Below are positions 1-64,000 of a stretch of DNA of 64,000 bases, one piece after another. The position numbers and the translations under genes were made by a program. The notes under the pieces are model-generated. The model was not told the origin of the DNA. It did no database searches and worked only from the letters and a program-made list of their open reading frames with translations. The stretch lies in NCBI GenBank assembly GCA_965232515.1, contig CBDDPY010000002.1, positions 3,008,001 to 3,072,000 on the forward strand. Direction: 5' to 3'. This DNA comes from Alphaproteobacteria bacterium. GTDB lineage: Bacteria; Pseudomonadota; Alphaproteobacteria; GCA-2731375. Position 1 is the first letter of the stretch. The number at the start of each line of letters is the position of its first letter.

Positions 1-2
1 GC

Positions 3-509
3 CGCGTCGGCATCTACGGCTTCGGCGCCGCCGCCCATATCGTCGCCCAGCTCTGCGCCCACGAAGGCCGGCAGACCTTCGCCTTCACGCGTCCCGGCGA
101 CACGGCGGCGCAAGCCTTCGCCCGGCGCCTCGGCGCCGACTGGGCCGGCGGTTCGGACGAGACGCCGCCCGACGAGCTCGACGCGGCGCTGATCTTCGCG
201 CCGGTCGGCGCCCTTGTGCCGGCGGCGCTCAAGGCCGTCGCGCCGGGCGGCGTGGTCGTCTGCGGCGGCATCCATATGAGCCCGATCCCGTCGTTCGATT
301 ACGACATCCTCTGGCGCGAGCGCAGCATCCGGTCGGTCGCCAACCTGACCCGCCGCGACGGCGAGGAGTTTCTCGAGCTTGCCCCAAAAGTGCCGATCCG
401 CACCGAGATCGAACGCTTCCCGCTGGCGCAGGCGAACGAAGCGCTCCGCCGCCTGCGCGCCGGCGAGCTCACCGGCGCCGCCGTGCTGGTCATGGACGCG
501 AAAGATTGA
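3..509 (+). CDS. Zinc-dependent alcohol dehydrogenase family protein, 5'-truncated by the window edge
   Basis: Frame open from nt 3: RVGIYGFGAAAH Rossmann motif, LDAALIFAPVG, GGVVVCGGIHMS, ERSIRSVANLTR; stop TGA at 509. Confidence 0.85.
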   Translation, partial: RVGIYGFGAAAHIVAQLCAHEGRQTFAFTRPGDTAAQAFARRLGADWAGGSDETPPDELDAALIFAPVGALVPAALKAVAPGGVVVCGGIHMSPIPSFDYDILWRERSIRSVANLTRRDGEEFLELAPKVPIRTEIERFPLAQANEALRRLRAGELTGAAVLVMDAKD

Positions 510-618
510 TCAAACCGCGAGCGAACAATGTTGTTCAAGGCCGCGACCGCGGCCCGCCCGCTTATCGGGCGCGCCCGCGCAGGCGCGGACCGTCAGGTCC
601 GCTTGCCGTGAGCGCAAA

Positions 619-1530
619 TTATGCGAACCACTCGGCGTGATCGCGCTGGAACAGCTCGCGCACATAGTCGATGACGATCCGCGTGCGGCGGATATTGTTG
701 GTGTCCTCGTGCGAGACCAGCCAGATCTCGCTGGCGATGTCGAGCTCCAGCGGCACGGCGGTCAGGTCGGGAAACACCTGGCGGCTGTAAGCCGGCATCA
801 GGCCGAGGCCGTAGCCCGCCTGGATGGCGTACTGATAGGCAACCGACGAATTGGTCCGGAAGACGACGGCGTCATGCTCGGCGACGATGTCGCGCCAGAC
901 CCGCATGGCGGCGCCGCCAAGGCCGTTGTGATCGACCAGGCGATGCGCCTGCAATTCCTCCAATGTCTCCGGCAGGCCGAAGCGGTCCACGTAGGACTGC
1001 GCCGCGAACATGGCGAACCGCATCATGCCGACGCGCTGGGCCACCAGCTTCGGCTCGGTCGGCCGGCCCAGGCGGATCGCCAGGTCGGCCTGCCGGGTCG
1101 ACAGGTCGACGCGCTCGTTGCCGGCGATCACCTCGATCAGTATTTCCGGGTGCGCGATCTGCAGACCGGCCAGCCGCGGCGTCAGCCAGGCCGCCGCCAG
1201 CCCTTCCGTCGCCGCCACCCTGACCACGCCCGCGACCTCACCGTCGATGCCGCCGAAGCGCCGCTCGATGTTGGCGACCGCATCGTTGATCTCGGTCGCG
1301 TAATCCAGCAATCCGCGCGCCGTCGGCGTCGGCCGGATGCCCTTGCCGTGGCGGTCGAACAGCTTGGCCCCGAGATGTTCTTCCAGGCTCTGAATGCGCC
1401 GGCCCACGGTGGACTGATCGGTCTTCAGCCGGTCCGCGGCCTTTGCGAAACTGCCGGCCTGATACACGGCCATGAAGAACCGCATGTCGTCCCAATTGCG
1501 TAGGCCGTTGCGCCTTTTGCGATTTTGCAT
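619..1530 (-). CDS. LysR-family transcriptional regulator
   Basis: N-terminal HTH (WDDMRFF..GSFAKAA..LKTDQSTVGRRIQSLEEHLGAKLFDR), 303 aa, ADLAIR substrate-binding domain. Confidence 0.93.
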   Translation of the reverse strand: MQNRKRRNGLRNWDDMRFFMAVYQAGSFAKAADRLKTDQSTVGRRIQSLEEHLGAKLFDRHGKGIRPTPTARGLLDYATEINDAVANIERRFGGIDGEVAGVVRVAATEGLAAAWLTPRLAGLQIAHPEILIEVIAGNERVDLSTRQADLAIRLGRPTEPKLVAQRVGMMRFAMFAAQSYVDRFGLPETLEELQAHRLVDHNGLGGAAMRVWRDIVAEHDAVVFRTNSSVAYQYAIQAGYGLGLMPAYSRQVFPDLTAVPLELDIASEIWLVSHEDTNNIRRTRIVIDYVRELFQRDHAEWFA

Positions 1531-1568
1531 CTCAGGTTTGCGTCTTTCGGTCTTCCGGCCCTACCCCC

Positions 1569-1584
1569 TTAACCATACCTTTAC
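1569..1584 (+). promoter_or_regulatory. Putative CtrA box
   Basis: TTAA-ccatacc-TTTAC, one mismatch to TTAA-N7-TTAAC, and contains the TTAACCAT half-site. Lies in the divergent LysR/Sel1 intergenic region. Confidence 0.4.
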
Positions 1585-1614
1585 CCTATGTTGAGAGGGC
1601 AAGGACGCTCAACC

Positions 1615-2082
1615 ATGAGAGCGAAACCAAATCTTCTTCAATCGCAGATCGTGATCCGCGAAGTCGATGCGGAAGCGATCTTCGCCACGGCGATGACGTT
1701 GCTGGCGAAGCAGGGCAGAGAGGGAAAAGCCCTGACCTGGCTCACGGCGGCGGCCGAAGCCGGGCATCTGGAGGCGCAGTTCAATCTCGGCATCCTCTAC
1801 ACCATGGGTGACGTGGTGCCGTATGACGCGCAGATGGCGTTTTTCTGGATACGGCAGGCGGCCTATGGGGGCATGGCTCGCGCGCAATACTGGCTCGCTC
1901 GTTGTCACATGACCGGCGAGCTCGCCGAGCAGTCGTTTGCCGAGGCCTATCGCTGGAGCGTTACCGCACATGCGCAGGGCTTCCCCGACACCGGCATCAT
2001 CCGGGCGGCGGCCGGGGAACGCCTCAGCGCGGCGGAACGACGCGAGATCGATAGGGCCGCGACCGCTGGAACTCAAGCCTGA
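1615..2082 (+). CDS. Sel1-like repeat protein
   Basis: AAEAGHLEAQFNLGILY..G and AAYGGMARAQYWLA..G Sel1 repeats, EAYRW tail. Alternative start at 1588. Confidence 0.85.
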   Translation: MRAKPNLLQSQIVIREVDAEAIFATAMTLLAKQGREGKALTWLTAAAEAGHLEAQFNLGILYTMGDVVPYDAQMAFFWIRQAAYGGMARAQYWLARCHMTGELAEQSFAEAYRWSVTAHAQGFPDTGIIRAAAGERLSAAERREIDRAATAGTQA

Positions 2083-2096
2083 GGGAGGGACGGCGG

Positions 2097-2684
2097 TCAG
2101 GCCAGCGACAGGCGTCCCGGCCGGGGCGTCTGTCGTTGCGCCGACCGTTCCAGGACGCCGGGCCGGTCCGGATCCTCGTCGGGGCGAATCAGCAGCATGG
2201 GATCGCTGTCCGCGTTCAGCGCCTGCGGATCCGCCGGCAGATCTCGGACCATCGTCACATATTCGAAGTCCGAGAATCGGAAGACCTGATCGTTTTTGAC
2301 CCGGAAACCGAATTTTTGCCAATGCCGGACCAGATGCCGCTGGGCGTGCACCAGCACGCGCCGATACCCCTTGCGCCGGCATAGCTCGAAGCTCCTGTCG
2401 AGAATTCGTCCCGAGACGCCGCTGCCGCGATAGCCCGGCAGCACCGCCATGCGTTCGCCCTTGGCGAAGTCGGCGAACCAGCGCCAGCGCACGCAGGCCG
2501 CCGGCCGGCCGTCGACCAGACCCAGCACATGCGTGGCGCTGTAGTCGTTGCCGTCGAATTCCTCGTCATACGGGCAGGCCTGCTCGGCCAGGTACACGGC
2601 CGCGCGGATGGCCAGGACCTGCGCCATTTCCTCGGCGTTGCCGACGATCTTGGTCACGACGGAAGGCTCAAAGGTCATCGTCAT
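2097..2684 (-). CDS. GNAT-family N-acyl/acetyltransferase (ElaA/YjcF-like)
   Basis: IRAAVY.EQ.CPYDEEFDGND..ATH, ERMAVLPGYRGSGVS (acetyl-CoA motif A), HAQ..LVRHWQKFGF. Confidence 0.88.
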   Translation of the reverse strand: MTMTFEPSVVTKIVGNAEEMAQVLAIRAAVYLAEQACPYDEEFDGNDYSATHVLGLVDGRPAACVRWRWFADFAKGERMAVLPGYRGSGVSGRILDRSFELCRRKGYRRVLVHAQRHLVRHWQKFGFRVKNDQVFRFSDFEYVTMVRDLPADPQALNADSDPMLLIRPDEDPDRPGVLERSAQRQTPRPGRLSLA

Positions 2685-4017
2685 GCCCGCCTCCTCGCGG
2701 CGTCGCCTGGTTCGTCGCCACGTCCGTCGCCGCCGGCCGATGCAAGTCGGGCCCCAGCCGGCCGGTCTGCATATCGTGCAGCGCTGCCGCCACCGCGTTC
2801 GCGGTCATGCCGTCGGCGCCGTTGCGGATCGCCGTCGCCGAGACCTCGTCGCGGCGCAGGAACGGCATTGGATAGATCCAGCCGCATTCGTCCATGATCA
2901 GGCGCGCGTGCATGCCGCCGAAATCGCTGCCGTGAATGCCGTGCATCGGCTGGCCGGGATGGGCCCGGCGCAGCTCGCGAATGACGCCGAAAAAGCCCTC
3001 CTTCTCATAAATGTCGGGCATGTAGGCGACCTCGACCCGGTCGCTGAGGCCGGCTTCCGCGATCGCCATCTCGATCAGCTGCCGGCGGGTCGCCGGCAGC
3101 AGGAAGCGGTCGCCGGTCGGAAAATAGTTGGCATGCGGGTCGGCCCGGTCGGTCAGCTCGTAGACCTGATAGCCGCCCTCGAATCCGGCGATTTGGATTT
3201 CGCCGCGCTGCAGCGCCCGCTGGTGCAGCCAGGGCACCACGGTCGGGTGGATGACGACCTTGTCCAGCTCACGGTCCACCAGCGCCTCGCGGACCAGCCG
3301 CAGGTGCGATTCGTGGAACGGGTTGAAGGTGCCGAGAAACAGGCCGACGCCGCCCTTCGGATACAGCAACGCCCGCAGATCCGACAGCACGCCGAGGCCG
3401 AAGATCACGGCGCCGAAGCCGATGCCGGTGATCAGAAACATCTCGCGCAGCACGGGCAAACCGGCCGTGCCGAGTCCGGTCAGCACCATGGTCGCGCACA
3501 GACCGATGAGAATATTCCTGTACCAGTCGCCGATCCGCCGCTGGAACAGGAAGAAGCCGAAGTATTGCGCGCCCTGCGAGGCCAACGTGGTGACAGCCGC
3601 CGCGCCGGCGACGCCGCCGACCGTGGCCAGCCCTTCCGGCCGCAAGCCGCCGCCATAGGCCAGGAACGACATGGCCGCCAGATTGAAGGCGAATTGGCCG
3701 CCGAAGCGCGCCAGCCGGCCGAACGTCACCGAGCTGAACAGATCGTTCGCCCAGTCCGTCAGATCGTTGCTCAGCCGCGCATAGGTCGGCATGAAGCCGG
3801 CGATGAAGATCGTAACGGCGATAAGCGCAGTGTTGCTCCAGGCGTCGTGACCGTAGCCGTAGGCCAGATACATGACCAGCGACACGATCAACGCCAGGTG
3901 CGCCGTCGGACTGCGCCGCCAGGCGTCCCAGTTTCCCTGCCGGTTGACCGCGCGCTTGACCGGCCCGCCGCATGACGGGCGCACGGATGAACCGGACGCT
4001 GATGAGAATAATTGCAT
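2668..4017 (-). CDS. Multi-pass membrane protein fused to a NadD/CoaD-like (HxGH superfamily) nucleotidyltransferase domain
   Basis: About 6 hydrophobic segments, then GLFLGTFNPFHESHL, IHGSD and VSATAIR motifs. Start uncertain (ORF open to 4062). Overlaps the GNAT start. Confidence 0.75.
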   Translation of the reverse strand: MQLFSSASGSSVRPSCGGPVKRAVNRQGNWDAWRRSPTAHLALIVSLVMYLAYGYGHDAWSNTALIAVTIFIAGFMPTYARLSNDLTDWANDLFSSVTFGRLARFGGQFAFNLAAMSFLAYGGGLRPEGLATVGGVAGAAAVTTLASQGAQYFGFFLFQRRIGDWYRNILIGLCATMVLTGLGTAGLPVLREMFLITGIGFGAVIFGLGVLSDLRALLYPKGGVGLFLGTFNPFHESHLRLVREALVDRELDKVVIHPTVVPWLHQRALQRGEIQIAGFEGGYQVYELTDRADPHANYFPTGDRFLLPATRRQLIEMAIAEAGLSDRVEVAYMPDIYEKEGFFGVIRELRRAHPGQPMHGIHGSDFGGMHARLIMDECGWIYPMPFLRRDEVSATAIRNGADGMTANAVAAALHDMQTGRLGPDLHRPAATDVATNQATPRGGGHDDDL

Positions 4018-4193
4018 ACCCGTATGTCCCCCGGATGTGTCTACGGGATCAGTGCTTAACAAATCGATAGTATTTTTATATTGGATTTTAGATATTTTTT
4101 ATGTTTACTTGTCATTTTCTATGATATTCGAATGTATGCTCTAATGATGAAAATTTCAACTCAAATAACCGTAAGTGAAGACAGTTTTTTCTT

Positions 4194-4214
4194 TAACGCT
4201 ACTATTTAGCGTTA
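4194..4214. promoter_or_regulatory. Inverted repeat in an AT-rich divergent promoter region
   Basis: TAACGCTA-ctatt-TAGCGTTA, at the edge of the very AT-rich 4060-4215 stretch. Confidence 0.4.
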
Positions 4215-4444
4215 CTGGTGAGGCGTTTCCTTGGCCTGCCGGCCGCGACAGCGGCCGCGATCCGCATATCGGCCGCAAATTCACCGTATCTCTACACGCT
4301 CTATCAACCGCGCTCGTGCTATTGCTTTGGCCATAAGACGATTCGAGAGCGATATGGGGGTGGTGACGGCCAATGCGGCAGTGGCAACTGGTCATATGTT
4401 TGCCGCCAATCCGGCGACTGGGCCTGTGCTAAGGTCGCGCCGCC

Positions 4445-5914
4445 ATGCACGCTGACGCCCTTATCGAAATCGGTCTCGTGGCCATGACGGCGCTGGTCTG
4501 GGGCTTGCTGCTGCAGCGCCTGCGCCAGCCGCCGATCGTCGGCTACATCTTTGCGGGCGTCTGTCTCGGCCCCTCGATCCTCGGCCTGATCGACAATCGC
4601 GACGCCATCAACGTCTTCGCCGAGCTCGGCGTGCTCCTGCTGCTGTTCACCATCGGCATGGAGCTGTCGCTGCGCGGCTTCAAGCGGGTCTATCGGGTCG
4701 CGCTGATCGGCGCCGGCTCGCAAATATTCCTCAGCGTCGGCATCATGCTGCTGCTGTCGCGGCTGTTCGGCTGGTCGACCGAGGCGGCCGTGCTCGGCGG
4801 CTTCGTCGTCGCGATCTCCAGCACCGCCGTCGCCATGAAGATCCTGCAGGACATCGGCGAGCTGCGCAGCGATGTCGGCCGCACGGCCGTCGGCGTGCTG
4901 ATCGCCCAGGACCTGGCCGTCATCCCGATGCTGCTGGTCATCGAATCCATGGCCCGCAGCGCCAGCTTCGACCTCGCCGGCGTCGCCAAGACCGTCGTCG
5001 CCATCGGCCTGCTGGCGGCGATGATCGCCTATCTCACCCGGCGCGAGCGGGTGCGCATTCCCTTCGCCGAACAGCTCGGCGACAATATCGAGCTGGCGGC
5101 GCTGTCGGCGCTCGCCTTCTGTTTCGGCGCCGCCCTGCTCTCGGGCCTGCTCGGCCTGTCGCCGGCCTACGGCGCCTTCCTCGCCGGTCTCTGGATCGGC
5201 AACAGCAACGCCCGGCCCGGCGTGCTGCGCGCGACCATGCCGATCCAGAGCGTGCTGCTGATGGCGTTCTTCCTGTCGATCGGCCTGCTGCTGGACCTCG
5301 GCTACATCTGGGCCAATCTCGGCCAGGTCATCGTACTGCTGATCATCGTGACCCTGTTCAAGACGGCGATGAACGTGCTGGTGCTGCGGATGGCGGGCGA
5401 GCCCTGGCCGCGCGCCTGGCTCGCCGGCGTCGTCATCGGCCAGATCGGCGAGTTTTCCTTCGTGCTGGCCGCGGCCGGCATCGCCGCCGGCGTGATCAGC
5501 GCCGACGACAACCGCATGCTGGTGTCGGTGATCGCGCTCAGCCTGATGATCAGCCCGTTCTGGCTGGTTACCGCCCGCCGCATGGAGCGGGTGCAGTGGC
5601 ATCGCGTGCTGTCGCTCCGGCAGCTCCTGCGGGCGCTTTACGGCCGCGAGACCCGCGCCGTGGTCGCTGCCTCGAACCGCGCCGTGGCCGAGACCAGGAA
5701 GTTTTCCCTGCGGCTGGGCGACCGCGGCACCGATCTCTATCACCGCATGCGCGGCAAGTCGGAAACTGCCACTGAAGACGGCAAGGCTGAGGCCGAAACC
5801 GCCGAGGCGGCGGCAGACGCCGTCTTTGCAGCGCCCGTCGACGAAGCGCCGGCGGAAGCCGAGCCGGACGAACCCGAGCGACCGCCCCTGCGGATTGCCC
5901 GGCCCAATGGCTGA
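4445..5914 (+). CDS. Cation:proton antiporter, CPA2 (KefC/YbaL-like)
   Basis: [57 protein letters not shown]; many TM helices. Confidence 0.92.
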
Positions 5915-6473
5915 CCGACCCGGCCCGGTGGCCGGCATCGACGAGGCCGGCCGCGGGCCCTGGGCCGGGCCGGTCGTGGCGGCGGCGGTGATCCTCGATC
6001 CCGACAACGTTCCCGCCGGCATCGCCGATTCCAAGGCGCTGAAGCCGGCCCGGCGCGAGGCCCTGTTGCCGGCGATCGAAGCCGCGGCCGAGGTCGGCGT
6101 CGGCCAGGCGAGCGTCACGGAAATCGATGACCTGAACATCCTGGCCGCGACCATGCTCGCCATGCGCCGCGCCGTCGCCGCCCTGCCGCGTCCGCCGGCG
6201 CTGGCGCTGGTCGACGGCAACCGCGACCCGGGTCTCGGCTGCCAGACCCGGTGCATCGTCAAGGGCGACGCCCGTTGCCCGGCGATTGCCGCGGCCTCGA
6301 TTGTCGCCAAGGTCACGCGCGACCGGATCATGGCCGGCCTGGCCGCCGCGCATCCCGGCTACGGCTGGGAACGCAACGTCGGCTACGGCACCGCCCAGCA
6401 CCGCGCCGCGCTGGCCGAACTTGGCGTTACGCCGCATCACCGCCGCTCCTTCGCGCCGATCCGGCAACAGCTC

Positions 6474-6500
<27 letters not shown>
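5907..6500 (+). CDS. rnhB: Ribonuclease HII
   Basis: [49 protein letters not shown]. Confidence 0.97.
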
Positions 6501-7644
<1,144 letters not shown>

Positions 7645-7696
7645 CGTGCCAGACGGACGGCCTTGACATACGGGCCGTCGCCGGCGCATATCCGGC

Positions 7697-7815
7697 GTCG
7701 GTGCGCAGGGGCGCCACGCCCGCCGAAAGGCCTTCCACCCTGACACGACCCTGTTGTGCCGACCTGTCGGTTCTCACGGATCAAATGGAGCGGGATCGAT
7801 CCGGATGTGGAGAAA
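7697..7815 (+). ncRNA. Candidate structured cis-regulatory 5' leader RNA
   Basis: Promoter-like TTGACA(7663)-N18-CATATC. Stem 7697-7710/7749-7763 with G-U pairs encloses a GCC-GAAA-GGC tetraloop hairpin. A second stem (TTCTC..CGGATC / GATCCG..GAGAA) covers the RBS. Confidence 0.4.
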
Positions 7816-7820
7816 CGACC

Positions 7821-8339
7821 ATGTTGGACCCCGTCAAGATTCTGAAAGACCGCGCGCGAGCGCTGCACGCCGCCGTCCGCGACGGTAACGAGGCCGCGCT
7901 TACCGAGGCCCGCCGGCTGCGTGAATTCCGCGGCGCCGGCCGCGCCGAAATTTCCAGCAGCGTGAAGCGACGCCACTGCCTCGCCCTCATGGCCCGCCGC
8001 ACCGGCTTCGACGGCTGGCCGCACGCGCTGCAGGTGCTCGACGGCCGGCGCGACGACGATTTCGGCCGCCTGCTCTGTCCCGGACGCTGCATGGCGCATA
8101 TCAACATCTGGAGCGCCGACTATGCCGAGGCGCGAACGATCCGGACCGCGCACGGCGGCACGCTGCTCGCCTACCGGCGGCAGTACCTGATCGTCGAGGA
8201 CGGCTATCTCCGCACGCTGGGCCTCGCGCCCGAGGACCCGGACTGGGACGGCATCGACCGCGACTGGGTCCGCCCCGCCGACCCCGCCGCCCGCCGCCGC
8301 CTCTACGGCAAGCTGATCCAGGCCACCGTCGGCCACTGA
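7821..8339 (+). CDS. Hypothetical protein (N-terminus resembles small helical 'glyoxalase superfamily'-annotated domains)
   Basis: RBS GGAGA before ATG 7821; LKDRARALH...RRHCLALMARRTGFDGW pattern; host-like codon usage. Confidence 0.7.
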   Translation: MLDPVKILKDRARALHAAVRDGNEAALTEARRLREFRGAGRAEISSSVKRRHCLALMARRTGFDGWPHALQVLDGRRDDDFGRLLCPGRCMAHINIWSADYAEARTIRTAHGGTLLAYRRQYLIVEDGYLRTLGLAPEDPDWDGIDRDWVRPADPAARRRLYGKLIQATVGH

Positions 8340-8353
8340 CTCCACCGACGAAG

Positions 8354-8452
8354 TTCCGGGGACAGTAACCGCAATTCGCAACGACCTATTCCGGTGACAG
8401 TAACCATAACTTCGATGCCAGCGATTCGAGTTACGGTTACTGTCACCGGAAT
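8354..8452. repeat. REP-like repeat cluster, family C (ATTCCGGTGACAGTAACCATAACT)
   Basis: Degenerate copy at 8354-8376, copy at 8388-8411, inverted copy at 8429-8452 (1 mismatch). Lies between convergent genes. Confidence 0.85.
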
Positions 8453-8458
8453 TAAGAG

Positions 8459-9538
8459 CTACAGCTTCAGGCCGTATTGCGCCCGGCCGTCGAGCGCATG
8501 CCGGACCACCTTTTTCATGAGCGTCGGCAAAGCCTGGCTGCCGAGATCGTCGACCGGGCACCAGACGCCGGCGGCGTCCGATTCGATGCCCTCGACCGCC
8601 AGCACGTCGAGCTCGAGCTGGAAGTGGGTGAAGCCGTGCGCGACGTTGCCGGCGAGCGGCCGCCAGTCGGCGGCGAGCGGCGCGTGCGCCAGCGCCTCTT
8701 CGGCCGGCCAGACGGTCTCGCGCCACGGCGTCGACGGCACCTCCATCATGCCGCCGAGCAGGCCGTCCTCCGGCCGCCGGCGCAGCAGCACGGCGCCGTC
8801 GCGGCGCACGGCCCAGAAGGCGACGCCGCGGCGCAGCGGCCGGGCCTTCTTCGGCGACTTCGCCGGCAGTTCGGCGGCGATGCCGGCAGCGTGGGCCGCA
8901 CAGGCCGCCTGCCAGGGACAACGGCCGCAGAGCGGCTGCCGCGGCACGCAGATCGTCGCGCCGAGGTCCATGACGGCCTGGGCGTAGTCGCCGGGCCGTT
9001 CGGCGGGCGTCAGCGCCGCCGCGAGCGCCCTGAGCTCGGGCTTGGCGGCCGGCAGCGGCGTTTCCACCGCATGCAGCCGCGCCATCACCCGCTCGAAATT
9101 GCCGTCGACCGGTGTCGCCGGCCGATTGAAGGCGATCGCGGCGATGGCGGCGGCCGTATAGGGCCCGACGCCCGGCAACGTCAGCAGTTCAGCCTCGCTG
9201 TCGGGGAAGACGCCGCCATATGTTTCGGCCACAACGCCAGCACATTTGTGCAGATTGCGAGCCCGGGCGTAGTAGCCCAGCCCCTGCCAGGCATGCAGCA
9301 CGTCGTCGAGCGGCGCCGCGGCCAGCGCCGTGACCGTGGGCCAGCGCGCCAGAAAAGACAGGAAATAGGGCCCCACCGTCGCCACCGTGGTCTGCTGCAG
9401 CATGATCTCGGACAGCCAGACGTGGTACGGGTCGGGCCGCTCGCCCGGCCCGGCCCGCCATGGCAGCACGCGCCGATGCCGGTCGTACCAGTCGAGCAGC
9501 AGCGCCGGCAGATTGCTTTCGCGAACCGAAACGGCCAT
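8459..9538 (-). CDS. mutY: A/G-specific adenine glycosylase
   Basis: WLSEIMLQQT, WQGLGYYARARNL, HhH LPGVGPYTA, VDGN, 4Fe-4S motif C-X6-C-X2-C-X5-C, NUDIX-like C-terminus (HGFTHF). Confidence 0.97.
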   Translation of the reverse strand: MAVSVRESNLPALLLDWYDRHRRVLPWRAGPGERPDPYHVWLSEIMLQQTTVATVGPYFLSFLARWPTVTALAAAPLDDVLHAWQGLGYYARARNLHKCAGVVAETYGGVFPDSEAELLTLPGVGPYTAAAIAAIAFNRPATPVDGNFERVMARLHAVETPLPAAKPELRALAAALTPAERPGDYAQAVMDLGATICVPRQPLCGRCPWQAACAAHAAGIAAELPAKSPKKARPLRRGVAFWAVRRDGAVLLRRRPEDGLLGGMMEVPSTPWRETVWPAEEALAHAPLAADWRPLAGNVAHGFTHFQLELDVLAVEGIESDAAGVWCPVDDLGSQALPTLMKKVVRHALDGRAQYGLKL

Positions 9539-9617
9539 ATCACCGTTCACTTGGTTGTTATGTGCGGCATGGTCGTTCCCTGATGACGCAATCGCGACGC
9601 TGGCGCAAGATGGCGGC

Positions 9618-10154
9618 ATGAGCAAGCGCAAGAGCTGGGGCGGCGCCTACGGCATCGCGCGGGCGCTGCCGAAGATCACGCGCGCCGCCTTGCGACGCCA
9701 GGGCTTCGCCCAAATGGAGGTGGTGACCCGCTGGCCGGCCATCGTCGGCGATTATCTGGCCGCCCGCAGCGCGCCGGAACGGCTGGTGTTCCCGCGGGGC
9801 GCCACCGGCAACGGCGTCCTGCACGTCCGCATCCAGCACGCCTCGGCGCCGGAGTTCCAGCACCTGAGTCCGCTGATCATCGAGCGCGTGAACGGCTATT
9901 ACGGCTTCAACGCCGTCGGCCGGCTTCGCCTGGTGCACGGGCCCCTGCCGAAGCCCCGCACGGACCGCCGCCCTCGCCGGCGTCAATTGACGGCCGACGA
10001 GCGGCACGACCTCGCCGGCGTGCTGGCAGGCACCGACGATCCGCGCCTGCGGCGCGCGTTGACCCGCATGGGCGAAAGCCTGCTCGGCCGCGAATCGGCG
10101 GCCGAAACCGATTCGGCCGATCGCGAGCAACGTAATGGCAAGTTTTCTGCCTGA
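9618..10154 (+). CDS. dciA: DUF721 / DciA-family protein
   Basis: RWPAIVG..LAARSAPERL, LHVR....APEFQH....IIERVNGYYG..AV; divergent from mutY, typical alphaproteobacterial context. Confidence 0.8.
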   Translation: MSKRKSWGGAYGIARALPKITRAALRRQGFAQMEVVTRWPAIVGDYLAARSAPERLVFPRGATGNGVLHVRIQHASAPEFQHLSPLIIERVNGYYGFNAVGRLRLVHGPLPKPRTDRRPRRRQLTADERHDLAGVLAGTDDPRLRRALTRMGESLLGRESAAETDSADREQRNGKFSA

Positions 10155-10299
10155 TTCTCGCCATAGCGATGTGGCGCAATAACCCACCGGATCGGCGAAT
10201 CCATGAACCCGTTCCATCCACCCGGCGTGGCGAAAGTTCGCTTGTGAGGACCCATCGCCCCGCCTATAGTTGCCCCACATTTTGTGGGTTGGAGGCAAA

Positions 10300-10938
10300 A
10301 TGACCCAACCTGATGTAAATCGACGCTTGCAAATTGCCCGGCGCACCTTCATGACTGGCGCTGCGGCGTCGGCGCTGACGCTCTCGGCCGGGACCGCCTG
10401 GGCGACGACCGAAAACGGTTACGCCGAGGGCGATATCGCGATCGGCAGCGAGGATGCGCCCGTCACCGTGATCGAATATGCCTCCATGACCTGTCCGCAT
10501 TGCGCCAGCTTTCACAACAACACGCTGAAGGGTCTCGTCGAGAAATATGTCGACACCGGTCAGGTGCGCATGGTCTTCCGCGAATTCCCCTTCGATCAGC
10601 TCGGCCTGGCCGCGGCCATGCTGGCGCGTTGCGCCGGCCCGGACCGCGCCGTCGGCATGATCGACGTGCTGTTCCGCCAGCAGAGCAGTTGGTCCCGCTC
10701 GAACGATCCGATCGCCGAGCTGCGCAAGATCGGCCGCCTCGGCGGCATCTCGAAATCCCGCTTCGACGCCTGTCTCGGCGACCAGAAGCTGGCCGAAAGC
10801 ATCGTCGCCACGCGCATGGAGGGCCAGGAGAAGTACGACGTCAATTCGACGCCGAGCTTCATCATCAACGGCGACAAGTATTCCGGCGCCATGTCGCTGG
10901 CCGAATTCGACGAAGTCCTGAAAAAGTATCTGAACTGA
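10300..10938 (+). CDS. DsbA-family thioredoxin-fold protein with twin-arginine signal
   Basis: ARRTFM signal, EYASMTCPHCA, FREFP, STPSFIING. Confidence 0.93.
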   Translation: MTQPDVNRRLQIARRTFMTGAAASALTLSAGTAWATTENGYAEGDIAIGSEDAPVTVIEYASMTCPHCASFHNNTLKGLVEKYVDTGQVRMVFREFPFDQLGLAAAMLARCAGPDRAVGMIDVLFRQQSSWSRSNDPIAELRKIGRLGGISKSRFDACLGDQKLAESIVATRMEGQEKYDVNSTPSFIINGDKYSGAMSLAEFDEVLKKYLN

Positions 10939-10976
10939 GGATGACGGTCGGCTTCGAATCGAACACCTCCCCCCAC

Positions 10977-11050
10977 CGTCATGCCTGGGCCCAGACCCGG
11001 GCATCCACGGCCGCCGTCGCCTGGATTGCCGGGTCAAGCCCGGCAATGAC
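10977..11050. repeat. Palindromic intergenic repeat, family A
   Basis: CGTCATGCCTGGGCCCAGACCCGGGCATCCA..TGGATTGCCGGGTCAAGCCCGGCAATGAC; related copies at 40086-40172 and 44498-44584. Confidence 0.85.
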
Positions 11051-11108
11051 CGTTCGCGGCCGGTCGCCGCGCGCCACAACAGCCCGCTAGTCGTCCGGAG
11101 CGCCCGCG

Positions 11109-14100
11109 TTGCAGTTCGTCAAGCTTCACATGACCGGCTTCAAGTCGTTCGTCGAGCATACCGAGGTCGTCATCGAGCCGGGCATCACCGGCGTGGTCGG
11201 CCCGAACGGCTGCGGCAAGTCGAACCTGGTCGAGGCCCTGCGCTGGGTCATGGGCGAGGCGTCCGCCAAGCAGATGCGCGGCGGCGCCATGGACGACGTC
11301 ATCTTCAACGGCACCGCCGGCCGGCCGCCGCGCAATCTGGCGGAAGTCGCGCTCTCGATCGATAACGTCGACCGCAATGCGCCGGCCCAGTTCAACGATT
11401 CGGACGAACTGCTGGTCAGCCGCCGCATCGAGCGCGAGAGCGGCTCGAACTACCGCGTCAACGGCCGCGAGGTTCGGGCCCGCGACGTGCAGCTCCTGTT
11501 CGCCGATGCCGCCTCGGGCGCGCATTCGCCCTCGATGGTCAGCCAGGGCCGCATCGGCTCGATCATCAACGCCAAGCCGACCAACCGTCGCGCGCTGCTG
11601 GAAGAGGCGGCCGGCATCACCGGCCTGCATTCGCGCCGGCACGAGGCCGAGCTGCGGCTGCGCGGCGCCGAGACCAATCTCGAGCGCCTGGAAGATGTGA
11701 TGGCGGCGCTCGAGGGCCAGCTTCAGGCCATGAAGCGCCAGGCCCGGCAGGCCAACCGCTATCGCCGCGTCGGCGAGCAGATCCGTCGATTCGAGGCGAT
11801 TCTGCTGCATCTGAATCACCTGGCCGCGTCGGAAGCCCTGGCCGCGGCGGACGCCGGCCTGCGCGAGGGCGAGGCGCAGGTCGCCAATCTGACCTCCGGC
11901 GCCGCCCAGGCCGCGACCCGGCACGCCGAGGCGGCCGAAGGCCTGCCGGCCCTGCGCCAGCGCGAGGCCGAGGCGGCCGCCAAACTGCATCGGTTGGCCG
12001 TGGCCCGCGACGGCCTCGACGCCGAGGAGCGTCAGGCCACCGACCGCAAGGCGCAGCTCGAAGCGCGGCTGACCCAGATCGACGCCGACGACGGCCGCGA
12101 GACGGCGCTGCAAAGCGACGCCGATACCGCGATTGCCGCGTTGGAGCAGGAACGCGGCCAGCTCGACGCCGCGCGCGAGGGCGAGCAGGCGGCGCAGGCG
12201 GAGGCCACGGCCCGGGTCGAAGCGGCGAGTACCGAGGTCTCCGGCCGCGACGCCGAGCTCGAGAATCTGACCGATGAAATTGCGTCCGCCGTGGCGCAGC
12301 GCGAAAGTCTGACCTCGCAGATCCAGGACGGTGCGCGCCGCATCGAGCGTCTGACCGAGCGCCGGGCCCAGGATCAGAGCGCGCAGGACCGGCTGCAAGC
12401 CGAGTTGCAGGCCGACGAGGCGCTGGACGCGACGCGCAGCGCGCTCAACGCCGCCGAGGCCAAGGCGAACGAGGCCGGCGCCGTGCTTGAGCAGGCGGAT
12501 GCCGCCCGCACCGCCGTCGACGACGAGCTGGCCACGGCCCGCGACATGCTGCAGGCGGCCGAAAGCGTAACCGCCAAGCTCTTGGCCGAGGAAGAGGCGC
12601 TGGCCGACCTGCTGGCGGTGAAGGAGGCCGATCTCTGGCCACCGCTGATCGACGCCGTCACGGTCGAACCGGGTTACGAGACCGCGCTGGGCGCGGCGCT
12701 CGGCGACGATCTCGACGTGCCGGCCGACGAGGCCGCGCCCGTGCACTGGAAGGCGCTGCCCGCCATCGACGGCGCCCCGGCATTGCCCGACGGCGCCACG
12801 CCGCTCGGCCGCTTCGTACAGGCGCCGCCGGCGCTCGCCCGCCGTCTCGATCAGATCGGCGTGGTCGAGCCGCTCGACGGCCCGCGCCTCAGCACCCGGC
12901 TGCGGCAGGGTCAGCGGCTGGTCACCCGCGACGGCGAGCTCTGGCGCTGGGACGGCTATACCGTCACCGCCGGCGCCGAAGCCAAGGCCGCCGTGCGGCT
13001 GCGGCAGCACAACCGCCTGACCGAACTGCGCGACCAGCGCGAACCGGCCGAGGGCCGGCTGCGGCAGGCGCAGGACGGCTTCGATGCCGCGCGCGGCAGG
13101 GCCGAGCAGGCCGCGGCCCGCCAGGCCGAAGCGCGCGAGCAGGCGCGCGCCGCCGAGCGCGAGCGCAATGCCGCCCGCGAGCAGCACAACGCCGCCGAAC
13201 GCGCCGCCACCGAACGCTCGTCGCGGCTCGCCGCATTGCGTCAGACCATCGAGCAGGTGACGGCGGATCTGGACGAGGCCCGCGCCGCCCACGACCAGGC
13301 CGTCGCCAGTCTCGACGGCCTGCCGCCGCTGGATCCGGCGCGCGAGCGACAGGCGACGCTCAGGCGCGAGCTCGACGATCTCCGTGGCCGCTTGGCCGAG
13401 GCGCGGAACGCCGAATCGCAGCTTCGTCGCGAGGCCGCCGCGCGGGTCGAGCGAATCGCCGCCATCGCGCGCGAGGCCGAGGCCTGGCGCAGCCGGACCG
13501 AAGCCGCCGCGAATCAGCGCCGCGAGCTGGCCGAGCGCCGCCGCGAAGCCGAGGAAGAGCTCGCCGAGGTCGCGAAGAAGCCGGCCGAGATCGCCGCGCG
13601 GCGCAATGAGCTCTTGGATCACATCGGCGCCGCAGAGTCCGAGCGCAACGAAGCGGGCGACGCGCTGGCCAGCGCCGAGACCCGGGTCGCCGAGCTGGAA
13701 AAGGCCTGGCGCGGGGCCGAGCAGGCGCTGGCGTCGGCCCGCGAGGACCGGGTGCGTCAGGAAGCCGCCGTGCAGCAGGCCAAGGACCGTTGCGCCGAGA
13801 TCGCGCGGCGCGTCGCCGAGACGCTGGACTGTGCGCCGGAGCAGGCGCTCGCGGCCGGCGGCGTCGAGGCCGACGAGGAACTGCCGCCGCTGGAGGACGT
13901 CGAGACCAAGCTCGGCCGCCTGAAGCGCGAGCGCGACAATATGGGCCCGGTCAACCTGCGCGCCGAGCAGGAAGCGGCCGAGCTCGAGGAACAGCTCGAG
14001 ACCATGCGCACCGAACGCGCCGACCTCGAGGCCGCCATCGCCCGCTTGCGGCAGGGCATCTCGAGCCTCAACCGCGAGGGCCGCGAACGTCTGCTTGCAG

Positions 14101-14567
14101 CCTTCGGCAAGGTCGACGCGCATTTCCAGGATCTGTTCGTGCGCCTGTTCGGCGGCGGCAAGGCGCACCTGGCGCTGGTCGAATCGGACGATCCGCTGGA
14201 GGCGGGCCTGGAAATCATGGCCAGCCCGCCCGGCAAGCGCCTGCAGGTGATGTCGCTGCTGTCCGGCGGCGAGCAGGCGCTGACCGCGCTGGCGCTGCTG
14301 TTCGCCGTGTTCCTGACCAACCCGGCGCCGATCTGCGTGCTCGACGAGGTCGACGCGCCGCTCGACGACGCCAATGTCGAGCGCTTCTGCAACCTGCTGA
14401 CCGAAATCAGCCGCGTCACCGGCACGCGTTTCCTGGTCATCACGCACCACGCCTTCACGATGGCGCGCATGGACCGCCTGTTCGGCGTCACCATGGCCGA
14501 GCGCGGCGTGTCGCAGCTCGTTTCCGTCGACCTGGAGCGGGCTGAAAGGATGCGCGCGACAGGTTGA
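11109..14567 (+). CDS. smc: Chromosome segregation protein SMC
   Basis: GFKSF, Walker A GPNGCGKSN, long coiled coils, LSGGE signature, LDEVDAPLD; TTG start. Confidence 0.98.
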   Translation: MQFVKLHMTGFKSFVEHTEVVIEPGITGVVGPNGCGKSNLVEALRWVMGEASAKQMRGGAMDDVIFNGTAGRPPRNLAEVALSIDNVDRNAPAQFNDSDELLVSRRIERESGSNYRVNGREVRARDVQLLFADAASGAHSPSMVSQGRIGSIINAKPTNRRALLEEAAGITGLHSRRHEAELRLRGAETNLERLEDVMAALEGQLQAMKRQARQANRYRRVGEQIRRFEAILLHLNHLAASEALAAADAGLREGEAQVANLTSGAAQAATRHAEAAEGLPALRQREAEAAAKLHRLAVARDGLDAEERQATDRKAQLEARLTQIDADDGRETALQSDADTAIAALEQERGQLDAAREGEQAAQAEATARVEAASTEVSGRDAELENLTDEIASAVAQRESLTSQIQDGARRIERLTERRAQDQSAQDRLQAELQADEALDATRSALNAAEAKANEAGAVLEQADAARTAVDDELATARDMLQAAESVTAKLLAEEEALADLLAVKEADLWPPLIDAVTVEPGYETALGAALGDDLDVPADEAAPVHWKALPAIDGAPALPDGATPLGRFVQAPPALARRLDQIGVVEPLDGPRLSTRLRQGQRLVTRDGELWRWDGYTVTAGAEAKAAVRLRQHNRLTELRDQREPAEGRLRQAQDGFDAARGRAEQAAARQAEAREQARAAERERNAAREQHNAAERAATERSSRLAALRQTIEQVTADLDEARAAHDQAVASLDGLPPLDPARERQATLRRELDDLRGRLAEARNAESQLRREAAARVERIAAIAREAEAWRSRTEAAANQRRELAERRREAEEELAEVAKKPAEIAARRNELLDHIGAAESERNEAGDALASAETRVAELEKAWRGAEQALASAREDRVRQEAAVQQAKDRCAEIARRVAETLDCAPEQALAAGGVEADEELPPLEDVETKLGRLKRERDNMGPVNLRAEQEAAELEEQLETMRTERADLEAAIARLRQGISSLNREGRERLLAAFGKVDAHFQDLFVRLFGGGKAHLALVESDDPLEAGLEIMASPPGKRLQVMSLLSGGEQALTALALLFAVFLTNPAPICVLDEVDAPLDDANVERFCNLLTEISRVTGTRFLVITHHAFTMARMDRLFGVTMAERGVSQLVSVDLERAERMRATG

Positions 14568-14622
14568 CGCGGGTTCGGATTTTGCAAATCCGTTCAATCA
14601 CTTAAGGGCACCCGTTTGTGCC

Positions 14623-14651
14623 TTGACAGGGTCAGGCCCCTTTCCTATGTT
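14623..14651 (+). promoter_or_regulatory. Sigma70-type promoter of the F0 operon
   Basis: TTGACA-N17-TATGTT upstream of atpI. Confidence 0.65.
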
Positions 14652-14715
14652 GCCCGCGCTTTCGGCATGGTGGTGGGTGGATGTCGATCCGCCCGGCGCC
14701 CCGCAGGCGACGGTG

Positions 14716-15066
14716 ATGTCCAACCCGAACAAACCTCCCTCGCTCGACGACCTGAGCGCCCGCATCAACAAGGCGCGGCATGAACAGGGCCTCGACGTAG
14801 AAGAGAAGCCGGAGGACGAACCGCCGACCAGCGGCGTGGGCCTGGCCTGGCGAGTTTCGATCGAACTTGTCACCGCCATCGTCGTCTGCACCGGGATTGG
14901 GTGGTCGCTGGACTACTGGCTGGAGACCACCCCCTGGATCATGTTGGTGATGTTCGTGCTCGGCGCCGCCGCCGGGATCAACAACGTCGTCAAGGTGGCT
15001 AACAAAATGGACGCCGAAGCCCAGCGGGAGGCGGCGGACCGCAAGAAGGCGAGGCAGGACAGGTAG
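14716..15066 (+). CDS. atpI: ATP synthase protein I (AtpZ/AtpI family)
   Basis: ELVTAIVVCTGIGWSLDYWLETTPW..LG..AGINNV; first gene of the F0 operon. Confidence 0.9.
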   Translation: MSNPNKPPSLDDLSARINKARHEQGLDVEEKPEDEPPTSGVGLAWRVSIELVTAIVVCTGIGWSLDYWLETTPWIMLVMFVLGAAAGINNVVKVANKMDAEAQREAADRKKARQDR

Positions 15067-15067
15067 G

Positions 15068-15802
15068 ATGGCGGCAGGCGACAGCCCAATGCTCCAATTC
15101 GAGGTCAAGCCGTTGGTCGAGCTGAAGCTCGGCGGGCTGGATGCCTCGTTGACCAATTCCGGCGCCTGGATGATCGCCGCGGTGATCGCCATTACGCTGT
15201 TTCTGACGCTGGGCGTGCGCAGCCGCTCGATGGTCCCCGGCCGCTGGCAATCCATGGCCGAGATGGCCTACGAGTTCATCGCCGACATGCTGAAGGAAAC
15301 GGTGGGCGCGCAGGGGCGCAAATACTTCCCCTTCGTGTTCTCGCTGTTCATGTTCATCCTGGTCTGCAACCTGTTCGGCATGCTGCCCTACAGCTTCACC
15401 GTGACCAGCCATATCGCGGTGACCGGCGCGCTGGCGCTGATGGTCTTCGTGATCGTGACCTTCGTGGCGCTGGCCACGCACGGCCTGCACTTCCTGACCT
15501 TCTTCGTGCCCAAGGGCGTGCCGCTGCCGATGCTGTTCCTGGTCGTGCCGATCGAGGTGCTGTCCTATTTCATGCGGCCGATCAGCCACTCGGTACGGCT
15601 GTTCGCGAACATGACCGCCGGCCACACCATGCTGAAGGTGTTCGGCGGCTTCGTCGTGCAGATGGGCGTGTTCGGCGTGCTGCCGTTCATCCTGATCGTG
15701 GCCCTGACCGGTCTCGAGATCGCCATCGCCGGCCTGCAGGCCTACGTCTTCACCATCCTGACCTGCCTTTACATCAACGATGCCGTCCACCTGGAACACT
15801 GA
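15068..15802 (+). CDS. atpB: F0 ATP synthase subunit a
   Basis: PGRWQSMAE, RPISHSVRLFANMTAGH, LQAYVFTILT. Confidence 0.98.
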   Translation: MAAGDSPMLQFEVKPLVELKLGGLDASLTNSGAWMIAAVIAITLFLTLGVRSRSMVPGRWQSMAEMAYEFIADMLKETVGAQGRKYFPFVFSLFMFILVCNLFGMLPYSFTVTSHIAVTGALALMVFVIVTFVALATHGLHFLTFFVPKGVPLPMLFLVVPIEVLSYFMRPISHSVRLFANMTAGHTMLKVFGGFVVQMGVFGVLPFILIVALTGLEIAIAGLQAYVFTILTCLYINDAVHLEH

Positions 15803-15864
15803 TCGGACGGCCTCGCCTTTTTCACCCCTCCTCCCCATATAACGTCAACTGAAGGAACAGAATC

Positions 15865-16092
15865 ATGGATCCAGCCGCCGCGAAACTGATCGGTGCCGGT
15901 CTTGCTGCCATCGCCATGGGCGGTGCGGGTATCGGTATTGGCCTTATCTTCGGCAACTACGTCGCCGGCGCCATGCGCAATCCGGCGGCCGCGGGCGCCG
16001 TGTTCGGCAGGGTGATTCTCGGCTTCGCGCTGACGGAAGCCATCGCGCTGTTCGCGCTGGTCGTCGCGCTGATCATCCTGTTCGTGTTCTAG
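15865..16092 (+). CDS. atpE: F0 ATP synthase subunit c
   Basis: GxGxGxG helix, RNP loop, FALTEA with the ion-binding Glu. Confidence 0.98.
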
Positions 16093-16139
16093 GCAGGGGT
16101 CCGATCCTTCAGATCATGACCTGACCGGGGGCGCGTGCG

Positions 16140-16631
16140 ATGCCGCAATTCGACATAGCGAGTTTCCTGCCCCAGCTGATCTGGCTGGGCATCACCTTCG
16201 TGGTTCTCTACCTGCTCATGTGGCGGGTGGCGTTGCCGCGGATTACCGATGTGCTGGAAACCCGGTCGGAACGCATCGCCTCCGATCTCGACAAGGCGGC
16301 CGAGCTGAAAGCCCAGGCCGACAGCGTGCTCGCCGAGTACGAAGCGGCCTTGGCCGAGGCGCGAACGCGGGCCAAGGCGACGCTCGCCGAGGTGACGGCG
16401 GCGGCCGCCGCCGCGGCGGACGCCCGCAACGCCGAGGTCACCGAACGCCTGAGCAAAGAAGCCGAGGCGGCCGCCCAGCGGATCGCCGACGCCAAAACCC
16501 AGGCCATGGCCGAGGTCCGGGATGTCGCCGTCGAATTGGCGCAGGCCAGCGTCGCCAAGCTGATCGGCCGCGAGGTCGCCGCCGATCAGGTGGCGGGCGC
16601 CGTCGATACGGCGATGAAGGAGGCCGGCTGA
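16140..16631 (+). CDS. F0 ATP synthase subunit b'
   Basis: MPQFD..F.PQLIWL, LPRI..VL..R..RI..DL..A; single TM plus coiled coil. Confidence 0.95.
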   Translation: MPQFDIASFLPQLIWLGITFVVLYLLMWRVALPRITDVLETRSERIASDLDKAAELKAQADSVLAEYEAALAEARTRAKATLAEVTAAAAAAADARNAEVTERLSKEAEAAAQRIADAKTQAMAEVRDVAVELAQASVAKLIGREVAADQVAGAVDTAMKEAG

Positions 16632-17116
16632 TGTTTACGGATCCCACCTTCTGGGTCGGCCTCGCCTTCGTCATCTTCGTGGCGATCATCTTCTACTACA
16701 AGGTGCCGGGCATGATCACCGGCGCGCTCGACCAACGGGCCGACAAGATCAGCGCCGAGCTCGACGAGGCCCGGCGGCTGCGCGAGGAAGCGCAGGCCTT
16801 GCTGGCCAATTACGAGCGCAAGCACCGCGACGCCATGAAAGAGGCGGACGAGATGGTCGCCCATGCGCAAAAGGAAGCCGAGCGCGAATCGGAAGCCGCG
16901 GCGGCGCGCCTGGAGCGCTCGATCGCAGCCCGCGAGCAGCAGGCGCTGGACAAAATCGCGCTGGCCGAGGCCCAGGCCGAAAAGGAAGTCCGCGACGCGG
17001 CCATAGATGTCGCCGTCGATGCGGCCCGCCAGGTCATCGCCGAACATGTCAGCGGCGACCAGGGCAGCGCGCTGATCGATAACTCGATCAAGGACCTCCG
17101 CCGCCACCTGAACTGA
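16631..17116 (+). CDS. atpF: F0 ATP synthase subunit b
   Basis: DPTFWV..AFVIF, LDQRADKI..ELDEA..LREEA; TGATG overlap with b'. Confidence 0.95.
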   Translation: MFTDPTFWVGLAFVIFVAIIFYYKVPGMITGALDQRADKISAELDEARRLREEAQALLANYERKHRDAMKEADEMVAHAQKEAERESEAAAARLERSIAAREQQALDKIALAEAQAEKEVRDAAIDVAVDAARQVIAEHVSGDQGSALIDNSIKDLRRHLN

Positions 17117-17191
17117 GCCGATGGAGCGTCGCGGCGAGCCCCGCTTTCACCGCCGGACGGGGTCAGGTCAGCCGGTTATTCGCCTTATCAG

Positions 17192-17207
17192 TTAGTTCGA
17201 ATTTAAC
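17192..17207 (+). promoter_or_regulatory. Putative CtrA box
   Basis: TTAG-ttcgaat-TTAAC, one mismatch to TTAA-N7-TTAAC, upstream of the binding-protein/kinase pair. Confidence 0.45.
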
Positions 17208-17267
17208 CACTCTACCCAATGATGCGGTATGGCGCCGAGGGCGCGATCGCGTCAGGAGGAGTGGTTG

Positions 17268-18260
17268 ATGAGGCTTGCCAAACGCCTGGCCGCCGCCGGC
17301 CTCGCCATCTGCGCCATATCGGCCGGCACACCTGTCGACGCGCCGGCGCAAGATCTCCCGAGATGCCTGTTCGTATCCTCCTATCACCACGGCTACGCCT
17401 GGTCGGACGGGGTCGAAGCCGGCCTGCGCGCGGTGCTCGACGGTAAATGCGAAGTCCGCCAGTTCGACATGGACACCAAGCGCCGCAAAAGTGATGCGGA
17501 CAAGCAGGCCGCCGCCCGCGCGGCCAAATCGATCATCGAGGACTGGCGGCCCGACGTCGTGATCACAGCCGACGACAATGCCGCCCGATACCTGATCAAG
17601 CCGTTCTATCGCGACCACCGCATCCCCTTCGTGTTCTGCGGCGTGAACTGGACGGTCGACGAGTACGGCTTCCCCTATACGAACGTCACCGGCATGATCG
17701 AGGTCGCGCCGATCGTGCCGATGCTCAAACACGCGCTCGAGGTGTCGCCCGGCGCTGGGCGTGCGTTGTACCTCGGCGCCGACACCTTGACCGAGCAGAA
17801 GAACCTCAAGCGGTTCCAGGCGGCCGCGGCGCGTCTCGGCTTCGAACTCGATCACGTGCTGGCGCCAGCCATGCGCGATTGGCGCGCCGCGTATCGGGCG
17901 GCGCAGAACTACGACTTCATCATCATCGGCAGCCGCGCCGGCATTAACGACTGGGACAGCGAAGCCGCCAGGCAGGTGGTCCTGAACACGACACGCCGCT
18001 TCAGCATCACCAATCACGACTGGATGATGCCCTATACGATCCTGGGCGTGACCAAGGTGCCGCAGGAGCACGGCGAATGGGCGGCACGCACGGCGCTCGG
18101 CATTCTCGACGGCACGTCGCCCGGCGACATTCCCATCGTCAGCAATTCGCGGCGGGACCTCTGGCTCAATGCCGAGCTCCTGGCGGCGAGCGGCCTGACC
18201 ATCTCGGACCGCTTGGCTCGGCGGGCCAAGAGAATTGGGACGGCGCAGCCCCGCTCCTGA
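17268..18260 (+). CDS. Periplasmic ABC-type substrate-binding-like protein
   Basis: Signal peptide; SSYHHGYAWS, MDTKR, PDVVITADDNA, PFVFCGVN, NVTGMIE, EHGEWAA; no permease adjacent. Confidence 0.8.
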   Translation: MRLAKRLAAAGLAICAISAGTPVDAPAQDLPRCLFVSSYHHGYAWSDGVEAGLRAVLDGKCEVRQFDMDTKRRKSDADKQAAARAAKSIIEDWRPDVVITADDNAARYLIKPFYRDHRIPFVFCGVNWTVDEYGFPYTNVTGMIEVAPIVPMLKHALEVSPGAGRALYLGADTLTEQKNLKRFQAAAARLGFELDHVLAPAMRDWRAAYRAAQNYDFIIIGSRAGINDWDSEAARQVVLNTTRRFSITNHDWMMPYTILGVTKVPQEHGEWAARTALGILDGTSPGDIPIVSNSRRDLWLNAELLAASGLTISDRLARRAKRIGTAQPRS

Positions 18261-18264
18261 TCCG

Positions 18265-20448
18265 ATGCTGTTCAGGCCCTGGGAAGTCGTCTGCTTCGCC
18301 GTCGGGCTGTCCCTGCTTTGCGCCGGCAGCGGCGCGTTCGGCCTTTGGCTCGGCCTGCAACCGGATATCCAGACGCTCGATCAGCGCACACAGTTGATCG
18401 AACGCCAGCTGACGGCGCGCGCGGCCAGCGCCGAAGCCGTGCTCACGTCGCTCGCCGGCGTGCTGCAGGCAAGCGACGAGCTCAGGCCCTTTGCGTTCCT
18501 CGACCTGTCCCGGCGTCTTCTCACCACCTATCCCTTCATCCGGGCCGCGTCCGAGATCGACGTGGTCGACGCCGAGGCGCGCACGGACTGGGAGAGCCGC
18601 ATGCGCGCCGAGGCTTTTCCGACGGTCGGCATCACCAGCCATGACGGCCCGCGCGCCATAGACGCATCCGGCGCGCCGGATCGGCTCTATCCGATCGGTT
18701 TCACCGAACCGCTGACGCCGGAAAACGCCCGGCTCATCGGCTTCGACATCGGCTCCCATCCGGGCATCCGCGACGCTCTTGAGCTGGCCGTCGACACCGA
18801 CTGGATCGCGGCGTCCGAGATTGTCAGCCTCGACGCGGCCAGCGACGGCTGGCTGATCCTGAGAGCGGTCTATCTCGGTCATGTTTCACCGGCGACCGCC
18901 GGCGGCCGTTGGAACCAGCTGTCCGGCCTCGTCGCCCTTCATATCGACAAGGACGGCTTCTTTCGCGATGTCGTCGAAGCCTATGACGATATCGAGATCG
19001 CGTTCCGCGACGTCCGCGGCGATGACATCGTTTATCGGCACGGCCGGCTCGCGCCGACGATCTGGCCGCGCCTGCCAGTTCTGACCGCCACCGACCGTCT
19101 CGCCGTCAACGGTCAGAACTTCGCCATCCGCACGCGCTTCCGGCCGGCATGGTCCGCGGCCAAGCTGGCCCTGCTCGCCGCATTTGCCGCTTTCCCGGTC
19201 GTGACCGGTTTCGCGGCGGCGGCGGCGAGCCGCAACCACCGCATCCGTATCCGGCAGTCGCGCGACGCCGCGCAGCGGATCGATGAGAGCAAGCAGCGGT
19301 TTCAGGACTATGCCGAGGTCGCATCGGACTGGTTCTGGTCCATGGATGCCGATCTCCGGTTCGACGACATCTCCGACGGCGCCAGCCGCGCCGGCCTCGA
19401 TACGAAAGACCTCATCGGCCGAACCCGGGCCGAGATCGCCGCCGGCGATCCCGACATGCAGGCCCAGATGACCGGGCATCTGGCCGATCTGGCGGCGCGC
19501 CGGAACTTCCGCGACTTCCGCTATTCGATCGATTACGACAACGGCCGCACCCGATGGTACTCGGTCAGCGGCAAGCCGGTTTACGACGCGAACGGCACGT
19601 TCGTCGGCTACCGCGGCACGGCGCGCGAGATCACCGCCGACGTCGAGGCGGAGGACGAGCTGCGCACCGCGAAGGAGCAAGCCGAGCTTGCCAACCGCAC
19701 GAAGTCGGAATTCCTCGCCTCCATGAGCCACGAGCTGCGGACGCCGCTGAACGCCATTCTCGGCTTTTCCGAGGTCATCCGGGACAATGCGCTGGAGACG
19801 TCGGACATGGACGCCTACCGCGCCTACGCCGGCGACATCCACGATTGCGGCCAGCACCTGCTCGGCCTGATCAACGACATTCTCGACCTCGCCAAGATCG
19901 AGTCCGGCAAGGACGAGCTCGACGAATGCGACATTGCCGTGCCGGACGTGATCGAGGCCGTGCGCACGCTGGTGCAGTCGCGCGCCGATACCGGTCAGGT
20001 CGCGCTCGAGATCGAGGTCGAGCGCAACCTGCCGCGCCTCCTGGCCGACGAACGGAAGCTGAAGCAGATCCTGGTGAACCTGCTGACCAACGCCATCAAG
20101 TTCACCGAGCCCGGCGGCTCGGTCACGCTGCGTGCCTGGTGCCGACCCGACAGCGGCTTCGTGTTCCAGGTCGTCGATACCGGCATCGGCATGGCGCCCG
20201 AGGACATCCCGACGGCGCTCTCGCAGTTCGCCCAGATCGACAGCGGTCTCGACCGCAAATACGAAGGCACCGGCCTCGGCCTGCCGCTGACCAAGGCGCT
20301 GGTCGAACAGCACGGCGGCAGCTTCGAGCTCTACAGCCGGATCGGCATCGGCACCACCGCGACCGTAAGACTGCCGTCGTTTCGCATCGCCGCCGCCGAA
20401 CGTCCCAGAACGCTTTTGACGGTCGGCGGCGATCGCCGGACAAGCTGA
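18265..20448 (+). CDS. CHASE-PAS sensor histidine kinase (PleC/DivJ-like H-box)
   Basis: TM-CHASE (FTEP...N...IGFDI)-TM, PAS (ASDWFW...YRGTAREIT), FLASMSHELRTPLNAILGFSE, NAIKFT, DTGIG, GTGLGL. Confidence 0.92.
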   Translation: MLFRPWEVVCFAVGLSLLCAGSGAFGLWLGLQPDIQTLDQRTQLIERQLTARAASAEAVLTSLAGVLQASDELRPFAFLDLSRRLLTTYPFIRAASEIDVVDAEARTDWESRMRAEAFPTVGITSHDGPRAIDASGAPDRLYPIGFTEPLTPENARLIGFDIGSHPGIRDALELAVDTDWIAASEIVSLDAASDGWLILRAVYLGHVSPATAGGRWNQLSGLVALHIDKDGFFRDVVEAYDDIEIAFRDVRGDDIVYRHGRLAPTIWPRLPVLTATDRLAVNGQNFAIRTRFRPAWSAAKLALLAAFAAFPVVTGFAAAAASRNHRIRIRQSRDAAQRIDESKQRFQDYAEVASDWFWSMDADLRFDDISDGASRAGLDTKDLIGRTRAEIAAGDPDMQAQMTGHLADLAARRNFRDFRYSIDYDNGRTRWYSVSGKPVYDANGTFVGYRGTAREITADVEAEDELRTAKEQAELANRTKSEFLASMSHELRTPLNAILGFSEVIRDNALETSDMDAYRAYAGDIHDCGQHLLGLINDILDLAKIESGKDELDECDIAVPDVIEAVRTLVQSRADTGQVALEIEVERNLPRLLADERKLKQILVNLLTNAIKFTEPGGSVTLRAWCRPDSGFVFQVVDTGIGMAPEDIPTALSQFAQIDSGLDRKYEGTGLGLPLTKALVEQHGGSFELYSRIGIGTTATVRLPSFRIAAAERPRTLLTVGGDRRTS

Positions 20449-20513
20449 TCCGAGTTCACGCCGCTCGCCCCAACTGCGCACCCAGGCGCTGCGTCATGGA
20501 ACCGGATATCTGT

Positions 20514-21248
20514 TCAGATCAAACAGACCTGCCGCAAGCGCTGCCGGCTGGCCTCGTCGAGACCGACCCGGTCGGCGAGATAGGCATCGACGGTGCCGAA
20601 ATTGGTCTCGATCGTCTCGAACGCCGCCGCCAGGTACTCGACCTCGGCCGAGAAGATCGCCGCAATGGTGTCGTCGTCCATGCCGGGCGGCTCGCGGCCG
20701 CCGCGGTCCCAGTAGGTATTGGTCAGCAGATAGTCCTCGAACACCGTTTCGCGCGGCACGCCGAGCGCCGTCAGCACCATGGCGGCGGCCGTTCCCGCGC
20801 GGTCCTTGCCGGCGGTGCAATGAATGATCAGCTGCTCGCCGGCGAGCAGGCGCTCGAAGATGGCGCGATAGGCTCCAGCATAGAGAAACGGATATTCACG
20901 GTAGTTTTCGAGCAGATATGTGCGCGCCGTTTCACGCGGGTCGGTCGACAGCTCGAACGAATCGAGGAACGACGTCCCCGGCCGCCGTTCCAGGCCAAGC
21001 GCCAGCACTTCGACCCTGTCGTGGTCCAGAAAACGGGACGGCTCGTTCGCCCGTTCCTCGGTGTATCGCAGATCGCAGGCCGTGGTGACGCCCAGGCCGC
21101 AAACCGTCTCGACATCGTTGTCTGTGAGTGAGGCAAGCGTGTCCGAGCGGAAAATCGTCCGCCATTTGACGCTGCGGCCGTCAGCCGTCTCATAGCCCCC
21201 GAGGTCGCGGAAGTTCGAGACCCCTTCCAATTCGATAAGCCGGTTCAT
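20514..21248 (-). CDS. Tyrosine-protein phosphatase (IphP/PtpB-like)
   Basis: NFRDLGGY, DLR...E, P-loop HCTAGKDRAG, EDYLLTN. Confidence 0.92.
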   Translation of the reverse strand: MNRLIELEGVSNFRDLGGYETADGRSVKWRTIFRSDTLASLTDNDVETVCGLGVTTACDLRYTEERANEPSRFLDHDRVEVLALGLERRPGTSFLDSFELSTDPRETARTYLLENYREYPFLYAGAYRAIFERLLAGEQLIIHCTAGKDRAGTAAAMVLTALGVPRETVFEDYLLTNTYWDRGGREPPGMDDDTIAAIFSAEVEYLAAAFETIETNFGTVDAYLADRVGLDEASRQRLRQVCLI

Positions 21249-21337
21249 CGCGATCCGTAATCCGTTCAGCGCGCGCACATTGCGTCGCCATTGTTACGAT
21301 ATCGCGACCGTCCGCAATGCCGGATTTGACCGCGGCC

Positions 21338-21745
21338 TCAACCGACACCCGGCAATGGCTGCACCTTAAACAAAGGGTAGAACCGGCGCACGACCCAGCC
21401 GTCGTCAACTCGCTCCAGCAGGACCTGATACGTGCCGAGCCGCTGGCGCTTGAAGCCGATGACGTCGGGCGGCCGCTCACCGTAATCAAACAGCACGGCG
21501 ACGTCGGCATACCAGCGCGTCGGCGTCAGCGGATCCAACGCCAGCAGCTCCAGCCCTTTCAATTCAGCGCTGCGCTGGCGCGGCTCGGCCCATGGGCCCC
21601 GCCGATCCTCGGCCAGCGACCGCCGCAGCGAATCCTCGATCTCGGACGCGGACGGCGGCGCCGGCCCGCCCGCCGGCACCACCGGCACAGCCTGGCAGGC
21701 CAACAACATTGTTCCGGCGGCAAGGCCGACAAGCAATTGGCGCAT
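21338..21745 (-). CDS. Hypothetical lipoprotein
   Basis: Signal peptide with LLAC lipobox and Pro-rich linker. Alternative start at 21772. Confidence 0.6.
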   Translation of the reverse strand: MRQLLVGLAAGTMLLACQAVPVVPAGGPAPPSASEIEDSLRRSLAEDRRGPWAEPRQRSAELKGLELLALDPLTPTRWYADVAVLFDYGERPPDVIGFKRQRLGTYQVLLERVDDGWVVRRFYPLFKVQPLPGVG

Positions 21746-21807
21746 ATCCCTCAAGCTCCCTTCCGTTGCCATATACGCCGCAGAACTGGATTCGTTTCCG
21801 GACTATT

Positions 21808-22476
21808 CTACTCTTGTCTGAACGCCGCGCCATCGAATGTCTCGCGCACGGCGATATCCTCGACCGGACGGCGTTTCAGCTTGGTCAGCTGCTTCACCGG
21901 CTTGCCGAGCGGCACCACGGCGCAGACCGCGAAATCCTCGGGAATGTTCAACAACGCGCGCACCTCAGGTTCCTGGGCCACGGCGAGCGTCGTGATCGTG
22001 CCGCCATAGCCTTCCTGCCGCGCCGCCATCAGCACGTTCCAGACGAAGGGAAAGATCGAGCCGCCGCTGATCACGCCGACCCGGTCCAGGTCCCGGTCGA
22101 TCGACGCCACCACTTTCAGGTCCACGACGAACACCAGCACCACCGATGCATTGCGGCAGGGCTCGACCAGCGCCGGATGCGGCACCGTCGCTTCGGCTTC
22201 GGCCGCGGTGATCTTGCTCGGCACGACGGTGTTGAACGGGCTTTCGCCCGCCTTCACCTGGGCCGTATAGAGCTTGGCCGCCGGCTCGCCCAGCGCCGCC
22301 AAGCGGTCGCGGGTGGCGGCGTCGCGCACGACGATCACCCGGTTGCCCTGCCGGTTGCCGCCCGACGGCGCGAACCGCGCGTTCTCCAGAATGTCGTACA
22401 GCACCGCGTCGGGCAGTTCCTCGCCGGTATAGTCCCGCGCCGCGAACGTCGTTCGCATCACCTCGTACAGCTCCAT
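21808..22476 (-). CDS. Nitroreductase family protein
   Basis: ARFAPSGGNRQG, NVLMAARQEGYGGTITT, VPLGKP; RBS AGGGAGG. Confidence 0.9.
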   Translation of the reverse strand: MELYEVMRTTFAARDYTGEELPDAVLYDILENARFAPSGGNRQGNRVIVVRDAATRDRLAALGEPAAKLYTAQVKAGESPFNTVVPSKITAAEAEATVPHPALVEPCRNASVVLVFVVDLKVVASIDRDLDRVGVISGGSIFPFVWNVLMAARQEGYGGTITTLAVAQEPEVRALLNIPEDFAVCAVVPLGKPVKQLTKLKRRPVEDIAVRETFDGAAFRQE

Positions 22477-22636
22477 CGGTCCTCCCTTTCGTCTGCTACC
22501 GCGAGCTTCGGCGACGAGTGGCGGTACCGTCAAGCGAACGGGTGTCGCGGCCCGGCGCCGGATCCGCAAGCGCCGGCGCGCGGATCGCCGCAAAACAAAA
22601 CTTCAACCAGAATGCCGGCATCAGACAGAACGGCAC

Positions 22637-23257
22637 TCAGTCCGCTTTTCCCCAGGGAAGATAGAAATCGTGTGACTCGAACGACTTAAAGAAATAATCG
22701 ATGTTCGCGCGATTAATCTCTGCCATTCCAGTCGCCGCCAAGGTGAATACCTTTATGTTCGTGAGGTCGAACCCGAGTTCGAGGAACTTCGTTCTCAGTT
22801 GGCCGATCGACTCTCCAGAAAACGTCTTGTCATCCACAATAAGTAGGCGCAATTCTGAAACGTCGCCAATCTCATCCATATGGGGGATATACATCTTCCA
22901 CCGACTCGACTCGATGTGCGGCCATTTAGTGAAAAAATCGATATTGCAGTTGGTATTGGCAAACAGACAAATCCCGACAATGACTGGAATCTTTTTTTCG
23001 AACTTCAGCGCAAGCAGTTCACCAAGAATTCCACCCTTGGAGTCCGGTGAAAATATGACATCCGGAACATAGCTATCTCGCTTCATTTTCTCAGATATGG
23101 AGTCGATCGCTAACAATGTGTCATCCCAGCTTATCGTCTTCGATTCCTTCTTGAGACGAACGTTGTCCCGATACGCAACTATGCCCAAAAGAAATGATAC
23201 GATCGTAATTGCTGTACCCACAATCCCGACCGACAGTGAGATAAGATCGGCGTCCAT
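22637..23257 (-). CDS. Membrane-anchored type I phosphoribosyltransferase-fold protein (AT-rich orphan)
   Basis: N-terminal TM helix, ISWD..PDVI..KGG, PRPP-loop LLIVDDKTFSGES, C-terminal FYLPW as in Gpt-like enzymes; visibly AT-richer than its flanks. Confidence 0.8.
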   Translation of the reverse strand: MDADLISLSVGIVGTAITIVSFLLGIVAYRDNVRLKKESKTISWDDTLLAIDSISEKMKRDSYVPDVIFSPDSKGGILGELLALKFEKKIPVIVGICLFANTNCNIDFFTKWPHIESSRWKMYIPHMDEIGDVSELRLLIVDDKTFSGESIGQLRTKFLELGFDLTNIKVFTLAATGMAEINRANIDYFFKSFESHDFYLPWGKAD

Positions 23258-23490
23258 TCTGACCTCGCATTTGTTTCAGCAGAACTTGTGTAATCAGAAA
23301 TGCCGTCGCTAGGGCGGGTGTTCGAACCGATTCCCGTCCCATTGTACTGCCGCCGTTAAGCCCCGCGAATTCCCGCGGTCGCTCACATGATCGCAGCCGG
23401 TCTCCCAGACACGATCAATTCGGTCTACTCCGCCGTACTCCGGCGCTAGATTACCCGCAGGGGATCGGCGAACGGGGCGGGTTTGCGAGC

Positions 23491-24837
23491 ATGACGACAG
23501 CGACGGAAGTAATCTCGGGCGGCCGCGGCAGCAGGCTCGAGGCCGCGTTCACGCGCGCCGAGCACGACGGCCTGCGGCTGGTGGTGCGCGTACGCATGGC
23601 GGTGGTCATCACCGTAGCGATCTGGATCCTGGTCTCCAATCCCTGGTTCCTGTCAGCCTACTACCTGCCGCTGGTGGGGCTGTTCGGCCTGATCGGTCTC
23701 GGCCTCTACGGGCTCAACAACACGCGGTTCTACGCGCCCTGGATGCGCTACGCCGCGGTGCTGCTAGACGCCTGCCTGATCGCCTACACGCTGCTGGTGC
23801 CGCCACTCACTGACGTCGACCCATGGCCGCCGCAGATGGCCTTCCGCTTCGGCAACTTCGCTTATCTTTTCCTGCTGCTGAGCAGTCTCTCACTGACCTA
23901 TTCGCCGCGCCTCGTGGTCTGGGGCGGCCTGACACTGGCCGCGGCCTGGGGCGCTGGCACCGTCTACGCCATGAACCTGCCGGACTCACTGCCGCAGCTT
24001 GGCACCGACGAATTCGTCGCCTTGTCGGGGCCCGAGCAGCTCGCCTATTTTCTGCAGCCGAATTTCGTGCCGCTGACGCCGCGCCTGACCGAGATCATCG
24101 TCCTGCTTCTGGTCACCGGCACGCTCGCTGCCGGCGTCTGGCGGGCCCGCCGGCTGGTCGAGAACCAGGCACTGGCCGAACGCGAGCGCACCAACCTCGC
24201 GCGTTACTTCGCGCCCAACATCGTCGACGAGCTGGCCCGTTCGGACGAGCCACTGGGCGCCGTGCGACAGCAGGACGTCGCCGTGCTGTTCGTCGATATC
24301 GTCGGCTTCACGCGGCTGGCCGAGGACATGACCGCCGACGAGGTCATCGTCCTGCTGCGCGACTTCCACGGCCGCATGGAGCGCTGCGTCTTCGATCACG
24401 GCGGCACGCTCGACAAGTATCTCGGCGACGGCGTCATGGCGACCTTCGGCACGCCGCGCACCGGACCGCGGGATGCCGCCAACGCCATCGCCTGCGGCAA
24501 GGCCATGCTGGCCGAGATCGCCGATTGGAACGCCGCGCGCGACGCCCATGGCCGCTCGCCGATCCACATCGGCGTCGGCGTGCACTACGGCCCGGTCGTG
24601 TTGGGCGATATCGGCAGCGCCCGGCGCCTCGAATTCGCCGTCGTCGGCGACACCGTCAACGTGGCGAGCCGGCTGGAGGCGCTGACCCGCGACCTCGCGG
24701 TCGAGATGATCGTCAGCGAGGATGCCGCGACGTCGGCCGCCGGCAGCGATGTCGCGGCCGATCTCACCGCCGCCGACCCGCAACCGCTGCGCGGCCGCGC
24801 CGCGCCGCTCGCCATCCGCACCTGGCGGACCATATGA
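23491..24837 (+). CDS. Membrane-bound class III adenylate/guanylate cyclase
   Basis: About 6 TMs then FVDIVGFT, DKYLGDG, GDTVNVASRLE, LRGR. Confidence 0.93.
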   Translation: MTTATEVISGGRGSRLEAAFTRAEHDGLRLVVRVRMAVVITVAIWILVSNPWFLSAYYLPLVGLFGLIGLGLYGLNNTRFYAPWMRYAAVLLDACLIAYTLLVPPLTDVDPWPPQMAFRFGNFAYLFLLLSSLSLTYSPRLVVWGGLTLAAAWGAGTVYAMNLPDSLPQLGTDEFVALSGPEQLAYFLQPNFVPLTPRLTEIIVLLLVTGTLAAGVWRARRLVENQALAERERTNLARYFAPNIVDELARSDEPLGAVRQQDVAVLFVDIVGFTRLAEDMTADEVIVLLRDFHGRMERCVFDHGGTLDKYLGDGVMATFGTPRTGPRDAANAIACGKAMLAEIADWNAARDAHGRSPIHIGVGVHYGPVVLGDIGSARRLEFAVVGDTVNVASRLEALTRDLAVEMIVSEDAATSAAGSDVAADLTAADPQPLRGRAAPLAIRTWRTI

Positions 24838-24999
24838 CCTCACGACGGCATCAAATCTGGGTTACCCGCCGCCTGTAACCTCCGGCGCGCCGATCGCGTC
24901 ACCTATATGCCAGACGGGCGTGCCGTCGCGGACCGTATGGTCCGCCAGCGCGCTCATTCGTTAATTCTTATGCGCAACGACATGTGATAGGGGCAGGCC

Positions 25000-27012
25000 A
25001 TGGCAAGCGAGCAACAGACACCCACGGCGGACGAGACGGCGCAATTCAACTCGGAGGTCGACAGCGACGAGATCGCCCGGGCGATCCGCGAGAATGTCGA
25101 GATAAAGGACCGCCGGTTCCGGATGCAGACCTACGAGAAATGCTTCGTCGGCACGGAAGCCTGCGACTGGATGGTGTCGTCCGGCTTGGCGAGCGACTAC
25201 GCGCAGGCCGTCCTGATCGGCAACATGCTGCTCGGCACGGGCGTCTTCCACCACGTGCTGAAAGAGCACGACTTCAAGAACGAGGGCCTGTTTTATCGCT
25301 TCGCAGAGGACGAGGGCCGCGGCGCCGTGAAGCAGAAGGCGGGCGGCGGCGCCGTCTCCTGGTTCGACTTCGTCAATCCCGGCTGGGATCTCGCCGGCGA
25401 CGGCGACAGCAAGCTGTCGAAGATCCCGACCTATCACGACGACCTCGCCGGCATGCAGCGGGTCGAGAGCTGGGGCGTCGAGCCGCTGGACGCGCATAAC
25501 GCAAAGCTGCTCGACAACGTGCATCCCCGCGAATGGCAGGACCCCAAGCCCAAGCGCAACTACAACATGGTCGTCGTCGGCGCCGGCACCGGCGGTCTGG
25601 TGACGGCCGTGGCCGCGGCCGGCCTCGGCGGCGAGGTGGCGCTGATCGAAGAACATCTCATGGGCGGCGACTGCCTGAACGTCGGCTGCGTGCCGTCAAA
25701 GGCGTTGATCAGCGCCGCCAAGGCCGCCGCGCATGTGCGCGAGGCCGCTGCCATGGGCGTGCATATCGAGGGCATCGATCCGGACGAGCTGGCCGACAAG
25801 GTCCGTGTCGATTTCGGCCAGGTCATGGAACGGCTGCGCCGCATCCGGGCACAGATCTCCGGCCACGATTCCGCCAAGCGCTTCACCGACCTCGGCGTTG
25901 ATGTCTATGTCGGCCGGGGCGTCTTCACGGGCGAGAACACGGTCGAGGTCAACGGCGAGACGCTGCACTTCGCCAAGGCCTGCATCGCCACCGGCGGCAC
26001 GCCGGCGATCCCGCCGATCCCGGGTCTCGCCGAGGCGCCGTTCCACACCAACATGAACATCTTCAACCTGACCGAGCTGCCGCCGCGGCTCGGCGTCATG
26101 GGCACCGGCGCCATCGGCATCGAGCTGGCGCAGTCGTTCCAGCGCTTCGGCGCCGACGTCACGGTGATGGCGCGCTCCGGCCGCATCCTGCCGAAGGAAG
26201 ACGCGGATGCCGCCGAGATCGTCGCCAAGTCGTTGGCGCACGACGGCGTCGAGATCCTCTACAACTGCAAATACAAGGAGGTCCGGCACAAGCCGGCCGG
26301 GAACGGCAACCCCTGGCCGACCATCACGGTTGTTCTCGAGGATCGCGAGATCGAGCTCGACGCCCTGCTGATCGCCACCGGCCGCAAACCCAACGTCGAG
26401 GGCCTGAACCTGGAAGCCGCGGGCGTGCGCTACGACCCGGCCAAGGGCGTCGAGGTCGACGACCGGCTGCAGACGTCGAACGGCAACATCTTCGCCGTCG
26501 GCGACGTCGCCACGAAATACCAGTTCACGCATGCCGCCGACTTCATGGCGCGCCTGGTGGTGCGTAACGCGCTGTTCTTCGGCCGCGACAAGTTCAGCAA
26601 TCTGTTGATTCCCTGGGCCACCTACACCGATCCCGAGATCGCCCATGTCGGCCTTTACGAGCACGACCTCGTCGAGCGCGGCATCAAGTTCAAGACCTTT
26701 ACCCGGCCGTTCGCCGAGGTCGACCGCGCCATCGTCGAGGGCGTGACCGACGGCTTCGTGCGCATTCACGTCAAGGAAGGCTCGGACGAGATCCTCGGCG
26801 CCTCGATCGTGCATCCGCATGCCGGCGACATGATCAGCGAGATCACGCTCGCCATGCAGAGCAAGACCGGCCTCGGCAGCCTCGCCAACGTCATCCACCC
26901 CTACCCGACCTCGGCCGAGGCGATCCGCCAGACCGGCGACCTCTACAACCGCACCCGCCTCACGGCCACGGTCAAGGGCATCTTCCGCAGGTTGCTGGCG
27001 ATCAAGCGGTAG
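25000..27012 (+). CDS. DEP domain fused to a MerA-like pyridine nucleotide-disulfide oxidoreductase
   Basis: N-terminal IKDRRF..TYEKCFVGTEACDWM...AV.IG..LL..GVFHHV...F....FYRF; then GAGTGG, GGDCLNVGCVPSK, ATG, GTGAIG, FTH, IHPYPT; no C-terminal CC. Confidence 0.9.
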   Translation: MASEQQTPTADETAQFNSEVDSDEIARAIRENVEIKDRRFRMQTYEKCFVGTEACDWMVSSGLASDYAQAVLIGNMLLGTGVFHHVLKEHDFKNEGLFYRFAEDEGRGAVKQKAGGGAVSWFDFVNPGWDLAGDGDSKLSKIPTYHDDLAGMQRVESWGVEPLDAHNAKLLDNVHPREWQDPKPKRNYNMVVVGAGTGGLVTAVAAAGLGGEVALIEEHLMGGDCLNVGCVPSKALISAAKAAAHVREAAAMGVHIEGIDPDELADKVRVDFGQVMERLRRIRAQISGHDSAKRFTDLGVDVYVGRGVFTGENTVEVNGETLHFAKACIATGGTPAIPPIPGLAEAPFHTNMNIFNLTELPPRLGVMGTGAIGIELAQSFQRFGADVTVMARSGRILPKEDADAAEIVAKSLAHDGVEILYNCKYKEVRHKPAGNGNPWPTITVVLEDREIELDALLIATGRKPNVEGLNLEAAGVRYDPAKGVEVDDRLQTSNGNIFAVGDVATKYQFTHAADFMARLVVRNALFFGRDKFSNLLIPWATYTDPEIAHVGLYEHDLVERGIKFKTFTRPFAEVDRAIVEGVTDGFVRIHVKEGSDEILGASIVHPHAGDMISEITLAMQSKTGLGSLANVIHPYPTSAEAIRQTGDLYNRTRLTATVKGIFRRLLAIKR

Positions 27013-27022
27013 GGATTGGCGA

Positions 27023-28399
27023 TCAGTCCGTCTCGAACAACCGCCTGAAAAAGGCATTGTAGAAGCGGTCCGTGGGGTCCAAGCGCCGTCGCAGGACGCC
27101 GAAGCTGGCAATCTCAGGGCCGAAGGCGGCCTGCGCCTGATCGCGGGTCAGGTTCGGGCTCTGATTGAACAACGGCTTGCCGCCATGCGCGATGCAGAAC
27201 CGGTTGTAGGCGGTGATGAAGCGGTGCCAGCCCGTCGCGCCGGTCGAGACCGGGTCCAGCGTCAGCGCCGGACCGTTCCGCGTGTAGGAGAACAGCGACT
27301 GCCGGTCCTGGGCGATGTAGTAGCCGACGTTCATCAAATCGCAGCGATAGCCGTGGTCGCGAAAATAGTCCCGGCAGAACGCATAGTAGGCGCGGATCGC
27401 GGCGCCGTAGCCGTCCCGCGGAAAGGCCCAGATGCTGAAAGTGTAGGACGCATAGCCGGCCGTCTCGGCATAACGGATGATCTGGTCGGCCGGGCTGGTG
27501 TCGTCGGCCGTAATCAGCTTCACCATCACCAGCTGCGTCAGCCGGTTCACGGCGTCGATGATCCATGACCGGAGCTGCCGGAACGGCACGAACCGCGTTA
27601 CCGTCTTGGCGAAGCCCGGCCAGAGCGTCGACCAGGTCGTGTTCCTGAGCCGCCATTGCCAGCTGTTCGATCGGATCGGACCCGTGCCCTCCGACCGGTA
27701 TTCGACGACGACACTGTCCAGGAATGGAAACAGGTACAGCATCATCGACCGGTTTTCGGCCAGCAGGTCGTCGAGGCGGGCGACGAAATCGTCGAGGTCG
27801 TAGCGCACATGCTCGACCGCCATGGGCTGGATCTCCTTCACCCGGAAGGTCACCTCGACGACGATGCCCAGCATGCCGTAGCTCGACCGCATGGCCGCCA
27901 GCAGATCCGGCTCGGCCTCGGTGATCTCGCGCAGGCTGCCGTCCGCCTGCACCACCGTCATGGCGATTACGTAGGACGCGACCTGGCCGTATTCCCAGCC
28001 CTCGGCGGCGGAATGGAAGGAGGCGTCCTTGGTGCCGCCGCAGGCGCCGCTGCCCACGGTCAGATTGCCGATCTCGCAATTGACGTAGAACTGCAGGCCG
28101 TGCCGTTCGAGCTCGCGGGCCGCGTCGATGTGCAGCACGCCGGCCTGCATGGTGATGGTCCGCGCGTCCGTGTCGACGTCCAGGATCCGGTTCATCCGCG
28201 TCATGTCGATCACCGTGCCGCCCTCGGCGACGACGCAGCGCGTGGTCGAATGGTGCGAACCCTTGGCGCGCACTGGCGACGGATAGCGATCGTTGTCGAT
28301 CACGACCCGCACGATGTCGTCGATCGTCTCAACCAGCTCGACCGAGTTGGCGCGATAGCCGATCGCGCCGGTCCAATTCCGGATGTCAACGCCTGCCAT
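27023..28399 (-). CDS. FAD-linked oxidase (VAO / aldonolactone oxidase-like)
   Basis: NWTG, RAKGSHHS, QAGV, GNLTVG, SYGMLGIVVEVTF, RRRLDP..RF.N. Confidence 0.85.
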   Translation of the reverse strand: MAGVDIRNWTGAIGYRANSVELVETIDDIVRVVIDNDRYPSPVRAKGSHHSTTRCVVAEGGTVIDMTRMNRILDVDTDARTITMQAGVLHIDAARELERHGLQFYVNCEIGNLTVGSGACGGTKDASFHSAAEGWEYGQVASYVIAMTVVQADGSLREITEAEPDLLAAMRSSYGMLGIVVEVTFRVKEIQPMAVEHVRYDLDDFVARLDDLLAENRSMMLYLFPFLDSVVVEYRSEGTGPIRSNSWQWRLRNTTWSTLWPGFAKTVTRFVPFRQLRSWIIDAVNRLTQLVMVKLITADDTSPADQIIRYAETAGYASYTFSIWAFPRDGYGAAIRAYYAFCRDYFRDHGYRCDLMNVGYYIAQDRQSLFSYTRNGPALTLDPVSTGATGWHRFITAYNRFCIAHGGKPLFNQSPNLTRDQAQAAFGPEIASFGVLRRRLDPTDRFYNAFFRRLFETD

Positions 28400-28505
28400 G
28401 ACAGGAATCCCCCAACCCATTCACCACGTCCGTCGCAAGGCCGCTTTCAGCAGCCCTCGAAACGGGTTTAGGATGATTGTTGCATTTTACATAATGGGGA
28501 AACGA

Positions 28506-28675
28506 GAACTGTCACACACATAGAGAAGTTTCGACCGCATCACTTGGAACTGTCACAATGCGGCAAAGAACCGCTTCTAGGGTGCGGATTCCTGACGGGC
28601 ACGCGGACAACGGCGACACGGCCGGGGTCCGGGAACGTGTGCCTTTTCATCCAATTCTGTCACGAATTCTGACAG
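28506..28675. promoter_or_regulatory. Repeated CTGTCA operator-like motifs upstream of the ABC operon
   Basis: GAACTGTCACA at 28506 and 28547; palindrome CTGTCA-cgaattc-TGACAG at 28657-28675. Confidence 0.5.
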
Positions 28676-28704
28676 CATCTGTTCATCACGCAGGGAGGAA
28701 TGGA

Positions 28705-29874
28705 ATGTCCAAAGACTCAAACGCGACGCAGCGCGCCGCGGCCCGCTTCTCGCGGCGAACCGTGGTCAAGGGCGCCGCCGCCGGCGTCGCCGCCGCGGCC
28801 GCGCCGGCCTATGTCAAATCGGCGTTTTCCAGCTCCGGCGAGGTCAACATCTATGCCTGGGACGAATACGTCTCCGAGGACATGGTCAAGACCTTCGAGG
28901 GCAAGACCGGCATCAAGGTCAATCTGACCACCTACGGCACCAACAACGAGGTGCTGAACAAGCTGCGCGCCGCCAAGGGCGAGGGCTTCGACGTTGTCTT
29001 CCCGTCGGTGTCGGCGCTGCAGCAATGGTACGACGCCAGCGACGAGGACGGCACGGACCTGCTGCAGCCGGTCGACGAGTCCCGCGTCAAGGCCGACCAG
29101 GTCCAGCCGGCGATCTGGGAGAAATCCCTCGACCTCGGCGCCTCGCGCCGCGGCAAGCGCTACGCCATGCCGTTCAACTGGGGCACCGAGGGCCTCGCCT
29201 TCGATTCCTCCGTGGTCGATCTCGACTACAAGACCGCGTCCTGGAACGATCAATGGAACGCCGACTATGCCGGCCGCATGACCGTGCGTCCCCGCTCCGG
29301 CCTCACCACCATCGCGCTGATGCTCGACGGCACCGGCAAGATGCTCGACGAGGCCTATCTCGACGAGGCCAAGGCGAAGCAGGTCTTCGACAAGGCGCTG
29401 GAAGTCGCGCTGGCGAACAAGAAGAACGTCAAGGTGTTCTGGAAGACCGCCGCCCAGCTCACCGGCGCCTTCACCACCGAAGGCTGCGTCATCGGCCAGT
29501 CCTGGGACGGCACCGCCATCAGCATGTGGAAGGAGACCGACGGCAGGATCAAATACGTGGCGCCGCAGGAAGGCGCGCTGACCTGGCTCGATACCTGCTG
29601 CCTGCCGTCGGGCGCCAAGAACATCGATCAGGCCTACACCTTCATCAACTGGGTTACCTCGGCCGAGGGCGGCGGCATGCACGCGGCGCATTCCGGCTAC
29701 AACTCGGCCGCCATCGGCGCCGAGGCCTATCTCGACGCGGCGGCGCAGGAACGCTTCAAGTTCATCTTCGGCCCCAATGGCGAGTCGATCGCCAATCTGT
29801 GGTGGTGGAAGCCGGAAGCCGGCTGGTTCGGCAAGCTGCGCGGCGAATACATCACCCGCTGGGAAACCGCATAG
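28705..29874 (+). CDS. PotD/PotF-like ABC substrate-binding protein, Tat signal
   Basis: SRRTVVK signal, YAWDEY, FEGKTGIKV, PFNWGTEG, IGQSWDG, PQEGALTWLD. Confidence 0.92.
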   Translation: MSKDSNATQRAAARFSRRTVVKGAAAGVAAAAAPAYVKSAFSSSGEVNIYAWDEYVSEDMVKTFEGKTGIKVNLTTYGTNNEVLNKLRAAKGEGFDVVFPSVSALQQWYDASDEDGTDLLQPVDESRVKADQVQPAIWEKSLDLGASRRGKRYAMPFNWGTEGLAFDSSVVDLDYKTASWNDQWNADYAGRMTVRPRSGLTTIALMLDGTGKMLDEAYLDEAKAKQVFDKALEVALANKKNVKVFWKTAAQLTGAFTTEGCVIGQSWDGTAISMWKETDGRIKYVAPQEGALTWLDTCCLPSGAKNIDQAYTFINWVTSAEGGGMHAAHSGYNSAAIGAEAYLDAAAQERFKFIFGPNGESIANLWWWKPEAGWFGKLRGEYITRWETA

Positions 29875-29904
29875 TCGGCTCTTCCATCGGTGTCGCGGTC
29901 CCCT

Positions 29905-29926
29905 CGAGGCGCCCATCGGCGCCTCG
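29905..29926 (+). other. Intercistronic hairpin after the binding-protein gene
   Basis: CGAGGCGCC-catc-GGCGCCTCG with no U-tract; possible mRNA-stabilising stem. Confidence 0.45.
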
Positions 29927-29971
29927 GGGGCGCCTGCCGTGGCACGCTATTGCGTCAGGGGGCGCATCACC

Positions 29972-31057
29972 ATGATGGACATCCAGCTTGAGCGCGTCAG
30001 CATGCGCTTCGGCGATTTCACGGCGGTGCAGGACGCCAACCTCGAGATCAAGGCCGGCGAGTTCTTCTCCTTCCTCGGCCCGTCGGGTTGCGGCAAGACG
30101 ACGATCCTGCGCCTCGTCTCCGGCTTCATCGAGCCGACCGAGGGCGTGGTCAAGATCGGCGGCGAGGACATGCGCGGCATCGGCCCCAACAAGCGGCCGA
30201 CGGCGCTGATCTTCCAGAACCTCGCCCTCTTCCCCCTGATGACGGTGTGGGAGAACATCGCCTACGGCCTGCGCGTGCGCGGCGCCTCGAAAACCGACCA
30301 GCGCCGCCGCGCCGACGAGCTGCTGGACCTGATCGCCTTGCCAGGCCAGGGCGACAAGATGGTCGACGAGCTGTCGGGCGGCCAGAAGCAGCGCGTCGCG
30401 ATCGCCCGGGCGCTCGCCGTCGAGCCCTCGGTGCTGTTGCTCGACGAACCGCTGTCGGCGCTCGACCTGAAGCTGCGCCAGCATATGCGGGCCGAGCTTC
30501 GCGCGATCCAGAAGCGCACCGGCGTCACCTTCATCTACATCACCCACGACCAGGGCGAGGCGCTGACCATGTCCGACCGGGTCGGCGTGATGTCGGACGG
30601 CGTGCTGGAACAGGTCGACGCGCCCAGCGCCGTCTATAACGATCCCGACACCGCCTTCGTCGCCACCTTCGTCGGCGAGAACAACCCCTTCCCTGGCCGC
30701 GTGGTCGAGACGGACGTTGACTACGCCATCGTCGATACCGATTTCGGGCGCCTGCGGGCGCGCAACAAGCGCCGGCTGATCCTCGGCGACGACGCCATCG
30801 TCTTCGCCCGGCCGGAACGCTGCCGCCTCGTCAACGGCGGGCCGCCGGACAATGTCGTCACCTCGACGGTCGACCGGCTCGACCTCGAGGGCTCGTATCT
30901 CAACCTGTTCGTCAAGGGCAGCGGCCGCCGCGACATCGTCGTGCATCTGACCAACAACCAGGACACGACGCATCTTCAGCCCGGGAACCAGGTCGATATC
31001 GGCTTTGACGCCGACGAAGCCGTGGCCCTGCCCCGGGGCGAGATGGCGAAGGAATAG
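29972..31057 (+). CDS. PotA-like ABC ATPase
   Basis: GPSGCGKTT, FQNLALFP, LSGGQKQRVA, LLLDEPLSALD, THDQ, TOBE-like tail. Confidence 0.95.
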   Translation: MMDIQLERVSMRFGDFTAVQDANLEIKAGEFFSFLGPSGCGKTTILRLVSGFIEPTEGVVKIGGEDMRGIGPNKRPTALIFQNLALFPLMTVWENIAYGLRVRGASKTDQRRRADELLDLIALPGQGDKMVDELSGGQKQRVAIARALAVEPSVLLLDEPLSALDLKLRQHMRAELRAIQKRTGVTFIYITHDQGEALTMSDRVGVMSDGVLEQVDAPSAVYNDPDTAFVATFVGENNPFPGRVVETDVDYAIVDTDFGRLRARNKRRLILGDDAIVFARPERCRLVNGGPPDNVVTSTVDRLDLEGSYLNLFVKGSGRRDIVVHLTNNQDTTHLQPGNQVDIGFDADEAVALPRGEMAKE

Positions 31058-31061
31058 CGTC

Positions 31062-32231
31062 ATGACGGCGCTGGCCGATTTCAGCAAGCGCTACGGCGCC
31101 ATCATGACCGCCTATGTGCTGCTGGGTTGCGGCATCTGGCTGATCGGTCTGATCGTGCTGCCGCAGCTCCTGATGATCGAGAAATCGGTGCTCTACACCG
31201 ACCGCGCGGCCACGGCCCTGGTGTCGCAGACCCGGGCGGCGACGGACCGGCTGTTCGTCGAGCAGGGCCGGCTCGAACGCCGGCTGGCGCAGATCGACAA
31301 GGCGCTGGCGGGCGAGGGCGCGCAGAACGGTTCCGGCGGCGCGGCGTCCGGCGCGTTCAGTCCCTTCGGCGCGCGGAACCAGGCCGCAAAGTCGCCCGAC
31401 GAGCTGCGCGCGGAAAAGACAGAGGCAGAGGCCCGGCTTGGCGCGATCACGGCGGAGATCGCGGCCAACGACAAGCTCGTCGCCGAGACGGCGCAGGCCG
31501 CCGAGCCGCGCTACGGCGTCGCCAACTACACCGAGCTGTTCACCAACGACGCCAACCGGCCGATCTTCTGGAAGACCATCTGGGCCTCCATCATGGTGAC
31601 GCTGGTGGCGCTGGTCGTTTGTTACCCCGTCGCCTTCTATCTCGCCAAATCGGCGCCGAAGGAGACGACGGCGCTCTTGATGCTGGCGCTGGTCGTGCCC
31701 TATTGGGTGAACGAGATCCTGCGCACCTTCGCCTGGCTGATGCTGCTGTCCAGCGACGGCATCGTGAATCAGGCCCTGCAGGCGACCGGCCTGGCGTCGG
31801 GGCCGATCGACTGGCGCGACGGCAACGCGGCCGTCCTGATCGGCATGACCTACGCCTACATCCTGTTCATGGTGTTCCCGATCTACAACACCATCGACAC
31901 GCTGGACACGAACCAGGTCGAGGCGGCCCGCGACCTCGGCGCGCCGTGGTGGCTGATCCACTGGACCATCGTCATCCCGCACGCCAAGCCCGGTATCGCC
32001 GTCGGCTGCATCATGACCTTCATGCTCGCCGCCGGTTCCTACGCCGTGCCGGTGATGCTGGGCAGCACGACGTCGAAATGGTTCACCGAGATCATCTACG
32101 ACCAGTTCTACGAGGGCGGCGACTGGAGCCTGGGCTCGGCCTATGCCTTCGTGCTGCTGTTCACCTGCATTGTCTTCATCATGCTGATGATGCGGCTGTT
32201 CAAGGTCAGCCTGCAGGACATCGCGAAGTAG
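31062..32231 (+). CDS. PotB-like ABC permease with a large helical insertion
   Basis: CYPVAFYLA, VPYWVNEILR.FAW, EAARDLGA, PHAKPGI; ~100-aa coiled-coil-like loop after TM1. Confidence 0.9.
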   Translation: MTALADFSKRYGAIMTAYVLLGCGIWLIGLIVLPQLLMIEKSVLYTDRAATALVSQTRAATDRLFVEQGRLERRLAQIDKALAGEGAQNGSGGAASGAFSPFGARNQAAKSPDELRAEKTEAEARLGAITAEIAANDKLVAETAQAAEPRYGVANYTELFTNDANRPIFWKTIWASIMVTLVALVVCYPVAFYLAKSAPKETTALLMLALVVPYWVNEILRTFAWLMLLSSDGIVNQALQATGLASGPIDWRDGNAAVLIGMTYAYILFMVFPIYNTIDTLDTNQVEAARDLGAPWWLIHWTIVIPHAKPGIAVGCIMTFMLAAGSYAVPVMLGSTTSKWFTEIIYDQFYEGGDWSLGSAYAFVLLFTCIVFIMLMMRLFKVSLQDIAK

Positions 32232-32240
32232 GGGCCGGCG

Positions 32241-33449
32241 ATGCGGAGCTTCATTCTCAAATCGCTCGAGCAGATCGCGCCGCTCGGCTATGGCCTCGTC
32301 GTCGTCGCCTGCGCCCTGATCGGGCTCGACCGCGGCCTGTTCGGCTCCGGCTTCCTCGGCTTCATTGCCGGCCTGATGATCGGTGTCCTGATCGCGACGC
32401 TGGTCTTCGGCCTCGCGATCCTGCTCCTCGGTATCTACCGCAACACGACCTACCAGCTCCTGCTGCAGCGCTACGGGCCTGAGGAGGCCGAGCGCATGAT
32501 GTGGCGGGCCGAACAGGCCACCGGCATCCTCAGCATGCCGGCCCAGGGGCTGATGAAGATGGCGACATCGGGCTATCTGATGCTGTTCTTCCTCTACATG
32601 TTCCTGCCGCTGGTGTTCATGGTCGTCGCCGCCTTCAACACGGTCGCGGTGCCGCCGACGGCGATCCCGTTCGAGGGCTTCACGCTGTCCTGGTTCGGCA
32701 AGCTGTTCCAGAACGGCCCGCTCTGGCTGTCCGTGGTCAATTCGCTGATCATCGGCATCGGCGTTGTCGCGCTGTCGCTCGGGCTCGGGCTCGCCGGCGC
32801 TTTGCTGATCACGCGGCTGGATACCGGCGCCCGCACCTTCCTCTATGGCGTCCTGGTCTCGCCGCTGCTGACGCCGGGCATCATCCTCGGCATCTCGACG
32901 CTGGTGTTCTGGAACAATCTCGGCGTCGGCGGCGGCCTGTTCGCCGCGACGCTGGCCCAGAGCACCTTCATCTCGGCCTATTGTATGCTGATGTTCATCG
33001 CGCGGCTGCAGCGCTTCGATCCGGCGCTCGAGGAAGCCGCGCTCGACCTCGGCGCCACCCACCAGCAGGTGTTCCGCTCGATCACCCTGCCGTTCCTGCG
33101 CCCCAGCCTGCTGACGGCCGGCGTCATCGCCTTCCTGCAGTCGTTCGAGAACTTCAACACCACGGTCTTCGCCATCGGCACCGAGACCACGTTGACCATC
33201 AAGCTGGCCGCGCTGGCGCGCAAGACGCCGACGCCGGAGGTCAACGCGCTGGCCTTCATCTTCATTGCGCTCACCGTCGCCGTTGCCGTCGTTTACGAAC
33301 TGAAGCGCCGGGCCGAGAAGGCGCGCGAAGCGGTGATGGCCGAGCAGGCGAAAAGGGCGGATGCGGCCATGGCGGACGAAGAGAACGCCTTCGCGCGGAA
33401 GGACGACGCGGCCGACGGCAAGCTGGCGTCCGAGCCGCAGCCGGCTTGA
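32241..33449 (+). CDS. PotC-like ABC permease with an N-terminal extension
   Basis: FLYMFLPL, GFTLSWF, EEAALDLGA, ITLPFLRP, SFENF, PEVNALA. Confidence 0.9.
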   Translation: MRSFILKSLEQIAPLGYGLVVVACALIGLDRGLFGSGFLGFIAGLMIGVLIATLVFGLAILLLGIYRNTTYQLLLQRYGPEEAERMMWRAEQATGILSMPAQGLMKMATSGYLMLFFLYMFLPLVFMVVAAFNTVAVPPTAIPFEGFTLSWFGKLFQNGPLWLSVVNSLIIGIGVVALSLGLGLAGALLITRLDTGARTFLYGVLVSPLLTPGIILGISTLVFWNNLGVGGGLFAATLAQSTFISAYCMLMFIARLQRFDPALEEAALDLGATHQQVFRSITLPFLRPSLLTAGVIAFLQSFENFNTTVFAIGTETTLTIKLAALARKTPTPEVNALAFIFIALTVAVAVVYELKRRAEKAREAVMAEQAKRADAAMADEENAFARKDDAADGKLASEPQPA

Positions 33450-33454
33450 GCGGC

Positions 33455-34153
33455 ATGCGCATCACCTTCCGCTGCCCGCCCGAGCTGGACGCGCTGCTGC
33501 CCCGGCCGGTGCCGGCCAAGACGGGCCTGCCCGACTGGTTCAAGTCCATGCCGATGCGCGTGTTCGACGACGACCTCGGCGCCGATATCATGACGGTGAA
33601 GAAATGCCCGCCCTTCGTCGATGCCATGGCGCACGGCTTCCTGATGCCGCTGCCCTGCGACATCCGCGTCGCCAACGGGCGTTTCGACTGGGATTGGGAC
33701 CTGCCGCCGACCCTGACCGGCCGCCACACCCGGTCGCCGATGACGCTGCACCTGAACAGCCAGGCCGGCGGCACGCCGCTCTTCGCCGACGATGCCGTTC
33801 TGGTCAAGTTCAATTCGTTCTGGACCGTCGAACTGGCGCCTGGCTGGTCGCTGCTCTGCACGCATCCCGTCAACCGCCCCGACCTGCCGTTCACCAGCCT
33901 GACCGGCCTGGTCGACGCCGACCTCTATGCCGACAATTTCGTGAACTTCGTCGCCACCTGGCGCGATCCGGATTTCCAGGGCGTGCTCGCCAAGGGCACG
34001 CCGGTCGCCCAGTGCATCCCCGTCCGCCGCGAGGAGTTCAGCTACGCCTTCGAGACCCTCGACGGCGCCGCCGCCGAGCGCTTCCGCGCGCTCCGCACCG
34101 ACGTCGACGCCGGCCCCGGCGTCTACCGCAAGGCCCACCGCGTCAGGAAGTAA
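33455..34153 (+). CDS. Hypothetical protein (DUF6065-like, possible dUTPase-like fold)
   Basis: PDWFK, TVKKCPPFVDAM..GF, KFNSFW....PGWS, GLVDAD, KGTPVAQCIP; starts 5 bp after the permease. Confidence 0.7.
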   Translation: MRITFRCPPELDALLPRPVPAKTGLPDWFKSMPMRVFDDDLGADIMTVKKCPPFVDAMAHGFLMPLPCDIRVANGRFDWDWDLPPTLTGRHTRSPMTLHLNSQAGGTPLFADDAVLVKFNSFWTVELAPGWSLLCTHPVNRPDLPFTSLTGLVDADLYADNFVNFVATWRDPDFQGVLAKGTPVAQCIPVRREEFSYAFETLDGAAAERFRALRTDVDAGPGVYRKAHRVRK

Positions 34154-34769
34154 GGCCGAGCGCGCGCTTCATCGCCGCCGGCGACAGCCAGAGACAGCCG
34201 TGCGAGGCGGTCGTCAGGCTCTTGACCGCATCGGCATAGCGCGAACGGTCGAGCTTTACCGCGGCGCGGTAGGCGGCCAGCGCGTCGTCCAGCCGCCGCA
34301 GCTCCTGCAGGCAATAGCCGCGGCCAAGATGGGCATCGGCATCGTCCGGCTCGGCGCCGAGATAGGCCTCGTAGACGGCGAGCGCATCGTCGAAATGGCA
34401 CAGCTCCTGTTCCGCCTGGGCCAGGCCGAACAGCGCCCGCGCATCGTCGGGCGCCCGGTCGAGCGCCGCCAGGTAATCGTCGCGCGCGCCGTCCGCCGCG
34501 CCCGCCGCCAGCCGGCCGTCGGCCCGGCGGCGCAGCGCCGAGGCCAGATTGGCTCGCGCCGCCGCGTCCGACGGTGCCTGTTCCAAGGCCCGGCTCAGGT
34601 CGGCAACGGCGCCGTCCAGGTCGTCCGCCATCAGGCGGCTGAGGCCCCTCAGGGCGAGGGCCGGCGCATGGTCGGGATCGGCTGCCAACACAGGATCGAG
34701 CAGCTCCCGCGCGCCGGCAATGTCGTCGGCGCGCAACCGCGCCAGCGCTTGTGCAAGGGTGTTGGCCAT
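34143..34769 (-). CDS. Tetratricopeptide repeat protein
   Basis: Repeated A...P....A....G TPR pattern. Start uncertain (ORF open to 34826). Confidence 0.8.
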   Translation of the reverse strand: MANTLAQALARLRADDIAGARELLDPVLAADPDHAPALALRGLSRLMADDLDGAVADLSRALEQAPSDAAARANLASALRRRADGRLAAGAADGARDDYLAALDRAPDDARALFGLAQAEQELCHFDDALAVYEAYLGAEPDDADAHLGRGYCLQELRRLDDALAAYRAAVKLDRSRYADAVKSLTTASHGCLWLSPAAMKRALGLTS

Positions 34770-34928
34770 GCCGCGCAGCATAGCGGCCAGGGCCGGTGAC
34801 GGAAACGGCGGCCGGCATGCCTCCATTTTGTCACCCCGTCCGGCCGCACTGCCGCTTTTGAGCCCGCGCCGAACGGGTCTAGGATTGATCTCGCACTTTA
34901 CATAATCAGAAACGAAAGGGCGTCACTC

Positions 34929-36071
34929 ATGGCTATCCCCACCGAGAATGTCGGCTCGTTGCCGCGGCCATCGAAACTTCAGGCCGCCTTCGCGGACTAC
35001 GATGCCGGCAAGATCACCCATGACCAGCTGGTCGCCGAACAGGACGCGGCCTGTCTCGACTCGATCAAACGCATGGAGGCGACGGGTTCGCCGATGGTGA
35101 CCGACGGCGAGCAGCGCGCTTCCAGCTTCGCCACCTACCCGCTGACCGACACGCTGGGCGGCACCGGCCTGGCCGAGCACCTGGCCGCCGACGGCCAGTA
35201 TTTCGCCATCTTCACCGACGGCCATCACCGGCAGCTGCCCCGCCTGACCGGCGGTCCGTTCCGCTACAAGACCTATGCCGCCGACTATCTCAAGAAGGCC
35301 ATCCCCATGGCCACCAAGCCGGTGAAGCAGGCGGTGATCGCGCCGTCCATGCTGGCGCTCTTGTATCCGCTCGACCAGGACGTGCCGGGCTACAAGCGCG
35401 ACCGCTTTCTCGAGGATCTCTGCGACGAGTGCGAGAAGGACATCCGTCAGTGCTTCGACGCCGGCGCCGTGCGCGTCTCGATCGACTTCACCGAAGGCCG
35501 CCTCGCCTGCCGCAACGATCCGAACAATCCCTGGACCGGCCGCGGCATGCTGAACCACTTCATCGAGCTCAACAACAACGTGCTGAACCGCTTCACGGCC
35601 GACGAGCGCCGCAACATCGGCATCCACACCTGCCCCGGCGGCGACTGCGATTCAACGCACAGCGCCGATGTCGACTATGCCGAGCTGCTGCCCAGCATGT
35701 TCAAGATGAACGCCGGCTATTTTCTGATCCAGCTCGCCAGCGAGCCGGACAAGGAACGGGTCTACAAGCTGATCGGCGAGCACAGCCGGGACGACGCCGA
35801 CGGCGTGCCCCAGGTCTGCTTCATCGGCGTCATCAACCCGCAGAACCCGCGCGTCGAGACGCCGAGCGAGATCTGCGACGACCTGTTGCTTGCGTCCGAG
35901 CACATCCCCGTGGCGCGCCTCGGCTCGACCGACGATTGCGGCTTCTCGCCGTTCAGCATCGACGTCAAGCCCAAGCACGGCTCGCCCGACATCGCCCGCG
36001 ACATCGCCTTCGAAAAAATTGCCGCCCGTATCGCCGGCACCAAGATGGCCGCGCAACAGCTCGGCGTCTAG
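34929..36071 (+). CDS. Cobalamin-independent methionine synthase II family (single-domain MetE-like)
   Basis: VGSLPRP, TDGEQ, Zn ligands GIHTCPGG and DDCGF, GVINP...VETP. Confidence 0.88.
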   Translation: MAIPTENVGSLPRPSKLQAAFADYDAGKITHDQLVAEQDAACLDSIKRMEATGSPMVTDGEQRASSFATYPLTDTLGGTGLAEHLAADGQYFAIFTDGHHRQLPRLTGGPFRYKTYAADYLKKAIPMATKPVKQAVIAPSMLALLYPLDQDVPGYKRDRFLEDLCDECEKDIRQCFDAGAVRVSIDFTEGRLACRNDPNNPWTGRGMLNHFIELNNNVLNRFTADERRNIGIHTCPGGDCDSTHSADVDYAELLPSMFKMNAGYFLIQLASEPDKERVYKLIGEHSRDDADGVPQVCFIGVINPQNPRVETPSEICDDLLLASEHIPVARLGSTDDCGFSPFSIDVKPKHGSPDIARDIAFEKIAARIAGTKMAAQQLGV

Positions 36072-36102
36072 ACGCTCGTCAACCGCCGCCGTTGTCAGCC
36101 CG

Positions 36103-36483
36103 CTACCCGCAGGGGAAGCGGGCTTTCAGCGTCGCGATCAGGCCGTCGACGGCGGGCATGTCGCGCTGCTCGAAGTTGTCGTGCGCCCAGCGCATGAAGG
36201 CCCAGCGCACCTCGTCGGCACGGTTGCCCGTTGTCGGCAGACAGACCTTGTCGCGCTCGGCCAGGCCGGCCCGCAGATAGAGGTCGGTGAAGCCGGTGAC
36301 ATACTGCTCGCACTCCATCTCCAGCACCGCCCCGCCGCGCGAGTCGTTGTCGCCCTCGGTGCAGGGCAGCAACAGCTCGCGCACGGAATAGTCCGACACG
36401 TCCTGGGCAGACGCCGCCAGGCCGGCGAACGCGAGACCGGCCGCCAGACCGGCCGCGCAGAGGCGACTTAGAGGTCGTTGCAT
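36103..36483 (-). CDS. Secreted Rap1a/Tai-like small protein
   Basis: Signal peptide; ELLLPC...CEQYVTG...CLP...FPC four-Cys pattern. Confidence 0.75.
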   Translation of the reverse strand: MQRPLSRLCAAGLAAGLAFAGLAASAQDVSDYSVRELLLPCTEGDNDSRGGAVLEMECEQYVTGFTDLYLRAGLAERDKVCLPTTGNRADEVRWAFMRWAHDNFEQRDMPAVDGLIATLKARFPCG

Positions 36484-36508
36484 CGTCCGCTCCTCCCCTC
36501 TCCGATGC

Positions 36509-38881
36509 TCACGGCCGTTCCCGCGAATAGGCCTGGATGGCCTTGGACATCACCGCGCGGTGCTGCTCGTTGTTGACGAAGGCCGGCGTGTTCACCTTGG
36601 CCCAGAGCTTCTCGTCCAGCATATTCTGATGGCAGCCCATGCACAGACCGGTGCGCTCCATCTTCGCCCGCGTCGCCGCCGGCAGCGGGCTGGTTAGCGG
36701 CCAGTGCGAGCCGACCGTCACCAGCTGCTCGTTGTCGCGCGTGACGATCTGCGACAGGTCGTGGTCGAGGTCGGGGATCGCCGGCGACTGCGTCTGGAAC
36801 TGCTTCGGAATGGTCTGGCCCAGGTTGGTCTCCAGATCGACGACGAAGCCCTTGTCGTAGCCCTGCAGGAACCGCCCGTCCTCGATGCCGTAGCCCAGCG
36901 TCTTCGGATTGTTGTGACAGCTCTCGCAGCTCCGCGCCTGGCGCCCGGCCGTGTGCGGCTGCACCGCCGCGTGGTCGAGGCCCTTGCCCTCGGGCGTCAT
37001 CCAGATCTTGTTCTCGACCACGGTGTTGCCGTCCTTGTCGATCACCGTGGTGATGACCTGGCAACCCGGCATCAGCGGACTGACCCGGCCTTCGCCGTTG
37101 ATGCCGAGCGTGGGCGTCTCCCAGCGCAGATAGGACCGCGTCTCGGAGACCTTGCCTTCGCTCTTCAGGCCGTTGGTGCCGAGCGGATAGTCGGCCGACA
37201 GGCCGTTCGCCCCGCGGTCGTTCGCGGTGGTGATCCAGTCGACGTCTGTCTTGTCCTTGGAATAGTCGACCGTGATGTGGCAGCCATAGCACTGCGGCGC
37301 CCAGTCGGCGTGGCAGGCATAGCATTCCATGGTCTCCATGTGCCGGCCGACGGCCGACATCGCCACCATGGCGTTCGGCGACTTCCAGGCATTGTCCTCG
37401 CGCAACTGCTTCAGCACCGGCACGTCGAAGTCGAGCCCGGTGGCCGAGTGCAGGATCACGCGCTTGCCACGCTTGACCACGTTGCCGAACGGGTTGCCGC
37501 GCGCCGTGAGCAGATAGCCGTCCTCGGCCTCGTACTCCGTGGCGAAGTACATGAAGTCCGGCAGCTCGTCGGTCAGGCCACGCGGCGTGTCGCCGATGTC
37601 CATGGCGTGTTCTTCGCCATAGCCCAGCGGCAGCTCCCAGGGGAACTTCGTCACCGTGCCGTGGCAGTCCTCGCACTCGATCTCGACCTGCGCCAGCGTG
37701 GTGCCGAACAGGTTGCCGTCGCCGTGCATGTCGATCGACGTATGGCAGTCCTGGCACAACAGGCCGCCCTGCGGGTTGCCGGCCCGGCTCTGGACCTGGT
37801 GGTGCAGGTCGTCCTTGATAAAGAGATAGTTCTTGGTATGCAGCTTCGGCTGCTTGCCGCCGCCGGCGTTATACGGGCTACCATAGGGGAATTCCATGAT
37901 GCCCTGATAGCTGACGCCGATGCGCTTGCCGCGGTTGTGGCAGGTGTTGCAGGTTTCCGTCGGAATGCCGGAGTATTCGAGCCCGTTGTGCGAGACCTTC
38001 GACTTCCGGGTCGCCTGCATGCGGTGGACCAGCAGATGGCCGGACTGTTCCTTGTTGATGGTCGGATCGCCGCCCTCGTAACGGCCCTCGTTGGAATAGG
38101 GCACGTGGCAGGACGAGCAGCCGGTGCCGCGATAGTCGCCGCGCTTTTCCCGGCCCGACACGCCGACATGGCAGCGCTGGCACTGCTGGCGCGAATAGGT
38201 GATGCCGGCGAGATTGGGATGGGTCGAGATCTGGTTCACGTCGACCGCCGGGACCTGCTTCATCTCGGTCGGCATCTGGTCGGGATGCGCTTCCGCAAAG
38301 GCCGTCATGTATGCCTTGTAGGCGTCAGTGCCGACCGCCGGTTCGATGCCGTCCTCGTCGGTTTGCGTGTAGTTGCCCCAGACCACCTTGCGGTCGGTCT
38401 GCACGCCCCAGGACCAGAGGTTGCCCTGCAGCTTGCCGGCCTCCGTGTTCATCAGCGACTTCAACAACCGCGAGGCATAACCCTGGTGGCACTGGCCGCA
38501 GGTGCGCTCGCCGACGAAGACCGTTCCCGGATCGGGGAAGAACATGTCCGGCCCGTCGTTCTTGGAAAGCTCGGCCGGCGCGCCCTGGTGCGCGGCTTCG
38601 GCCGTGGTGGCGTTCGGGGTGCCGCCGTGGCAGACGACGCAGCCGCCGGGATCGCCGACATCGACGCCCATCAACTCGATGGTTTCCTGCATGGGCCCGT
38701 CGCTGAATCGCTCGATGCCCTCGTGGCAGGACAGGCAGCCCTTCTCGTCGGCCAGCTGTTGCGAGACGTTCGCCGGCGCCGCGGCCTCAACCGTGGCGCT
38801 GCCGCCCGGCCACTCGATCAACGCGGCCGCGGCAAAGACACCCCAAATCCCCCATCGTCCCCATGTCCGGATCAGCCGCAT
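36509..38881 (-). CDS. Multiheme c-type cytochrome (12 CxxCH)
   Basis: Signal-like N-terminus; CLSCH, CVVCH, CGQCH, CQRCH, CSSCH, CNTCH, CQDCH, CEDCH, CYACH, CYGCH, CESCH, CMGCH. Confidence 0.93.
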   Translation of the reverse strand: MRLIRTWGRWGIWGVFAAAALIEWPGGSATVEAAAPANVSQQLADEKGCLSCHEGIERFSDGPMQETIELMGVDVGDPGGCVVCHGGTPNATTAEAAHQGAPAELSKNDGPDMFFPDPGTVFVGERTCGQCHQGYASRLLKSLMNTEAGKLQGNLWSWGVQTDRKVVWGNYTQTDEDGIEPAVGTDAYKAYMTAFAEAHPDQMPTEMKQVPAVDVNQISTHPNLAGITYSRQQCQRCHVGVSGREKRGDYRGTGCSSCHVPYSNEGRYEGGDPTINKEQSGHLLVHRMQATRKSKVSHNGLEYSGIPTETCNTCHNRGKRIGVSYQGIMEFPYGSPYNAGGGKQPKLHTKNYLFIKDDLHHQVQSRAGNPQGGLLCQDCHTSIDMHGDGNLFGTTLAQVEIECEDCHGTVTKFPWELPLGYGEEHAMDIGDTPRGLTDELPDFMYFATEYEAEDGYLLTARGNPFGNVVKRGKRVILHSATGLDFDVPVLKQLREDNAWKSPNAMVAMSAVGRHMETMECYACHADWAPQCYGCHITVDYSKDKTDVDWITTANDRGANGLSADYPLGTNGLKSEGKVSETRSYLRWETPTLGINGEGRVSPLMPGCQVITTVIDKDGNTVVENKIWMTPEGKGLDHAAVQPHTAGRQARSCESCHNNPKTLGYGIEDGRFLQGYDKGFVVDLETNLGQTIPKQFQTQSPAIPDLDHDLSQIVTRDNEQLVTVGSHWPLTSPLPAATRAKMERTGLCMGCHQNMLDEKLWAKVNTPAFVNNEQHRAVMSKAIQAYSRERP

Positions 38882-39170
38882 AATACGCCCTCCCTGATGC
38901 CGTCCCGGGGTCCGCGTCGCCGCCCTCCAACATCCCCTTTGGAGCACCGCGCGCGGGATATGTAGGGGGAATCTTAGCCGAAGAACCGAATTTGTTTCTA
39001 CCAAGCGCTTGGCTTGGTTATTCCGAGTTAATTGGCGGGTCTTGTTTCAGTTTTGTGATGCATCGTTTGGCGGAAAGCCGGGAAAAGGCAGCCGAACATC
39101 GCCCAATCCTCTGGCGGGGACCGAACAATATCCGAGTCATCTACTGTGTTAATTGCAGCCGCAGCCGGCA

Positions 39171-39992
39171 TCACGCCGCTGACAGCTCAAATACGCGACG
39201 GGCGTTGCCGGAGAGGAACAGCGCCTGCACGTCGTCGGCCAGGTCGAGGGCGTCGAGGCCAGCGAGGCAGCGGCTGGGCGACAGCATGGGCCAGTTGGTC
39301 CCGAACAGGACGCGGCTCTTGCCGGCGCCTTTCATGAAGGCGACGAGCTCGGGCGGCAGGCGATGCACGGCATAGGCCGAGGTGTCGACATAGAAATTCG
39401 GGAACTTGTGGGCGAGCGAGATCACCTCGTTCACCCAGGGGAAGCCGACATGGCCGCCGACCACGACGAGCTCGGGAAACTCGAGCAGCACGTCCTCCAG
39501 ATAGGGGATCGGCCGGCCCGGCTCAGAGCGGCAGAGCGGCCCGGTATGGCCGATCTGTGTGCAGAACGGCACGCCGGCATCGATGCAGGCGGCGTAGACC
39601 GGATAGTAGCGCCGGTCGTTCGGCGGCAGGTCCCAGAGCCAGGGCACGACCCGCACGCCGACAAAGCGCTCGCCATCCACCCACTGCCGGATGTCGCGCA
39701 CTGCCTGCATCGGCTCCCGAAGGTCAACCGTCGCCAGGCCCCGGAACCGGTCCGGCGCCTGTTCGATCTTCCCGGCCACGTCCTCGTTCGAAATCAGCAC
39801 CCCGTCCGGCCCGCACCAGGCCGACAGCAGGGCAATCTCCACCCCGCCCTCATCCATGGCCGCAAGCGTCGTCTCGACCGTCGGCACGCTGCCGTCGTCC
39901 GGCCGCCCGGTCCAGCGCAGCAGCGTTTTCAGCCACGGCGCCGCCGCCATGCGCGGCGTCGTGATCTGCGCCCAAACATCGATCGCGCCCAT
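39171..39992 (-). CDS. Amidohydrolase family protein (amidohydro_2-like)
   Basis: YYPVY..C....VP...Q.GH.GP, FPELVVVGGHVG.PW, YVDTSA, VLFGTNWP. Confidence 0.88.
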   Translation of the reverse strand: MGAIDVWAQITTPRMAAAPWLKTLLRWTGRPDDGSVPTVETTLAAMDEGGVEIALLSAWCGPDGVLISNEDVAGKIEQAPDRFRGLATVDLREPMQAVRDIRQWVDGERFVGVRVVPWLWDLPPNDRRYYPVYAACIDAGVPFCTQIGHTGPLCRSEPGRPIPYLEDVLLEFPELVVVGGHVGFPWVNEVISLAHKFPNFYVDTSAYAVHRLPPELVAFMKGAGKSRVLFGTNWPMLSPSRCLAGLDALDLADDVQALFLSGNARRVFELSAA

Positions 39993-40003
39993 GCCAAATC
40001 TCC

Positions 40004-40027
40004 ATTTACTTCACTTATGAAGTAAAT
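40004..40027. promoter_or_regulatory. Probable MarR operator
   Basis: Perfect inverted repeat ATTTACTTCA-ctta-TGAAGTAAAT just upstream of the amidohydrolase start, with a divergent MarR gene. Confidence 0.7.
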
Positions 40028-40085
40028 AATCACCTATACGGACGAACGCAAGGCCGGCAGTTAAGGATGCCGCCCCGGGTGCCGC

Positions 40086-40172
40086 TGGATGCCCGGATCA
40101 AGTCCGGGCATGACCGTTAAGGCATTGACGCAACAAACAATTCGTCATTGCCGGACTTGGCCCGGCAATCCA
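40086..40172. repeat. Palindromic intergenic repeat, family A
   Basis: TGGATGCCCGGATCAAGTCCGGGCATGAC..CGTCATTGCCGGACTTGGCCCGGCAATCCA. Confidence 0.85.
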
Positions 40173-40238
40173 GGGCAAAGCGTCGTGCCGGTCCGCGAAG
40201 ATTGGCGCGCGTGATCGACAGCCGTTAGTCTGTGCGCC

Positions 40239-40697
40239 ATGTCGGCCGCCGAACACCGCCTCTATTTTCTGTTGCAGATCGCCGCCCACCGCCTGCGCAC
40301 CGAGGCCGACCGGGCGCTGCTGGACACGGCCGGCGTGACCACGGCGCAAGCCGCCGTGCTGCAGCTTGTCGCCAGCCTGTCCGAGCCGACCCAGCGCAAG
40401 CTCGCCGAGTTGCTGCAGCAGAACGAGTCAGCGATCACCGCCATGGTCGGCCGGCTGACGGCGGCGGGCCTGATCGTCCGCGCCCCGCACCCGACCGACG
40501 GCCGGGCCTGGATCCTCGAACTGACGCCGCAGGGCGAGGCCGCGATCGAGGCCGGCCGTCCGGCCTTCAACGCCATCAACGCCGCCCTCGACGCCGCCAT
40601 CGGTGACAAAAACACCGCCCGGTTCGGCGCCACGCTCCGGGCCATCACCGACGAACTTGCCGCCCGGCAGCGGGATGGCGACAAGGCCGCCGACTAA
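40239..40697 (+). CDS. MarR-family transcriptional regulator
   Basis: GVTTAQ..VL, TQRKLAELL, ITAMVGRL...GLI.R....D.RA..LELT..G. Confidence 0.92.
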   Translation: MSAAEHRLYFLLQIAAHRLRTEADRALLDTAGVTTAQAAVLQLVASLSEPTQRKLAELLQQNESAITAMVGRLTAAGLIVRAPHPTDGRAWILELTPQGEAAIEAGRPAFNAINAALDAAIGDKNTARFGATLRAITDELAARQRDGDKAAD

Positions 40698-42490
40698 GGC
40701 TTTTCGTCCGGCGCCGCCGCGTCCAAGCCCGCCTGACGCAGGCCATCGAGAAAATAGAGGTCGTCGGCGGGGTTCTTGTAGAGCGGATGCAAGGCCCAGC
40801 GCCGCGCGAAGCCGGGATCGAGGCGCTCGCATTCCGCCAGCGCCGCCCGCGCCTCGTCGGCCCGGTCCAGATGCCCCAGCGCCGCGGCGTGCACCAGATG
40901 CGCCAGCGCATAGTCCGCCCGCCGCTGGATCGCCGTCTCGGCCCAGCGCGCCGCATCCTCGGGCGCCCGCGCGTTCAGATACGCGCGGGCCACCATGACG
41001 ATGGTGAAGTGGATGCGCGGGTTCTGCGGGTTCAGCTTCAGCGAGCGTTCCATATTGACGATGCCGTCGTCCGGCTGGCCGGCGAGGCTCTGCGCGATGC
41101 CGAGCGCCGAGAACGCCACCGCGTTCGAGGGATTGAGCCGCACCGCCTCCTCGCCGGCCGCGATCGCCTGGGTAAGCTGCCGGTCCCAGGTGAAGGCGAA
41201 GGCCAGCACGCAATGGGCCTCGGAATTCGCCGGATCCAACGTCACTGCCTGCCGCGACGCCGCCAGCATGTCCCCGATCGCCGCCGCCCGATCCTCGACC
41301 GATCGGAACAGCAGGTCTCGGTGATAGCTGGTGGCAAGGCCGACATAGCCCTCGGCATAGGCCGGGTCGAGCCCGATCGCCTGCGCGAACAGGTCCCGCG
41401 CCTCCCGGTTGCCGGCGGGCGTGAAAGCTTCCAGCAGTGCCCGTCCCTGCAGGCAATGCCGCCAGGCCGTCATGTCGGTCGGCCGCACCGGCGCCACCCG
41501 CGCGCGCTCGGCCCGCTCCACCTCGGGCGCGATCGTCGCCGCGATATGGTCGGTGATTTCGTCCTGCAGCGTGAAAACGTCGTCGGCCTCGCGGTCGAAC
41601 TTTTCCGCCCAGAGGTGATGGCCCGTCGCGGCGTCGATGAACTGGGCATTGACCCGGACCCGGCCGGCTCCGGTGCGGATGCTGCCTTCCAGCACGTAGC
41701 GGGCGCCGAGCTCGCGCGCCGCGACGCGCACGTCGGACGACTGGCCCTTGTAGGCAAAGGTCGAGTTGCGGGCGATCACCGGGAACGAGCGCCAGGCGGC
41801 CAATGCCGTGATGATGTCTTCTGTCAGGCCGTCGACGAAATAGTCGTCCGCCGGATTGCCGCCCATATTGTCGAACGGCAGCACGGCCACCGCCTGCCAG
41901 TCCTCGTCCGCGACCGCCGGTTCGACAGCCGTTTCGACCGCCGGGGCCGGGTTTACGGCCTCGTCGCCGTTCATGACGACCTGATAGGCGCGGATGGGCC
42001 GGCCGATATTCTTGAGCGTCACGTCGCCGAGATCGACGAACGAAAATTCAGGGCTGGCGGCGAGATTGCCGTGCACCATGTCCGAAATGCAGATCCCGCC
42101 CGGCGGCGCCAGCCCCTCCAGCCGCGCCGCGACGTTGACGCCGTCGCCGAGATAGTTGCCCCGGTCGACCACCACGTCGCTCAAATGCAATCCGAACCGC
42201 ATCAGCATCCGCCGGTCCTCGGGCACGTCGGCGTTGACGTCGGCCAGGAAGCGCTGCACGTCGACGGCGCAAGCAAGCGCGTCGAGGACGCTGCCGAATT
42301 CGAACACCACGCTGTCGCCGGCTGAGTTGAACAGCCGGCCATGGTGGTCTTCCGCCACGTCGACGATGTATTCGCGATAGGCCGTCCAGTTCTGAACCGC
42401 CAGTTCCTCGTTCAGCCCCATCAGCCGGCTATAGCCGACGACGTCGCCGGCCAGGATCGCGACCAGCTTGCGTCTCATCTCCCCCACCAT
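40694..42490 (-). CDS. Class III cyclase - TolB_N-like - TPR protein (catalytic motifs intact)
   Basis: AILAGDVVGYS, AGDS, GDGVNVAARLE, LKNI; AVLPFDN..DYFVDGLTEDII, VIARNSTF, YVLEGS; TPRs. Confidence 0.9.
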   Translation of the reverse strand: MVGEMRRKLVAILAGDVVGYSRLMGLNEELAVQNWTAYREYIVDVAEDHHGRLFNSAGDSVVFEFGSVLDALACAVDVQRFLADVNADVPEDRRMLMRFGLHLSDVVVDRGNYLGDGVNVAARLEGLAPPGGICISDMVHGNLAASPEFSFVDLGDVTLKNIGRPIRAYQVVMNGDEAVNPAPAVETAVEPAVADEDWQAVAVLPFDNMGGNPADDYFVDGLTEDIITALAAWRSFPVIARNSTFAYKGQSSDVRVAARELGARYVLEGSIRTGAGRVRVNAQFIDAATGHHLWAEKFDREADDVFTLQDEITDHIAATIAPEVERAERARVAPVRPTDMTAWRHCLQGRALLEAFTPAGNREARDLFAQAIGLDPAYAEGYVGLATSYHRDLLFRSVEDRAAAIGDMLAASRQAVTLDPANSEAHCVLAFAFTWDRQLTQAIAAGEEAVRLNPSNAVAFSALGIAQSLAGQPDDGIVNMERSLKLNPQNPRIHFTIVMVARAYLNARAPEDAARWAETAIQRRADYALAHLVHAAALGHLDRADEARAALAECERLDPGFARRWALHPLYKNPADDLYFLDGLRQAGLDAAAPDEKP

Positions 42491-42556
42491 CCCCGTAAAG
42501 GCAGGCCGTTTCCGGCCCGCGCCGTTTAGTATGTCACGCCCCACGGTCCGGCACGA

Positions 42557-44347
42557 TCATCCGAGCTCGGCCGCGGCATCGAGCCCCGCCGCGCGCAGGC
42601 CGTCGAGGAAATAGAGGTCGTCGGCCGGGTTCTTGTACATCGGCCTGAGCGCCCAGCGCCGGGCGAAGCCGGGATCGAGGCGCTCGCATTCGTCGAGCGC
42701 AGCGCGGGCTTCGGCGCTGCGCCCGAGATGGCCGAGCGACGCGGCGCCCACGAGATGGCCCAGCGGATAGTCCGCGCGCCGCTGCACCGCGGCCTCCGAC
42801 CAGCGCGCCGCCGCCTCCGGCGCCCGCGCATTGAGGTGGGCGCGCGCCAGCATGGTGATGACGAAATGGATGCGCGGATCCTGTGGGTTCAGGCGCAGCG
42901 ACCGCTCCAGGTTGATGATCCCCTCCTGCGGTCGGCCGGCAAAGCTCTGCGCCATGCCGAGCTGGGCGTAGGCCAGCGCGTTGCTTGGGTTCAGATGCAC
43001 GGCCTCCTCGCCGGCGGCGATCGCCAGATGGAACTGCCGGTCCCAGATCAACCCGAAGCCGAGCACGCAATGGGCCTCGGCATTGGCCTGGTCCAGGCTG
43101 ACGGCCTGCCGCGCGGCTTTGAGCTGCGCCGCGATCGCCTGGCCGCGGTTGGGCGCTGTCTCGAACCAGATCTCGCGATGGTAGCTATAGGCGAGACCGG
43201 TGTAGCCGCCGCTGTAGCCCGGGTCGCGCGCAATCGCCTGCTCGAACATCGTCCGCGCCTCGGCGTTGTCGGCCGCCGTGAACGTTTCCATCAACGCCCG
43301 GCCCTTCAGGCAATAGCGCCAGGCCGTCATATCAGTCGGCCGCGCCCTGGTGACGCGGTCGCGTTCCGCCCGCTCGACCTCCGGCGCGATGGTGGCGGCG
43401 ATATGCTGGCCGATCTCGTCCTGCAGCGCGAAGACATCGTCGGCCTCGCGTTCGAACGTCTCTGCCCAGAGCAACCGCCCCCGCGCGGCGTCGACGAACT
43501 GAACGTTCACCCGCACTTGCTGGTCGACCATACGTACGCTGCCTTCCAGCACATAGCGCGCGCCCAGATCCCGCGCCACCGCCCGCACGTCGGGCGACTT
43601 GCCCTTGTAGGCGAAGGTCGAGTTCCGCGCGATCACCGGAAACGACCGCCAGGCCGCCAAGCCTGTAATAATGTCCTCGCTCAGGCCGTCGACGAAATAG
43701 TCGTCACGCGGGTCGTGGCCCAGATTGATGAACGGCAGCACGGCGACGCTCGCCTGTTCGCCGGCCTCGTCCGCCGGCGCCTGCTCCGACGTCAGCGCCG
43801 CGGACGCATGATCGGCGCCGTTAAGCTCGACCCGGTAGGCCCGCATCGGCGGCGCGCCGTCGTTCGGCTTGACCTCGCCCAGCGCGGCGAAGGCGAACTC
43901 GGGACTGGCCGCCACATTGCCGTAGACCATGTCCGACACGCAGATCCCGCCCGGCGCCGCCAGCGCCTCCAGCCCGGCCGCGACGGCGACCCCGTCGCCG
44001 CGATAGGCGCCGCGGTCGACGGCCACCTCGCTCAGATGCAATCCGAACCGCATTAGCATCCGCCGCTCCGGCGACACCGTCTCGTTTACGTCGCGCAGGA
44101 ACTGCTGCACGTCGACGGCGCAGCGCAGGGCGTCAAGCACGCTGCCGAACGCGAACACCATGCCGTTCCCGCCGCCATCGAACCGCCGCCCCTGATGGTC
44201 GTCCACGGCGTCGCCGACATATGCCCGGTAGGCCTTCCAGTTCTGCACCGCCAACTCTTCGTTCTCGGCCACCAGCCTGTCGTAACCGGCGACATCGCCG
44301 GCCAGGATCGCGACCAATTTGCGTTTCATCTCACTCACCCTTGCCAT
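42557..44347 (-). CDS. Paralogous cyclase - TolB_N-like - TPR protein with a degenerate cyclase site
   Basis: Same architecture as 40694-42490, but GGNG replaces AGDS and GDGVAVAAGLE replaces GDGVNVAARLE. Confidence 0.88.
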   Translation of the reverse strand: MARVSEMKRKLVAILAGDVAGYDRLVAENEELAVQNWKAYRAYVGDAVDDHQGRRFDGGGNGMVFAFGSVLDALRCAVDVQQFLRDVNETVSPERRMLMRFGLHLSEVAVDRGAYRGDGVAVAAGLEALAAPGGICVSDMVYGNVAASPEFAFAALGEVKPNDGAPPMRAYRVELNGADHASAALTSEQAPADEAGEQASVAVLPFINLGHDPRDDYFVDGLSEDIITGLAAWRSFPVIARNSTFAYKGKSPDVRAVARDLGARYVLEGSVRMVDQQVRVNVQFVDAARGRLLWAETFEREADDVFALQDEIGQHIAATIAPEVERAERDRVTRARPTDMTAWRYCLKGRALMETFTAADNAEARTMFEQAIARDPGYSGGYTGLAYSYHREIWFETAPNRGQAIAAQLKAARQAVSLDQANAEAHCVLGFGLIWDRQFHLAIAAGEEAVHLNPSNALAYAQLGMAQSFAGRPQEGIINLERSLRLNPQDPRIHFVITMLARAHLNARAPEAAARWSEAAVQRRADYPLGHLVGAASLGHLGRSAEARAALDECERLDPGFARRWALRPMYKNPADDLYFLDGLRAAGLDAAAELG

Positions 44348-44414
44348 CGCGCCGCCCTTCAAAGCGCCCCGCTCCGACGACAAATGTCATCGAGACCGCC
44401 CGCGAATACGAGCT

Positions 44415-44430
44415 TGTCACGGTGAGTCAC
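44415..44430 (-). promoter_or_regulatory. GTGACTCACCGTGACA motif upstream of the cyclase pair
   Basis: 15/16 identical to 46348-46363 (GTGACTCACGGTGACA); contains GANTC. Confidence 0.55.
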
Positions 44431-44497
44431 ATGGTCCTGGCAGGGACTCGGAGGATCTGATCGACAGGCGAAGATCAGCCTTGGCTTCGCATGCCGC

Positions 44498-44584
44498 TGG
44501 ATGCCTGGGTCGCGCCCGGGCATGACGAATTCCTTATTGGAATCAAAAGCTAACCGTCATTGCCGGGCTTGACCCGTCAATCCA
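44498..44584. repeat. Palindromic intergenic repeat, family A
   Basis: TGGATGCCTGGGTCGCGCCCGGGCATGACG..CGTCATTGCCGGGCTTGACCCGTCAATCCA. Confidence 0.85.
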
Positions 44585-44604
44585 GAAAAAAGGCGTCAGC
44601 CGGC

Positions 44605-46272
44605 TCAATCGGGAACGCGCAGGCCCGCCTTCCGCAGGCCATCGACGACCTGACCGATCAGGTCCTCGGGCATGTTCCAGGCGGCGAGGAAGTCCCGGAC
44701 ATACGCGCCCATGTCGGGGACGAGTTCCAGCAGCTTGTCGCAGGCCGCGTGCCCTTCCCGTTCGCGTCCGAGCTGGCCGTAGCACATGGCCAGCAGCATG
44801 TAGGCCGCGAAAAACTGCGGCATCTGCAACTGCTTGGCTTCGGCCAATGCGGCTTCGTAGTCGCCTTGTCGGTAATGGTCGACGACGGCGGCCACGTGGA
44901 ACCAGCCGGGATGGGTCGGGCTTAAGGCGATCGCCTTGTCGGCGAGACCGACGCCACGCTCCCACTCGCCGCTGAAGGCCAGCATGATCCCGTAATCCGC
45001 CAGCATGTCGGCATGGTTCGGGTTCAATGCCACGGCGCGCTCGCCCGTCGCCCGGAAGTCGTCAAGCTCGCCGCGATGGAAGTGCGCGCTGAACAGATAG
45101 TGGTAGGCCATCGAGCTTTCCGGATCGAGCAGCACCGCCCGCTGCGCCGCTTCGAGCGCCCGGTCCAGCGGGTCGCCGTCGCGCCGGGGGTTGAAGCGGA
45201 ACCGCGCTTCGTCGAGATGCATCGCGGCCAGCGCCGCCCAGGCGCCGGCGTATCCCGGATCGAGCTCGACGGCCCGCTCGAGCGCCGCGCGCACCGACTC
45301 GTGCTGTGTGGTTTCGGCGTTGAACCAGTATTCGTAGAACCGAAGCACCGCGTCATAGGCGTCGAGGTGCTGCGAGGACTTGGCGCGGGCCAGCCGCGCG
45401 CCGGCGCGAGCGACGACGCCATAGGGCTGGCCGACGGCGGAAACGATACGGTCGGCGATATCGTCCTGGATCTCGAAGATGTTCTGCGCCGACAGGTCGC
45501 GGTCGTAGGTTTCAGAGAACAGGTGGGTCGCGCTGGCGGCGTCGATCAACTGACCGGTCACCCGGACCATGTCGCCCGCCTTGCGCACGCTGCCCTCCAG
45601 CACGTAGCCGACGCCCAGATCCCTGCCCACGTCGCGCACGTCGATGCGCTGGCCCTTGTACTTGAAGGTCGAGTGGCGCGAGATCACCCGCAGGTTCGGA
45701 AACCGGGTCAGGTCGCTGATGATCTCTTCGGTAACGCCGTCGGCGAAGAAGTCCTGGCCGGGATCGCCGCTAAGGTTCTCGAACGGCAGCACGGCGATCG
45801 CCGGCCCGGTCGGCAGCGCCAGCGCCACGTCGCCCGATGCGGCATCCAGCTCCGCTGCTGCTTCGGGCCGCGCGGGCGCGTCCGACTGTTCCGGCTGCGT
45901 CGCCCGGAACAAAGGCGCATAGGTGCCCTTCGGCAGATCGATCCGGACGCCGTCCGCCCGCCCATCGGTCAGGTAATAGCGCTCCAGCCGCCGGCGCAGG
46001 CGCCCGGCCTCGACCCGGACGATCGTATTGGTCTGCGGATCGAAGCTCTCGTCGCGCTCGAAGACCTCGGTGGCGATGGTGTATTCCTTCAGGCGGTCGC
46101 CACGCTCGGCCAGCGCCTCCTCCACGACAAACGACAGGAACGACTTCATCCGGTCGGACTGCGCGAAGTCGGCACTGCCGAGGATCCGTGCCAATTGTGC
46201 CCGCACGGCGGCATCCGACGGCGCCGCGCCGCCCGCCGACTGGCCCTGAGATGATGATTCGGAGACGGCCAC
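44605..46272 (-). CDS. TolB_N-like/TPR protein with a putative N-terminal DNA-binding domain (no cyclase domain)
   Basis: QLARIL.S..F..S.RM..FL.FVVEE.L...LKEYTIA.EVF.R..FDP....IVRVEAGRLRRRLERYY..PKG.Y.P; AVLPFENLS; TPRs; GTG start after an AGAGG RBS. Confidence 0.85.
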   Translation of the reverse strand: MAVSESSSQGQSAGGAAPSDAAVRAQLARILGSADFAQSDRMKSFLSFVVEEALAERGDRLKEYTIATEVFERDESFDPQTNTIVRVEAGRLRRRLERYYLTDGRADGVRIDLPKGTYAPLFRATQPEQSDAPARPEAAAELDAASGDVALALPTGPAIAVLPFENLSGDPGQDFFADGVTEEIISDLTRFPNLRVISRHSTFKYKGQRIDVRDVGRDLGVGYVLEGSVRKAGDMVRVTGQLIDAASATHLFSETYDRDLSAQNIFEIQDDIADRIVSAVGQPYGVVARAGARLARAKSSQHLDAYDAVLRFYEYWFNAETTQHESVRAALERAVELDPGYAGAWAALAAMHLDEARFRFNPRRDGDPLDRALEAAQRAVLLDPESSMAYHYLFSAHFHRGELDDFRATGERAVALNPNHADMLADYGIMLAFSGEWERGVGLADKAIALSPTHPGWFHVAAVVDHYRQGDYEAALAEAKQLQMPQFFAAYMLLAMCYGQLGREREGHAACDKLLELVPDMGAYVRDFLAAWNMPEDLIGQVVDGLRKAGLRVPD

Positions 46273-46343
46273 CGCTGCCTCTCATATTCTCTAAATGCGA
46301 GACCCCGCAACAGGTTAGCAGCCACCTCCCAGACTGTCGACGG

Positions 46344-46363
46344 CACCGTGACTCACGGTGACA
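46344..46363 (+). promoter_or_regulatory. Palindromic operator-like site centred on GANTC
   Basis: CACCGTGA-C-TCACGGTG perfect palindrome (46344-46360) in the divergent intergenic region before the RND operon. Confidence 0.6.
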
Positions 46364-46450
46364 CACTGCTCTTCGCCCAGCCCCGGCCGCACATTGTCGA
46401 CCGTGCAAGGGCCGCGACCGGCCCGCAATCGAGGCGACGAGAGGCTGAAA

Positions 46451-47596
46451 ATGGGAACCGAAGCGAACGCAACATATCCACATCGGACGATGCGCCTGAC
46501 CGGCCTGGCTGGCGCGTTCGCCGTCCTGCTGGTCCTGCCCGCCTGCCAGGAGGCGGCGCAGGTCGACAAGAACGCCGTGCGGTCGATCAAGTGGACGACC
46601 CTGACGTCAGGCACCGCGGCGCAGGAACGCCGGATCGCCGGCATCGTCGAGCCGGTCGATGTGACTCAGCTCAGCTTCGAGATCCCCGGCCGCGTGCGGA
46701 GCTTGCGCGTCCGCCTGGGCGACCGGGTCAAGGCCGGCGACGTGCTGGCCGAGCTGGACCAGGAACCGTTCCGGCTGCATATCCATCACGCCGAGGCCGA
46801 GGTCGCCGCCGCGCATGCCGTCTACAAGGAAGAAGTCCAGAATCTGGAACGGCAGCGCATCCTTTTCGACAAGGGTTGGATCGCGCAAGCGCGGCTCGAC
46901 ACCGCGGTCGCCAGCCACGACGCGGCCGAGAGCCAGTTCGGCGCCCGCCGGGCGCAGCTCCGCCTGCGCCAGCGCGACCTGCGGCAATCGCTGATGCGGG
47001 CGCCGTTCGACGGCGTGATCTCGAAGAAGACCATCGAGGCCTTCGAGGAAGTGGCGGCCGGCCAGCCGGTGTTCGAGCTGAGCGGCGAGCGCAAGCTGAA
47101 AGTGACGCTGCGCGTGCCGCCGACGCTGATCAACCGCGTGCGCCAGGGCGAGGCGGTCGCCGTCGCGTTCCCCAGCGGCAAAGTCCCCGCCGCCACGGGC
47201 GTCGTCACCGAGATCGGCAGCCGGGCGGCCGAAGCCAACGCCTTTCCCGTGACCGTGACCTTGCGCCAGGCGCCCGACGGCTTGCGCGCCGGCATGTCGG
47301 CCGAGGTTACGTTCCGGTTCGCCGACACGGCCACGCGCGGCGACGGTCTGATGGTGCCGATGGCGGCGATCACCTCCGGCAACGGGCAGGCCAACCATGT
47401 CTTCCGCTTCGACAAGGCCAGCTCGACGGTCCGGCGCGTGCCTGTCGAGATCGAGAACCTGCACTACAACGACGTGCAGATCGCCGGCGACCTGAAGGCC
47501 GGCGACATCATCGCCATCGCCGGCGTCGACTTCCTGAGCGACGGCCAGCAGGTCCGCCTGATGACCAAAGAAATGCCCTATGGGGAGGGAGCCTGA
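46451..47596 (+). CDS. RND efflux periplasmic adaptor (membrane fusion protein)
   Basis: Lipobox-like LPAC, LSFEIPGRV, GDRVKAGDVLAELD, RAPFDGVI, LRAGMSA. Alternative start at 46490. Confidence 0.92.
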   Translation: MGTEANATYPHRTMRLTGLAGAFAVLLVLPACQEAAQVDKNAVRSIKWTTLTSGTAAQERRIAGIVEPVDVTQLSFEIPGRVRSLRVRLGDRVKAGDVLAELDQEPFRLHIHHAEAEVAAAHAVYKEEVQNLERQRILFDKGWIAQARLDTAVASHDAAESQFGARRAQLRLRQRDLRQSLMRAPFDGVISKKTIEAFEEVAAGQPVFELSGERKLKVTLRVPPTLINRVRQGEAVAVAFPSGKVPAATGVVTEIGSRAAEANAFPVTVTLRQAPDGLRAGMSAEVTFRFADTATRGDGLMVPMAAITSGNGQANHVFRFDKASSTVRRVPVEIENLHYNDVQIAGDLKAGDIIAIAGVDFLSDGQQVRLMTKEMPYGEGA

Positions 47597-47599
47597 GCC

Positions 47600-50500
47600 A
47601 TGAACCTGACCGGATTCGCGCTTAACAACACCCGCCTGACGGCGCTTGTTGTGGCCATGTTGGCCATCGCCGGCGTGCTGCTGTTCCTGAACTACCCCAG
47701 CAAGGAGGACCCCGAGGTGACGGTGCGCGAGGCGGTGGTCGCCGCCTATTTCCCCGGCATGTCGCCGGAGCGCGTCGAAAACCTGATCACCCGCAAGCTG
47801 GAAAAGGAAATCCGCCGCATCCCCGAGGTCAAGAAGATCAAGTCCAGCTCGAAGACCGGCGTCTCGATCATCCACGTCGTCGTCTACGACCGCTTCTTCG
47901 AGATGGAACCGATCTGGCAGAACCTGCGCAACAAGATGGCCGAAGCCCGGCCGCAACTGCCGCGCGGCGCCATCGGTCCCTTCGTCAACAGCGACTTCGG
48001 CGACGTCAACGTCGCCACCGTCGCGCTCACCGCCAACGGCTTCTCGTTCGAGGAGATGCGCAAAGTCGCCCGCGACATCCGCGACGAGCTCTACGCCGTC
48101 GACGGCATCCGCCGGGTCGAGCTGCATGGCGTGCAGCGGGAACGGATCTACCTCGAAACCACGAATGCGCGGCTCGCCCGCTACGGTCTGTCGCCCGAGG
48201 AGCTGATCGCCACGCTGGAGGCGCAGAACATCATCCTGCCGGGCGGCCGCGTCGAAGTCGGCGGCTACGGCGTCGTCATCGAGCCGAGCGGCAATTTCGA
48301 TTCCATCGACGACATCCGCGACACCGTGATCACCATCCCGGCCACCGAGCAGGTCGCCTATCTGCGCGACGTGCTGAACGTGCGCCGGGCCTACGAGGAT
48401 CCGCCGCAGGCGCTCGCCTATTACAACGGCGAGCCGGCCATCGTGCTCGCCGTCTCGATGCAGAAGACGGGCGTCAACGTGCTCGACTTCGGGCCGCGCA
48501 TCAAAGAGAAGATCGCCGAGATCGAGGCCGAGCTGCCGGTCGGCTACGCCCTCGACTTCGCCACCTACCAGGCGGACTACGTCGCCGAGTCGGTCGAAGG
48601 CGTCACCCTCAACGTCTACGAGACGCTCGGCATCGTGCTGGCCATGGTCATGCTGTTCCTGGGCTGGCGCACCGGCCTTATCGTCGGCTCGATCGTGCCG
48701 CTGACCATGCTGGTCTCGCTGGTGCTGATGAGCGTGTTCGGCATCGAGCTGCAGCGCGTCAGCCTGGCGACCATGATCATCGCGCTCGGCCTGCTGGTCG
48801 ACAACGGCATCGTCATCGCCGAGGACATCGGCCGGCGCATGGCCGAAGGCGCCAGCCGCCGCGAGGCGGCGCTCGGCACCGGGCAACAGCTTTCGCTGCC
48901 GCTGTTGACCTCGTCGCTCACCACCATCCTCGCCTTCATGCCGCTGATGCTGGCGAGCGACAGCTCAGGCGAGTACATGCGCTCGATGTCGCTGGTCATC
49001 CTGATCGCGCTGATGACCTCGTGGCTGCTGGCCATGTGCTTCACGCCGCTGCTCTGCGTCTGGTTCATGGGCCAGCCCAAGCAGACGCCCGAACAGGTCA
49101 AGGCCGCCTTCGACGGCCGCGTCTACCGCATCTACAAGGCCTTCCTGCGGCTGCTGCTGAGGGCGCGCATCCCCTTCGTCGGCGCGGTCGCGGCCGGCCT
49201 CGTCGGCGGTTTCATCCTGCTGGGCCAGGTGCCGCAGCAGTTCTTCCCGGAATCCTCACGCAACCAGTTCTACATCTATCTCGACCTGCCGAACGGCGCC
49301 ACGACCAAGGCCACCGACGCGACCGTGCGCGACGTCGTCGAATGGCTCGGCGACGAGACCGTCAATCCCGAGGTCGTCGCCAACGTCGCCTATGTCGGCT
49401 ACGGCGGCCCGCGCTTCTTCGTGCCGCTGGCACCGCGTGACGAGGACCCGCATGTCGCCTTCGTGCTGGTCACCGTCACGGACGCCGCCGCCGTCGACGT
49501 GGTGCAGGAACGCGCCCGTAGCTATTTGGCCGAAACCCATCCCGAGGCGCTCGGCCGGCTGAAGAAGTTCTTCCTCGGCAACTCCGAGACGGGACTTTTG
49601 GAAGTGCGGGTGCGCGGCCGCGATCTCGACACCGTGGCGGCATTCGGCAAGGACGTCGAGGCGGCGCTCCGCGCCATACCCGGCGCCATCGACGTGCACA
49701 ACAACTGGGAGAACCGGACCACCAAGATCCAGGTCAAGATCGACCAGACCCGGGCGCGCCGGGCCGGTGTCACCTCAAAAGAAATTGCCCAGAGCCTGAA
49801 CGCCTTCTTCTCGGGCGGCACCGTCACGGCCTACCGCGAGGGCGACCAGGTGATCCCGATCGTGCTCCGGGCGGCCGACGCCGAGCGCACCAATCTCGAC
49901 CGGCTGCGCTCGATCGAGGTCTATTCGGAAAGCGGCGGCCATAGCGTCCTGCTGTCTGACGTCGCCGACTTCGTGCCGGTCAATCAGTACAGCCGCATTG
50001 AGCGCTATAATCTCAAGCGCACCGTCACCGTGCAGGCCAAGCACTCCTGGCTGCAGGCCATTGAGCTGGTGCAGGCGCTCGAGCCCGCGCTCGCCGAGAT
50101 CGAAGCCAAGTTGCCGGCCGGCTACAGCATCGAGATCGGCGGCGAGCCCGAGGACGCGGCAAAGGGCCAGGACGCGCTGTTCGAGTTCGTGCCGCACTGC
50201 CTGGCGCTGATCGTGCTGCTGCTGGTCTGGCAGTTCAACTCCTTCGCCAAGCCGGCGATCATCTTCATCACCATCCCGCTGTCCTTCGTCGGCGCCGCCA
50301 TCGGCCTGTTGGCGACGGGCGCGTTCATGGGCTTCATGGCGATGCTCGGCTTCCTCAGTCTCGCCGGCATCATCATCAACAACGCCATCGTGCTGCTCGA
50401 CCAGATCCAGGTCGAGATCGACGACGGGGCGACGCCCTACGACGCCGTCATCAACGCCTCGGTCAGCCGCTTCCAGCCGGTGATGATGACGACGCTCACC

Positions 50501-50701
50501 ACCATCCTCGGCCTGCTGCCGCTGATGCTGCCGCCGGATCCGCTGTTCTTCGCCATGGCGGTGGTGATCGCGGCCGGGCTGTCGGTCGGCACGATCCTGA
50601 CGCTCGCCACCGTGCCAGTGCTCTACACGCTGTTCCACGGCGTCAAGATCCCGCGCGGCGACAGCGCGGCGGCGAGCCCGGCGTTGGCCCCGGCCGAATA
50701 G
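47600..50701 (+). CDS. RND efflux transporter permease (AcrB/AcrD/AcrF family)
   Basis: 1033 aa; PGMSPERVE, ALGLLVDNGIV, GIIINNAIVL, RFQPVMMTTLTTILGLLPL. Confidence 0.96.
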   Translation: MNLTGFALNNTRLTALVVAMLAIAGVLLFLNYPSKEDPEVTVREAVVAAYFPGMSPERVENLITRKLEKEIRRIPEVKKIKSSSKTGVSIIHVVVYDRFFEMEPIWQNLRNKMAEARPQLPRGAIGPFVNSDFGDVNVATVALTANGFSFEEMRKVARDIRDELYAVDGIRRVELHGVQRERIYLETTNARLARYGLSPEELIATLEAQNIILPGGRVEVGGYGVVIEPSGNFDSIDDIRDTVITIPATEQVAYLRDVLNVRRAYEDPPQALAYYNGEPAIVLAVSMQKTGVNVLDFGPRIKEKIAEIEAELPVGYALDFATYQADYVAESVEGVTLNVYETLGIVLAMVMLFLGWRTGLIVGSIVPLTMLVSLVLMSVFGIELQRVSLATMIIALGLLVDNGIVIAEDIGRRMAEGASRREAALGTGQQLSLPLLTSSLTTILAFMPLMLASDSSGEYMRSMSLVILIALMTSWLLAMCFTPLLCVWFMGQPKQTPEQVKAAFDGRVYRIYKAFLRLLLRARIPFVGAVAAGLVGGFILLGQVPQQFFPESSRNQFYIYLDLPNGATTKATDATVRDVVEWLGDETVNPEVVANVAYVGYGGPRFFVPLAPRDEDPHVAFVLVTVTDAAAVDVVQERARSYLAETHPEALGRLKKFFLGNSETGLLEVRVRGRDLDTVAAFGKDVEAALRAIPGAIDVHNNWENRTTKIQVKIDQTRARRAGVTSKEIAQSLNAFFSGGTVTAYREGDQVIPIVLRAADAERTNLDRLRSIEVYSESGGHSVLLSDVADFVPVNQYSRIERYNLKRTVTVQAKHSWLQAIELVQALEPALAEIEAKLPAGYSIEIGGEPEDAAKGQDALFEFVPHCLALIVLLLVWQFNSFAKPAIIFITIPLSFVGAAIGLLATGAFMGFMAMLGFLSLAGIIINNAIVLLDQIQVEIDDGATPYDAVINASVSRFQPVMMTTLTTILGLLPLMLPPDPLFFAMAVVIAAGLSVGTILTLATVPVLYTLFHGVKIPRGDSAAASPALAPAE

Positions 50702-50713
50702 GGAGGACGGATC

Positions 50714-51388
50714 ATGCCTGCCGTCACCGAAGCCGCGCCCGCCTTCGTCGGCAGGCTCGACGTCCGCCGCCACCGCTTCGTCCTGCTGCTGGCATCGCTC
50801 GTGCTGCTGCTGGTGCTGTCGCCGGCGCTGGATGGCAGTCCGGCGGGCAGCCTGCTGATCGCCGTCCTGTTCACGCTCGTGCTGCTCGCCGCGGTGTTCG
50901 CGGCGGGCGGCCGTCGGTCGACGCTGGCCGTCGCACTCGGCTTCGCCGTGCCCTGGCTCTACTTGAGCTGGCTGCATCCGCTCTGGCGGGCCGAGCCCAT
51001 CGACGTGGTCGCGGATCTGCTGCTGATCGGCCTCGCGGCCTACGTGCTCGCCCTGGTGCTGGCGCGCGTGCTGCGGGCGGAACGCATCGGCGTCGACGCC
51101 ATCTGCGGCGCCATCGCCGTCTATCTGCTGACCGGTGTGGTCTGGGCCGTCTGCTACGGCGTCATCGAGGCGCTCGCTCCCGGCTCGTTCCGCCTCGCCG
51201 ACGCGGACGCCGGGATGGTCTGGAACCAGCTCCTCTACTACAGCCTCGTCACCCTCACGACGCTCGGCTACGGCGACATCACCCCGCTCACCGCCGCCGC
51301 CCGCATCTGGTCGGCGCTGGAAGCCGTCACCGGCACCCTCTACCTCGCCGTCCTCATCGCCCGCCTCGTCAGCCTCTACCGCCACTAG
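50714..51388 (+). CDS. Potassium channel family protein (Ion_trans_2)
   Basis: YYSLVTLTTLGYGDITP selectivity filter after several TMs. Confidence 0.9.
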   Translation: MPAVTEAAPAFVGRLDVRRHRFVLLLASLVLLLVLSPALDGSPAGSLLIAVLFTLVLLAAVFAAGGRRSTLAVALGFAVPWLYLSWLHPLWRAEPIDVVADLLLIGLAAYVLALVLARVLRAERIGVDAICGAIAVYLLTGVVWAVCYGVIEALAPGSFRLADADAGMVWNQLLYYSLVTLTTLGYGDITPLTAAARIWSALEAVTGTLYLAVLIARLVSLYRH

Positions 51389-51404
51389 GACGGCGCGTCA
51401 CAGA

Positions 51405-51428
51405 ATTCCGGTGACAGTAACCATAACT
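51405..51428. repeat. REP-like repeat, family C
   Basis: ATTCCGGTGACAGTAACCATAACT, identical to 8388-8411; between convergent genes. Confidence 0.85.
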
Positions 51429-51435
51429 CCGCCGC

Positions 51436-51918
51436 TCAGACGTCCGCCGCTGCGCCGAGGTCGTGATACTGGCTGGAATAGAAGATCAGCGGCTGGGCCT
51501 CGCCGTGGCTGCAGGCCTGGACCGCGCCGATCAAGAGCGTGTGGTCGGCGACGACCATCGATTGCTCGACGGCGCAGTCGAAATAGGCGAGCGCGCCCAC
51601 GAGCTTCGGCATGCCGTCGACATCCTCGAAGTCCGGCGTCAGCCCCGGCACCCGCTTGCCGGCGAAGTGGTTGGAGAGGTCCCGCGCCGAGGCCGGCAGG
51701 ACGTTGACGCCGAACCGGCGGCTGCTCTCGATGGCGCTCAGCGTGCGACCCGTCATCACCGAGACCACCACGGTCGGCGGCGCGAGACTGATTGACGTAA
51801 AGCTGTTCGCCGTCATGCCGGCGATCTGGCCGTCCGGGTTGCGCGAAGTAATGACCGTGACGCCCGTCGTGAACCGCGACATCGCCCGTCGGAACGCCGC
51901 CGGATCGGGATGCCGCAT
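51436..51918 (-). CDS. Flavin reductase (StyB/HpaC-like)
   Basis: FRRAMSRFTTGVTVIT, GMTANSFTSISL.PP, ADHTLLIG, PLIF. Confidence 0.92.
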   Translation of the reverse strand: MRHPDPAAFRRAMSRFTTGVTVITSRNPDGQIAGMTANSFTSISLAPPTVVVSVMTGRTLSAIESSRRFGVNVLPASARDLSNHFAGKRVPGLTPDFEDVDGMPKLVGALAYFDCAVEQSMVVADHTLLIGAVQACSHGEAQPLIFYSSQYHDLGAAADV

Positions 51919-51922
51919 CGCG

Positions 51923-52219
51923 TTACGCCTCCACCGGAAAATGAAACACCTCGGCGCCGCCGGGCGAATAGTTCGGCACGTCGTCCGCCACCGCGCGCCC
52001 CGCGTCCGACGCCATCGCCGCCCCCAGCGCCGCGCCGTCCTCGAAATAGGCCTGGAAAATGCAGAAAACGTTAACCGGACCCACCGCCTCGGGATAGGCG
52101 AAGTGCATGCGCAGCAGCCCCGGCAGCTTCTCGGCGAGCTTGAGGTGCGTGCCCTCGTAATAGGCCTTGAATGCCGCCGCGTCGTCGGGCCGGGGATAGA
52201 TCACGGTCAGGCAATGCAT
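51923..52219 (-). CDS. EthD-family protein
   Basis: VIYPRP.D..AF..YY...H..LA.KLPGL, V.DDVPNY. Confidence 0.88.
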   Translation of the reverse strand: MHCLTVIYPRPDDAAAFKAYYEGTHLKLAEKLPGLLRMHFAYPEAVGPVNVFCIFQAYFEDGAALGAAMASDAGRAVADDVPNYSPGGAEVFHFPVEA

Positions 52220-52231
52220 CGCGCCGCCCGC

Positions 52232-53470
52232 CTATTCCGCCGCGACGGCGTTCGCCGACGCCCGCTCGATCCAGGCCTGGATGCGCGCCGGCGAGCCGAG
52301 ATTGTCCCACTGCCGCTCAGGCGCGTTGAAGTTCTCGGTGAACTCGTCGCAGAGCGCCTTGTTCTGGCTCATCGCGCCGATCAGCATCTGCAGCGCTTCC
52401 GACGGCGGCTCCATCACCAGGTTGGTCCAGCGCGCCGCGCCCAGCACCCGGTCCTGCCGCTTCCAGTTCACCTTCTCGACGAAGCGCCGGTCCAGCACCG
52501 ACGCCGCGGCGATCTCTTCGCCCAACACGAAGGCCGAGTACGACGCGATGTTGGCGCCCTGCCCGTTCACCGGATCGAGCGTCGCGTGCACGTCGCCGAC
52601 GGCGACGGCGAACCTGCCGTTGTCGAACTCGAATGCGGTCTCCCGCACGGTCGGCGCCACGCCGCCTTGCAGCACGTCGACCGGCTGGCACAGGTCGAAC
52701 CGCGCCGTATCGACCCGGTCGTAGACCGCCGGATGGTGCTTCTCCAGGGCCTCCAAGATCACTTGCAGGAACGCCTTGGGGTCGTCTTCGTATCGCGTGG
52801 TGACCGTCGCCTCCAGTTCGGTGCCGGGGATGTTCTCCATCAGCAGCGCCGTGCCGATGCCGTCGAAGGTGATCGTCGGAATGACGATCAGCTCGCCCAT
52901 TTCAGGCGTCACGGACAGCGTCACGTTCATGGGCTCGGGATGCGCGACGCCCGTATAGAGGCCGACGCAAAGCCGCCGCTGCGGCTGCCGGTAGGGCGAT
53001 TCCGCCGCGTCCAGGCCGAACATTGCCCCCAGCGGCCCCTTGCCCACGGCGACGACCAGCAGGTCGAACCGCTCGGCAAGCGGCTGGATATCGTTCTCCT
53101 CGATCCGGCGGTACTCAATTCGACCGCCGCGATCGGAGAAGTCATTCATCAGCGCCGGCAGGTAGATCCGATAGTCGACGGCCCGCGACGGCTTCTTGAA
53201 GTGGCCCCGAAAATTCAGCGGCTCGGGGAAGTTAAACCAGTGGTCGTGATAGTGGTAATGGTCGGCCATTGCTGGCCAGTGGTTCACGCCCAGCGCGCTC
53301 TCGCGCGTCAGCGTCGTATGGTGGTGCGCCACCGTGTTCAGCAGCCGTGAATCGCGATAGGCGTCCGGTTCCCGGTCCGTGATAACAGTCGCCTCGATCC
53401 CCCGCTGCTGCAGATAGAGCGCCAGGTGCAGCCCGGCGATCCCCGCGCCGACGATCCCGATTTTGTGCAT
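52232..53470 (-). CDS. Styrene/indole monooxygenase oxygenase subunit (StyA-like)
   Basis: IGIVGAGIAGL, RLLNTVAHH..T..RE, SRAVDYRIYLPALM, GDVHATLDPVNGQGAN. Confidence 0.9.
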   Translation of the reverse strand: MHKIGIVGAGIAGLHLALYLQQRGIEATVITDREPDAYRDSRLLNTVAHHHTTLTRESALGVNHWPAMADHYHYHDHWFNFPEPLNFRGHFKKPSRAVDYRIYLPALMNDFSDRGGRIEYRRIEENDIQPLAERFDLLVVAVGKGPLGAMFGLDAAESPYRQPQRRLCVGLYTGVAHPEPMNVTLSVTPEMGELIVIPTITFDGIGTALLMENIPGTELEATVTTRYEDDPKAFLQVILEALEKHHPAVYDRVDTARFDLCQPVDVLQGGVAPTVRETAFEFDNGRFAVAVGDVHATLDPVNGQGANIASYSAFVLGEEIAAASVLDRRFVEKVNWKRQDRVLGAARWTNLVMEPPSEALQMLIGAMSQNKALCDEFTENFNAPERQWDNLGSPARIQAWIERASANAVAAE

Positions 53471-53551
53471 GAGCGGCCTCCCATCCTTGTTGTTGGCCAA
53501 ACTCTATTGCACGCCCCATTCATTCGGAATAACACTATCCGGATAAGATAA

Positions 53552-53566
53552 ATTCCTGATTGGAAT
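53552..53566. promoter_or_regulatory. LysR-type binding box
   Basis: ATTCC-tgatt-GGAAT (contains T-N11-A) upstream of the styA-like gene, with a divergent LysR. Confidence 0.6.
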
Positions 53567-53660
53567 ATATCTCCGAGCACCTGAAGCGGGATGGCATTTG
53601 GTGAAAGCAAGCGGACATCGTGACGCCTTTGGCTCCGGCGACATCGCCAACCGATGGCCG

Positions 53661-53789
53661 ATCCTTCGAGACGCGCCCTGGCGGGCGCTCCTCAGGATGA
53701 GGTTTGCGTTTGATATCAGCACCTTACCTCATGCTGAGGAGACCCCGAAGGGGTCGTCTCGAAGCAGGCGATATCGGTTCGCGGCGGCG
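53661..53789. repeat. Palindromic intergenic repeat, family B
   Basis: CCTTCGAGACG..CTCCTCAGGATGAGG..CCTCATGCTGAGGAG..CGTCTCGAAGC, plus a 23-bp flank shared in inverted orientation with 59437-59459. Confidence 0.85.
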
Positions 53790-53872
53790 CCACCAGCAGC
53801 GTTCCGTTACCCGAGCCCGCTTCCCCGCCAACCCATCCCTGCCTGAGCGCACGCAACCAACGGACCGACGCG

Positions 53873-54787
53873 ATGGACCGGATCGACTGCCTCACGGCCT
53901 TCGTGCACGTCCTGGAAAGCGGCAGCTTTTCCGGCGCGGCGCGCCGGCTCGGCACCACCCAGCCGACGATCAGCAAACGCATCGCCATGCTGGAGGGCGA
54001 GTTCGGCGCCAAGCTGTTCCTGCGCTCGACCCGGCGTCTGGTGCCGACATCAGAGGCCGAGCGCGTCTACGAGCAGGCCCGCGCCATCCTCGAGATGTTC
54101 GATTCCGCCCGCGCCAGCGCCCGCGACATCACGCCCCAGCCCGCCGGCACGCTGACCCTGAGCATCCCGTCATCCGTCGGCCGCAACCTGCTGATGCCGC
54201 TCATCGCCGATTTCGGCCGGCAGTACCCGGACGTCGCCCTCGACCTCCGCCTGACCGAGCGCCAGGTGAACCTGGTCGAGGAAGGCGTCGAGCTCGCGCT
54301 GCGCATCGGCGAGCTCAAGGACAGCGCGCTCCGCGCCCGCCCGCTCGGCCGCGTCCGCCGCTTCGCCGTCGCCAGCCCGACATACCTGCACGGTCGCCCG
54401 GCCCCGCGCGATCCCGCCGACCTGGCGGACCATCTCTGCATCGGCTATTCGCGTTTCGCCGAAGCCGTGCAATGGGTGTTCGAGAGCGAGCACGGCCGCC
54501 ACGTCGCCGACGTCGACTGCACGATCAAGCTCGACGACGCCGACGCCATGCAGGCCGCCGTCCGCCAGGGCCTCGGCATCGCCATCCTCCCCATCTGGCT
54601 GGTCACCCCCCTGGTCGCGACCGGCGACCTCGAAATCGTCATGCCCGACCACACCGTCCCCAGCCTCCCCATCCACGCCGTCTACACCGAACCCCGCACG
54701 CTATCGCTCCGCGCCCGCCGCTTCCTGGATCTCCTCATCGACCGCCGCACGATCTTCGAAATCCCGGCGCCGGTCGACGATGTCTGA
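53873..54787 (+). CDS. LysR-family regulator (CrgA/DmlR-like)
   Basis: MDRIDC..AFV.V.ESGSFSGAARRL..TQPTISK, LF.RSTR, VNLVEEG.ELALRIG. Confidence 0.95.
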   Translation: MDRIDCLTAFVHVLESGSFSGAARRLGTTQPTISKRIAMLEGEFGAKLFLRSTRRLVPTSEAERVYEQARAILEMFDSARASARDITPQPAGTLTLSIPSSVGRNLLMPLIADFGRQYPDVALDLRLTERQVNLVEEGVELALRIGELKDSALRARPLGRVRRFAVASPTYLHGRPAPRDPADLADHLCIGYSRFAEAVQWVFESEHGRHVADVDCTIKLDDADAMQAAVRQGLGIAILPIWLVTPLVATGDLEIVMPDHTVPSLPIHAVYTEPRTLSLRARRFLDLLIDRRTIFEIPAPVDDV

Positions 54788-55272
54788 ACGCGAAAGTTTC
54801 AGGAAAAATTTGTTGGTCTCATAGCAGAGGCCACGCGCCAATCGCGGAGTGTTTATGTGGAGAGATTGTTATCCAGAATCGCCAAAAAGTCGTCCCGGAC
54901 ATGACGATGCTGATGCAGGACCTAACAATCCGCATCAATATCGCCGTCTAGACGGACGGAGCCGAGGCAAAACCCGATCCGGAGTCCATATAGATACGAC
55001 CACGCCATTCGAGCAATACGATTGCCGCATGAAACGTACGGACAATCTTGCGCTAGTTCCGTATGCCTCTATCCCGCAATGGTTGCTAGACTGGTGTCAC
55101 TTGAGTTTGTGACTGGACATTGAGCACAGACTAGAGGCGGTCCTGTCCGTGTTGTCGATTGTGAGCTTGAGCGGTACACGGTCGAAACCTTCACGTGTTC
55201 TGCATTGTAGCTATGAACTCCAGTTGAAATTTTACATATATACGCCCTTGGGCAACAAAAGACGAGATAACA

Positions 55273-55983
55273 ATGACTACTCTTGATGAAAATAGCGCAT
55301 ATCATGTTACGAAAGATCATGCAGAAGCTTTTGGCGCTCAGTCAAAATTGAGCAATAGGCTTTGGCTTACGCTAATAATATTGATTTTTTTTGTTGTTTT
55401 ACCCTCCAAGACCAACAATTGCGTTGAACAGGATCACACACTTCCATTTGGTATTGGATGTATTGATGGAGCCTTGTTCGACATCCTATCTTTCTTCATG
55501 TTGGCAGTATTCATGATTTCATTTTGCCAAACACATGCGGGAGTAGTGCTAGCATATAGACGTGCTCATAGCGCTATCAATAGACTAGGAGAGCCGGGAT
55601 CCGATCTGGTTGAAAGCCAGCGTCGATTTTTCGACGCGATGACCACACCATCTTTAAGCCGTGTCGGATCGCTTCCAATCTTGCTTCTCGTGAAATCTGC
55701 CAGCCCCAGCGCACGCAATTCTATTGCTGCCTACTATTATTTGTTTCTAAAAATTTTTGCGACCACAAGTCATCTTGGAATACCAATATTGGCTTTTTCT
55801 TTCGCATGGCAGCGTTTGATATTCAATGCAGCAACCCCAGAGTGGGTTCTATGGTTTGGTACAGCCACTGGCGTGGTTACATTTGTGGCGTCAGTTCAGA
55901 TCTGTATTGCAGAGGTCTCCCAAGTATCGCGCACGTTTCGCAGGTTCATGAGAGGTGAAATTCACCCTGTTGGTGTGGATTGA
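55273..55983 (+). CDS. AT-rich orphan membrane protein (about 4 TM)
   Basis: 236-aa ORF in a visibly AT-rich segment; hydrophobic helices; no motif recognised. Confidence 0.65.
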   Translation: MTTLDENSAYHVTKDHAEAFGAQSKLSNRLWLTLIILIFFVVLPSKTNNCVEQDHTLPFGIGCIDGALFDILSFFMLAVFMISFCQTHAGVVLAYRRAHSAINRLGEPGSDLVESQRRFFDAMTTPSLSRVGSLPILLLVKSASPSARNSIAAYYYLFLKIFATTSHLGIPILAFSFAWQRLIFNAATPEWVLWFGTATGVVTFVASVQICIAEVSQVSRTFRRFMRGEIHPVGVD

Positions 55984-56142
55984 TTGGTGGAAACACGGTC
56001 GTGCTGAGCCAGTAGGTCTGCGCTCAGACTGAGTTGGAGCTATCATACCGCAATGCGCAGCCGTATTTTATGACTTTACGGTTGATTACGGTGACAGTGC
56101 ACTTAACACGGGATGTACAGCCGGCTACACACCGGCCGTCAC

Positions 56143-56493
56143 CTACCTTCCATAATGAAACCCTTTGGCCGTGACCAGCCAGTCGCCATCGATGCGATGG
56201 TAGGCCAGGCAGTCGACATAGACCGCCTTGTTGATGCGGACGCGGATCTTGACGAGCGCCTGGTCGTCGGTGGCGAAGTCGATCAGCAGGACCTGTTGCT
56301 CGCGCGGGGCGTTTTGCGATTTCGGTGACGGCTGGCTGCCGAGCGCCTCGCGGTGGGTCGTCGCGGTCAGCATGCGCATCTCGCCGTTGAAGAAGCCGTG
56401 CATTTGCGCGGTGGGTAAGAACACCCGGTCGAAGCGCGACGTGTCGGAGTCGTTTATCAGGTCGAAATCGCGGTCGACGGCGACGAATAGGCC
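56143..56493 (-). pseudogene. 5'-truncated, diverged duplicate of the NTF2-like gene at 57878-58243
   Basis: Translates GLFVAVDRDFDLINDSDTSRFDRVF...RIDGDWLVTAKGFH, versus GLLAAVDRYFDLMYDSDTSRFDRVF... in the intact copy. Original ATG/RBS absent; in-frame TGA just upstream. Confidence 0.8.
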
Positions 56494-56752
56494 ACTTTGG
56501 TGACGTGCTTCACATCATGGGGGTGGTTCTGCGCGTTATATGATCGGCTAGGCAGCTGTATGCACGAAAAAGGGCCGTAAGCGGCAGCATTGGCAACCAG
56601 ACGGGACAGCCATGCCGCAAGTGCTCGGATGAACTCAACAGGGATTTTGCCGTCAGCAGCCGACATGGCCGACGCACGGACGGCGGTGCTTTTTGACGGC
56701 GTCGATTGAGACACTTGGGGATATCGCTCCGGCAAGCCTATGGAGGAGCCAG

Positions 56753-57757
56753 ATGTCGATTGCGACTGCGTCCATCAAGGGTCCTGTTGCGGAAAACACC
56801 ACCAGTTCACCACCGCATGACAAAACGGCGGCAATTCACCACAAGAGCGCGCCAGACGGTCGCCCTAAGGCAAAGGAATCGGGCTCTGTACATGATGCAA
56901 GGTTGAGCAAACCGGCGACGTCCACAAAGGCCGGCGGATCTAGCGGCCGCCGCCTCGTCAGCCGGTGGTTTTCGAGTGATCAAGTCTATCCAGACGCCGG
57001 CGAGGCGGTCTCCATCGAAGAAGCGGAAGCGCTGCTGAAATACGTGGCCGAGAAAGGACTGGATCGGCCGGCGAAATTCACGGGCCCATTGCTGAAGGCC
57101 GTAACCGACTGCCGGACAGCAGAGAACGCGAACGCTCGGGTGGCGCACTACCACGATCTCTACAAACACTATTCGGCGCTGACGGCGCAGCCGTTTATCC
57201 CGAGCGGCGTGAACGGTCGAACGATCATCGATACCGAGAACCTGTTCCTCGGCACATTTTGGATTATCGCGTTGGGGCTCGTATTTTTCGTCTGCGGCGT
57301 GGCGATGGAGGTCTTTGGCCTCTATTTCAGAGATGTTACCGAGGTCTCCCAGCCCGGCACGACCGAAGCCGTCCTTTTCAAGGTCCACGAATTTGGCGGC
57401 CGATTTCTGTCTCCGTTTTTCTGGGGCGGCGTCGGAACCTGCGTCTATCTCGCAAAATCACTGTCGGAAAAGGCCAGCAACCAGGCTTTCGACTCGCGCC
57501 GATTGTATGGCCATCGCGCCCGCGTCTTCCTTGGCGCGGTATTCGCGGTGATTGTCGTTGAGATCTTCCAACTACGGCCGGGCGAGATCACGAACGGGAT
57601 AAACATCGCGCCAAACGCGACGGCGTTTCTGTGCGGTTTGGGTGTGAAGGCCGTTTACGCCGCGTTCGAAAAGCTGGTCGATACAATTCACGACCGCATC
57701 AAGGGCATGGGCGCAGGAAGTGCAGCGGCGCCTGTCGTCGTCACGTCGCGCCGATAA
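56753..57757 (+). CDS. Hypothetical membrane protein (soluble N-terminus, about 4 C-terminal TMs)
   Basis: GGAGG RBS; FFWGGVGTCVY, RVFLGAVFAV, AFLCGLGVKAVY..FEKL hydrophobic motifs. Confidence 0.7.
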   Translation: MSIATASIKGPVAENTTSSPPHDKTAAIHHKSAPDGRPKAKESGSVHDARLSKPATSTKAGGSSGRRLVSRWFSSDQVYPDAGEAVSIEEAEALLKYVAEKGLDRPAKFTGPLLKAVTDCRTAENANARVAHYHDLYKHYSALTAQPFIPSGVNGRTIIDTENLFLGTFWIIALGLVFFVCGVAMEVFGLYFRDVTEVSQPGTTEAVLFKVHEFGGRFLSPFFWGGVGTCVYLAKSLSEKASNQAFDSRRLYGHRARVFLGAVFAVIVVEIFQLRPGEITNGINIAPNATAFLCGLGVKAVYAAFEKLVDTIHDRIKGMGAGSAAAPVVVTSRR

Positions 57758-57810
57758 CCGTCCGGCTCCGGACGACGCCGCGATCGGTCCCGGACGGACC
57801 TCACTCAGTC

Positions 57811-57850
57811 GACTGGCCGGATTTGCGGTTTGCCGCAAGCCCGGCCAGTC
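57811..57850. terminator. Long hairpin between convergent genes
   Basis: GACTGGCCGG-ATTTGCGG-tttg-CCGCAAGC-CCGGCCAGTC. Confidence 0.5.
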
Positions 57851-57877
57851 CTGACAGGTTATTCACGTCGGCCCCGC

Positions 57878-58243
57878 TCACGTCCCGCCATGAAACCCCT
57901 TGGCCGTGACAAGCCAGTCGCCGTCGATGCGGTGGTAGGTGAGGTAATCGACGTAGACCGCCTGGTTGATGCGGACGCGGATCTTGACCATGGCCTGGTC
58001 GTCGGTGGCGAAATCGAGCAGCAGGATCTGTTGTTCGCGCGGGGCGTTTTGCGATTTGGGCGACGGTTGGCTCTCGAGCGCTTCGCGGTAGGTCGCGGCG
58101 GTGAGCATGCGCATCTCGCCGTTGAAGAAGCCGTGCAGTTGAGCGGTCGGGCCGAACACCCGGTCGAAGCGCGACGTGTCGGAGTCGTACATCAGGTCGA
58201 AATAGCGGTCGACGGCGGCGAGCAGGCCGGCATGGTCGGTCAT
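57878..58243 (-). CDS. NTF2/SnoaL-like (putative lumazine-binding family) protein
   Basis: YFD.MY.SD...F..VF...A.LHG, AMVK.RV....YVDYL...RIDGDW.V.AK.F; RBS GAAGGGG. Confidence 0.85.
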   Translation of the reverse strand: MTDHAGLLAAVDRYFDLMYDSDTSRFDRVFGPTAQLHGFFNGEMRMLTAATYREALESQPSPKSQNAPREQQILLLDFATDDQAMVKIRVRINQAVYVDYLTYHRIDGDWLVTAKGFHGGT

Positions 58244-58382
58244 GGCAATCCCCTTCGAAGCAAGCAGTGAACTCGGGCGACAACTATGGCGCGGATATCG
58301 AGGGCGAATCCTTGCGAATTGCATTGGATTCGACGGATAGTGCGCAATCTTCCGCCAAAACTAATCGTGATTTCGGACGGAT

Positions 58383-58880
58383 ATGCCAAAAACTGATCTG
58401 GACGCCATCGACTGCCGCATCGTCGCGGCGCTGCAGGCGGACGCGCGGCTCTCCAACGTCGAGCTCGCCGAGCGGGTCGGGCTCTCGCCCTCGCCCTGCC
58501 TGCGCCGGGTCCGGCGGCTGGAGCGGGACGGCTATATCGATGGCTACCGGGCCATGCTGCCGCGCGGCCGGATCGGCCTCGGCTTCACCGTCTTCGTCGG
58601 CATCAGCATCGACGGGCACGCCGACGACCGGGCCACGGCCTTCGAAGAGGGCGTCACCGCGCTGCCCGAGGTCGTCGCCTGCCACATGGTCTCGGGCGAC
58701 GACGATTACCTGATCGAGGTCGTCGTGCCCGACCTGCAGCACTACCAGCGCTTCCTCGTCGACAAGCTCCTGGAGCTGCCGATCGTCAAATCCGTCCGCA
58801 GCAACATCGCCATCGAAACCCTCAAAGCCGCCGCGCCCCTGCCGCTCGACCACCTGGCCCCGGAATCAACCTCGCGTTAG
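58383..58880 (+). CDS. Lrp/AsnC-family transcriptional regulator
   Basis: LDAID.RI..ALQADARLSNVELAERVGLSPSPCLRRVRRLE..GYI, PEVVACH.VSG..DY. Confidence 0.95.
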   Translation: MPKTDLDAIDCRIVAALQADARLSNVELAERVGLSPSPCLRRVRRLERDGYIDGYRAMLPRGRIGLGFTVFVGISIDGHADDRATAFEEGVTALPEVVACHMVSGDDDYLIEVVVPDLQHYQRFLVDKLLELPIVKSVRSNIAIETLKAAAPLPLDHLAPESTSR

Positions 58881-59040
58881 CCCATCCGCCTTCCGGCACG
58901 CACCTCCGGGGTGCGGCGGCGAAACATTCGCCCCATCGGACGCCATTGTCTGAAATCGGTCATATCCCGGCGACGGCGGCTCATTAGGTAGATGGCGTAC
59001 GTCGATCGAGGGCGTGCGTCACGCGAGCAAAAGCAAGCCG

Positions 59041-59310
59041 ATGATCGAGGTATCCAAACGCTTGGCCGAAATCGCCGAGATCGACGACGAAGCCGAGCAG
59101 AACGAACGCCTGGAGGCGCTCTACGAAGAGCTGGCGGCCGGGCCCTGGCGCAAGGCGCTCGAGGCGCGGGCGGCCGGGAACGCGACAACGCCCGATGTCG
59201 ACGCGTTCTACGCCCGCGCCGAGGAGAAGATGCGCCGATATCTCGAGACCGACGCCGACCCGGACGCGCCGGCGGCCGAGCCGCGTTCTCCAGCGCGCCG
59301 ACACCACTGA
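59041..59310 (+). CDS. Small acidic hypothetical protein
   Basis: 89-aa helical ORF with host-like codon pattern; no motif recognised. Confidence 0.45.
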   Translation: MIEVSKRLAEIAEIDDEAEQNERLEALYEELAAGPWRKALEARAAGNATTPDVDAFYARAEEKMRRYLETDADPDAPAAEPRSPARRHH

Positions 59311-59436
59311 TCGCCACCCGAAAAAGCCACGACGTATCGAGCCCCGCCCTGCCGGATCCCGGCAAGGACGGCCGGGGCCGGACGTCGCGCGCCGATCCGG
59401 CGGGCCGCATGCCCGGCCGCGCCGGTGCGGTATCGA

Positions 59437-59595
59437 CGCCGCCGCGAACCGATATCGCCAGTTTCGAGACGGGCCCTGCGGGCCCGCCTCAACATGAGTG
59501 CGTGCATTGATATCGACGCCACACCTCACGCTGCGGCATCGCTGTCGAACCCATCCCTCACCCTGAGGAGGCCGCGCCGCGGCCGTCTCGAAGCG
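59437..59595. repeat. Palindromic intergenic repeat, family B
   Basis: TTCGAGACGGGCCC..CCTCAACATGAG..CCTCACCCTGAGGAGG..CGTCTCGAAG; inverted relative to 53661-53789. Confidence 0.8.
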
Positions 59596-59782
59596 TCGGC
59601 CATCGCGCGCCGGTCGGCGCAACCCGATCTTGGACGGCCGCGGCGTCAGCCGCCCGTCAAAACCAACATTTCGACACTTTTAGAAGCATCGAAGCGGCCC
59701 GGATTTCCGCCGATCGTTTTCCTTGACGGTTCCTGTGCATGGGGTTGTTCCGCGATCTCCCCCGCGCCTACCCCCCCTCTAC

Positions 59783-59842
59783 CCTCCGAAGCTCCTTGGA
59801 GCGAAGGGCCTGCCCCGCCGAAGCTCGCAGAGCGAAGGTGGG
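59783..59842. repeat. Tandem short palindromic repeat, family D
   Basis: CCGAAGCTCCTTGGAGCGAAGG and CCGAAGCTCGCAGAGCGAAGG directly downstream of gcvPB. Confidence 0.6.
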
Positions 59843-59855
59843 CGGGCGGGCGACC

Positions 59856-61418
59856 TTACTCCGCCGCTTCCTGCACCGGCGGCCGCCAGCGCAGCACCGG
59901 CTTGCGGGCCGCGGCCGTCTCGTCGAGGCGGCGGCGCGGGGCGAGGCGCGGGGCCTGCTCGAACAGCTCGGTGTTGCCGGCCTTGGCCTGCCCGGCCAGG
60001 TGCCGCATGGCGCCGATGAACTGGTCCAGGCTGTCCTTGCTCTCGGTCTCGGTCGGCTCGATCAGCATGGCGCCGTGCACGACCAGTGGGAAATACATGG
60101 TCATCGGGTGGAAGCCCTCGTCGATCATCGCCTTGGCGAAGTCGAGCGTGCTGACGCCGGTGTCTTTCAGGAACCGGTCGTCGAACAGCACCTCGTGCAT
60201 GCAGACGCCGTCGAAGGCCGGCGTCATCACGTCGGCGAGCTGGCTGCGGACATAATTGGCGTTCAGCACTGCGTCGTCCGCCACCTGCCGCAGGCCGTCC
60301 GAGCCGTGGCTCATCATGTAGGCGAGCGCGCGCACGAACATGCCCATCTGGCCGTGGAAGCCCTTCATGCGGCCGAAGCTCCGGGCCACTTCCGCCGCGT
60401 CGGCCGGCCGCTCGGCGAGGCTGAGGCCGCTGTCCCCGTGCACCACCGCCGGCAGCGGCGCGAACGGCGCCAGCGCCGCCGACAGCACCACCGGCCCGCT
60501 GCCCGGCCCGCCGCCGCCGTGCGGCGTCGAGAAGGTCTTGTGCAGGTTGATGTGCATGCAGTCGATGCCGAGGTCGCCCGGCCGCACGCGGCCGACGATG
60601 GCGTTGAAGTTGGCGCCGTCGCAGTAGAAGAAGGCGCCGGCGTCGTGCACCGCGTCGGCGATCTCGATCATGTCGTTCTCGAACAACCCGCAGGTGTTCG
60701 GGTTGGTCAGCATGATCGCCGCCACCTTGGGGCCGAGCCTGGCCTTCAGCGCGGCGAGGTCGACGCGGCCGCGGTCGTCCGCCGGGATCGCCTCGACCCG
60801 GTAGCCGCACATGGCCGCCGTCGCGGGATTGGTGCCGTGCGCCGATTCCGGCACCAGCACGATCTCCCGCGCATCGCCCCGGTCTTCCAGGGCCGCGCGG
60901 ATGCACATCAGGCCGCAGAGCTCGCCCTGCGCCCCGGCGGCCGGCGACATGGCGACGGCCGGCATGCCGGTCAGGGTCTTCAGCCAGTGCGCCAGCTGGT
61001 CGATGAGGGCGAACGCCCCCTGCACCGTTTCCTCGGGCTGCATGGGGTGCAGCTCGGCGAAGCCCGGCAGCCGGGCGAGCTTTTCGTTCAGCCGCGGATT
61101 GTGCTTCATGGTGCAGGAGCCGAGCGGGTAGAGCCCGGAATCGATGGCGTAGTTCTTGCGCGACAGACGCACGAAGTGGCGCACCACCTGCGGCTCGGAC
61201 ACGCCCGGCAGGCCGATCGGCTGGTTGCGGGCGAGCCCGCCCAGGCGGTCGGCGACGGCGGCGGGCTCGGGCAGGTCGACGCCCGTCCGGCCCGGCGCGT
61301 CGAGTTCGAACAACAGCGGCTCCTCGTGGTCGAGGCCGCGATGGCCGGTCCAGGTCTCGGGCGCGCCGGTCTCGTTTCCGGCCGCGCGCGGCTTCGACAG
61401 ATCGCTCGAATGGCCCAT
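59856..61418 (-). CDS. gcvPB: Glycine dehydrogenase (decarboxylating) subunit 2
   Basis: YPLGSCTMKHNP, SAHGTNPATA, HINLHKTFSTPHGGGGPG, IEPTETESK. Confidence 0.97.
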   Translation of the reverse strand: MGHSSDLSKPRAAGNETGAPETWTGHRGLDHEEPLLFELDAPGRTGVDLPEPAAVADRLGGLARNQPIGLPGVSEPQVVRHFVRLSRKNYAIDSGLYPLGSCTMKHNPRLNEKLARLPGFAELHPMQPEETVQGAFALIDQLAHWLKTLTGMPAVAMSPAAGAQGELCGLMCIRAALEDRGDAREIVLVPESAHGTNPATAAMCGYRVEAIPADDRGRVDLAALKARLGPKVAAIMLTNPNTCGLFENDMIEIADAVHDAGAFFYCDGANFNAIVGRVRPGDLGIDCMHINLHKTFSTPHGGGGPGSGPVVLSAALAPFAPLPAVVHGDSGLSLAERPADAAEVARSFGRMKGFHGQMGMFVRALAYMMSHGSDGLRQVADDAVLNANYVRSQLADVMTPAFDGVCMHEVLFDDRFLKDTGVSTLDFAKAMIDEGFHPMTMYFPLVVHGAMLIEPTETESKDSLDQFIGAMRHLAGQAKAGNTELFEQAPRLAPRRRLDETAAARKPVLRWRPPVQEAAE

Positions 61419-62761
61419 CACAGCACCTCCTGCAAGCCGTCGACCAACGCGTCGATATCGGCGTCCGTATTGGTCTCGGTGGCGGCGAGGATTAGCAGAT
61501 CCTCCATGCCGGCGACCTCCGGGAATATCCGGCCTGCCGGCACGCCGCCCAGCACCTGACGCGCCGCCAGGGCCGAGACCACGTCGGCGGCGGGCTTCGG
61601 CAGCCGCAGCGTGAACTCGTTGAAGAAGGCGTCGGTCAGCAGCTCGACGCCCGGCAGCGTGGCTACGCGCTCGGCGAGCGTGACCGCCTTGGCGTGGTTG
61701 ATCTGCGCCAGGCGGCGGAAGCCCGCCTCGCCCAGCAGCGCCATGTGGATCGTGAAGGCGAGGCTGCACAGGCCTGAATTGGTGCAGATGTTGCTCGTCG
61801 CCTTCTCGCGACGAATATGCTGCTCGCGCGTCGACAGCGTCAGCACGTAGCCGCGCTGGCCGTCGGCGTCCTGGGTTTCGCCGCAGAGCCGGCCCGGCAT
61901 CTGCCGCACGTGTTTGTCGCGGCAGGCGAACAGGCCCAAGTACGGCCCGCCGAAGTTCAACGCGTTGCCGATGCTCTGGCCCTCGGCGACGACGATGTCG
62001 GCGCCCATCTCGCCGGGCGGCATCACCGCGCCGAGCGAGACCACTTCCGTCACCGCGACCACCAGCAGCGCGCCCTTCTCGTGCGCCGCCTTGGCGAGCG
62101 GGCGCAGGTCGGCGATGCGGCCGAACACATCCGGGTTCTGCACGACGACACAGGCCGTGTCGTCGTCGATCGCCGCGGCGATGTCGCCGCTTCCGCTCGC
62201 GTCCGGCGGCAGGGTCTCGACCGCGAAGTCGGTGAACTGCAGCAGCGTTTCCGTCGTCTCGCGGTAGTGCGGGTGCAGATTGCCGGCCAGCACGGCCTTC
62301 GCCCGGCGGGTCACACGTCCCGCCATCATCACAGCCTCGGCGCACGACGTGGCGCCGTCATACATGGACGCGTTCGCCACCTCCATGCCGGTGATCAGCG
62401 CGACCTGGGTCTGGAATTCGAACAGATACTGCAGCGTGCCTTGGCTGACCTCGGGCTGATAGGGCGTGTAGGAAGTGAGGAACTCGCTACGCTGGATCAG
62501 GTGGTCGACCGAGGCCGGCACGTGATGCCGGTAGGCCCCGGCGCCTAGGAAGCAGGGCGCCTGACGCGCCGACAGGTTGTCGCCGGCCAGCGCCTCCAGC
62601 GCCCGCTCGACCTCAAGCTCGCCGGCATGCGGCGGCAGGTCGACCGGCTTCGCGAGGCGCGCCTTCTCCGGCACGTCGACGAACAGGTCGTCGATCGCGC
62701 CGACACCGATGGAGCCCAGCATGGCCTGCCGGTCGGCGTCCGTCAGCGGCAGATAACGCAT
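61418..62761 (-). CDS. gcvPA: Glycine dehydrogenase (decarboxylating) subunit 1
   Basis: [48 protein letters not shown]. Confidence 0.97.
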
Positions 62762-63138
62762 CAATCAAGGCCCTCCACGAAGGTCTTGTAAGCGGCCTCG
62801 TCCATCAGCGCGTCGAGCGCGCCCGTATCGGCCAGCTTCAGCTTGAAGAACCAGGCCCCGCCCATGGGATCGGCGTTGACCTGGGCCGGATCGTCGACCA
62901 GCGCGTCGTTGACGGCGACCACCTCGCCGTCGGCGGGCGCGTAGATCTCGGCCGCCGCCTTCACCGACTCGACCACGGCCACCTCGTCGCCCTTCTTCAC
63001 CTGCTTGCCGACATCGGGCAGCTCGACGAAGACCACGTCGCCCAACTGCTCCTGCGCGAAGTCGGTGATGCCGCAGGTGCCGACGTCGCCGTCCAGGCCG
63101 ACCCATTCATGTTCCTCGGTGTAACGCTTTGTGCTCAT
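62761..63138 (-). CDS. gcvH: Glycine cleavage system H protein
   Basis: [29 protein letters not shown] lipoyl-Lys. Confidence 0.98.
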
Positions 63139-63168
63139 TGCAGAAGCCTCCAGAGCTTGTTGGCGGCG

Positions 63169-63999
63169 TCAGCCGCGATAGTAGTTGTGCGGCACGAAGG
63201 GCAGCTTGACGACACTGGCCGGCAGGACCTTGCCGCGCACCATCAGACCCAGCGGTGTGTCGGCGGCGGCATGCGCCGTTTCGACGTAGCCCATCGCCAC
63301 CGGCCCCTCCGCCGACGGGCCGAAGCCGCCGCTGGTGACCTCGCCGATGCGCCGTCCGTCGCTGTCGACCACCTCCGTGTGCTCGCGCGCCGGCGCCCGA
63401 CCGTCCGGCTTGATGCCGACACGCCGACGCGGCGGGCCGTCCTGGATCTGCGCCAGAATCTTCTCGGCGCCTGGAAAGCCGCCTTCCGCCCGCCGGCGCT
63501 TGGCGATGGTCCAGAGCAGCGCCGCCTCGATCGGCGTCGTCGTCTCGTCGATGTCATGCCCGTAGAGGCAGAGGCCCGCCTCCAGCCGCAAACTGTCGCG
63601 GGCGCCGAGGCCGATCGCCTCGACCTCCGGCTCGGCCAGCAGGGCGCGCGCCAGCGCTTCAGCCTGGTCGGGCGCGACGGAGATCTCGAAGCCGTCCTCG
63701 CCGGTATAGCCCGACCGGCTGACGCCACAGTCGATGCCGGCGACGGTGAGCTTGCGCGATGTCATGAAGGTCATTTGCTCGGCGCCCGGCGCGAGGCGCG
63801 CCATCACCGCGGCGGCGGCTGGGCCCTGCAGGGCCAGCAGGCCCCACTCGCCGAAGGGCTCGACGTCGGCGCGGCCGGCGAGGCGGTCGCGCATGTGCGC
63901 GATGTCGGCGTCCTTGCAGGCGGCGTTGACCACCAGGTACAGGTGGTCGCCCGCGTTGGTTACCATCAGGTCGTCGAGGATGCCGCCGGCCTCGTTGGT
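63169..63999 (-). CDS. gcvT: Glycine cleavage aminomethyltransferase T, 5'-truncated by the window edge
   Basis: GGILDDLMV, ALQGP, SRSGYTGEDGFE, GLGARDSLRLEAGLCLYG, GEVTSG. Confidence 0.97.
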   Translation of the reverse strand, partial: TNEAGGILDDLMVTNAGDHLYLVVNAACKDADIAHMRDRLAGRADVEPFGEWGLLALQGPAAAAVMARLAPGAEQMTFMTSRKLTVAGIDCGVSRSGYTGEDGFEISVAPDQAEALARALLAEPEVEAIGLGARDSLRLEAGLCLYGHDIDETTTPIEAALLWTIAKRRRAEGGFPGAEKILAQIQDGPPRRRVGIKPDGRAPAREHTEVVDSDGRRIGEVTSGGFGPSAEGPVAMGYVETAHAAADTPLGLMVRGKVLPASVVKLPFVPHNYYRG

Positions 64000-64000
64000 C

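Follow-up and report, generated by a model that had tools for sequence, protein, structure and literature searches.

Since the same 16-bp sequence stands on both sides of a single gene in this alphaproteobacterial DNA, each copy facing away from that gene, the locus raises the question of which protein reads the sequence and which genes it serves. In the window (the whole stretch of 64,000 nucleotides that was analysed) GTGACTCACSGTGACA is present twice, at 44415-44430 on the minus strand (GTGACTCACCGTGACA) and at 46348-46363 on the plus strand (GTGACTCACGGTGACA). An earlier, sequence-only reading of this DNA had placed the copies at exactly these positions, and they are the only two matches in the window with up to two mismatches, where 0.03 were expected from shuffled sequence and none of 100 shuffles gave two or more. 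In the whole source genome (G000; 7,386,992 bases) five such matches were found, the two exact copies and three unrelated places with two mismatches each, against one for the backwards control. The two sites are the only close copies of GTGACTCACSGTGACA in 7.39 Mb, and a frequent genome-wide repeat, the possibility that would have undone the sequence-only reading, can be set aside. The looser pattern GTGAC-N5-GTGAC occurs at 9 places genome-wide, 2 of them at the locus (20 places with N4 and 17 with N6 spacing); these and the other genome-wide motif figures are pattern counts.

Both copies are oriented toward their own downstream gene. From copy 1 it is 67 or 85 bp to the candidate ATG codons (44347 or 44329) of the first cyclase-like gene, and copy 2 lies 87 bp from the ATG (46451) of an RND adaptor gene and 75 bp from the GTG (46272) of the putative regulator gene, in keeping with the distances of about 70 and 90 bp given earlier for the cyclase and adaptor genes. 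Copy 2, which had been described as palindromic around GACTC, is part of a perfect palindrome of 17 bp (46344-46360, CACCGTGA-C-TCACGGTG), whose central base is the C of GACTC, while the palindromy of copy 1 is limited to GTGAGTCAC. Each copy holds one GANTC (GACTC/GAGTC).

Two candidate operators can be delimited around these copies. Candidate operator A (46348..46366, plus strand; GTGACTCAC-G-GTGACACAC) is placed between the divergently oriented putative regulator and RND adaptor genes, carries GACTC at 46350-46354, fits the skeleton found family-wide and is the best-conserved block of a four-way intergenic alignment. Candidate operator B (44412..44430, minus strand; GTGACTCAC-C-GTGACAAGC on that strand) is found 175 bp past the regulator stop codon and, when the regulator-cyclase intergenic regions are aligned, is the only block conserved with genome G422. 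In G000 there are six other GTGASTCAC places, none of which goes on with sGTnA. In alignments with G001, G422 and the metagenomic locus L183, the intergenic DNA has otherwise diverged and the operator stands out as the main conserved stretch. G000 and G422 also agree in how far it lies from the start codons: 87 bp from that of the adaptor in G000 and 89 bp in G422, and 67 bp from that of the cyclase in both.

In other genomes, the core GTGAsTCACsGTnA is retained next to orthologues of the regulator gene, some of which have different neighbour genes, at about two copies per genome. In each of G422, G423, G424 and G425, GTGASTCACSGTNA is present exactly twice, with 7 of the 8 copies at the locus of the orthologue and none for the backwards controls; the second match in G425 falls inside a 691-aa ORF and was set aside as probably a chance match. 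In 840,261 bases of fetched loci, GTGASTCACSGTKA with no or one mismatch was matched only in loci that encode the N-terminal domain (N-domain) of the regulator. The search near homologous genes that had been proposed for this motif has thus found it to recur there. In loci from Paracoccaceae the sites are retained while the neighbours are DUF308, AcrB, TerC, an AI-2E transporter and unknown genes. Across the loci compared, the sites have one constant neighbour, the regulator gene; no other DNA-binding gene recurs near them, and the motif accompanies the regulator family in different orders and in other phyla, with varying neighbours.

The two copies are mutually inverted and lie 1.95 kb apart with a single gene between them, as they would if they were the terminal inverted repeats of a small, possibly formerly, mobile cassette carrying the regulator gene. 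We hold this to be extremely improbable, as there is no transposase or recombinase between the copies and no flanking target duplication was seen around them, the synteny of pump and cyclase genes is retained in G001, G422 and L183, the regulator gene is single-copy in the genome, and the number of sites in other loci can be one, three or four, differently spaced.

A second alternative is that the shared sequence is a promoter element, with GTGACA as a -35 hexamer or with the whole as an element of an alternative sigma factor, and no operator. GTGACA does resemble TTGACA and in both copies forms the end nearer to the gene, orientation and start-codon distance are conserved, and the structure model of the regulator's N-domain, treated below, also resembles sigma region 4, with lower Z scores than its best matches (4xln_F 5.5, 6dv9_F 5.2). 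However, conservation of the element is lowest in the gene-proximal hexamer (GTGACA, GTAACA, GTTACA, GTGAAC, GTTAAG), the invariant part is the palindromic one upstream of it, and a scan of 44250-46550 with consensus promoters returned no promoter-like site and no matching -10. In addition, in the delta-type clade of the family the element is a 19-bp near-palindrome with no promoter-like shape, and there are just two copies per genome, so that a promoter element strikes us as highly unlikely. A terminator scan gave 2 terminator-like sites against 1.2 expected, neither of them at the operators. Between operator A and the regulator start there are two further conserved blocks (46312..46341, minus strand), GTCGAC (46336-46341) and GGTTAGCAG (46313-46321), which are invariant or nearly so in four sequences; TCGACA (-35), a 17-nt spacer and TAACCT (-10) might form the promoter of the regulator gene.

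The gene between the sites (P0001; 44605..46272, minus strand) encodes a protein of 555 aa. A predicted divergent winged-helix N-domain (residues 19-126, 45895-46218) is followed by a disordered linker (residues 128-146), a TolB_N-like alpha/beta domain (about residues 158-280, 45433-45801) and TPR repeats (about residues 303-548, 44629-45366). The sequence-only reading held that this protein carries the TolB_N-TPR module of the adjacent cyclase, and indeed the C-terminal module is common to both, with 33% identity over 405 aa (E 1e-51). Pfam matched TPR families only, all above their cut-offs (TPR_17 48.2 bits, TPR_2 38.7, TPR_19 39.0, TPR_14 29.2), which places P0001 among TPR proteins. TIGR02800 gave a partial match of residues 157-281 to profile positions 23-149 (E 8.9e-7, 28.2 bits, cut-off 343), and PF04052 is listed for some homologues of P0001, in whose own model the alpha/beta domain spans 158-280. 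No Pfam family was matched in residues 1-285 even at E 10, no DNA-binding match was found in Pfam or NCBIfam, and there was no match to PF00211 (Guanylate_cyc).

The N-domain, which is single-copy in the genome, had been expected to fold as a winged helix, and the AF2 model agrees with that expectation (pLDDT 79.5, most of residues 20-125 above 85). Its elements are H20-31, H40-54, H58-69, H84-102, E109-112 and E121-124, comprising a three-helix core, a long predicted recognition helix (residues 85-100 are VRVEAGRLRRRLERYY) and a C-terminal beta-hairpin wing. The best VIA matches were OmpR/PhoB-family DNA-binding domains (PrrA Z 7.9, GlnR 7.2, CpxR 7.1, PhoP 7.0, CadC 6.3), the best alignments covering 76-90 residues across 19-124 with an rmsd of 2.9-4.0 and Z of 6-7.9, all below 8 and so in the range where, according to the tool, a common arrangement can explain a match. 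With Foldseek all of the top ten were DNA-binding domains of the same family, at E-values of 0.27 or worse, and hhalign of the N-domain profile with the genome's own Trans_reg_C domains aligned 69 columns in the expected register (E 7.3e-4, probability only 26%). A search of PDB sequences with the profile (hmmsearch) gave no regulator or other relevant match, and the sole match in the Protein Atlas was an unnamed cluster at 0.87. The OmpR/PhoB winged helix has a four-stranded antiparallel beta-sheet N-terminal to helix 1; the N-domain model has no strands before H40 and has helix H20-31 in place of that sheet. The structural comparisons support the prediction that the N-domain folds as a divergent OmpR/PhoB-like winged helix. 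As judged from Pfam and the model, P0001 combines N-domain, linker, alpha/beta domain and TPR without phosphotransfer domains, an architecture that would fit a one-component layout, with sensor and putative DNA-binding output in one protein.

The genome itself offers a parallel to this architecture. A paralogue of 537 aa (G000 C2:1260564-1262174) has a canonical Trans_reg_C domain (E 1.2e-14) before the same TolB_N-like/TPR module, at 44% identity to P0001 over 448 aa, and the N-domain of P0001 holds the position that Trans_reg_C takes in the paralogue. Thus, within one genome the module is joined to three alternative outputs, a cyclase, a canonical Trans_reg_C and the divergent P0001 domain. 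The family is also large, as a search of 1.84 billion cluster representatives with the N-domain profile returned 21,537 at E <=0.001 and 18,303 at E <=1e-10. Listed members are named 'hypothetical', 'TPR protein', 'TolB-like' or, wrongly, 'adenylate cyclase'; the last label had been called a loose one, and like P0001 itself the four JGI homologues that bear it (P0094, P0102, P0105, P0112) have no PF00211 listed. Our literature search, whose coverage left subscription journals outside, found no description of the P0001 family or of its operator.

As read from the upstream sequences, the unit conserved in the putative operator is a series of GTGA/TCAC-type tetrads that alternate every 5 bp; it takes the form GTGAsTCACsGTnA in the source clade and GTnACnGTnAnnnAC family-wide. 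It was claimed earlier that the element is a GTGAC direct repeat with a 10-bp period; in the 33 family upstream regions, scored for GT[GTA]AC pairs, this spacing held in the source clade only, and the direct repeat was given up as a general rule and as the conserved unit. A shorter core, T.AC[CG]GT.A, was also discarded for its degeneracy: counted along whole loci it was barely enriched, at 0.17 versus 0.10 per kb, and G000 has 857 copies. In 23 of 75 metagenomic family loci the upstream 430 nt contain the family-wide form, against none of 71 coding controls, a count that, like the co-variation counts below, overstates independence, because the metagenomic operators were counted without de-replication and many of them are almost the same. 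There was no match in the other 52 of these upstream regions, nor in most of the class-level sample. Of its 33 places in 351,116 bases of metagenomic family loci, 23 are within 470 bp before the N-domain and 5 are just past the gene (+1626 to +1983); as background, G000 has 4.3 matches per Mb and a set of 95 cyclase-type or other loci has 3.2. Loci L062 and L070 were dropped from the N-domain set, as their upstream sequence reads as a cyclase N-terminus and tblastn coverage of the N-terminus is therefore misleading.

The variable bases of the putative operator co-vary with the residue that caps the predicted recognition helix, which is T83 in P0001. All six Thr loci with sites have GTGA/TCAC tetrads (three pure, three mixed), and in 19 of the 20 Pro loci with sites the tetrads are exclusively GTWA/TWAC. 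OmpR-type proteins typically bind direct repeats about 10-11 bp apart; tetrads 5 bp apart are unusual for such proteins, and this counts against P0001 as the protein that binds the sites.

It could be argued that the sites are real operators of another factor encoded elsewhere, with the TPR protein as a co-regulated target or a signalling protein that does not bind DNA. The N-domain has no match to a recognised DNA-binding family and its fold scores are middling, and the genome encodes 28 Trans_reg_C proteins as alternatives (a six-frame search with PF00486 gave 28 places, P0001 not among them). We nonetheless regard this as rather unlikely, since the motif follows the P0001 family across orders and phyla despite changing neighbours, no second regulator gene is a recurrent neighbour, a residue of the P0001 family itself co-varies with the bases of the motif, and about two motif copies per genome are a poor fit to a global factor. 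Our preferred reading, which we consider probable, is that P0001 is a one-component regulator that binds the operators flanking its own gene and controls an RND adaptor-pump-K+ channel operon together with the cyclase pair.

The genes on either side would make up this putative regulon. On the plus strand lie the RND membrane-fusion (adaptor) gene (46451..47596; HlyD_3, E 1.3e-19), the AcrB-family inner-membrane pump gene (47600..50701; ACR_tran, E 1.7e-171) and a K+-channel-like gene (50714..51388; Ion_trans_2, TLGYGD filter), which begins 13 bp past the pump gene and is therefore probably in the same operon. On the minus strand are the first cyclase-like gene (P0002, 42557..44347, with the longest ORF from 44383 and a likely start at ATG 44347 or 44329), which carries the TolB_N-like/TPR module and whose cyclase domain looks degenerate when its residues are read against what we take to be the catalytic motifs, and the second cyclase gene (P0003, 40694..42544), which retains the GDS and GVNVAARLE motifs and scores just under the PF00211 cut-off (E 2.5e-4, 21.1 bits, cut-off 21.9). 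A shared link to cyclases, efflux and a K+ channel had been suggested for this locus. The channel part stands, as the channel gene also follows the pump in the orthologous, 72%-identical locus of G422 (channel gene at 67% identity), but the cyclase link is specific to the source clade. The poly-A raw-read runs gave 0 mapped reads, and two RNA-contig runs gave only short pieces of 95-99% likeness at low depth.

In the mechanism that we propose, P0001 would be a cytoplasmic transcription factor with the divergent OmpR/PhoB-like winged helix as its output and the TolB_N-like and TPR module, of the kind also fused to the adjacent cyclase domains, as its sensor. Probably as a dimer or higher oligomer, it would bind the two operators of about 19 bp that flank its gene, in each of which GTGA and TCAC tetrads alternate every 5 bp. 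At operator A it may control its own promoter and the divergent adaptor-pump-channel operon, and at operator B the cyclase pair. Since orientation and start-codon distance are kept between genomes, we lean slightly to activation of the two outward operons.

Methylation may add a further layer. A gene for a CcrM orthologue (GANTC adenine methyltransferase; 6562..7644, plus strand) lies in the window outside the locus and is the sole PF01555 match in the genome; phmmer aligned its residues 9-359 with CcrMI of PDB 6pbd (E 8.8e-157). The genome thus has both GANTC in each site and a CcrM gene, as dependence on CcrM would presuppose. GANTC stands at 0.45 of its expected number, but palindromic skeletons of other kinds have equally low ratios, and the figure has no diagnostic value. 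A broader reading would join these strands: the N-domain would define a large unrecognised DNA-binding family (at least 18,000 cluster representatives) that reads arrays of alternating GTnA/TnAC tetrads, with the capping residue setting the variable base; the sensor module, being shared with class III cyclases, would let regulator and cyclases respond to the same signal; and the alphaproteobacterial operator would have gained GANTC in its arm, so that methylation by CcrM (full versus hemi-methylation after replication) gates binding. In its entirety this is quite unlikely to hold, yet if it did, efflux, K+ flux and cyclic-nucleotide signalling would be tied to the cell cycle. If the N-domain were recognised as a winged-helix output whose operator can be predicted, thousands of genes could be re-annotated as regulators, and the local putative regulons are mostly of envelope and transport genes (RND pumps, AI-2E transporter, TerC, K+ channel, a putative outer-membrane protein). 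The relation of capping residue to variable operator base would be a directly testable specificity rule, and because one sensor module is found on three outputs, its signal may be approached experimentally through a simple transcriptional read-out.

Among known systems, the paralogues with Trans_reg_C, TolB_N-like and TPR domains are like P0001 in length class, in sensor module, in the N-terminal position of the DNA-binding domain and in having no receiver or kinase. They differ in that their N-domain is a canonical PF00486 domain, whereas that of P0001 is divergent, goes undetected by PF00486 and has a helix for the N-terminal beta-sheet; to our knowledge these paralogues are also uncharacterised. 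In a passage of PMC7232297, HilA is described as a DNA-binding activator of the OmpR/ToxR family. As predicted for P0001, HilA and EilA of Salmonella and E. coli are cytoplasmic proteins that combine an N-terminal OmpR/ToxR-type winged helix with a TPR-containing region behind it, but the HilA/EilA model NF009037 matched P0001 in the TPR region only, and at 18.2 bits against a cut-off of 589 P0001 is not a member of that family; HilA shows no match to a TolB_N-like domain, and its targets and operator are different. The membrane one-component regulators CadC, ToxR and TcpP share the N-terminal OmpR-type winged helix (CadC Z 6.3, TcpP Z 5.6), whereas the linker of P0001, as read from its sequence by eye, has no hydrophobic segment, and the CadC model NF007540 scored 17.9 bits, below its cut-off of 400. 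In the family member P0072 a hydrophobic insertion separates the domains, suggesting that some relatives may be membrane-anchored. SARP/AfsR proteins also fuse a winged helix to helical-repeat sensor or scaffold domains (structural match of AfsR, Z 5.2), but no BTAD or NB-ARC was found in P0001 with Pfam, and lineage and operator differ. With the response regulators PhoB and OmpR, P0001 has in common the predicted fold of the DNA-binding domain and a site with a 10-bp periodic component (GTGAC...GTGAC), and the pho-box half-site TGTCA resembles TGTCAC of the P0001 site. Unlike them P0001 has no receiver, and its element is a set of alternating inverted tetrads or a near-palindrome in place of a simple direct repeat. 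Finally, like the methylation-dependent promoters of CcrM and GcrA, the P0001 sites each contain GANTC in a genome with a CcrM orthologue, whereas most operators of the family, which are of the GTACGTTACnGTTACGTAC type, are without GANTC.

The sequence-only reading had placed two copies of a 16-bp motif on either side of the gene for a 555-aa putative regulator (P0001), and both copies were indeed present in the window sequence, at 44415-44430 on the minus strand (GTGACTCACCGTGACA) and at 46348-46363 on the plus strand (GTGACTCACGGTGACA). One GANTC is found in each copy, and the second copy is palindromic as had been claimed, a perfect 17-bp palindrome at 46344-46360 containing it. When up to two mismatches were allowed, a scan of the window returned only the two known copies, with 0.03 matches expected from shuffles and none of 100 shuffles reaching two, and the whole assembly (7,386,992 bases) gave only five matches, comprising the two exact copies and three unrelated sites with two mismatches, against one match in a backwards control. 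The shared element is therefore real and is no frequent genome-wide repeat. GTGAC-N5-GTGAC occurs nine times across the genome, twice at these sites, and the 9-mer GTGASTCAC was found at eight genomic places, two of them here, the sGTnA continuation being absent at all six others in the source genome. Each site carries GANTC and the genome encodes a CcrM orthologue (window 6562-7644, plus strand; E 8.8e-157 to CcrMI, PDB 6pbd), its only PF01555 methyltransferase, which would allow a methylation effect; as most operators of the family have no GANTC, this sequence does not belong to the basic recognition code.

By the gene coordinates, the plus-strand copy (operator A) falls within the 178 bp that separate the divergently oriented regulator gene (44605-46272, minus strand) and RND adaptor gene (46451-47596), the latter being followed on the plus strand by an AcrB-family pump gene (47600-50701) and, 13 bp past it, by an Ion_trans_2 channel gene (50714-51388). 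In genome G422, too, a channel gene (67% identity, TLGYGD filter) comes after the pump gene at the orthologous locus. Operator B lies between the end of the regulator gene and the first of two cyclase-type genes, P0002 (42557-44383) and P0003 (40694-42544), with amidohydrolase (39174-39992) and multihaem cytochrome (36512-39004) genes beyond them, all on the minus strand. Judged by their residues the two look like a degenerate and a competent cyclase, respectively, as P0003 keeps a GDG/GDS-type motif and GVNVAARLE, which we take to be the expected catalytic motifs, and P0002 has GNG and GVAVAAGLE; P0002 had no PF00211 match in the Pfam search, and P0003 scored 21.1 bits at a cut-off of 21.9. 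DNA of the 40600-51400 stretch also occurs in sequencing runs (X1-X24) that are labelled with a single organism whose RNA libraries are poly-A selected, with small shares in coral and marine metagenomes, and the bacterium may therefore be host-associated.

Among 40 relatives, a full-length orthologue was found only in G001, a genome of the same genus (87% identity), which has both sites. In species-representative genomes, orthologues of the N-terminal domain (N-domain, residues 19-126) were found in a Kiloniellales MAG (L036, 72% identity), two Paracoccaceae MAGs (L037 and L038, 44-45%), a Pseudomonadota MAG (L046) and others. The pump-regulator-cyclase synteny is kept in L036, with GTGACTCACGGTAACA and GTGACTCACCGTTACA at equivalent places. 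The sites of the two Paracoccaceae loci and L046 are of the GTGAsTCACsGTGAA or GTTAA type, and they adjoin the regulator gene, precede an AI-2E transporter gene, follow a TerC gene or face a DUF308 gene. Exactly two copies of GTGASTCACSGTNA were present in each of four genomes (G422 to G425; backwards controls, 0), all at the regulator locus except one in G425 that lies inside a long ORF, and in G133 a version with one mismatch stands 52-65 bp before the orthologue. A motif search near homologous genes, which had been proposed as a check, bore out the association: in a set of loci totalling 840,261 bases, only N-domain loci had matches at no more than one mismatch, and none fell in about 95 cyclase-type loci. 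Multi-way alignments of both intergenic regions had the operator as the main conserved island, along with two more conserved blocks on the regulator-gene side, GTCGAC and GGTTAGCAG. By these sequence comparisons we show a conserved, locus-specific cis-element that is tied to the N-domain gene family.

Of 400 other genomes sampled from the class, 22 carry the N-domain, and 80 of 573 confirmed N-domain stretches were kept from a metagenomic set. K-mers such as GTACGTAAC occurred in the upstream window of 15/75 loci and in 0/71 coding controls. A skeleton, GTnACnGTnAnnnAC, which the window operators match on the opposite strand as GTCACCGTGAGTCAC, was present upstream in 23 of the 75 metagenomic loci against 0/71 controls, a count without de-replication in which many loci are near-identical around the site; the other 52 had no skeleton match. 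Altogether 351,116 bases held 33 skeleton places, 23 of them up to 470 bp before the N-domain, five shortly past the end of the gene (+1626 to +1983), which repeat the flanking arrangement of the window, and five elsewhere. The background density is 4.3 per Mb for the source genome and 3.2 per Mb for 95 other loci. The most frequent form of the skeleton, GTACGTTAC-n-GTTACGTAC, has two 9-bp arms that are nearly palindromic, and at one locus the palindrome is perfect. In the clade with the GTACGTTAC operator, the gene divergent from the regulator gene encodes a protein that is conserved, secreted and about 280 aa long (L224:1940-2794, L230:1977-2810, L250:2099-2956, L047:2450-3292 and L198:2025-3011, all minus strand), which ends in FLFPK/R, has no Pfam match and looks like an outer-membrane barrel. 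RND components were neighbours at two loci (L183 and L189), and no second recurring regulator gene was seen in the metagenomic neighbourhoods.

Elsewhere in the window the skeleton matched at 49469-49483 (GTCACCGTCACGGAC), inside the pump gene and probably by chance, and at 56081-56095, within a third operator-like sequence (56074-56097) made of two tandem TTACGGTKRA units with GGTGACA at the end. The latter lies in an AT-richer stretch, apparently between gene ends, with about 700 bp free of long ORFs, and the ORFs around it had no Pfam match. Outside the window, three GTCAC units with 10-bp spacing (C2:3612570-3612594), which may be a pho-box-like site, were found at a distance of about 600 bp from the gene for a Trans_reg_C response regulator (C2:3611758-3611988).

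Searches of P0001 against Pfam and NCBIfam gave only TPR repeats and a stretch with weak similarity to TolB; with the threshold relaxed to E 10, residues 1-150 still had no match. Residues 1-140 were modelled with AlphaFold2 from a 32-row alignment. The model had a mean pLDDT of 79.5, with most of residues 20-125 above 85, and is composed of helices 20-31, 40-54 and 58-69, a long helix 84-102 and a beta-hairpin (109-112/121-124). The best ten Foldseek matches in the PDB were all OmpR/PhoB-family DNA-binding domains, at weak E values (0.27-1.1). A second, Foldseek-independent search of 48,161 chains, in which Z below 8 can be a common arrangement, returned PrrA (Z 7.9), GlnR (7.2), CpxR (7.1), PhoP (7.0) and ArlR, VicR, AdeR, KdpE and CadC (6.3-6.8), as well as the unrelated winged helices of BrxC (7.1) and a Fic protein (6.2); the OmpR/PhoB matches cover 76-90 aligned residues at positions 19-124. 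The winged helix that had been expected thus appears in the model in a divergent form, with Z below 8 and without the N-terminal beta-sheet that is typical of OmpR/PhoB domains, and the N-domain has no match to the Pfam family of these domains. In a profile-profile comparison, 22 N-domains aligned with 17 Trans_reg_C domains of the same genome (E 7.3e-4, probability 26%, 69 columns) in a register where IVRVEAxRLR coincides with the recognition helix and PKGxY with the wing.

The strongest argument for the N-domain as a putative winged-helix output is architecture. The source genome also encodes a 537-aa paralogue (C2:1260564-1262174, minus strand; L171:178-1788) in which a canonical Trans_reg_C domain (E 1.2e-14) precedes the same TolB_N-like/TPR module (44% identity over 448 aa), and the adjacent cyclase-type proteins carry this module behind a cyclase domain (33% over 405 aa), so that a single genome combines one sensor module with three alternative outputs. 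In the model of the full-length protein (pLDDT 86.6) the N-domain is followed by a disordered linker at 128-146, an alpha/beta domain at 158-280 and helical repeats at 303-548. From model and architecture we conclude that the N-domain, predicted to be a divergent winged helix, takes the place of the output in a one-component system. A PF00486 search of the genome gave several further open frames, about 440-580 aa long, which may belong to the paralogue type. In one relative, P0072, a hydrophobic insertion separates the N-domain from the TolB_N-like domain (alignment columns 141-200), hence some relatives may be membrane-anchored in ToxR/CadC style, and other representatives (P0124-P0129, P0238, P0250 and P0254), in which the N-domain profile matches two stretches, may carry tandem N-domains.

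The site also varied with the residue directly before the IVRV motif (T83 in P0001), which caps the predicted recognition helix. All six Thr-class loci with sites have GTGA/TCAC tetrads (three pure, three mixed), 19 of 20 Pro-class loci with sites have GTWA/TWAC tetrads only, and the Ser class has four W-type and two mixed loci. This fits direct read-out by the predicted recognition helix, and is suggestive only, because the loci are related.

In the mechanism that we propose, the regulator would bind the element through its winged helix, probably as an oligomer in view of the dyad symmetry of the site, and its TolB_N-like/TPR module, common to the neighbouring cyclases, would receive the signal. 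The regulator would control its own gene, the adaptor-pump-channel operon and the cyclase pair. The source genome and G422 agree in how the sites are oriented towards the outward genes and in the distance to the start codon (87 vs 89 bp for the adaptor, 67 vs 67 bp for the cyclase), which fits an activator site beside the -35; for these genes activation is ranked only slightly above repression. In the delta-type clade the operator precedes the regulator start codon by about 40-50 bp, a position that would suit auto-repression.

P0001 belongs to none of the curated families tested, and the N-domain has no Pfam model (newest models 2025); its profile matched 21,537 cluster representatives at E ≤0.001 and 18,303 at E ≤1e-10. 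No description of the N-domain family or its operator was found in the available parts of the literature searched, PMC7232297 included. The interest lies mainly in the size of this mis-annotated family and in a testable operator and specificity rule. By architecture, the nearest systems are the winged-helix and TPR one-component regulators HilA/EilA, SARP/AfsR and the CadC/ToxR type, together with the apparently unstudied Trans_reg_C-TolB_N-TPR paralogues.
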